DNA of 32,488 bases from positions 1 to 32,488 of the IMG/VR virus record IMGVR_UViG_3300027791_000079. One strand, 5' to 3'. Source of the DNA: a virus. Its lineage: Duplodnaviria > Caudoviricetes. The position numbers and the translations under genes were made by a program. Shown piece by piece: positions 1 to 32,488 of this stretch. Position 1 is the stretch's first letter; the number at the start of each line of letters is the position of its first letter. The notes under the pieces were generated by a model, which had not been told where the DNA came from, searched no databases, and saw only the letters and a list, made by a program, of their open reading frames with translations.

Positions 1-124
1 TGAATAAATCTTTTCTTAGCGCCACTGTATCAATCTTTTTATGATCCTCAATGTCTTTAATTGTGACAGAATCTAAATGTAGATTGACAGGTTTTAATTC
101 GATTGTCTTAGTCTCTTTAGTCAT
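1..124 (-). CDS. Partial CDS (N-terminal 41 codons, runs off window edge), hypothetical protein translationally coupled to the upstream nuclease
   Basis: ATG at 124-122 overlaps the TAA of ORF 124..972 (TAATG). The frame MTKETKTIELKPVNLHLDSVTIKDIEDHKKIDTVALRKDLF is open to the edge. Not in the ORF track. Confidence 0.75.
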   Translation of the reverse strand, partial: MTKETKTIELKPVNLHLDSVTIKDIEDHKKIDTVALRKDLF

Positions 125-972
125 TAAGAATACGCATCTCCTACGAATACATTAAAGCAAGGTGTCTTACCGCCTTGACAAATGTTCTTCCATGTTACAG
201 CAAAACGTAAAACTACCTTACCATATTGATTAAGCAGTTTAATACTTTTACCTGCACTTACTACTTTAGTAACTACACTATCCATTTCTGTAAAGTCATA
301 AAATTCAACTGATTGCTTTTTAGTTTCGTAATTTTTAACAACACAGTATATTAAATCTGAATCTGAACTAAATTCAGAAGTTGTATTGTTGCCTAAAAGT
401 ATATCCTCTACCAGAATATTTAGTTGTTCTAAGTTGTCGTTAAGTTTGTTTGAAGCATACTCAGCGTATGCTAATTGACCTGGTTTAGTAATACGAGCAA
501 CTTGTTTTAATACTGTTGGATTAGTGTTACGAAACTCACGTAACACTTTAGCCCAATCAACACCATTCTTTATACTTCTGCCTATTAGGCCTTCTACTAG
601 TTGATATCTTTGATCTAGCAAACCTAACTGCTTGTCGTAGTCTGAGTATCCTAGGATATCGTTACTGACTTTTTTGTTAAACAATGCTTGTGAAGGGTTT
701 GCTTTTGTACCACTACCGATCTTCTTAGAAACTTTAAGTTCAACAGGTACTGTACCATCTGATCGGTAAACTTTAATGTCGCCTTTGTCATCGTATGATT
801 CAGCACCGACCCATTTAGCATCAACGATAGTAGTGTTAGGATATTGTTTGATAACATGTACTTTAATAGCATCAGCAATCTGCTGATCATATGGGTTACC
901 AGATGTACCAAGTATACCTAGTGCCGCATTCTTTTCTGCCTCTTCTGCCCAATCTCTACAATAAACTCCCAT
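124..972 (-). CDS. Putative PD-(D/E)xK nuclease, type II restriction endonuclease-like
   Basis: 282 aa with DKGDIKV...PVELKVS, fitting the D-x(n)-E-x-K catalytic motif. AAGGA RBS and its own consensus sigma70 promoter. Confidence 0.55.
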   Translation of the reverse strand: MGVYCRDWAEEAEKNAALGILGTSGNPYDQQIADAIKVHVIKQYPNTTIVDAKWVGAESYDDKGDIKVYRSDGTVPVELKVSKKIGSGTKANPSQALFNKKVSNDILGYSDYDKQLGLLDQRYQLVEGLIGRSIKNGVDWAKVLREFRNTNPTVLKQVARITKPGQLAYAEYASNKLNDNLEQLNILVEDILLGNNTTSEFSSDSDLIYCVVKNYETKKQSVEFYDFTEMDSVVTKVVSAGKSIKLLNQYGKVVLRFAVTWKNICQGGKTPCFNVFVGDAYS

Positions 973-1005
973 CTTATTATCCTTATTAATTTACTTTATA
1001 CTATT

Positions 1006-1034
1006 ATTATAATGCCTTAGCGGGCCTGTGTCAA
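1006..1034 (-). promoter_or_regulatory. Perfect sigma70-type promoter
   Basis: TTGACA (1034-1029), 17 bp spacer, TATAAT (1011-1006), upstream of ATG 972. Confidence 0.9.
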
Positions 1035-1047
1035 GTGTTTTATGCAT

Positions 1048-1076
1048 AAAAAATGCCCCATGGGAGTGGGGCATTT
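1048..1076 (-). terminator. Rho-independent terminator
   Basis: 10-bp perfect inverted repeat aaatgcccca/tggggcattt with a 6-nt loop, running into a U-tract on the minus strand. Confidence 0.85.
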
Positions 1077-1138
1077 AGCTTAGTTATATAGTTTACGGAC
1101 TATATCTTAAGGCATTGATGGCTCAATGCCCAAAGTTG

Positions 1139-2098
1139 TTATACACCAGTCGGCAGTGTTACGTTACCATCTGCGTCTGGTTGTAGTGTTTGTGCTTGTT
1201 GCTCTGCTTTTTGTCTTTCTTGTTCAACATACATAGGACCCACATTATCCAGAAGATATTGCTGATTTTCCATACAGAATACATATGAACCTGAGTGTCT
1301 TAATAGAACACGTTTGTCCATGTAGATTTTTCCACCTAGATCACGCCAGTTTTCACAGAATGTCCAGTCTTCTGAATAGTAGCGATTCTGACGTACAGCA
1401 GTGTCGAAGTAAGTCTTTAGATATTGATCGTATACTGGGTCGAGTCCGATGTCATTTTTATATTGCTTCACAGCAGGGTGACTATTTAATTTCTCAAACA
1501 CGTGTTTCTTCATCAATAAGAAACCAGTACCTGCTTTAGATACTTCTTGGAATCCATCTGGACCTTCTTCAGCACCTTCGAATCCGTTCACTACCCATTT
1601 GATCGGCATAGTCTTCATTGGATATAATCCACCAATAACATCTACATCTTTGTTTAAGAGTACTAGCAAATGCCACGGCTCCCAACCAATGTCTGCATCG
1701 ATAAACATTAAATGAGTTGCGTCTTCCATATGTAAGAACTTAGCAGTCAAAGTATTTCTTGCTCTACTGATCAATGATTCATTCACCATTGTTTCTAGTG
1801 TCCAGTCAATATTCAACTGACGAGCAGTATTTGCCCACTTGATGAATGACATGAATGTAGATTCAGTAAGCATACCACCATAACATGGCATAGCAATATG
1901 AACTTTAGTAGTACGTATAAAATCTACGTTAACTTGAATCTGTCCAGGTGCTAGTTCTTGTGGTGGGGCATCTGCGATTTCTTCAATTTTTTCCTGTAAT
2001 GTTTCTAAAGGAATAGTTGCTTCTTCTTTTTGCTTAGATGCTTTAGTTGTTTTTGCTGGTGCCTTCTTAGGGGCAGTTGTCTTTTTCTTTCCGGCCAT
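1139..2098 (-). CDS. GT-A fold (GT2-like) phage glycosyltransferase with Lys/Ala-rich N-terminal extension
   Basis: IAMPCYGG, ESLISRARN, DxD motif (FIDADI), GTGFLL, SEDWTFC and LRH.G motifs. AGGAG RBS. Confidence 0.8.
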   Translation of the reverse strand: MAGKKKTTAPKKAPAKTTKASKQKEEATIPLETLQEKIEEIADAPPQELAPGQIQVNVDFIRTTKVHIAMPCYGGMLTESTFMSFIKWANTARQLNIDWTLETMVNESLISRARNTLTAKFLHMEDATHLMFIDADIGWEPWHLLVLLNKDVDVIGGLYPMKTMPIKWVVNGFEGAEEGPDGFQEVSKAGTGFLLMKKHVFEKLNSHPAVKQYKNDIGLDPVYDQYLKTYFDTAVRQNRYYSEDWTFCENWRDLGGKIYMDKRVLLRHSGSYVFCMENQQYLLDNVGPMYVEQERQKAEQQAQTLQPDADGNVTLPTGV

Positions 2099-2174
2099 GT
2101 TAACTCCTGTGTTTTAATATAGTGGCTTTGTTTTATATAACTACTATTATTTACACTAGGTGCAAGGGGTGGAA

Positions 2175-4943
2175 TTATTTTTCTTCGATATAATCAGTGG
2201 TTTCGGACAAATCTATTTTGTTCCAAAATGCTTTGGGTGACAGTCTAGGAGTCTGCTGTCTTAATACTCTAGGTGCTGATGTATCTCTAGTGCCTCCAAA
2301 GTATTCTTTGAGTTGAATAGTCTTAATATGTAACTTTTCTAGTAAGTCTTCAGTAAACCTAAAGTCATTATCATCTGGATTGTAGTTTTCTATGTAGTCG
2401 ATGAGTTTAGTTATACTCTCCATCGCATCTAACATGTCTACAGGTAAAAGTTTTGCATCTGCTAGTTCAGCAAATTCTTGTTTTGCATTAAGCAATTCAG
2501 CCTGTAGTCTTGCTAACAGTTCTTCTTGCTCTGCTCTACGTTCACTATAGTAATTGTTTTCACGTTCTTGGGTTCTTTCTTTTTCTGCTCTGACTTTGTT
2601 TATGTCTACTACTTTGTTGTCTGTTTCTTTACCGAAGCCTCTGAGTTGAACAACGTTATCTTTTTCTTCTTCCATGAGTTCAAACAGTTTACGATGTAAG
2701 TCAACTGACTTAGACTTTTGTTCGTCTGTAGTTTCTTTGATCATGCCACGAATCTTGTTTATACTTTCATTTATTCGGGAAGGCATATAATTATCAAAGT
2801 TAGTCTGAGGCAGTTCTGTTCTAGTTTTTTCTATTTGTTTTGCTATTGGGGAATCAGCAGGGGATAACTTTTTAATTTCACTTTTTGTTTTAAGTTCTGC
2901 TTTTCTTTTTGCCATACGTTTTAAACTTGGATTATAACCTTTGACATCTCTATCAGTTAAGTTATAACCTTCTTGTTCCATTTTTTCAATTTCAGCAGTA
3001 TAATGCTTGTTAAATATATCATCGTATGTAATATCAGTTGCGTTCGCCGTTCCACCTGCTAAGGCTCCTAATGTTAAGGCTCCTATTGCTAGGTCTTTAC
3101 CAACACCTTCACTGACATAATTTCTATCATCGTCTGTGTCAAAGTAGTTTAGTTGTTGCAAGACTTCATCTATTACACTACTGCTATCAACAACATCTAT
3201 AACTCTACCACTAGCAAAGTTCCCCATACGTTGACCATGATGATCCATTTCTGGGTCTACGATATCTTCAACATCTAAATCAGATAATACACTGTAGATA
3301 TTGGCTTCTATTGCTTCTCTACTTTCAAATTCATCTTCATGTCCTTCAAAAGCATTTACTAAAGCATTGATTGCGGCATCTCTAATGATACTTCTTTCTT
3401 CGCCTTCATTGAATCCTTGTCTTCTACCATTTAAGTTTGGTGTATCTGTTAACGGCATTTCAATTTGCATACCTACTCCTACATTTTGTGAATCATGGTT
3501 CCAGTATTGCTTTGATTGATCAGGATCAACGAATGTTTCAGTAAAGAAGCCGGCAAGTTTCAATTCATCAACTGCTTTCTGTATAAATTCTGGTTTTGGT
3601 GTAGGCATAAATTGCAGGAGTTTCTCCGCATCACCTGTTGCTATAGCAGGAAATCTAAGCCACTTTTTTTCTCCTATAGTAACATTTCCATCTTCATCCG
3701 TTTCGGTATCTATATAATAAACTAGGTCTGATGTATCTGGAACATCCTCTTTCGAGTATGCAGTGACGTATTTACCTTGAGTATCCTGATAAACAAATAC
3801 TTCCTCTGCATTTGTTTTGCTAAATTGTAATCCTAATGCAAGGATACCGATGGCAAGTTTTTCTTTTAAACCTTCATCTAACTGCTCTGGACTTACAAAT
3901 GCTTCGTCTACTTGTTTGTCTTTCTTAAATGGTGATAATTTGCCGTCTGCATCTCTTTTAGTAGGTTGAGGTATTTTGTCACCTAATTTCTTCTTCATGT
4001 TTTGAAATTCTTTATTAGATGCATAATCTGCCGCAGTAGGAGTAGATGTTGGTTTGCCGTCTGCTCCCATAAATCCACTAACGTATTTAACTTCATCTAC
4101 TTGCTCAGGGTCTCTGTAGGCTCTCTGTATTAGGCTGTCCATCGCTTTGTCTACTGATACAGTAAACTCTCTACCTTTTTTATCAGTAACTACAATATTA
4201 GTTGAATGATCATCAACTGCTACTTTGTATCCTTTTGATTGTAACTGTGCTTTAGTGTATCTATTTTGATCTCCGTACCAATCGATTACGAGTTGTTGTA
4301 TGTTTTCAGGTAAATCAGGACGCTTAAATGGTACGACATCACCCTCAGTGATTTCATCAGTAAGTGCAGAATCTAATAACTTTATTACGTTGTTAATTAA
4401 CTTGTCGTTGCCTGCAATGTGAGGGTAAATCTGTTCTACAAACTTGCCTTTGCCTTCTGTATCTAATTTAGGCCAGGCGTTTCTAATTTCAGTCGCACTT
4501 GTAATACCTGCAAATTCTTCTGTCGGTAAGTAATCCATGTAACCTACATCTTTAAATGATCCGACTTTAGACCCTGACTTAGGTAATGCTTGAAAGTACC
4601 CCGGTGTACCATCTTTCTTTGTTCCGCCGGGCTTTGGGTATTCGTTTCTATCTTTTTCACTTCGTACAAAAACAATAGAATCATTCTCTGGATCATACTT
4701 GTCTGTGATTTCTTTTGGAACAAACGGAGACCTTACTTGTACAAACTCTCCTGTTGGAACACCTGAGATTTGTGCTAATTTTTCTTTAATTTTAAAAGGA
4801 AAAGGTCTCTGTTTTTGACTATCACTAGCCGCAACATAGATATCAGAACTTGCCCCGTATTTCTTTTTGATGCTATTATACAATGCGGCATGTCCTGCAT
4901 GAAACGGGTGAAAACCCCCGGGCATGATAACAATATTTGCCAT
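2175..4943 (-). CDS. HIGH-superfamily nucleotidyltransferase (cytidylyltransferase-like) domain fused to a ~720 aa modular acidic extension; probable virion internal protein
   Basis: N-terminal PGGFHPFHAGH (HxGH) and ITSATEIR motifs within the first ~200 aa. The remainder is a mosaic of segments bounded by hydrophobic-X-E motifs. Confidence 0.7.
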   Translation of the reverse strand: MANIVIMPGGFHPFHAGHAALYNSIKKKYGASSDIYVAASDSQKQRPFPFKIKEKLAQISGVPTGEFVQVRSPFVPKEITDKYDPENDSIVFVRSEKDRNEYPKPGGTKKDGTPGYFQALPKSGSKVGSFKDVGYMDYLPTEEFAGITSATEIRNAWPKLDTEGKGKFVEQIYPHIAGNDKLINNVIKLLDSALTDEITEGDVVPFKRPDLPENIQQLVIDWYGDQNRYTKAQLQSKGYKVAVDDHSTNIVVTDKKGREFTVSVDKAMDSLIQRAYRDPEQVDEVKYVSGFMGADGKPTSTPTAADYASNKEFQNMKKKLGDKIPQPTKRDADGKLSPFKKDKQVDEAFVSPEQLDEGLKEKLAIGILALGLQFSKTNAEEVFVYQDTQGKYVTAYSKEDVPDTSDLVYYIDTETDEDGNVTIGEKKWLRFPAIATGDAEKLLQFMPTPKPEFIQKAVDELKLAGFFTETFVDPDQSKQYWNHDSQNVGVGMQIEMPLTDTPNLNGRRQGFNEGEERSIIRDAAINALVNAFEGHEDEFESREAIEANIYSVLSDLDVEDIVDPEMDHHGQRMGNFASGRVIDVVDSSSVIDEVLQQLNYFDTDDDRNYVSEGVGKDLAIGALTLGALAGGTANATDITYDDIFNKHYTAEIEKMEQEGYNLTDRDVKGYNPSLKRMAKRKAELKTKSEIKKLSPADSPIAKQIEKTRTELPQTNFDNYMPSRINESINKIRGMIKETTDEQKSKSVDLHRKLFELMEEEKDNVVQLRGFGKETDNKVVDINKVRAEKERTQERENNYYSERRAEQEELLARLQAELLNAKQEFAELADAKLLPVDMLDAMESITKLIDYIENYNPDDNDFRFTEDLLEKLHIKTIQLKEYFGGTRDTSAPRVLRQQTPRLSPKAFWNKIDLSETTDYIEEK

Positions 4944-4944
4944 T

Positions 4945-5313
4945 TTAGTAACTTACTTTTACGTGTTGTACTGTACCATTACCAAAATCATTGATCTTTG
5001 CTCTCATGTATGTAAAATTACCTGATATATTCTGATAAGAATTCACGTTAGCATTCAGATTAGCCTGGTTGTTTGCATTTTTTTCATAGAGTTTAAACCA
5101 ATCTCCCTCAACAGGAGTCGATGCAAGAGTACCTTCTATAACTAAGTTACCTGTTACTTCTGTAAACTTATATGTTACAGTTTGTAGGTCTTGATTACCT
5201 AATACATAAGCGGCTGCCTGTATTGAGTTACCAGTAACATTATATTTTTGATTAGTCCCGTCATTGTTATAGACAGTTTGAGGTAATAATGTAAGAATTG
5301 TTGACTGTGACAT
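4945..5313 (-). CDS. Hypothetical beta-rich protein (possibly structural)
   Basis: 122 aa ORF tightly packed between neighbours, with an AGGGG RBS. Confidence 0.7.
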   Translation of the reverse strand: MSQSTILTLLPQTVYNNDGTNQKYNVTGNSIQAAAYVLGNQDLQTVTYKFTEVTGNLVIEGTLASTPVEGDWFKLYEKNANNQANLNANVNSYQNISGNFTYMRAKINDFGNGTVQHVKVSY

Positions 5314-5315
5314 TA

Positions 5316-5480
5316 TTATCCCCTAACTAATTCTACTATAACTGCTTCGCCAACTAACTCTTGTGCGACTGCTTCTAACTGAGAGGCTATCTCATCAGTT
5401 ATGATTGGTGCATCAGGAGCATCATCTTTTGCGATTTTGCTTAATTTGATTGCGACCATGTCTTCGACTATCTTAGCCAT
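5316..5480 (-). CDS. Small hypothetical protein (54 aa), missing from the ORF track
   Basis: MAKIVEDMVAIKLSKIAKDDAPDAPIITDEIASQLEAVAQELVGEAVIVELVRG*. GGAGA RBS, a late-type motif at 5503-5510, and it exactly fills the gap. Confidence 0.85.
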   Translation of the reverse strand: MAKIVEDMVAIKLSKIAKDDAPDAPIITDEIASQLEAVAQELVGEAVIVELVRG

Positions 5481-5502
5481 AATTATCTCCGTGTTATTAG
5501 AG

Positions 5503-5510
5503 TATTTATG
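5503..5510 (-). promoter_or_regulatory. T4-late-like promoter (CATAAATA)
   Basis: Recurrent intergenic motif, here upstream of ATG 5480. Confidence 0.65.
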
Positions 5511-5516
5511 CTAAGA

Positions 5517-7802
5517 TTATGGTAACTTAGGATTATCTTCTACTTCGATAATACCGTCATCTCCTACTTGTGCTATTTGTTTTTTAGTTGATGCAAAATC
5601 AATTGCATCAGTTTTATCATCAATTAAACACATAATATTTGAATCTTTAATCTTCTCAAATAAAATCTTCTTACTTAAAGGGACTCGTATGAGTTCATCA
5701 ATCTTTCTTGCTAATGGTCTAGCACCTAATTTAGAATCATATCCTTCTTTAGCAAGACGATCAATTGCTTTCTCATCAAAGTTAAGAGTGATGTTATGCT
5801 TTTCAATAAGTGCTTTCTGAAGATCAGCAACAAACTTAATAACAATTTTCTTAATTGCTAACATATCAAGTTTACCAAACTTACAAACCATGTCAAGTCT
5901 ATTTCTAAACTCAGGCTTAAAGAAGTTCTTCATTGCTTTCTCATCTTCGCCTAGTTTATCAGGATCACCGAAGCCAATGTTTGAACGTTCACCATCTGCA
6001 CTACCTAAGTTAGATGTGAGAATGATTAAGCAGTTCTTACATGATACTTGCTTACCATTAGATCCTGTGATAGTACCTTCATCTAACATCTGTAAGAAAA
6101 TATTAAAGATATCAGGGTGTGCTTTCTCAACTTCGTCAAACAATAGAATTGAATGAGGTTGTTTACTTAAGTCTGATATCAAGCGGCCGCCTTGCACTTG
6201 TGAATCACTGAAACCAACGTAACCTGGGGGAGGTCCTATCAAACTGCTTACACTGTGCTTCTCTGAATACTCGGACATATCGTATTTGAGTAGTGGCATA
6301 TCTAAGTTACTAGACAGCAATTTAGCCAATTCTGTTTTTCCCGTGCCTGTTGGTCCTAAGAATAGAAAACTTGCAATAGGTTTAGTCTCGTTACCGATTC
6401 CTGCAAACGATACATAAACTCTTTCGATTACATCGTCAACTACATTATCTTGACCATATAACTTGCTCTTAACATTAACGTCTAAGTTAGTAATACGATC
6501 TACATTGTCCCCTTTAAGTTTGTCAGCAGGGACGCCTGTGAACTTCTCTACTTGATCTAAGATCAATGACTTTGTTATATCAACACCTTTGTTCTCTAAT
6601 ACACGTTGCTTTGCACATGCGGCATCAAGTAAGTCAATAGACTTATCTGGATTCTTTCTATCATGTATGTATCTGTTAGCCATTTCAACACTTGATTCAA
6701 TCGCATCTTCTGTGATATGAACGTTGTGAAAATCATTTAATCTTTCTGACAAGCCACGTAAAATTCTGACTGTTGTGTCTGTGCTAGGCTCATCGATTGT
6801 TACACGATAGAATCTACGCATTAATGCTCTGTCTTTCTCAAACGATTCGTAGTACTCTTCCCATGTAGTTGATGCTATTACTTTAAGATTACCTTTAGTA
6901 ATTGCAGGCTTAATCATGTTAGCAAAGTCAACTGACCCATTAGACGTTTGTCCTGCTCCACCCATTGTATGTGCTTCATCAATGAATAGAATACAATTCT
7001 TTTTAACTTCTAATGCTGAAAGAACTTCTTTAACTTTTTCTTCAAACTCACCTCTATACTTTGAGCCAGCAAGTAAACTACCAATCTCTAATGAATAGAC
7101 TTCATGTCCTTCTAAGAACTCAGGTACTTCTTCGTTGACAACTGCTGATGCAATGCCTTCTGCGATTGCAGTTTTACCTACACCCGGGTCACCTACCATT
7201 AATACATTTGCTTTAAATTTCTTTGCTAAGACATTAATGATGTCATCAATTTCTTTTGTACGACCTATAACAGGTTCTAACTTTTCTTCTCTTGCAAGTT
7301 GAGTTAAGTTAGTTGTGTATTCTTCTAAGATTTCATCTGCCTGTTCAGCATTGATTGAAGTTGTTTCTTGGTGTCTATAATTTTTCTGCCAAAAGTCAAT
7401 AAACTGAGCCTTTACAATGCCATACTTTAATAAGAAGTAATGTGCATGAGTATTCCCTTCAGTTGCTATTGACAAATATATATCAATAGTAGTAACTTGT
7501 CTACGTCCTGTAAATAGAACTTGTGTGACGCCTCTGTTCATTACACGTTCTAGTGAATTTGTTTTCTTAGGTACACACTCTGGATCTTTAGATTCAATAG
7601 CATGTAAGCCATTAAGATATGCTTCTATCTCACTGATCATTAAGTCAGTATCAACATTAAATTGATTCAATACTTTCTTAAACGGCGGATGCGTTACTAA
7701 TGCATGAAGTAAATGTTCAATAGTAACATATTCGTGGTTATAGGACTTTGCTGTCTCTACAGACCTGGAGATAATGTTTTCGATTTCTGGTGATGTGTTC
7801 AA
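5517..7802 (-). CDS. clpA: ATP-dependent Clp protease ATPase subunit, ClpA-like (Hsp100)
   Basis: Clp N-domain (HEYVTIEHLL) and two AAA+ modules (GDPGVGKT/FIDEAH; GPTGTGKT/LFDEVEKAHPD). IGF ClpP-docking loop present, no ClpB middle domain. TTG start with GAGGA RBS. Confidence 0.92.
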   Translation of the reverse strand: MNTSPEIENIISRSVETAKSYNHEYVTIEHLLHALVTHPPFKKVLNQFNVDTDLMISEIEAYLNGLHAIESKDPECVPKKTNSLERVMNRGVTQVLFTGRRQVTTIDIYLSIATEGNTHAHYFLLKYGIVKAQFIDFWQKNYRHQETTSINAEQADEILEEYTTNLTQLAREEKLEPVIGRTKEIDDIINVLAKKFKANVLMVGDPGVGKTAIAEGIASAVVNEEVPEFLEGHEVYSLEIGSLLAGSKYRGEFEEKVKEVLSALEVKKNCILFIDEAHTMGGAGQTSNGSVDFANMIKPAITKGNLKVIASTTWEEYYESFEKDRALMRRFYRVTIDEPSTDTTVRILRGLSERLNDFHNVHITEDAIESSVEMANRYIHDRKNPDKSIDLLDAACAKQRVLENKGVDITKSLILDQVEKFTGVPADKLKGDNVDRITNLDVNVKSKLYGQDNVVDDVIERVYVSFAGIGNETKPIASFLFLGPTGTGKTELAKLLSSNLDMPLLKYDMSEYSEKHSVSSLIGPPPGYVGFSDSQVQGGRLISDLSKQPHSILLFDEVEKAHPDIFNIFLQMLDEGTITGSNGKQVSCKNCLIILTSNLGSADGERSNIGFGDPDKLGEDEKAMKNFFKPEFRNRLDMVCKFGKLDMLAIKKIVIKFVADLQKALIEKHNITLNFDEKAIDRLAKEGYDSKLGARPLARKIDELIRVPLSKKILFEKIKDSNIMCLIDDKTDAIDFASTKKQIAQVGDDGIIEVEDNPKLP

Positions 7803-7824
7803 ATTTTTGTTCCTCTACATTTAT

Positions 7825-8649
7825 TTAGTTGTTCTTCAAGTCCTGTATATCTTTATATTTTACGATCTCATTTATAATACCTTGTTCTATTGTAGCTGGA
7901 ATTATACCTTTTAGCAAGATTAATTGGTCACCAAATTGCCCAGAAATTACATTAGGACCTCTAGGATCACTGATCGGCATTCCTTGACCTGATAATTTAA
8001 TCTGAGTATTAGGTTGAGTGCCGGGTGCTACTTTTACTTTCATTACTTTACCAGATATTGTAGTAAACTTAATCTCTGTCCCTACAATTAAGTCTAGTAC
8101 AGAAATAGTATGAGGAGAAACTAAGTGCGGACCATGTCTCTCAAAAAATGAGTCATTCATAACATTAAAATCAATGACCATTGTACTATTTGGTTGTACA
8201 AGATTATCATATTTAGTTTGTTGTCCAGTCTGTACTCCTTTTGGAATATTGACATTCACTACTTTCTTACCTTGAGGTGAATTTAATTCTAATGATTGCT
8301 GTCCACCTGTATATGCTTGACGTAATGTAACATTTAATGTTGTTCGATACATTGGTCTTTGTGGCTGACGTTGATGCTGTTGTCCACGTTGATTGAAGAT
8401 ATCACCGAAGATATCGCCGAACGGATTACCTTGTTGAAAAGAATTTTGTCCACCGAACGGATTAGGATTATCGTACTGTGATTTCTTCTCAGGGTCACTT
8501 AAAACATCGTATGCTTCTTGTACTTTTTTAAACTGTTCTGGATTTCCACCTTTGTCAGGATGATGTTTACTAGCAAGCCTGCGATAAGATTTCTTTATAT
8601 CTGAGGGAGTGCTGGTATGATTTACACCTAATGTTTCGTAATAATCCAT
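7825..8649 (-). CDS. dnaJ: DnaJ-class co-chaperone (type II/CbpA-like, no Zn finger)
   Basis: J domain with HPD motif (KHHPDKGG), G/F-rich linker and C-terminal DnaJ domain. Confidence 0.92.
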
Positions 8650-8654
8650 ACTAT

Positions 8655-8683
8655 ATTATAACGGACTGTTGCAGAAAAGTCAA
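8655..8683 (-). promoter_or_regulatory. sigma70-type promoter for dnaJ-clpA, probably leaderless
   Basis: TTGACT (8683-8678), 17 bp spacer, TATAAT (8660-8655). The ATG follows 5 nt later with no RBS. Confidence 0.8.
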
Positions 8684-8706
8684 CAGTTTATTAACCCAAT
8701 CTATAA

Positions 8707-9255
8707 TTAAATGCCGGCTGCGGCTTGTATACTTTTAATGTATTCGTCTTTTGGTGTATCAGACTCTTTGTGATCTAGTCCTGCTTGATTTCTCATTTCA
8801 TTGAGTTCTTCTTCGATTGGATCTTCTTTTTCAATCTGATATTTTGCTGGGTTTAAGATAATTTTTTGTTTCATAATATCTAACTCTAGTGGATAGTCTT
8901 CAGCACCTATATTAACAGTATATTCATCTGCAGGAGTTCCTGTGAGTGTTTCTAACTCAGTCATTAATCCTAGAATTCTACGTGCTACCCATGAACGTCT
9001 TTCCATTTCTACAAACACTAACCATTTGTTAGGTTCAAGTTCGCCTTCACTAATACTTGCATCTAAGATATAATCATAGCCTCTTTCAAACCATGTAACT
9101 AAATCTTCTGCGACTAATTCTGACTTAACTGTAAATGTTACTGTGACAATATCTTTATCACTTCCCATCTTAGCGGCATACTCATCGATAGATATATACG
9201 GATAAATTTGTCCTTCCATATCTAAATAATTCAAACTTTCATTTATTATAGTCAT
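8707..9255 (-). CDS. Hypothetical phage protein (possible head-associated protein)
   Basis: 182 aa, TAATG overlap with the upstream gene. N-terminal IINE motif and C-terminal MRNQAGL / IQAAAGI motifs. Confidence 0.75.
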   Translation of the reverse strand: MTIINESLNYLDMEGQIYPYISIDEYAAKMGSDKDIVTVTFTVKSELVAEDLVTWFERGYDYILDASISEGELEPNKWLVFVEMERRSWVARRILGLMTELETLTGTPADEYTVNIGAEDYPLELDIMKQKIILNPAKYQIEKEDPIEEELNEMRNQAGLDHKESDTPKDEYIKSIQAAAGI

Positions 9256-9887
9256 TAGATTTGAAATTCTCCTCCGTCCATTTCGCCACCGGCTGTCATA
9301 TCATCGACTGCTTCCATGTCATTACCTGTATTTTCTTCAGTTTTTGTTTGCTCTAAATCATTGTCGTATGCATCTTCAATATCTGATAGATCGATTGTAT
9401 CTTCAGCAATATCAACACTACCTTCTTTAATGTCATCCATCAATTCAAAAGGTATAGTAATTTGCATAAACCAAACTTGATTTTCTTTCATCTTAGGATA
9501 ACGACTTCCTGATTGAAAGTCTTCATATGATGTTACTGCAACTGGAACTTCGATTTTAGATTTCATCATCTTAACACCACAACCAATAGTTGATAGTCTT
9601 AATGATGCTCTTGGGTCAGGCATTAATTTATAGGGCCACATAAAAGTACATTTACATGTGTAACGACCTACATCAGGTCCTTGTACTAATTCACCGTTAA
9701 TCCAGTTTCTGTAAGCATAAATATCTGCTTCGTCCAGGACTCTTTCAAAATCCAATAAAGTATTCATTGCGCCATCAGACATGTAAATATTTTTAATAGT
9801 ATCTACAATACTAATAAAGTCAATGTCTTTGAAGAATGCGTTTGCTTGTGCGGAAGCAAGATTATCGCCTGTAATTGCTTTAGTCAT
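9255..9887 (-). CDS. Hypothetical phage protein with acidic C-terminus
   Basis: 210 aa ORF preceded by GATAAATA 5 nt before the ATG. Confidence 0.75.
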   Translation of the reverse strand: MTKAITGDNLASAQANAFFKDIDFISIVDTIKNIYMSDGAMNTLLDFERVLDEADIYAYRNWINGELVQGPDVGRYTCKCTFMWPYKLMPDPRASLRLSTIGCGVKMMKSKIEVPVAVTSYEDFQSGSRYPKMKENQVWFMQITIPFELMDDIKEGSVDIAEDTIDLSDIEDAYDNDLEQTKTEENTGNDMEAVDDMTAGGEMDGGEFQI

Positions 9888-9892
9888 ACTAG

Positions 9893-9900
9893 TATTTATC
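9893..9900 (-). promoter_or_regulatory. T4-late-like promoter (GATAAATA), leaderless position
   Basis: GATAAATA-CTAGT-ATG. A second copy lies at 9948-9955. Confidence 0.65.
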
Positions 9901-10068
9901 TCTCCGAGATCGCAAAAGATTTTTACGAAAGTATTGCTGGATGCATGTATTTATCACAAAGTGGCATTTCTAAAGCCACTGACATTTTACTTACCTGTAT
10001 CCAGTAAGTATATTATGAGAATGACATTTTATTGTTCTCATATTAACATATCAAATAGGAAACAATTT

Positions 10069-10854
10069 ATGAGTAAACGCAAAACTGGAGCCCTAAGAAA
10101 AAAACATGAACCATACAGACACAAAGACACTCAACACGATGCCGAGGATACATTCTTTATGAATCCCTCTAAGTCCATCGACTTTAGCAAGTATAGAAAA
10201 AAGCAACAGTCACGTAGACCTATCGAACTAATACCTCAGAGTATAAATCAGGAAAAATATATTATAGCATTAAATGACCCTGAAACCGATATCGTTATGG
10301 TCTCTGGCCCAGCTGGAACAGGTAAAACCTACTTAGCAATGTTGGCGGCAATGAGAGCATTAAGATCGGGCGAATGTAATAAGATATTACTAACACGTCC
10401 TGCTGTTGCTGTAGATGACGAAAAACATGGTTTTCTCCCTGGCGACTTAAACTCAAAAATGGAACCGTGGGTAAGACCTTTATTCGATGTGGTACGTGAG
10501 TATTACTCACAGAATGAAATCGAATACATGTTAAAGGAACAAATAATTGAAATCACTCCTTTAGCATTTTGTCGAGGCAGAAACTTCAAACACTCTTGGA
10601 TTATATTAGATGAAGCCCAGAACGCAACACCGTCACAGATAAAAATGTTAATGACAAGGATTGCAGAAGGTAGCAAAATCGTAATCAATGGTGATGTTGA
10701 ACAGACTGACCGAAGAACACATGATAATGGGCTCCTCGATTTGAAAGACAGAATTGATCAGCACAAAGTACCTGGCATGACAGCATGTACTTTTGATCGA
10801 AAAGACATACGGAGACACAAGATTATTGAACACGTATTAAAGATGTATCAATAA
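10069..10854 (+). CDS. phoH: PhoH-family ATPase
   Basis: GPAGTGKTYLA, TRPAV, GFLPGDL, RGRNF, ILDEAQN and GDVEQTD motifs. Start reassigned to ATG 10069 (AGGA RBS) because the track's 9823 start overlaps the opposite gene. Confidence 0.93.
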   Translation: MSKRKTGALRKKHEPYRHKDTQHDAEDTFFMNPSKSIDFSKYRKKQQSRRPIELIPQSINQEKYIIALNDPETDIVMVSGPAGTGKTYLAMLAAMRALRSGECNKILLTRPAVAVDDEKHGFLPGDLNSKMEPWVRPLFDVVREYYSQNEIEYMLKEQIIEITPLAFCRGRNFKHSWIILDEAQNATPSQIKMLMTRIAEGSKIVINGDVEQTDRRTHDNGLLDLKDRIDQHKVPGMTACTFDRKDIRRHKIIEHVLKMYQ

Positions 10855-10875
10855 TTTCATAGGTCCTTATGAACC

Positions 10876-10903
10876 AAAAAGAAAGGGTCAGTAAGACCCT
10901 TTC
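10876..10903 (-). terminator. Rho-independent terminator between convergent genes
   Basis: gaaagggtc/gaccctttc 9-bp stem with a 5-nt loop, followed by U5 on the minus strand. Confidence 0.8.
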
Positions 10904-10923
10904 GCCTACTGAATGATTTGCCC

Positions 10924-11700
10924 CTACAAGGTCTTTACGTTTCTATTCAGCATACTTTTCGCATATGGTATATATGCGATATAAGGATGTGTTACCTGCT
11001 TTTTAATGTCCCATGAGTTTTGTTTCTTTGCAAGACTTGAATAGTATTCATCATCAAACCCTGCTTCAAAATAAGTATGAGTTCCTTTAGCAGTAAAATT
11101 AAAATCTAACAAATCAAATATATTACTATCAAATATTGTTTCTTTATTACTGATTGTATAATCTGTATTATATAGATACTTGTTCGGATTTAATTCTTTG
11201 TTGTTTGTTTTAAAATATTCACGCAAATCGGTATCTAAATCGTTATCATCAAGGTCTGTTACTACTTTTTGTTGTAGATGATCTATGTTACATGATATAA
11301 GTTTAAGATTGTTAGGAAAGACATTATGTATTTGTTGCTTTTGACAATTATCAAGGAAGAATAAGATGCCTTCTGTTAATGCACAATGACCAAATATCTC
11401 ATGTATATAGATATCTCCCTTAGGTAATGTATCATTAAAAATATCTATGTTTAAAATTTCTGCTTTTGTGTTTTTAAATTTATTTCGTAAGATATTGTAA
11501 GACTGGAAGTTTATCTCGCAACTGTAAACTTTTGATGCACCGTATTTTAAACTTAACCAAGTAAAGAATCCTGAACCAGCACCACAGTCAACAATGACTT
11601 TATCTTTTGCATTTTGTTTGATATACTTTATGTATGCATTAGACCTATTACTGTCTAACAACATTTCCCAAACATACATGTCTGGTACAGATGCATTCAT
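10924..11700 (-). CDS. Class I SAM-dependent methyltransferase, protein-arginine-methyltransferase (PRMT)-like
   Basis: EMLLDSNRSNAY, motif I VDCGAGSG, GASKVYSCE, and a double-E loop-like HEIFGHCALTEG. Confidence 0.75.
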   Translation of the reverse strand: MNASVPDMYVWEMLLDSNRSNAYIKYIKQNAKDKVIVDCGAGSGFFTWLSLKYGASKVYSCEINFQSYNILRNKFKNTKAEILNIDIFNDTLPKGDIYIHEIFGHCALTEGILFFLDNCQKQQIHNVFPNNLKLISCNIDHLQQKVVTDLDDNDLDTDLREYFKTNNKELNPNKYLYNTDYTISNKETIFDSNIFDLLDFNFTAKGTHTYFEAGFDDEYYSSLAKKQNSWDIKKQVTHPYIAYIPYAKSMLNRNVKTL

Positions 11701-11701
11701 G

Positions 11702-11980
11702 TTACTTCTTATTTCTTTTGTCTTTCTTTTCTATGGGTGCTTCCATTTCAAGTTGCTCAATAAGTTTAGGATAGATACGTTTGTAGTATTTGGTCATCTG
11801 TTCAAATGTCGTATCATGGTTATTGCCTTCAATTACACATTTGTTTATAGTTCTATCTGAATAGTCCAAGATCACATTTTTTGTGTTCATATCGGACTTT
11901 TTAAGTTTACGTGAAGTTTGCACCAATTCGTCAATCTGACCATTTGGTTTGCGAATATATTGTATTAGTAAGTATCTCAT
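11702..11980 (-). CDS. Hypothetical protein
   Basis: 92 aa, packed between clamp loader and methyltransferase, with TATAAATA 6 nt upstream. Confidence 0.75.
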   Translation of the reverse strand: MRYLLIQYIRKPNGQIDELVQTSRKLKKSDMNTKNVILDYSDRTINKCVIEGNNHDTTFEQMTKYYKRIYPKLIEQLEMEAPIEKKDKRNKK

Positions 11981-11986
11981 ATTAAA

Positions 11987-11994
11987 TATTTATA
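11987..11994 (-). promoter_or_regulatory. Exact T4 late promoter consensus TATAAATA
   Basis: TATAAATA-TTTAAT-ATG in a 17-nt intergenic gap. Confidence 0.65.
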
Positions 11995-11997
11995 CCC

Positions 11998-12921
11998 TCA
12001 AGAAGTCAACTCAACTAAAGTTGCGGCCAAAGATATCTCTGGGATACCTACTAAGGGTAGATTTGCTAGACCATTTCTAATGACAATAATATTTGCATCA
12101 CGTTGTTCATTAGATGCTCCGAACAAGTCTAAGTTCTCATACATCCAACGATATGTGTCTTCGATACGAGTAGGGTACAATGCGATATACTGCATCAATT
12201 GTTGTCTTGCTTCAATCAATTTACCGCTTTTAAATAAGTTTGTTGCTTCTACTAAGAGTTCATCTTCACTCTGTCCTGCACTCTGAGGGGGCCTGAGAGC
12301 GCCGTTACTGCTGTTTACTTGCAGTTGATTGAGACACTTACGTAAGTCAGGATAAGTTGCACGAACATACGTATCTAGCACATCTAATTCAAACTCAACG
12401 TTCTCTGTGACTAGCACAGTCGCCGCTCTTGCTGTAAACTCTGTTGAATCGGGTTTAGCAATATGATATTGATGACACCGAGACTTTAGTGCAGGAATGA
12501 TCTTATGGGCATAGTTACACGTAAGAATGTATCGAACAGTCTCGTGGTATGACTCCATATCATTTCGTAAAGCGGCTTGCGAAGGTTGAGTTAAATAATC
12601 AGCCTCGTCTAACAGCACAACTTTGAACTTGCCGAACGGCATAGTCTGCACAAAGCCATTGATCTTGTCACGTAGAACGTCTATACCATTCTCACGTGAA
12701 GCATTGATCGTTAGCACATCATATTCTTCAACACCTAACTCATTGATTAACAGTTTTGCTAGTGTTGTTTTACCAGTACCAGGATCACCTGACATCAATA
12801 AATGAGGGAAACTTTCTTCTTTGATCCAGCCTTCTACTTGACTTTTTTGATTATCGTCTGTAAAGACATAGCCATCTACTGTGTTAGGACGATACTTTTC
12901 TACCCACAATTGATTCTTCAT
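11998..12921 (-). CDS. Sliding clamp loader ATPase subunit (T4 gp44 / RFC small subunit-like)
   Basis: LWVEKYRP, Walker A GDPGTGKTT, INAS, Walker B LDEAD and SRC motifs. GAGG RBS. Confidence 0.92.
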   Translation of the reverse strand: MKNQLWVEKYRPNTVDGYVFTDDNQKSQVEGWIKEESFPHLLMSGDPGTGKTTLAKLLINELGVEEYDVLTINASRENGIDVLRDKINGFVQTMPFGKFKVVLLDEADYLTQPSQAALRNDMESYHETVRYILTCNYAHKIIPALKSRCHQYHIAKPDSTEFTARAATVLVTENVEFELDVLDTYVRATYPDLRKCLNQLQVNSSNGALRPPQSAGQSEDELLVEATNLFKSGKLIEARQQLMQYIALYPTRIEDTYRWMYENLDLFGASNEQRDANIIVIRNGLANLPLVGIPEISLAATLVELTS

Positions 12922-12953
12922 TCATACCTCTTAGAATTTAAGTTATTACAGAT

Positions 12954-12982
12954 ATTATACAGGGTTTGTGTTAAGATGTCAA
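12954..12982 (-). promoter_or_regulatory. Perfect sigma70-type promoter
   Basis: TTGACA (12982-12977), 17 bp spacer, TATAAT (12959-12954), upstream of the clamp loader. Confidence 0.9.
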
Positions 12983-13020
12983 CACTTTTCTGCGGGTAAT
13001 TTGACCGTTTTTGCACACTT

Positions 13021-13404
13021 TTATGCGCCTTCTTTGTCACCAAATGCCATGTTGTTTTGAGGTTCATCACTTACTAGCATACAGTCTTTTAGATCAACCG
13101 CACGAATTGTTTTCTCGCCCTCTTCGTCTACGATATTAATACCACGTGTCCAACGTCCATGACCAACAAGAACATACTGACCTACTTGAAGTTCTGTCTT
13201 TGGCTGAGCCAATGGTCCTATAGAATAGACTTGTGCCCAACGAGGCTTGATGCCTTGTGATTTCTTATCATCGTCCATCATAATAATACCAGATGCTAAT
13301 TTTTGTGCACCGAAGTCCATACCATGTACAATAACTTTATCACTGATTGCTCTTAATGATTTGCAATGAATACGATTAATATTAGATTTAAGTCCTATTG
13401 CCAT
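13021..13404 (-). CDS. groES: GroES/Cpn10-like co-chaperonin
   Basis: LRAISDKVIV, mobile loop ASGIIM, VYSIGP and LQVGQYVLV follow the Cpn10 pattern. Confidence 0.8.
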   Translation of the reverse strand: MAIGLKSNINRIHCKSLRAISDKVIVHGMDFGAQKLASGIIMMDDDKKSQGIKPRWAQVYSIGPLAQPKTELQVGQYVLVGHGRWTRGINIVDEEGEKTIRAVDLKDCMLVSDEPQNNMAFGDKEGA

Positions 13405-14097
13405 TTACTTTTTACCTTTCTTTTTAGATGTTGCTTTTGGTGTTTCTGTTATGATGTTTTCTAACGCCTCTTTCTTAATTGCTTCGATATCAAAGTCTTC
13501 TTCTAAGTCTGCTAACTCAGCCTCTTCAGGATGCAGTTCTCCCTCTGCTCCGAAACTATCTGGAGCTTCGTCTGCTGATTTCATTACGAATTCTTCAGGG
13601 GGAATAATAGGTTCTAAGTCGGCTTGCATTATTTCTGATTCAGAAGGTTCAATAGTTTCTTGTACTACTGGGTCAGGTTGTGATGTTGCTTGAGCAACTG
13701 GTTCAGTAACTGCTTCTGGTTTTGATTCTTCTACGAGTTTATCTAACATAGGAGTTTCTTGTTTTACTTCTTCAACTACACTAGATTCTTTTTCTAATGC
13801 ATCAAGTTCTCTCTGTTGCTTAGGAGATAAAGGAGCATTTGGATTTGCACTTTTACTGAGATTTGGATTCTCAGGACGTTCTTGTAGAGGTACTGCCCCT
13901 TGCGTTCCTACTTGTGATGCGTAAGAGTCTGCAACTCTCTGAGTGTTTGGTTTTACGATGTTACCATTGCTATCAATCTCATCACCACGAGAGTTAATAG
14001 CATTAATATTACTAACAGCACGTGTTTGTTCTTGTCGTGCAATTAAAGAGGCCATGTCTAATGATTTACCTCTTGCTGTTTTATATACTCTGCTCAT
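13405..14097 (-). CDS. Hypothetical protein with long acidic, low-complexity C-terminal region
   Basis: 230 aa, AGGA RBS, abuts groES. Confidence 0.75.
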   Translation of the reverse strand: MSRVYKTARGKSLDMASLIARQEQTRAVSNINAINSRGDEIDSNGNIVKPNTQRVADSYASQVGTQGAVPLQERPENPNLSKSANPNAPLSPKQQRELDALEKESSVVEEVKQETPMLDKLVEESKPEAVTEPVAQATSQPDPVVQETIEPSESEIMQADLEPIIPPEEFVMKSADEAPDSFGAEGELHPEEAELADLEEDFDIEAIKKEALENIITETPKATSKKKGKK

Positions 14098-14106
14098 ATT
14101 CTTATC

Positions 14107-14613
14107 CTATTTTAAAAATTCTTCGATGTCTAGACCGTAGTAGATACTATTTATACGGTGAATACCGATCAAAAACAAAACAAAACTTGATACACTTGAG
14201 CCTCTTCCGACACCCCAAACAATATTGTTTTCTCTCATTAAATCAACTAAGTATTTCATGTATTGAAGTAATAAGAACTGTCCTCGTTTTTGATACAGTA
14301 ATAGTTCTTTACCTACACGTTGAATTTCTTCTTCATGTTTGCATTGTGTTAATAACCACTTAGCAATATCAAACTCTCTATAGTGTTGAGGCATATGCCA
14401 TTTGCTTCGCATTTCTTCATCAAAGTCTGCGACTGACATTTGTGCTAGTGTATGTTCTATTAGTCCCGGAACGTTTTCGATCTCTAATGAAGGATCTATA
14501 TCTATTTTCATATCCGTCAGAGTATTTGTTAAATGTTGACTAGGATTTTTCATGTAGATATCTACTAAATCTCGTTCAGTATAGATAGGGCGTCCGTAGT
14601 AATCGTTAATCAT
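14107..14613 (-). CDS. Stand-alone fragment of DNA polymerase III alpha subunit (DnaE-like)
   Basis: WGVGRGSSVSSFVLFLIGIHRINSIYYGLDIEEFLK matches the DnaE GPGRGS...LGIT.IDP..Y.L.FERFL motif. Only 168 aa. Confidence 0.8.
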   Translation of the reverse strand: MINDYYGRPIYTERDLVDIYMKNPSQHLTNTLTDMKIDIDPSLEIENVPGLIEHTLAQMSVADFDEEMRSKWHMPQHYREFDIAKWLLTQCKHEEEIQRVGKELLLYQKRGQFLLLQYMKYLVDLMRENNIVWGVGRGSSVSSFVLFLIGIHRINSIYYGLDIEEFLK

Positions 14614-14620
14614 ATGATAT

Positions 14621-14648
14621 ATTATACAGCAATAAATGTAAAATACAA
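14621..14648 (-). promoter_or_regulatory. Probable sigma70-type promoter, leaderless position
   Basis: TTGTAT, 16 bp spacer, TATAAT (14626-14621). The ATG lies 7 nt downstream with no RBS. Confidence 0.55.
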
Positions 14649-14667
14649 GTAATAAGGGTTAGTTATC

Positions 14668-15231
14668 TTAATTCTTTTTACCCTTTTTTACAAATTGAAG
14701 TTCTAGTTTTTCCCAGTCATCATTAGAAAAAAGTTTTACAATGTTATTGTCATCTGTAACTGGTACAGAATGTTCTATGCATAGAGTATTGCAGTTCCAC
14801 CATTTAGTGTTATCTTTGTCTATTGTATTCTCTACTACTTCTGATACTGTACAATAACGAACACCGTCACTTAGATTAGAACTCAGTGTACAGTCTGTAA
14901 CTTTTAAACGACCTTCAGTAATAGAGTTAAACTTTTGTAGTAGAGCCATAGAAATGATCTGATCAAAAGGCTCTTCTGGTAACACACAAACTCTGATGCC
15001 GGCATCTTTATATTTTTGTATTGCTTTAGTATCGGCTTGATGAATGAAAACACAATTGTTTAACACAATCATACCGAAATGTAGTATTCTTTCTAGTGCT
15101 ATGTTTTGTTCAATGATATCCTCTGTTTCTATTAACATAGAAAGAGTCATAAAATATTCGTTGAGGATAAAAGTGTCAGAAAAATGTATCGCAGTCGAAA
15201 AACTCAAGTCTCTTTCGATCCTGGCTGTCAT
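14668..15231 (-). CDS. Hypothetical phage protein
   Basis: 187 aa ORF, tightly packed, AGGA RBS. Confidence 0.75.
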   Translation of the reverse strand: MTARIERDLSFSTAIHFSDTFILNEYFMTLSMLIETEDIIEQNIALERILHFGMIVLNNCVFIHQADTKAIQKYKDAGIRVCVLPEEPFDQIISMALLQKFNSITEGRLKVTDCTLSSNLSDGVRYCTVSEVVENTIDKDNTKWWNCNTLCIEHSVPVTDDNNIVKLFSNDDWEKLELQFVKKGKKN

Positions 15232-15232
15232 T

Positions 15233-15472
15233 TTATTTCCTATCTACTTTAATAGTGTCGCCTATATCTTTGTCATCAAATAATTTGTCTAGTTTTTTTC
15301 TTTGTTCATCTTTATAACTATTCATAACCATGTCAAGTTGATTAACTAAAGGTTGGTTTTGTGTTCTATGTGCAAAAGTTAACTTACCAGTAAGTTCACT
15401 AATTGCTTCCTGTAAGTCTTCAATAGATTTATCTGATAAATCACTTATAAATGGATGATGCATGCCTGTCAT
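15233..15472 (-). CDS. Small helical hypothetical protein
   Basis: 79 aa, GAGGA RBS. Confidence 0.75.
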   Translation of the reverse strand: MTGMHHPFISDLSDKSIEDLQEAISELTGKLTFAHRTQNQPLVNQLDMVMNSYKDEQRKKLDKLFDDKDIGDTIKVDRK

Positions 15473-15481
15473 AGCGTCCTC

Positions 15482-16783
15482 TTAGAATGAGTCTAACGTA
15501 ACTCGCTTCCAGATATCATGTCCTTGCACATAAATTGTTGCGATTACTCCATCCACTTGTGCCGATGTAGCATCTGTTAGTTCTACAGTTGGTCCTGCAA
15601 CACCACCTGCGATACGAGTTCTACTCAATGTCATAGTGGTTGTTGTTGGTGCAGTTTTAACATAGTATGGTGTATTGGCTACTAAACCTGCGTTAGTTAC
15701 ATTAGCGCCTGAAAAGATAACTGGTTGATTTGCCCAAAAAGTATTTGCAATTGATGTTGCTCCTACTGTAAGAACATTACTTGTAACTGATTGTGCGTTC
15801 CCTGCTGTTACATTACTATCAAAGTTCCCTATACAAATGTATGTGTAAGCAATAGGTGAAGCCTGCATCGTTCCTGTTGCAGTTGATAGTGTAAGAGGTG
15901 TAGTAAGTGCAGTATCTGTTGTTACAACAAGACTAGTATCGGCTACAATAGCAGAAACGTAATAAGTTGTGCCTGCAACAGGTCCACCAAATATTGTTCC
16001 GCCGCCTTGAGCAGTGAATTGAATTGGCATACCTACATAAAAGCCTGTAGTCGATGCAACTGTAAAGATATTAGTAGTTATAGTTGTAGCAGTTACTGTG
16101 ATCGGAGTTATTACAGGTGCAACAGCAATATCGCCGTTTCTATCACCTTGATAACCTGTCGGTGTATTTGCATCTCTTGTTTCTATCTGTGATGTTTGAT
16201 AAGGTCTATTGACCGGTTCAATTAAGATTGAATTACCGCAATCGACTGTAGATAGATCATATACTAATCTTCCTGCCCCGTAAGGTGCAGTAGCAATTTG
16301 TAAATTACCTGAATTAAGTGTGTTGTTTTCTAATAGAGTACCACTTACTGTTGCTGGAAAATTAAGATTTGCTAATGTATTTGAAATTGTTAAATCTAAT
16401 GTGATCGTATGTTTAGTTGCAGTTGGTGACCACCCTGCAAGTTGAAAAGTTGTATCACCTGTAATCGTAGCAAACTGTACGTCACCTAATGTACAATCAA
16501 CAACGACAGTACCTGATACATTATTACCTAAATTATATGTAGTATTACGAAATGTTCTAATAGCGGCATTACTAATTAAAGTATTACCCATATTATTATC
16601 TAATGTAATATTATTCAAACCTTGCTTAAGTACTACTTTATCTTGTAGTTCTGTAATTTCAGTACCAGCAGTGTTTAAGTTGTTTTTAATAGCCGTAAAG
16701 TTATCTCTGAACCCTTCAGAACTATTATTTTGTCCCGGAGTCGGATAATTTCCGTCTATTCCGTTTGTATTAATTGTACTCAT
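15482..16783 (-). CDS. Virion structural / tail-fibre-associated protein
   Basis: N-terminal P.PG.NN.S.GFRDNF..IK coiled segment, Thr/Gly-rich beta regions with two P(I/V).F...G...T.YYV modules, and a C-terminal WKRV.L motif. Confidence 0.65.
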   Translation of the reverse strand: MSTINTNGIDGNYPTPGQNNSSEGFRDNFTAIKNNLNTAGTEITELQDKVVLKQGLNNITLDNNMGNTLISNAAIRTFRNTTYNLGNNVSGTVVVDCTLGDVQFATITGDTTFQLAGWSPTATKHTITLDLTISNTLANLNFPATVSGTLLENNTLNSGNLQIATAPYGAGRLVYDLSTVDCGNSILIEPVNRPYQTSQIETRDANTPTGYQGDRNGDIAVAPVITPITVTATTITTNIFTVASTTGFYVGMPIQFTAQGGGTIFGGPVAGTTYYVSAIVADTSLVVTTDTALTTPLTLSTATGTMQASPIAYTYICIGNFDSNVTAGNAQSVTSNVLTVGATSIANTFWANQPVIFSGANVTNAGLVANTPYYVKTAPTTTTMTLSRTRIAGGVAGPTVELTDATSAQVDGVIATIYVQGHDIWKRVTLDSF

Positions 16784-16807
16784 AATTTATCTAATCTCTC
16801 AATATAC

Positions 16808-16815
16808 TATTTATC
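16808..16815 (-). promoter_or_regulatory. T4-late-like promoter (GATAAATA)
   Basis: Recurrent motif upstream of ATG 16783. Confidence 0.65.
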
Positions 16816-16823
16816 TATGCAAA

Positions 16824-19448
16824 TTAGCCAGATACATTTCCTTCGTCTGGTAAGATAGTGCGTCTAGGAAATAAGACATGAAAATCTTTAGAGTCGATAG
16901 GGTTAGGCTCTGGAGAAGCACTCGGTAGTCCTGTCCATGCGGGCGGACTAACATTATTATCATAGTCAAACGTAACAGATTTATCTACAGTTATTCTATC
17001 TAACTGGAAGTTAATTGTGTTTAATGTATACGGTCTTCCTAAAGGATCTAACCATAATGTTTCAATATTATTCTTAATCGTTGCTGATGTTCCTGGTTTA
17101 CAATAAGCAATGACCCAAGCAGGAGTGTAACCTAATGTCGAACCATTTGCTTGTTGACTTGTCATCCATTCAGGAAGCAATCTAAAGTCAAATTCTTGTC
17201 CTAAGTTTGTGCCTGTTCTGTCTCTCATGTTGGGTAGACTGTTTGGGAATAAGTTTCTTGCATATCCTGGAGTCAAACTTGTATAGTAGCCTGGTTGACT
17301 TGTTTCTGTTAATAAAGGCAAACCACTTTCATCAGATAATAACTGTTCTTCAAATGTTTCTTGTGTTTCTATCTGCTGTCCTGCAGGTGTTGTATTAACA
17401 TAACTTGTATATACATCAGTCACACTTGTATACCAAGGCCCTTTGTTTAATGGTATGTTTCTTGGCCATATTATTTCTTCACTAACACTTTTGCCTTTAG
17501 GATTAACTAAGTTGTCTTGTACTTCTGAGTACACAACTTCATATACTACTGTACCAGCCGCATTCTTTGCAACTGCTGTTTTTAATTGGCCTAATGTAAT
17601 ATATCTCCAATAATGATTCTTAGTAATAGCGGCTACATACTCATCAAAGTCACTTGCATAGATTCCATATGCATGTTCATATGTAATGTTTGTTGCTTTA
17701 CCAAAGTTAACATCGTCAGATCGATATAAGTCTGCTGTTGGAATAAGTGTAGTGTTATTAAGCAATCCTTTAATTATATTTCTATCTGCAACACCCGGAA
17801 CACATTTAATATATAATGTATCAGTAGGTTGATCAAATTCTTGTACAATTTTTAATGTAAATGTTCTACTAGAATGTACAACAGGGTAAAGAGATGAATA
17901 TGCTTCGATTGTAAAGTCAAATTCTGTTTCAGTATTTTTATTTAAAAACGTGTCTGTAGGTTGATACGATACTGTACCTGATATCTCTCCGTTATCTAAT
18001 AACTTTAACTCAGGGGGTAATTTTCCGCTTGTTACTCTGTAGTTAAGTGTAACATCTGATGTCGCACTTACAGATAAAATAGATGTTTCACTATTATTCA
18101 TCTTACCAAGATCGCTAGGGGTAACCCATGTAACTGTACCTAATATATTATTAGAAACTGTCATCTTAAATTTAAATACAGAACTCTGTACGTTAGTAAA
18201 ACTTGCTTTTCTTACGTTCACACTAAATGCATAGTTTGAAATGCTGTCAGCGGCGATTGTAGGCGTTCCTGTGATCCATCCTGTAGTAGAGTCTCCTACT
18301 AACCCTAAGGGTAAATCTATAAATTGATACTCTAAAGCATCTCCATCAAAGTCTTTACCGAGCATTCTCCATGAGAAGTATTCTCCACTTGGATATGTTC
18401 CGATATTTGCTTCTGTACCGGGAGAATATGTTGTGTTTATATCATCATTAGGAAATACATAATAACCATAGTTAGTTGGATCATTTGTTGCAACATCAAA
18501 TGTTGTAGGCCTAGTATTCAATATACTCGGTGTTCTAGTATTACCCGGGAAGCCAGGTCCTCCTGCACTAATTGGTGCATTTTGATTTGCAACAACAATG
18601 TTATATGATTCTAATGCATTACCTAATGGTGATGATAGTTCTAATGTAAATGAATATGTCTGTACTGTTGGTTCACCTGTTTGAATCTGTGGTAATGAGG
18701 CATTGAATGTACCTACACCATCAACAAGAACCTCTGCTGTTCCACCACGTGCGCCTGAGATTGTAAATGTAGTTGCAGTTAGAATATCTTTGACATAATA
18801 AGTTCTATTAACTACGATGTCTCCGTATACAGTTCCAGAAAATGTAATAGGTCTTTCTTTAACAAAGCCAGTTGTACTTAATACTGTTAAAATACTAGAT
18901 GATATTGCTAAGACTGATGTAGTTACAGCACTATAATTAATATTAATAACAGGTGGTTCTGGGTAGCCTCTTAATAATCCTTTACTGTTTAATTCTAAGC
19001 CTGGAGGTAAACTACCTTGCACTTTTCTTATTAATACTGGATTAGATGCTACTGGATTATTATATTCTATTTGTAATTCTCTCCACACCGTGTCGTTTGT
19101 GTTTAGTATTGTTCCAGTTGGTGTAGCAAATGTAGGTGTAGCAACTCCACTAATAATTGTACTAAAAGTTCTATCTGCTATGCGTTGATTATCACCTGTA
19201 TAATCATCTGTTGCTCTTACAGCAAAGTTGTATGTAGTATCAGAGCCGACGATGCCGGGTGTTCCTGATAGTATACCTGTTGTACTATTCAATGTTAATC
19301 CTGTAGGAAGAGCACCACTAAGTACAGCATATGTAATTTTTGTAGCAGGAGCAATAGGTGTTGCTGAAAAAGTAAATGTCATAGCAACTTGCGACGGGTA
19401 TGTGCCGATAGAGCCTGCTGTAGTTACCCATGTAGGATGGTTGCTCAT
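16824..19448 (-). CDS. Structural protein with multiple putative Ig-like (He_PIG-type) domains; baseplate/tail associated
   Basis: Four repeats of the G.LP.GL.L...G.(I/L).G.P type (GALPTGLTLNSTTGILSGTP, GSLPPGLEL, LPLGLVGDSTTGWITGTP, GKLPPELKL). Confidence 0.75.
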   Translation of the reverse strand: MSNHPTWVTTAGSIGTYPSQVAMTFTFSATPIAPATKITYAVLSGALPTGLTLNSTTGILSGTPGIVGSDTTYNFAVRATDDYTGDNQRIADRTFSTIISGVATPTFATPTGTILNTNDTVWRELQIEYNNPVASNPVLIRKVQGSLPPGLELNSKGLLRGYPEPPVININYSAVTTSVLAISSSILTVLSTTGFVKERPITFSGTVYGDIVVNRTYYVKDILTATTFTISGARGGTAEVLVDGVGTFNASLPQIQTGEPTVQTYSFTLELSSPLGNALESYNIVVANQNAPISAGGPGFPGNTRTPSILNTRPTTFDVATNDPTNYGYYVFPNDDINTTYSPGTEANIGTYPSGEYFSWRMLGKDFDGDALEYQFIDLPLGLVGDSTTGWITGTPTIAADSISNYAFSVNVRKASFTNVQSSVFKFKMTVSNNILGTVTWVTPSDLGKMNNSETSILSVSATSDVTLNYRVTSGKLPPELKLLDNGEISGTVSYQPTDTFLNKNTETEFDFTIEAYSSLYPVVHSSRTFTLKIVQEFDQPTDTLYIKCVPGVADRNIIKGLLNNTTLIPTADLYRSDDVNFGKATNITYEHAYGIYASDFDEYVAAITKNHYWRYITLGQLKTAVAKNAAGTVVYEVVYSEVQDNLVNPKGKSVSEEIIWPRNIPLNKGPWYTSVTDVYTSYVNTTPAGQQIETQETFEEQLLSDESGLPLLTETSQPGYYTSLTPGYARNLFPNSLPNMRDRTGTNLGQEFDFRLLPEWMTSQQANGSTLGYTPAWVIAYCKPGTSATIKNNIETLWLDPLGRPYTLNTINFQLDRITVDKSVTFDYDNNVSPPAWTGLPSASPEPNPIDSKDFHVLFPRRTILPDEGNVSG

Positions 19449-19906
19449 CGATTTAATCCTAGAGAGTAGTGTGTTTTACCACCTACTTTAGATGCAGTCA
19501 AAGATTTCTTTCTATTACCTTCTGTATTGTAGGTAACATGTACCCAACCAGAGTCTGGTATGCCCGGAGTATAAAACTCTAAGATGACTTGATCAAAGTC
19601 AGTATGTCTTTCGATCCATTTAGCAACCTCAAATGTAGAGACACCGGGGACTTCAATGTCTGCCGCTTGTCCTTTACAATGTTGTGATTTTGCACTTCCA
19701 CCTACTGCTTTATTTAAGGCATCCCCACGATATCCACTGTTAATAGTAGTAGGTCCGAAATGTTCTCTGACTTTTTGCAATACATTTTCACAGAGAGCCT
19801 TTGCATTTGCTAAATGTTCTTCAGGCATAGTGTTATCTAAACCTTGACGTATAGCAGTTTGACTTTTTTCAAACTCTGTTAATGTAAAATTATTGCTAAG
19901 TTTCAT
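19445..19906 (-). CDS. Peptidase M15 family Zn peptidase (cell-wall hydrolase / endolysin candidate)
   Basis: INSGYR, SQH-x6-D (SQHCKGQAADI) and WVH zinc ligands. Start reassigned to ATG 19906 (MKLSNNFTLTEF, AAGGA RBS). ATGA overlap with the next gene. Confidence 0.88.
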   Translation of the reverse strand: MKLSNNFTLTEFEKSQTAIRQGLDNTMPEEHLANAKALCENVLQKVREHFGPTTINSGYRGDALNKAVGGSAKSQHCKGQAADIEVPGVSTFEVAKWIERHTDFDQVILEFYTPGIPDSGWVHVTYNTEGNRKKSLTASKVGGKTHYSLGLNR

Positions 19907-19938
19907 TTGTTTTTTATCCTTCTTAAAGATGCAAAACA

Positions 19939-22900
19939 TTATGCATATGTTGCGCCAACAGTATACCATGCTGATGAACTATGTGCTACAAATTGAATAT
20001 GTCCTTTAGGACCTATTGACATTGCCCCAGGGCTACCATCAATGTTATCACCCGGTGCCGGATATACTTTTAATATATTTGATGCTGATATATTTTTAAT
20101 GTATAGACATAAACCTGCAACGGCTGTCATTAGTAAAACACCATTGTCATTGCTAGGTGTTGTTACTGTGAATATATCTGCTCCGGCTACTGCTGTAGCA
20201 CCTGCTAGATTTGTTCCGGTTGCAGTTACTGTTGTTACGTCTTTAATAATGTGAGTCTGATTAGTTATATTACCAGACACTGTTAAGTTAGTTAATGTAC
20301 CAACAGAAGTAACGTTCGGCTGTGATGCCCCTGTAATATCTAATGCTAGTGCTGAACTACCTGCTGATGTTGCATATGTTGCGTTTGCTACTGTTCCAGA
20401 AATATTAGCGGATGCTACATTTGATAGGCCGCCACCATCACCTGTAAATAATCCTGTATTTGCTACTACTGCTGATGCTGTTATAATTCCATTGACACCT
20501 AATCCTGATAGTGTACCAAGAGATGTAATGCTTGGTTGTGCCGCAGTTGTTACTGTACCTGAAGTTGTGGCTGTTGTAGCACTTGATACTGTACCTGATA
20601 CATTAGCTCCTGCTACTGAGTTTGCTACTTGAGCAAAGTCAACTTCACCTGAAACATTTTGTCCTGTGATTGCTGTTAAATTTGCTCCATCTCCAGATAC
20701 ATATGTAAACACACCACCTGTGCCTGACACATTCCCTGCAGACACACTACCAGTGACTGATAATGATGACAATGTACCGACACTTGTGATGTTTGGTTGT
20801 GCGGCTGTTGTTACTGTACTTGCTGTAGTTGCTGATGTTGCACTTGTTACTACTCCACTTACATTAGCACCTGCTACTGCATTAGCAGTAGTTGCAAAAG
20901 CAACTGCCCCAGATACATTAGCACCAGCAACTGCGTTTGCTGTTGCCGCGAATGTAACTTCTCCACTTACATTAGCACCTGCTACTGCGTTTGCTGTAGT
21001 TGCGAATGTTGCTAAAGTTGCTGTAGGAACAGCGCCTGTTATATTTGCACCTGGTATATTAGTTAATCCGTTGCCGTTGCCGATGAATGTTCCACTACCG
21101 CCTGCAATTGTAATGTTACCAGCGTTTGTAATTAGATCACTGTTAGTGTTTAAGTTTCCACTTAATATTAATGAACTTAAAGTACCAACAGATGTGATAT
21201 TTGGTTGTGCTATTGTTGTTAGACTTCCGCCTAATATTCCAGCAGATACTCCGCCGGCAGCAATAATAGAGCCGGGTGTATTTAAGTTACCTGTTGTTTT
21301 ATTGAATGTAAATCCTGTGTTACCAGCATAATCAGAGCCACCGTCATTAAATATGACCTGTGTATCTGAACCTTGAGCCGGTACTAATGTTGCACTATCA
21401 AAAGATAAAGTACCAGCGCCATCTGTTTTTAAGAATGATCCTGCTGTACCACCAGTAACTGTTACATTACTTACGGGTCCTAAATTAGATGTGCTATTAA
21501 AGTTTATGTTGTTGTCAATACCTGCAGATACTGATAATGAACCTAATACTTCTACCTTGGTTCCAGTATTCTTAACTTGTAATATGTTTGCAGTTCCACC
21601 TACTGTAACTCTGAACGGTCCACTAGCATCAAGTCTTGCTTCACTTGTGCCGTTTTCGATATATGAACCTGTTGATACAGATATGTTTGATAGACCACCA
21701 CCGTCACCTGTAATTAATCCAGTTGTAGTTAAGTTTCCGGCAGTTACATTTCCTGTAACATCTAATGATGTTAATGTGCCTGTACTTGTTATGTTTGGTT
21801 GTGCGGCAGTTTCTACTGTACCTGTTGTAACAGCATATGTTGCATTTGCTACAGTACCTGATATGTTTGCGCCAGCAACTGAGTTTGAAACTGCTGAGAA
21901 TCCAACTTCACCACTGACATTAGCACCTGCTATTGCGTTTGCTGTAGTTGCGAATGCTACTGCTCCACTTACATTAGCGCCTGCTACTGCGTTTGCTGTA
22001 GTTGCGAATGCTACTGCTCCACTGACGTTTGCACCTGCTACTGCATTTGCAGTTCCAGCGAATGTTGCTAAGTTTATAGTACCTATTACATTACCGGCTG
22101 CCACTGCATTTGCTGTTGCGGCATTAGTTACTTCACCTGATACATTAGCGCCTGCGACTGCATTAGCAGTAGTTGCAAAAGCAACTGCTCCGCTTACATT
22201 AGCACCAGCAACTGCGTTTGCAGTTCCAGCGAATGTTACTGCACCACTTACGTTAGCACCTGCAACTGAGTTTGCGATTGCGGCATTAGTTACTTCACCT
22301 GAGACATTTGCTCCGGCTACTGCGTTAGCGGTCGATGCGAATGTTACTGCACCTGAAACATTTGCACCAGCTACAGAGTTTGATACTGCGGCATGTGAAA
22401 CTTCTCCGGTTACATTAGCACCTGCAACAATATTTGCAGTTGCGGCATTCGTTACTTGTCCAGTAACGTTTGCTCCTGTGATGTTTGATAAGCCTCCGCC
22501 ATCTCCAGTGAATAAACCTGTGTTAGCAGTGAATGCTACCGCAGTAACGGTTGACTGAACAGCTAGTGTTGTCAACGTACCTAATGATGTTATGTTTGGT
22601 TGTGCTATAGTTGATACTGTACCTGCAGTTGTTGCTAATGGTACAGTTCCAGTTACATTAGCACCAGCGATTGCTGATAGTCCAGCTCCATTACCACTGA
22701 CATTTGCGGCTATAAGAGCGGCAGACAATGTTATGTTGTTGGCATTAATGTTTCCATTACCAGATGTTGCATTTGCTAATATGTATCCGAAGTCTCCGGA
22801 CACATTACCTATAATTGCATTACCTTGTATTGAGTTTGATACTATTACGTCACTGATATTTGCTACAGTGTTAGGTATATCAATATATAATGTTTGAGTC

Positions 22901-23205
22901 GAGTCTGTGATAGTTGCACTACCACCTGGGGAGCCGTTTCCGGGTGCATCTCTAGTTAATGATAACGTTGTTGAAGTAAACTGTACGCAAGATATGTTAG
23001 CACCTAAGACAACGTTTCCTACTGGGGAACCGTTCACTAAGTATACTCCCGGCCCTGCTGTCTTGTTAACTGATACTACTGCTTGATCGCCTAATCCAGC
23101 GAATACTTCTGTAAAATTTAACTGAACTTTCTCAAATGCCGATCGTATAGCATCTGCATCTGGATCGTCAGGGAATGCTCCGAAGTCAATATTTCTTTGT
23201 GCCAT
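19939..23205 (-). CDS. Long tail fibre-like protein with 18-aa tandem repeats
   Basis: N-terminal D...D..R.AF.K...NF.E phage fibre motif. Ala/Gly/Thr/Asn-rich, with AGANVSG.V..A..AN.V and AQPNITS.GTL repeats. Confidence 0.8.
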   Translation of the reverse strand: MAQRNIDFGAFPDDPDADAIRSAFEKVQLNFTEVFAGLGDQAVVSVNKTAGPGVYLVNGSPVGNVVLGANISCVQFTSTTLSLTRDAPGNGSPGGSATITDSTQTLYIDIPNTVANISDVIVSNSIQGNAIIGNVSGDFGYILANATSGNGNINANNITLSAALIAANVSGNGAGLSAIAGANVTGTVPLATTAGTVSTIAQPNITSLGTLTTLAVQSTVTAVAFTANTGLFTGDGGGLSNITGANVTGQVTNAATANIVAGANVTGEVSHAAVSNSVAGANVSGAVTFASTANAVAGANVSGEVTNAAIANSVAGANVSGAVTFAGTANAVAGANVSGAVAFATTANAVAGANVSGEVTNAATANAVAAGNVIGTINLATFAGTANAVAGANVSGAVAFATTANAVAGANVSGAVAFATTANAIAGANVSGEVGFSAVSNSVAGANISGTVANATYAVTTGTVETAAQPNITSTGTLTSLDVTGNVTAGNLTTTGLITGDGGGLSNISVSTGSYIENGTSEARLDASGPFRVTVGGTANILQVKNTGTKVEVLGSLSVSAGIDNNINFNSTSNLGPVSNVTVTGGTAGSFLKTDGAGTLSFDSATLVPAQGSDTQVIFNDGGSDYAGNTGFTFNKTTGNLNTPGSIIAAGGVSAGILGGSLTTIAQPNITSVGTLSSLILSGNLNTNSDLITNAGNITIAGGSGTFIGNGNGLTNIPGANITGAVPTATLATFATTANAVAGANVSGEVTFAATANAVAGANVSGAVAFATTANAVAGANVSGVVTSATSATTASTVTTAAQPNITSVGTLSSLSVTGSVSAGNVSGTGGVFTYVSGDGANLTAITGQNVSGEVDFAQVANSVAGANVSGTVSSATTATTSGTVTTAAQPSITSLGTLSGLGVNGIITASAVVANTGLFTGDGGGLSNVASANISGTVANATYATSAGSSALALDITGASQPNVTSVGTLTNLTVSGNITNQTHIIKDVTTVTATGTNLAGATAVAGADIFTVTTPSNDNGVLLMTAVAGLCLYIKNISASNILKVYPAPGDNIDGSPGAMSIGPKGHIQFVAHSSSAWYTVGATYA
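20840..21005 (-). repeat. Second, shorter block of 54-nt repeats in the tail fibre gene
   Basis: Three AGANVSG units. Boundaries approximate. Confidence 0.8.
21850..22480 (-). repeat. Tandem 54-nt (18-aa) repeat array, about 12 degenerate units
   Basis: Periodic AGAN(V/I)(S/T)G units in the translation. The two units around 21910-22020 are nearly identical in DNA. Boundaries approximate. Confidence 0.88.
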
Positions 23206-23227
23206 AGCAATTCTTTCCTAATAGTAG

Positions 23228-23235
23228 TATTTATC
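23228..23235 (-). promoter_or_regulatory. T4-late-like promoter (GATAAATA)
   Basis: Upstream of the tail fibre ATG 23205 and downstream of a terminator. Confidence 0.7.
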
Positions 23236-23270
23236 TTTGTTAAACAGATGCCGCTATATAGGCAATAGCC

Positions 23271-23299
23271 AAAAAAATACCCGACTTAGCCGGGTATTT
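23271..23299 (-). terminator. Rho-independent terminator
   Basis: aaatacccg/cgggtattt stem running into a U7 tract on the minus strand. Confidence 0.85.
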
Positions 23300-23324
23300 A
23301 AACGGGTTCAACGTTATATTATTT

Positions 23325-26300
23325 TTATTTGCTTAACTCATCCATCTTAAGCATTAGACCTGCTAGGCCATCATGTGACATTACAGAGCCTTCTTTAACT
23401 AAGTCAGCACCATTGTAGCCAGTGCGATCATTTTGACCTGCAATAACTGGAATAGTTGTTTGACCTGTTGATTTCTGCTTGTTAAGTCCACCTGAGATTA
23501 CTTTAGTCATAAAGTCGATATCTTGTTCAAATGAAGTTTCTGTGCCGTTTTTACCAGCATCGTTAGCCCATTCAGTAAGTTCTTCTTCTTCTTTCGTGTC
23601 TCCACATGCTTCATCAACCTCTTTCTCAGAATCGCCTTTCTTACCTTTCTTTTTATCTTGGTATGCTTTTAGACCTGCGGGTATCTTACCTTCTTCTAAG
23701 TCATCGTCTTCTGCTACTGCAAACTCTCTTTGATCTTCAGTTTGTGTCTCAGTGATTTCTTCGTTCTCAGTGTCGTTTACATCGTCCTTAGGTGCATCCT
23801 CTGCGCCTTCTTTAGTTAATAGTCTTTCATCATCGTGTTGTGATAATGGCTGAGTAGGTTCTTCTGATGCTTCTGCTCCTACTTCTGAAAGCATAGCCAT
23901 CATTTCTTTTAAATGATCATGTTCTTCGTCTCTGCTACCGAACTTGCCATATGAATCGTCTCTACGATCTTTCATAGACTGTTTCTTATCAGATTCTTTA
24001 CCAGTACGCATGCCTAATGACTCATCTTCTTTGTCATCATAACCTTGATCTTCATGCATTTCATCATATTCAATATCTTTAGTAACATCTTTGCCGTCTT
24101 TGCCTGGATGTCTGCGATCATCGTAGTCTGCATCATGTGCAACTTCTCTACCTGCTTTTTCAGCATGATCATCTCTTTCTACATCTGATTCTTCATCGAC
24201 TTTTTTGTCACCTTCAGTAGATGCATTCCAATCATACTTGTCATATAATCCTGCATCTTTTTCTTCTTCTACAGCATCATAGCCTTGACTCATTTCATCA
24301 ATCATGCCCATCATTTCTTCTAATGATTTTTCTCTATGCTCTGAATCTCTTTTTCCAAACTTACCGTAAGAGTCATCTCTACGTGCTTTGTCTGATTGTT
24401 TGTGATCTGATTCTTTGCCTGTTCTCATGCCCAATGACTCATCTTCTTTGTCATCATAGCCTTGTTCTTCATGCATATCGTCTGCTTGAGGTTTGACATC
24501 ATGGTCGTCTTCATACTCTTTGATGTCTCTGTGTTCTTCATCTCTCTTACCGAATTTACCGTAAGAGTCATCTCTACGATCTTTCATTGATTGATGCTTG
24601 CCTGATTCTTTACCTGTTCTCATGCCTAATGACTCGTCTTCTTTGTCATCATATCCTTGAGTTTCTTCCATAGACTTATCGCCACATCCTTCTTCCATAG
24701 CATGTTTATCACCGCATGATTCACATGCCGCGTCATCTACTTGTACATCAATGTCAGTACCTGGTGCTTCTACTTCGTCTTCAAAGTCTCCGTTAGGCAT
24801 ATCTACTATACCCATTAACTTAAGCATGTCATCATGTGAACCTTGTGGTTCTACTTCTACTTCAGGACTACCATAAAATGATCCAGTGTCTACTACTTCA
24901 GCATCAACATCAGCAACTTCTGCATCTCCATATTGACCTAAGCCAACATCTTTAACAAACTTGATTAACTTGTCTGCTTCTGCATCTGTTGCATTAACAC
25001 TAACTCTATCTGGTGTATTTTCTTCACCTTGAGTGATAGACATTGTATAGCCTTCATCAAGTTTTGATTTCATTTCTTTTTTACAATGATCAATCATTGT
25101 TTTTAATTTACCTTGATCACAGTTCGGATGCATTTTGCAAATCTCTGCTTTAGACTTTCCGTCTTTGCACATTTTTGTTATATGTGCTTTAGTAGGCATT
25201 CCATCTTTACCTTCAATTAAATGAAAATTTAGTTCTTGTTCTAATGATTCAAATGTCCACTCATCTTCTTCTAAGTATGCATCAGATTCTGTAGTTTTTG
25301 TGAATTCTTTTCCACCTACTTCAAACTTATCACCTGTATGTGCTTTTGCAAGTGCTCCTGAGAATGCATTACCTTCTTCAAATTCGTCTTCAGAAACTTC
25401 TCTTTCGACTGTTTGTGCGTCCCAATCATACTTGTCATATGCACCGGCATCATCTGCACCAACGTTTCCGTCTGGAGAAGATTCTGCTTCGCCCATTGCA
25501 CCATAAGATGCCATAGTATCTACAACTTCGCCTTCATTTTCATTAGTATTATCTGCGGCTTGTTGTGCTTTATGACCTAGATATGCTCCTGCTACAGTAC
25601 CTGATACACTAGGTAAAAAGCCTGCTTTTGCACCTAATACTCCACCTGCTACTGCTCCAGCTACGCCTTCTTCCATACCTGCGATTGGTTCATTTCTGAT
25701 TCCCATGCCACATGCTTCGTCTAAGCCTTCTTTATAGCCTTCGTGGTATGCTCTTGCACCTTCAGAACCTTCGTCATGAGGACATGAATATCCACCTTTA
25801 CATAAACCATGAGCATGACCCATGTGCTTTGCCGCTTTAAGAATGTGATGTGCGCCTTCTTTTAAGTTTGTTTTTGTATTTTTAATCATAATATTAAGTT
25901 CTTTTTTATTGCACTTAGGGTGCAGTTGTTGTATAGCAGATGTTGATAAACCTTCGTTACACATAGATTTCAAACGTGAAATACTTGGTAAGTTACGAGA
26001 TTTACTCTCTACATAAGTTTCTGGTGATGCTTTTCCGTCTGTCTTTCCTTTAGGATTTAAGACTTTGCCTTTCGCCGCTTTAGGGTTATTAGTAGGTTTC
26101 ACATCATAGTCCTTAGTTTTTTCTTTTACTAGCTGAGGTGTGTCAGCATCGTTGGCTGCCAATGCGGCGTTTGCCGCGGCATTACCTTTTTCATCATTAG
26201 ATGAATTGTGTGATCCGTCATCTGGCCCGTATTGAGCGGCCATATTAGCGCCTTCTTTTACTTTTTTACCTGAGATTACACTTTGAGTATTAGATCCATT

Positions 26301-26990
26301 GTCGCCCATTTGCGGTGTAATTTCTGGAAGTTTGATTGCTTCTTTTACTTTCATTTTTGATGAACGTTGTGTATCATATGAAAGTGGAGATTGTCCACCA
26401 TATGAACCTGATCCGTCACTTTCTCTCATGCCACCGCCACTAATTGGAGATGTAAGATCCATTGATGATTCAGGCGGAGTATCTGTTTCTTTCATCTTAC
26501 TAAATGTTTTAGCAAGGTTTGCTCTTTTTTCTGTTTTAGCATTAAACTTGTCTTTGTTTGCTAGTACATGTTTTGCGAATGCTGATGTAGACATTCCTGC
26601 TCTTTCTGCTTGTGCTTTGAAAGCACCTGGCTTCTTAACTGCGCCATCAATCCAATCTTCGGCTTCTTGTATTTCTTGTTCACCGATAGTTAGTTCGCCT
26701 GCATCCATTGCTGTTTTTAATTGATTAGCAACTGTTGGATTAGTGACTGTTCCGATTGTCTGTCCATCTTTTTGAATTTCTTGTGCAGGTTGACCTGATG
26801 CCGGGGCGATTGATAATTCTTCAAAGACCTTTTTTAATGAAGGTAGTTTAAATTCTTTAGTTACTGAATCAGATTCAGTAAGCATATTGCTTGGTCTAGG
26901 TTTTTTAGATTCCTTTTTAGGTTCTTTTTTAACTAATGACTCTTTCTCTGTCACTTTGTCAAATTTAGTTAATATGTCTTTAAAATCCAT
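23325..26990 (-). CDS. Large acidic, modular, repeat-containing protein; probable internal head (scaffold/ejection-like) protein
   Basis: 1221 aa, E/D/K-rich, many hydrophobic-X-E motifs and internally duplicated modules. Located in the head/tail gene region. Confidence 0.6.
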   Translation of the reverse strand: MDFKDILTKFDKVTEKESLVKKEPKKESKKPRPSNMLTESDSVTKEFKLPSLKKVFEELSIAPASGQPAQEIQKDGQTIGTVTNPTVANQLKTAMDAGELTIGEQEIQEAEDWIDGAVKKPGAFKAQAERAGMSTSAFAKHVLANKDKFNAKTEKRANLAKTFSKMKETDTPPESSMDLTSPISGGGMRESDGSGSYGGQSPLSYDTQRSSKMKVKEAIKLPEITPQMGDNGSNTQSVISGKKVKEGANMAAQYGPDDGSHNSSNDEKGNAAANAALAANDADTPQLVKEKTKDYDVKPTNNPKAAKGKVLNPKGKTDGKASPETYVESKSRNLPSISRLKSMCNEGLSTSAIQQLHPKCNKKELNIMIKNTKTNLKEGAHHILKAAKHMGHAHGLCKGGYSCPHDEGSEGARAYHEGYKEGLDEACGMGIRNEPIAGMEEGVAGAVAGGVLGAKAGFLPSVSGTVAGAYLGHKAQQAADNTNENEGEVVDTMASYGAMGEAESSPDGNVGADDAGAYDKYDWDAQTVEREVSEDEFEEGNAFSGALAKAHTGDKFEVGGKEFTKTTESDAYLEEDEWTFESLEQELNFHLIEGKDGMPTKAHITKMCKDGKSKAEICKMHPNCDQGKLKTMIDHCKKEMKSKLDEGYTMSITQGEENTPDRVSVNATDAEADKLIKFVKDVGLGQYGDAEVADVDAEVVDTGSFYGSPEVEVEPQGSHDDMLKLMGIVDMPNGDFEDEVEAPGTDIDVQVDDAACESCGDKHAMEEGCGDKSMEETQGYDDKEDESLGMRTGKESGKHQSMKDRRDDSYGKFGKRDEEHRDIKEYEDDHDVKPQADDMHEEQGYDDKEDESLGMRTGKESDHKQSDKARRDDSYGKFGKRDSEHREKSLEEMMGMIDEMSQGYDAVEEEKDAGLYDKYDWNASTEGDKKVDEESDVERDDHAEKAGREVAHDADYDDRRHPGKDGKDVTKDIEYDEMHEDQGYDDKEDESLGMRTGKESDKKQSMKDRRDDSYGKFGSRDEEHDHLKEMMAMLSEVGAEASEEPTQPLSQHDDERLLTKEGAEDAPKDDVNDTENEEITETQTEDQREFAVAEDDDLEEGKIPAGLKAYQDKKKGKKGDSEKEVDEACGDTKEEEELTEWANDAGKNGTETSFEQDIDFMTKVISGGLNKQKSTGQTTIPVIAGQNDRTGYNGADLVKEGSVMSHDGLAGLMLKMDELSK
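23919..24659 (-). repeat. Three copies of a 43-aa module QGYDDKEDESLGMRTGKES..(K/H)QS.K.RRDDSYGKFG.RD.EH
   Basis: Copies at 24531-24659, 24336-24464 and 23919-24047. Confidence 0.93.
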
Positions 26991-27000
26991 AATATTATCC

Positions 27001-27627
27001 TTATAGTCCCGCTGATGTCTCAGGCTTTGGAGCCCTTTTTATATCAGTGAACGGACTCTTATCACCTTTAACTGAATCATCTGTCCAAGGCTTCCAAGGA
27101 TCAAATGAATCTTTAGTATTCTTTTGATCAGCAGGTAAACCTACTTTGCCTACATTCTTATGTTCAGCATGTTTATGAATACTATCTAAATACTTATCAC
27201 CATATTCTTTGCTGGCTTCTTTTCCATTGTCATTCATTTCGTCATGCTGTAACAAAGGAGTATCTTTCATTTCATTTTCATAGCCAACCATCTCGTTGTC
27301 AATGCTATCGTCAAATGCAGTATTAACCATTCTTACATAGTTAATGTTGTGCCCTAGCAATTGTGCTAGTTGTTGAATCATTGGTTCAGTTACTGGATAT
27401 GCGAATTTACATTTAAAGATGTGAACTTGTTCATTTGAAAGATTGGGAAATCCATACGGTGATTTCATAATCGGTGTAGTAGTTGGGCCCTTGATTTCTT
27501 GAGGCTCAAACTTTTGTAAGTTATGTTTAAATAACTCTAAGAAATTTTTGCTACAGTCTCCAGCAACTTTGATCGTACAATCATAAGTGTGAATGGATTC
27601 TGCAATGTAATGTTTTAAACTTTTCAT
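27001..27627 (-). CDS. Hypothetical protein with T4 capsid-targeting-like N-terminus
   Basis: Start reassigned to ATG 27627 (GGGA RBS, late motif at 27650-27657). MKSLKHYIAE resembles the T4 internal protein leader MKTYQEFIAE. Confidence 0.7.
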   Translation of the reverse strand: MKSLKHYIAESIHTYDCTIKVAGDCSKNFLELFKHNLQKFEPQEIKGPTTTPIMKSPYGFPNLSNEQVHIFKCKFAYPVTEPMIQQLAQLLGHNINYVRMVNTAFDDSIDNEMVGYENEMKDTPLLQHDEMNDNGKEASKEYGDKYLDSIHKHAEHKNVGKVGLPADQKNTKDSFDPWKPWTDDSVKGDKSPFTDIKRAPKPETSAGL

Positions 27628-27649
27628 ATTGTATAGTTCCCGTATAATA

Positions 27650-27657
27650 TATTTATC
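27650..27657 (-). promoter_or_regulatory. T4-late-like promoter (GATAAATA) overlapping the upstream TGA stop
   Basis: Recurrent motif. Confidence 0.6.
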
Positions 27658-28144
27658 ATTCCTCTGAGTTTTTCCCACTTAAAACTCGCAGTAATTCGTT
27701 GCGATCTAAGTTTTGGCCTGAGCCCTCGCCTAAAGGAATATTGTCAATTTTTTCGTCAGCCTTTGCTTGACGTTGATCTAGTGTTGCTTTCTTTAATTGT
27801 AAGTCAATCATCTTTAATTTCTTGTTTAGTTTAGCAGTCTTAGCAGTAATAGCATGGTTTAACATGTTACTCGCAACACTAAATATATCTCCACTGAAAC
27901 GTGAATCTACTTGCATACCTAAGTCCATTAAATCTTGGAAACTTGTTGATGCTTTATCGGCTAAATCATCTAACTCTCTGTCAGATGCTTCTAGTCCTCT
28001 AACTGTAGGTAATGCAGTTTCAATCTTCTCTAAGTTATTTAATGCTTCTTTAGTAACTTCTTTTGCTACGCCCGGAATAGGTTCATTCAGTTCGTTTTCA
28101 TCACTAGATGCTATATCAAATAATTCTTCAAGTTTCTTTGTCAT
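27656..28144 (-). CDS. Helical/coiled-coil phage protein, possibly terminase small subunit
   Basis: 162 aa, helical, next to the head completion gene. Function inferred from size and context only. Confidence 0.4.
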   Translation of the reverse strand: MTKKLEELFDIASSDENELNEPIPGVAKEVTKEALNNLEKIETALPTVRGLEASDRELDDLADKASTSFQDLMDLGMQVDSRFSGDIFSVASNMLNHAITAKTAKLNKKLKMIDLQLKKATLDQRQAKADEKIDNIPLGEGSGQNLDRNELLRVLSGKNSEE

Positions 28145-28156
28145 GCATCTATTTAG

Positions 28157-28603
28157 TTACTTTGATCTGCCATTGTAGAAAAGATCATCTTCTGTCACTA
28201 CTCTAAATTTCATACCTTGTGCTTTACAATATGCTTTTGCAGAATACCATTTGGCATGATTGATCGCAACAACTGCTTGTTGTCTTGCATTTTGTACTTT
28301 TTCTGTTATAATGCTCTGTGCTTTTGGTTTGATCTCAATCAACTCAGCATTTGTTTTTCCAAACTTATCTTGGTATACTATAAAGAAGTCTGGAATATAA
28401 TTAGTGCGTTTCCCTTTAAAAGGATGTAAGTAAGGAATTACTATTGATTCACTCGCCCACTTGAGTATCTTATCGTTAGTATCACAGAAGATCATAAATG
28501 TGAGTTCCCAGCCTGAACGATACATAGGCTTACCTTTGCCCACATACTTATGAGGATTTTTTATAGTATAGATACCTTGTGCGTATTTTTGTTTACGAGG
28601 CAT
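28157..28603 (-). CDS. Head completion nuclease (T4 gp4-like, TnsA-type PD-(D/E)xK)
   Basis: NPHKY.G, YRSGWE, WASE.I.IPY, YIPDF, LIEIKP, N.AKW..A and FRVVTE motifs. Confidence 0.88.
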   Translation of the reverse strand: MPRKQKYAQGIYTIKNPHKYVGKGKPMYRSGWELTFMIFCDTNDKILKWASESIVIPYLHPFKGKRTNYIPDFFIVYQDKFGKTNAELIEIKPKAQSIITEKVQNARQQAVVAINHAKWYSAKAYCKAQGMKFRVVTEDDLFYNGRSK

Positions 28604-28612
28604 TGACTAACC

Positions 28613-28990
28613 TTAAGGTATTACGTTGCGTTGTACTGCTTGATTAGGAGTAGGAACATTTGATACCCCATACAATGCTGTTTTAGACTTTAATAAGTTA
28701 AGATAAAATGCCATTTCAGAGTTTACTTGTAATGTTGTCTGTACATTTGTTCTAAAGTAATCCATAAAGATTTGAATGTCTGTTTCAGTTTCTTGTGCAA
28801 TTCTAAACAATACTGTTGCAAACTGAGATGCAGTTTGTTTAGTTTTTTCATTTTCTGAATTGCCTTTAAGCACACCTAAAAAATAAGAATACACTGAGTC
28901 CCAGTCCCCTGAATTTACTCTTAGTGTCTGAGCATAGAAACTATCAAAAATTTCAAGTGTGTTTTCTCTTTCTGTTATTTGTAATGCCAT
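28613..28990 (-). CDS. Hypothetical protein
   Basis: 125 aa, TAATG coupling with the upstream gene. Confidence 0.75.
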   Translation of the reverse strand: MALQITERENTLEIFDSFYAQTLRVNSGDWDSVYSYFLGVLKGNSENEKTKQTASQFATVLFRIAQETETDIQIFMDYFRTNVQTTLQVNSEMAFYLNLLKSKTALYGVSNVPTPNQAVQRNVIP

Positions 28991-30840
28991 TAACCTAGTC
29001 CTAATGCCCCTGCTATAAATCCTTTAATTTGTTGACCTGCTGTTTGTGGATCTGTGTTCGATGCCGCTGTAGTATTAGTTGTTGCACCAGTCACTACACC
29101 TTGGTTAGCAATGTTTACTACTGCGGGTGTTGAAGCATTAGTCGGGAAATTTGTGTCTCCCCCTAAACCTAATGCGGCTAATGCGGCCGCTCTAGCGCCT
29201 TCCTGAAGCATTCGCCTCCCTGTATCTAATGGGCCATCTAATCCTTCAGTGCCTCTTCTTAATAATGCTTGTAAGTCTGCAAATGATATATCACCATCAT
29301 TGAACCGTTGCCAAAGTTTGGCGATATCTGCTGGATTGTTGCCACCTTGGTCTAGAGGACTTTTTGTTTTGTCATAGTTAGCCGAATCTTTACCAAACGC
29401 CGGCGGCATATCATCGGTTTGCTCTCCTGTATTGTATATTACAGTCTCATAATCGATAGTCATTCTATTTTGCATTGTGCCGGCGCCGTCTGCATAGTCA
29501 TATGTGTCATGGTCAAATGTAGTGATGACTGGATTGATTAAGGTATATGCAATATATGTTCCTGCCCACATGCCATATATTGTAATGTTATTAAAGAAAG
29601 GTACTTTCTCTCCGCTCTGTGTTCTTGCGTCACCAATGTCGCCACGTACATCGCCCCTGTAACCATATTCAGTATCACCTGAGATAGATGGATCATAAAT
29701 ATTACGTCTGTTAAATGCTCCTGGACTGCCTTTACTAGCACCCTGCCAAGGATTAACAACTGGATTCCAAGCATCTGCATAGTTATATCTATAATATGCG
29801 TCCCATATTGCAGTAACCTGTGATGCATTGTCATCATGGAATGTAATATCAATTGGTTGGTATTTAATTTTTGATTGAATCAAACGTTTTCTATTGTATT
29901 GATTCATTTCTTGTACTTCTATATTAAACGTAGGTAGCTTAACTGACTTCACTAATAGACCTAAGTTATTTCCAACTGTTGGGTTTGCTACGATGGCTCC
30001 TTCATTGATATCAAATACAGTATGGAAAGTAAATTTAACTTTACCTGAGTTTCCTTGTGCATTAGGTAAAAATGTTTGGGCCGCATGAGTATAATCACGC
30101 AAATACACTCGACCAGTCAACGCATCCACAATGCCTGTTTTTAGATCCTCTCTAGCCCTTACAAAGGAAGATTCTGAATTTGCTTGTCCAGATCGATCTG
30201 GTACTATTCTCGGTGGAGCATTATTGTCAGGTGTAACTATCGGTGGCACGGATATCGGAGGAGGGGTTGTAACGTCTTCAAGGTCGTCATCAACCTCATC
30301 AGGTATTGGTGGAGTATCAATTGGTGGAGGTATTATTTCATCATCTGTATCATCATCAACCTCATCAGGTATTGGTGGAGTATCAATTGGTGGAGGTATT
30401 ATTTCATCATCTGTATCATCATCTGTATCATCAATTCCATCTTGAGGTATAATGTTACCTAGTCGTAACTGAGTTGCTTGATTTTGAAAGTCATCTCTTA
30501 CTCCTTCCGTAACATTAAGTATAGTCCCGAGTGTTATATCGCCAACTGTATATCCAGGAGGAATGTATGGTATAAAATCTTGTATTACTGGAGAGTTAGT
30601 AGATAAATTATAAGTTGTTCCGGTTAATGCTTCAGCAAAACCTCCTCCTAAGAAGCCTCCTATCGTAGTGGCTTGACTTTTTATATATGATATACGTTCA
30701 TTTAATGCTACAACACCGACATCTAATGCAATTGCATCTGTCGTAGTCGTTGGTGGGTTAGGAACATTATATAATGTTAGCACACCCGGCATTGCTCCGG
30801 TTATCTTTTGCGGTAACGTAAGTGTATTATAATCAGCCAC
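28990..30840 (-). CDS. Tail-tube-like protein (baseplate-tube junction/initiator-type) with Pro/Asp-rich N-terminal extension
   Basis: LLVKSVKLP.F......NQYNRKR....KI.Y.PI.ITFHDD...M.IDYE is a tube-fold pattern. GTG start with AGGAG RBS. Adjacent to tube and sheath genes. Confidence 0.65.
   Translation of the reverse strand: MADYNTLTLPQKITGAMPGVLTLYNVPNPPTTTTDAIALDVGVVALNERISYIKSQATTIGGFLGGGFAEALTGTTYNLSTNSPVIQDFIPYIPPGYTVGDITLGTILNVTEGVRDDFQNQATQLRLGNIIPQDGIDDTDDDTDDEIIPPPIDTPPIPDEVDDDTDDEIIPPPIDTPPIPDEVDDDLEDVTTPPPISVPPIVTPDNNAPPRIVPDRSGQANSESSFVRAREDLKTGIVDALTGRVYLRDYTHAAQTFLPNAQGNSGKVKFTFHTVFDINEGAIVANPTVGNNLGLLVKSVKLPTFNIEVQEMNQYNRKRLIQSKIKYQPIDITFHDDNASQVTAIWDAYYRYNYADAWNPVVNPWQGASKGSPGAFNRRNIYDPSISGDTEYGYRGDVRGDIGDARTQSGEKVPFFNNITIYGMWAGTYIAYTLINPVITTFDHDTYDYADGAGTMQNRMTIDYETVIYNTGEQTDDMPPAFGKDSANYDKTKSPLDQGGNNPADIAKLWQRFNDGDISFADLQALLRRGTEGLDGPLDTGRRMLQEGARAAALAALGLGGDTNFPTNASTPAVVNIANQGVVTGATTNTTAASNTDPQTAGQQIKGFIAGALGLG
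30287..30423. repeat. Perfect 66-bp tandem duplication (22 aa: DTDDEIIPPPIDTPPIPDEVDD)
   Basis: Units starting at 30287 and 30353 are identical in DNA. Confidence 0.95.
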
Positions 30841-30864
30841 AGTTTTTTATTTCTCCTATAGTAT

Positions 30865-30872
30865 TATTTATC
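30865..30872 (-). promoter_or_regulatory. T4-late-like promoter (GATAAATA)
   Basis: Upstream of GTG 30840. Confidence 0.7.
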
Positions 30873-30888
30873 ACTTTATAAAACCCAT

Positions 30889-30912
30889 AAAAAAACTGGT
30901 CGAAACCAGTTT
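30889..30912 (-). terminator. Rho-independent terminator with UUCG loop
   Basis: aaactggt-cgaa-accagttt running into a U-tract on the minus strand, after the tail tube gene. Confidence 0.88.
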
Positions 30913-30936
30913 CTTTATTTAAATTAATTCTGTAAC

Positions 30937-31584
30937 TTACGTAGCAGTAGAAATTGCACTTGGGAATGTTTGTAGACCTGATTGTCCTACGCCTGCTCCC
31001 GGAACGCCGTTGATGTCGCCACCAGCATTTGTTTGAATTGCGTTATCATAACGTAAAGTCATAGCAATAGTCACTGCATCAGATGTACTATAGTTTAGAG
31101 TCTGATAGTTTGCTTGTTGTAAGAAACAACCTGCTAATGACCAGTTTTCTAATACTGTTGGTGTGTTGATACCGTTACCACCGTCTAAGATTTGAATTTC
31201 AGTACTGAACTTGTAGTCTCCGCCGGCTGCCGCTGAGGACTGCTCGTAGAAATCTAATTGTCTTTGTAACTGAGCACCGACTGCTTTTGATACATTACCA
31301 GAAGCATCATCTCTGACATTGATAGCAAGTGTTTGCCATGTGTGTTTACCTGCAAGATAGACACGTGAGTTGTACACGTTCATAGTGATTTCATCAAATT
31401 GAACTTGTGGTCTAGCACAGTCTATTACTTGTCTAGTAAGTATAAGTGAAGAATCATCGTCAAAACCAAAATCAATGAAATTCACTCGGAATCTATATTG
31501 AAGTTTTGGCATCAACAAGTTTTGGTTTGCTCCGCCTTCAGGTTGTACCGAAAGTTTTGCTAATGTATCTGAGGCTGTTGCCAT
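30937..31584 (-). CDS. Tail tube protein (T4 gp19-like)
   Basis: MPKLQYRFRV.F, RP.V.F.EI, YLAGKHTW..L..N.RDD, W.L.GCF and LRYDNA. Directly downstream of the sheath gene. AGGAG RBS. Confidence 0.85.
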   Translation of the reverse strand: MATASDTLAKLSVQPEGGANQNLLMPKLQYRFRVNFIDFGFDDDSSLILTRQVIDCARPQVQFDEITMNVYNSRVYLAGKHTWQTLAINVRDDASGNVSKAVGAQLQRQLDFYEQSSAAAGGDYKFSTEIQILDGGNGINTPTVLENWSLAGCFLQQANYQTLNYSTSDAVTIAMTLRYDNAIQTNAGGDINGVPGAGVGQSGLQTFPSAISTAT

Positions 31585-31616
31585 TGTTAATCTCCTGTTT
31601 TAATATATCTTGTATA

Positions 31617-31624
31617 TATTTATC
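31617..31624 (-). promoter_or_regulatory. T4-late-like promoter (GATAAATA)
   Basis: Upstream of the tail tube gene. Confidence 0.7.
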
Positions 31625-31633
31625 TTTTTAATT

Positions 31634-31655
31634 CAAAGAGGCCGAAGCCTCTTTG
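31634..31655 (-). terminator. C(UUCG)G hairpin after the sheath gene (weak terminator or mRNA-stabilising stem)
   Basis: caaagaggc-cgaa-gcctctttg 9-bp stem with a poor U-tract. Confidence 0.7.
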
Positions 31656-31665
31656 TATATTTGTT

Positions 31666-32487
31666 TTACGCTCCTGATAACTCACCAGTGTTGAATATTC
31701 TGACCGGAACATAGATAAACTCAGCGGCTTTCACGGGCTCTACTGCTATGTCAATCCAAAGTTCATTTCGATCTATTCTTGCTGGAGTGTTATTTGAATC
31801 ATCACAAACTACTGAGTAGTCGTATAATCCTCTTTTTGAAACTAAGTCTTGGAACAATGTTTCTACTACTGCTTTAATAGACTTTCTTGTTTGTGGATCA
31901 TTAGGTTCAAATACGAATGGTCTAGATGCTAGAATCAATTGTCTACGTATGTAAGCAACTAATCTTGCTACGTTAACTCTATCCAATGCAGATGAAGAAT
32001 TGAATGAAGTTTTGTTACCATAGTTCAATAATCCGTTACCTGTAAAGAATACCATTGGGTTAATAAAGTTAGTGTATAACACATCTCTAATACCAATACG
32101 TGTTCTGATTGAGTTAAATTCACCTTCTGCATCAATGTAACCAATGCTTGTAGCATTATCGATTATACCACGTCTAGTTCCTGCTGGAGCTAACCAAGGA
32201 TAAGCAATATTGTCATTACGCAACATAGTTCTTGTCATCATGTGTGATGATGGTACAGCAACTAAGTTACCAGATAGATCACTAGTGATACCTGATGGAT
32301 AGAATAGACCCATGTAAGTATTTCTAGTTACTAGTCCATCTTCACCTGTTGTCACTGCTTTCGCGGCGTTAGTTGCCCAAGCCTGAATTTCAGTTGCATC
32401 ATCTTTTAGTCTCATTGGTGTATCACCGACGATGTAAGAAGTCTCACCTCTATCAGAGTTCAATGCTACCATGTTAGGCTGTAGTTC
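31666..32487 (-). CDS. Tail sheath protein (T4 gp18-like), C-terminal part; 5' end outside the window
   Basis: PWLAPAG.RRG, INP, DRVNVARL, FVFEPND, VVCD.SNNTP.RIDRNEL and P.KAAEFIY. The frame is open to the window edge. Confidence 0.93.
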   Translation of the reverse strand, partial: ELQPNMVALNSDRGETSYIVGDTPMRLKDDATEIQAWATNAAKAVTTGEDGLVTRNTYMGLFYPSGITSDLSGNLVAVPSSHMMTRTMLRNDNIAYPWLAPAGTRRGIIDNATSIGYIDAEGEFNSIRTRIGIRDVLYTNFINPMVFFTGNGLLNYGNKTSFNSSSALDRVNVARLVAYIRRQLILASRPFVFEPNDPQTRKSIKAVVETLFQDLVSKRGLYDYSVVCDDSNNTPARIDRNELWIDIAVEPVKAAEFIYVPVRIFNTGELSGA

Positions 32488-32488
32488 A

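Follow-up and report, generated by a model that had tools for sequence, protein, structure and literature searches.

Does the 922-aa protein of this locus carry export signals buried inside its chain, to be uncovered only when the chain is cut? The preliminary description proposed that it does, and placed the protein at 2175-4350; this extent is only the tail of the open reading frame, which reaches 4943. The window (the whole stretch of 32,488 nucleotides that was analysed) is a fragment of an uncultured marine jumbo myophage and encodes tail sheath, tail tube, head closure and baseplate proteins, ClpA, DnaJ, PhoH and a clamp loader. The sequencing runs that contain the 922-aa gene are marine or seawater metagenomes. 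A complete relative of 349 kb (G004) shares the window's gene order, and of 17 window proteins compared with it 16 have a match (30-80% identity). The G004 capsid protein shows 64-67% identity to its counterparts in Vibrio phage 2.275.O, Sinorhizobium phage Phosso, and PA5oct-like and 121Q-like phages, all of which infect Gram-negative hosts. We found no carrier of the polyprotein family among cultured phages, and the three cultured relatives examined had neither the family nor a Tat match.

Parts of the gene

The gene and its parts, named as modules, predicted signals and cargos, are as follows.

2175..4943, minus strand: whole gene, modular protein of 922 aa; homologues of 207-1102 aa lie in the same gene order
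4344..4943, minus strand: predicted HIGH-type nucleotidyltransferase, residues 1-200, ending in ITE200; constant head of the family
4092..4343, minus strand: module B, residues 201-284, ending in VDE284; in 100/100 close homologues
3903..4091, minus strand: module C, optional, residues 285-347, ending in VDE347; in 20/100 close homologues
3873..3902, minus strand: 10-residue stub similar to the beginning of module D (from the sequence), residues 348-357, ending in LDE357
3807..3872, minus strand: predicted Sec-type signal 1, residues 358-379, 22 aa, ending in T-N-A
3537..3806, minus strand: cargo 1, small beta-rich domain, residues 380-469, ending in FTE469; in 1/100 close homologues
3405..3536, minus strand: module D, residues 470-513, ending in FNE513; in 100/100 close homologues
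3108..3404, minus strand: module E, acidic, optional or replaceable, residues 514-612, ending in VSE612; in 48/100 at the score threshold used
3039..3107, minus strand: predicted Sec-type signal 2, residues 613-635, 23 aa, ending in A-N-A
2766..3038, minus strand: cargo 2, residues 636-726, ending in INE726; in 3/100 close homologues
2202..2765, minus strand: module G, helical, residues 727-914, ending in LSE914; contains IKE737, which is not a border
2178..2201, minus strand: C-terminal tag D-Y-L/I-x-E, residues 915-922; conserved, candidate packaging tag

The N-terminal domain is predicted to belong to the HIGH superfamily of nucleotidyltransferases, based on an H-x-G-H motif that is invariant in 16/16 sequences and on PF01467, which exceeds its cut-off in the enzyme domains of many relatives. 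On the window's own enzyme domain PF01467 reaches 16.9 bits (E 0.0076), under the cut-off of 21, and phrog_395 gives E 3e-4. A sequence search found no solved relative of this domain. Homologues of it number 755, in proteins of 507-1614 aa (120 of the 755 being listed), and the shortest family translation at the loci consists of enzyme and tag (L082, range 207-1102 aa). Module B sits elsewhere in the chain in distant homologues, for example in P0108. Neither cargo has a family in Pfam or PHROGs or a match in the ESM Atlas. Structure models of cargo 1 reached pLDDT 66 and 57, and the fold of the pLDDT-66 model had no Foldseek match. GldN was considered as a cargo family and set aside at E 0.009, under the cut-off.

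Modules are exchanged at hydrophobic-x-Glu sites

All ten hydrophobic-x-Glu motifs described earlier occur in the reading frame in the order claimed, at residues 200, 284, 347, 357, 469, 513, 612, 726, 737 and 914. As module delimiters, nine of them are backed by homologues; IKE737, conserved in 95/97 aligned close homologues, was never seen as a border. The protein contains fifteen further sites of this kind (25 in total if the first position may also be Met), and those at residues 54, 755 and 880 are conserved inside domains. The count by itself lends little support and the case rests on relatives: there are 24 motifs versus 18.8 in shuffled sequence (p=0.105), and 9 versus 4.9 when a small residue follows the Glu (p=0.048), with the reversed control motif enriched as well (30 versus 20.2, p=0.005).

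The comparison of homologues that had been suggested as a check showed modules being gained, lost and swapped at these sites. One relative, whose residues 1-616 are 98% identical, is missing precisely residues 613-726, the skip of cargo 2 and its signal that is recorded for L001/P0002. Contigs from 4/4 runs, one of them possibly the window's own sample, join position 2758/2761 to 3108 and so skip signal module 2; position 3108 is the last base of the Glu612 codon. Other near-identical relatives are cleanly without residues 348-469, 285-469 or 514-612, or have different modules there. Module C is cleanly absent or replaced in some homologues, and module E is absent in P0034. A hydrophobic-x-Glu site stands directly before module D in 100/100 complete close homologues, and a hydrophobic- or aromatic-x-Glu site precedes module G in 96/96 with a matched start (43 of them Tyr-first), the preceding module varying in both cases.

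A set of 86 dissimilar representatives, taken from 172 complete members, gave 399 homology breakpoints, of which 172 are no more than 5 residues from a motif versus 98.6 expected; as breakpoints are not independent events, the formal p-value overstates this enrichment. Controls were below expectation (Asp, 69 versus 116.9; Lys, 71 versus 83.7), and 227 of the 399 breakpoints lie away from any motif. A global pairwise mapping of gaps was dropped as too noisy where modules are replaced and not deleted. Alignment of the homologues thus establishes, at the level of sequence, that the gene is built from modules which are exchanged at the hydrophobic-x-Glu sites linking them.

Signal-like segments behind the sites

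The two signal-like segments lie exactly where they had been placed, at 3872-3807 (residues 358-379) and 3107-3039 (residues 613-635). Within residues 200-922 they are the sole uncharged hydrophobic stretches, each of which starts 5 residues past a site. The Sec assignment follows rules of our own making. The sequence pattern that the two were said to share holds as G-x4-L-A-I-G-x-L-x-L-G, in register from the cut, while the positions of the lysines differ. Read from the sequence, 8 of the first 14 residues of the two leaders are identical; they probably have a common origin, and hence are not independent. Among the copies examined, 9/9 of signal 1 and 5/5 of signal 2 have a small-x-Ala end at 22-24 residues, and in all 14 an uncharged hydrophobic core is followed by small-x-Ala at about 20-25 residues.

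The layout of a signal behind a site, as had been predicted, is conserved in other genes; they include small stand-alone copies, in which the signal is never at the start Met. P0121 (144 aa) consists of a short leader, LDE, a diverged signal and the cargo of signal module 2, with 10/23 residues of the signal and 52/70 of the cargo identical to the window. Signal 1 and the first 38 residues of its cargo recur in six genes of 271-360 aa (P0126-P0131), where the signal stands behind an LDE at residue 16-29 and other domains follow the shared cargo start. The signal-1 leader is also found with a weak PDZ match (L187). In P0130, the domain behind signal 1 has three stand-alone homologues, two of which begin, judged by eye, with a membrane anchor or lipobox. 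Scans of viral contigs with signal module 2 and with P0127 gave no matches.

Internal signal-like segments called by a loose rule over all fetched proteins form 70 clusters, of which 29 lie within 10 residues behind a motif versus 15.0 expected (p=1e-4), about half of the 29 being noise by eye. The corresponding controls gave 15 versus 14.8 for Asp and 24 versus 18.5 for Gln/Asn.

Tat leaders and cargo in relatives

Internal RR-x-F/L/I-L/I motifs accompanied by a hydrophobic stretch lie within 5 residues of a hydrophobic-x-Glu site in 10 of 13 cases, versus 3 of 14 for RR sites that have no such stretch (p=0.006), and nine of the ten motif-adjacent sites read as Tat signals. In nine proteins the twin-arginine signal stands 2-4 residues behind the site; carriers in the window protein's own family are L025, L039, L064 and L083. 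PF10518 and TIGR01409 score these leaders near the cut-off.

An automatic pattern for finding leaders made false calls inside domains (L110, L136, L057 and the second protein of L039), and pairs of cargo and leader were read by eye, the pattern calls being unreliable. A Tat leader precedes a TonB-C (TonB-C/TolA-C) domain in L025 and an M48 protease in L072. On GH19 the leader is of Tat type in L138 and Sec-like, resembling the window's, in L153; among the indirect signs that the non-Tat leaders may be export signals, this interchange is the strongest. The named cargo behind the predicted signals is of periplasmic type, which fits the address. Two HD hydrolase modules start without a leader, and L151 has GNAT and ART-PolyVal domains. 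Modules of P0110, P0115, P0111 and P0114 have motifs that resemble those of GNAT or ParB, but gave no Pfam or NCBIfam match, and these labels carry no weight in the argument. One contig (L188) joins the signal-1 leader to a fragment of the cytoplasmic protein PlsX. It is probably an assembly chimera, because the PlsX domain is partial and the next stretch resembles what we take to be the start of a bacterial RNase III. P0124 also looks like an assembly chimera.

Head protease and head proteins of relatives

The gp21-type protease on which the earlier proposal depended is encoded by complete relatives, whose capsid and scaffold proteins have sites of the same type. Seven of 10 related records contain PF03420, and the other three, fragments of 12-37% completeness, are those closest to the window. 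There is no protease or capsid gene in the 32-kb window or in these three fragmentary records, and the window phage is presumed to have a protease of its own. The protease of one relative aligns to T4 gp21 (5JBL) with E 2e-14. Its His and Ser align to the catalytic positions 85 and 140, and it has a motif at the C-terminal place matching that of T4 gp21. A scaffold-like protein of a relative has 15 motifs versus 3.8, and the capsid protein in 4/4 genomes has four within its first 43 residues, ahead of the stretch alignable to mature T4 gp23. In PA5oct-like phages, homologues of a motif-rich G004 protein are labelled, by record annotation, as virion structural proteins.

T4 gp21 cuts after Glu with a preference for I/L-x-E, according to the available part of a recent preprint (bioRxiv 10.64898/2026.03.04.709575), and an excerpted account of the T4 internal proteins has Alt trimmed by it at ITE-6 and LTE-619 (PMC5694885). 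The RaK2 capsid protein runs small, which was read as a sign of processing in the consulted section of PMC3622015. The accessible portions of PMC7247149 and PMC7318152 give no cleavage sites for this clade. An enzyme annotated as a cytidylyltransferase was detected in S-CREM2 virions (PMC10665884).

A conserved C-terminal tag

The tag D-Y-L/I-x-E ends 172 of 174 complete family members, and in 163 of the 172 a motif lies 0-4 residues ahead of it. The 2,691 proteins predicted at the fetched loci include just two others with the tag: the rear half of a family gene that is broken, and, at a family locus, a call extended at its N-terminus. The window protein starts with its enzyme domain, and a T4-type N-terminal targeting leader ending in I/L-x-E is absent. 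N-terminal leaders of this kind occur in the small genes that share its signal modules.

Proposed mechanism and alternatives

We propose that the chain would be loaded into the prohead, perhaps via the C-terminal tag, a role suggested for the tag because the T4-type N-terminal leader is absent. A T4 gp21-type protease of the phage would cut exposed sites in the head, and the pieces would be ejected into the newly infected host, where the new N-terminus would sort each of them: without a signal to the cytoplasm, with Sec or Tat to the envelope. The pieces led by signals 1 and 2 would be exported by the new host to the periplasm or membrane; those lacking a signal (the nucleotidyltransferase, and the HD and GNAT modules in relatives) may, as a guess, act in the cytoplasm. 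Cutting at hydrophobic-x-Glu sites by the phage head protease is highly probable on these data, packaging into the prohead is probable, and the odds that both leaders would direct export after their exposure are somewhat better than even. For the complete reading, a head-packaged polyprotein that is cut at maturation and whose injected pieces include export-addressed ones, we put the chances at about even. That the two window cargos act early on the host envelope is a guess. Superinfection exclusion and anti-defence, which had been named as purposes, are likewise guesses, because both cargos lack a known family or fold.

One alternative, which we consider unlikely, is that the head protease cuts in the cytoplasm of the producing cell and that the signal-led pieces are exported late, the virion not being involved, with roles in lysis timing, envelope remodelling or the exclusion of further phages. 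Cutting need not mean packaging, because a host protein in the cytoplasm can also be a target of T4 gp21: alone, the protease activates a host enzyme via an LPE-containing loop (bioRxiv 10.64898/2026.03.04.709575, available part). The GH19 and M48 cargos suit late envelope work, and late export would also agree with the missing N-terminal targeting leader. However, a late gene could use a Met-initiated signal, as several G004 proteins do, and hiding a signal behind a head-protease site would be best explained by avoidance of export before packaging. The leaders with which the small signal-bearing genes start are like those of head proteins, and the virion structural label on the PA5oct-like homologues of the motif-rich G004 protein also argues against a purely late role.

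A second alternative, again of low probability, retains packaging and cutting and takes the leaders as uncleaved membrane anchors or insertion helices that tether the pieces to the inner membrane. The n-regions are weak, with a net charge of +1 in signal 1 and 0 in signal 2 plus the free amino group after the cut, and the Gly/Ala-rich h-regions, at 2.6 and 2.0, are milder than most Met-initiated signal-like starts in G004. Signal 1 is as conserved as its cargo (12/24 versus 18-20/38 identical), which is unusual for a signal peptide. In L122 and in another protein of the window (1221 aa), glycine-zipper modules stand at similar positions behind a motif. Against anchors, all 14 copies end in small-x-Ala at 22-24 residues and a similar leader replaces the Tat signal on GH19. 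The structure model, in which signal 1 is a low-confidence helix apart from the cargo domain, points weakly the same way.

A third alternative, which is improbable, sees in the leaders remnants without function, left from captured genes whose products were exported and carried along in a packaged polyprotein. In its favour, both modules are rare accessories (1/100 and 3/100), and the cargo domains have conventionally exported homologues; yet the leaders have no start Met and begin exactly at the site, they persist or give way to other signal-like leaders as the cargo changes, and the Tat motif keeps a spacing of 2-4 residues from the site in nine proteins. Very improbable is an uncut protein that works whole, its motifs being recombination seams or scaffold-binding tags, as the same motif marks the capsid propeptide, the scaffold and the protease ends in relatives, and an internal Tat or Sec signal has, to our knowledge, no use unless it is made N-terminal.

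Against the reading as a head-packaged, cut polyprotein with export-addressed pieces stand the modest motif count, the breakpoints that lie off the motif, conserved motifs inside domains, the weak n-regions, the strong conservation of signal 1 and the probable common origin of the two leaders. The missing N-terminal targeting leader, the lack of protease and capsid genes in the window and its closest records, the L188 contig (if it is not a chimera) and the three cultured relatives with neither the family nor a Tat match also count against it.

That reading can be extended to a clade-wide sorting switch, an idea we hold at a little under even, in which head-protease sites would hide Sec and Tat signals until cutting in the capsid and permit export before phage expression. 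The hidden signals would avoid export in the producing cell, and the translocases of the new host would bring the pieces to the periplasm within minutes after injection. The sites may also serve as joints at which effectors are plugged in and exchanged. If true, a phage could reach the host periplasm as infection begins with no need for translation, and this would account for hundreds of modular genes that lack annotation in jumbo phages of aquatic habitats. T4 heads accept foreign cargo (PMC5694885, excerpts), and the system would therefore be a possible route to deliver proteins to the periplasm.

Comparison with known systems

The T4 internal proteins IPI-III and Alt have a capsid-targeting sequence, are processed by gp21 and are ejected, in the part of PMC5694885 available. 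Like them, the window family has hydrophobic-x-Glu sites, a gp21-family protease in relatives, and predicted packaging and ejection; the window protein has such sites at its domain borders, as expected of a T4-type substrate. Alt is trimmed at both ends in the same excerpts, which would fit a removable C-terminal tag of the window protein. Whereas the T4 proteins shed short terminal propeptides, the window protein has many internal sites between swappable modules. Unlike those of T4, the sites of the window family accept V, M, F and Y at the first position, an N-terminal leader is lacking, and the pieces begin with predicted export signals.

Polyvalent proteins string several effector domains together and are presumed to be delivered along with the DNA and then processed (Iyer et al. 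2017, PMC5512222, in the sections consulted). The window protein likewise has unrelated variable domains in one chain, and its relatives carry GNAT, ART-PolyVal and peptidoglycan hydrolases. The processing of polyvalent proteins is ascribed in those sections to embedded or linked peptidases, whereas the window protein matches no polyvalent Pfam family and has no Pfam, PHROG or NCBIfam match to polyvalent hallmark domains or to an embedded processing peptidase. The term 'signal peptide' is absent from the main texts of PMC5512222 and PMC7824862. The window protein thus resembles both the T4 internal proteins and the polyvalent proteins, and falls outside both as they are defined.

Inner-head proteins of phiKZ-like phages and SPN3US, as far as the accessible text of PMC10052503 describes them, share with our proposal a Glu-specific head protease with many internal substrates. 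Their motif is A-x-E, the identified cuts other than the protease's own yield N-terminal propeptides, and unmasked export signals are not mentioned in that text. A literature search that included few subscription papers found no publication in which a head protease uncovers export signals.

Those proteins that virions are known to deliver work in the cytoplasm or assemble the injection channel. The layout of the window leaders, a weakly basic to neutral n-region, a hydrophobic core and a small-x-Ala end, resembles that of Sec and Tat signals (PF10518, TIGR01409), with RR-x-F-L in relatives. Unlike ordinary signals of either type, they are internal, have no Met and would become N-terminal only after the proposed cut. 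The Sec-type leaders, and their interchange with Tat leaders in relatives, are the contribution of this locus; the unmasking step, if shown, would be new.

Module variation and cargo

Contigs from metagenome runs end loosely at window positions 3106, 3535 and 4077, adjoining the hydrophobic-x-Glu sites VSE612, FTE469 and VDE284 of the family protein, which points to more alternative modules in natural populations. Loci of related phages encode the following proteins:

L025, 1804-3069: family member in which an internal Tat signal precedes a TonB-C/TolA-C domain
L151, 6862-7653: protein with a leader and GNAT and ART-PolyVal domains

Our guess is that the Tat-led domain could hamper TonB- or Tol-dependent uptake. 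The domains of the L151 protein provide a connection to polyvalent proteins. Family members of L055 and L057 (gene at 6001) possess an HD_4 module (RelA/SpoT-type hydrolase family) that lacks a leader.

Other genes of the window

23325-26990, minus strand: the window's second motif-rich protein, 1221 aa (19 versus 7.5 sites)
25560-25667, minus strand: its glycine-zipper module, directly behind MEE at residue 442
1139-2098, minus strand: downstream neighbour of the family gene, phrog_1574
14107-14613, minus strand: 168-aa stand-alone piece of DNA polymerase III alpha domain (PF07733, phrog_11127)

Acidic modules occur repeatedly in the 1221-aa protein, and its homologues in the complete syntenic relative G004 (746 aa) and in L122 (1247 aa) have different inserts. 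The phrog_1574 protein, strongly conserved (80% to G004), had no match in a Pfam search; based on a DxD motif, we take it to be glycosyltransferase-like. Stand-alone polymerase pieces are known for this jumbo-phage group, according to PMC7824862.

Terminal tags and leaders

2178-2201, minus strand: family-specific C-terminal tag, behind the last motif
8707-8730, minus strand: C-terminal basic-x-(L/M/I)-(A/S)-G-(L/I) tail
27001-27678 and 8707-9255, both minus strand: proteins that each begin with a short leader, whose last residues are IAE and INE, respectively

The basic tail, a possible second core-binding tag, ends scaffold-like and other motif-rich proteins, both at 8707-8730 and in related phages (L090:2082-3182, L094:12088-13983, L109:15755-16312 and L110:13215-15455). 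The leader within 27001-27678 implies that translation begins at a Met lying 18 codons downstream of the start of the listed ORF. These IAE and INE leaders resemble T4 targeting leaders. The family-specific tag is a candidate capsid-targeting signal and is C-terminal, whereas that of T4 is N-terminal.
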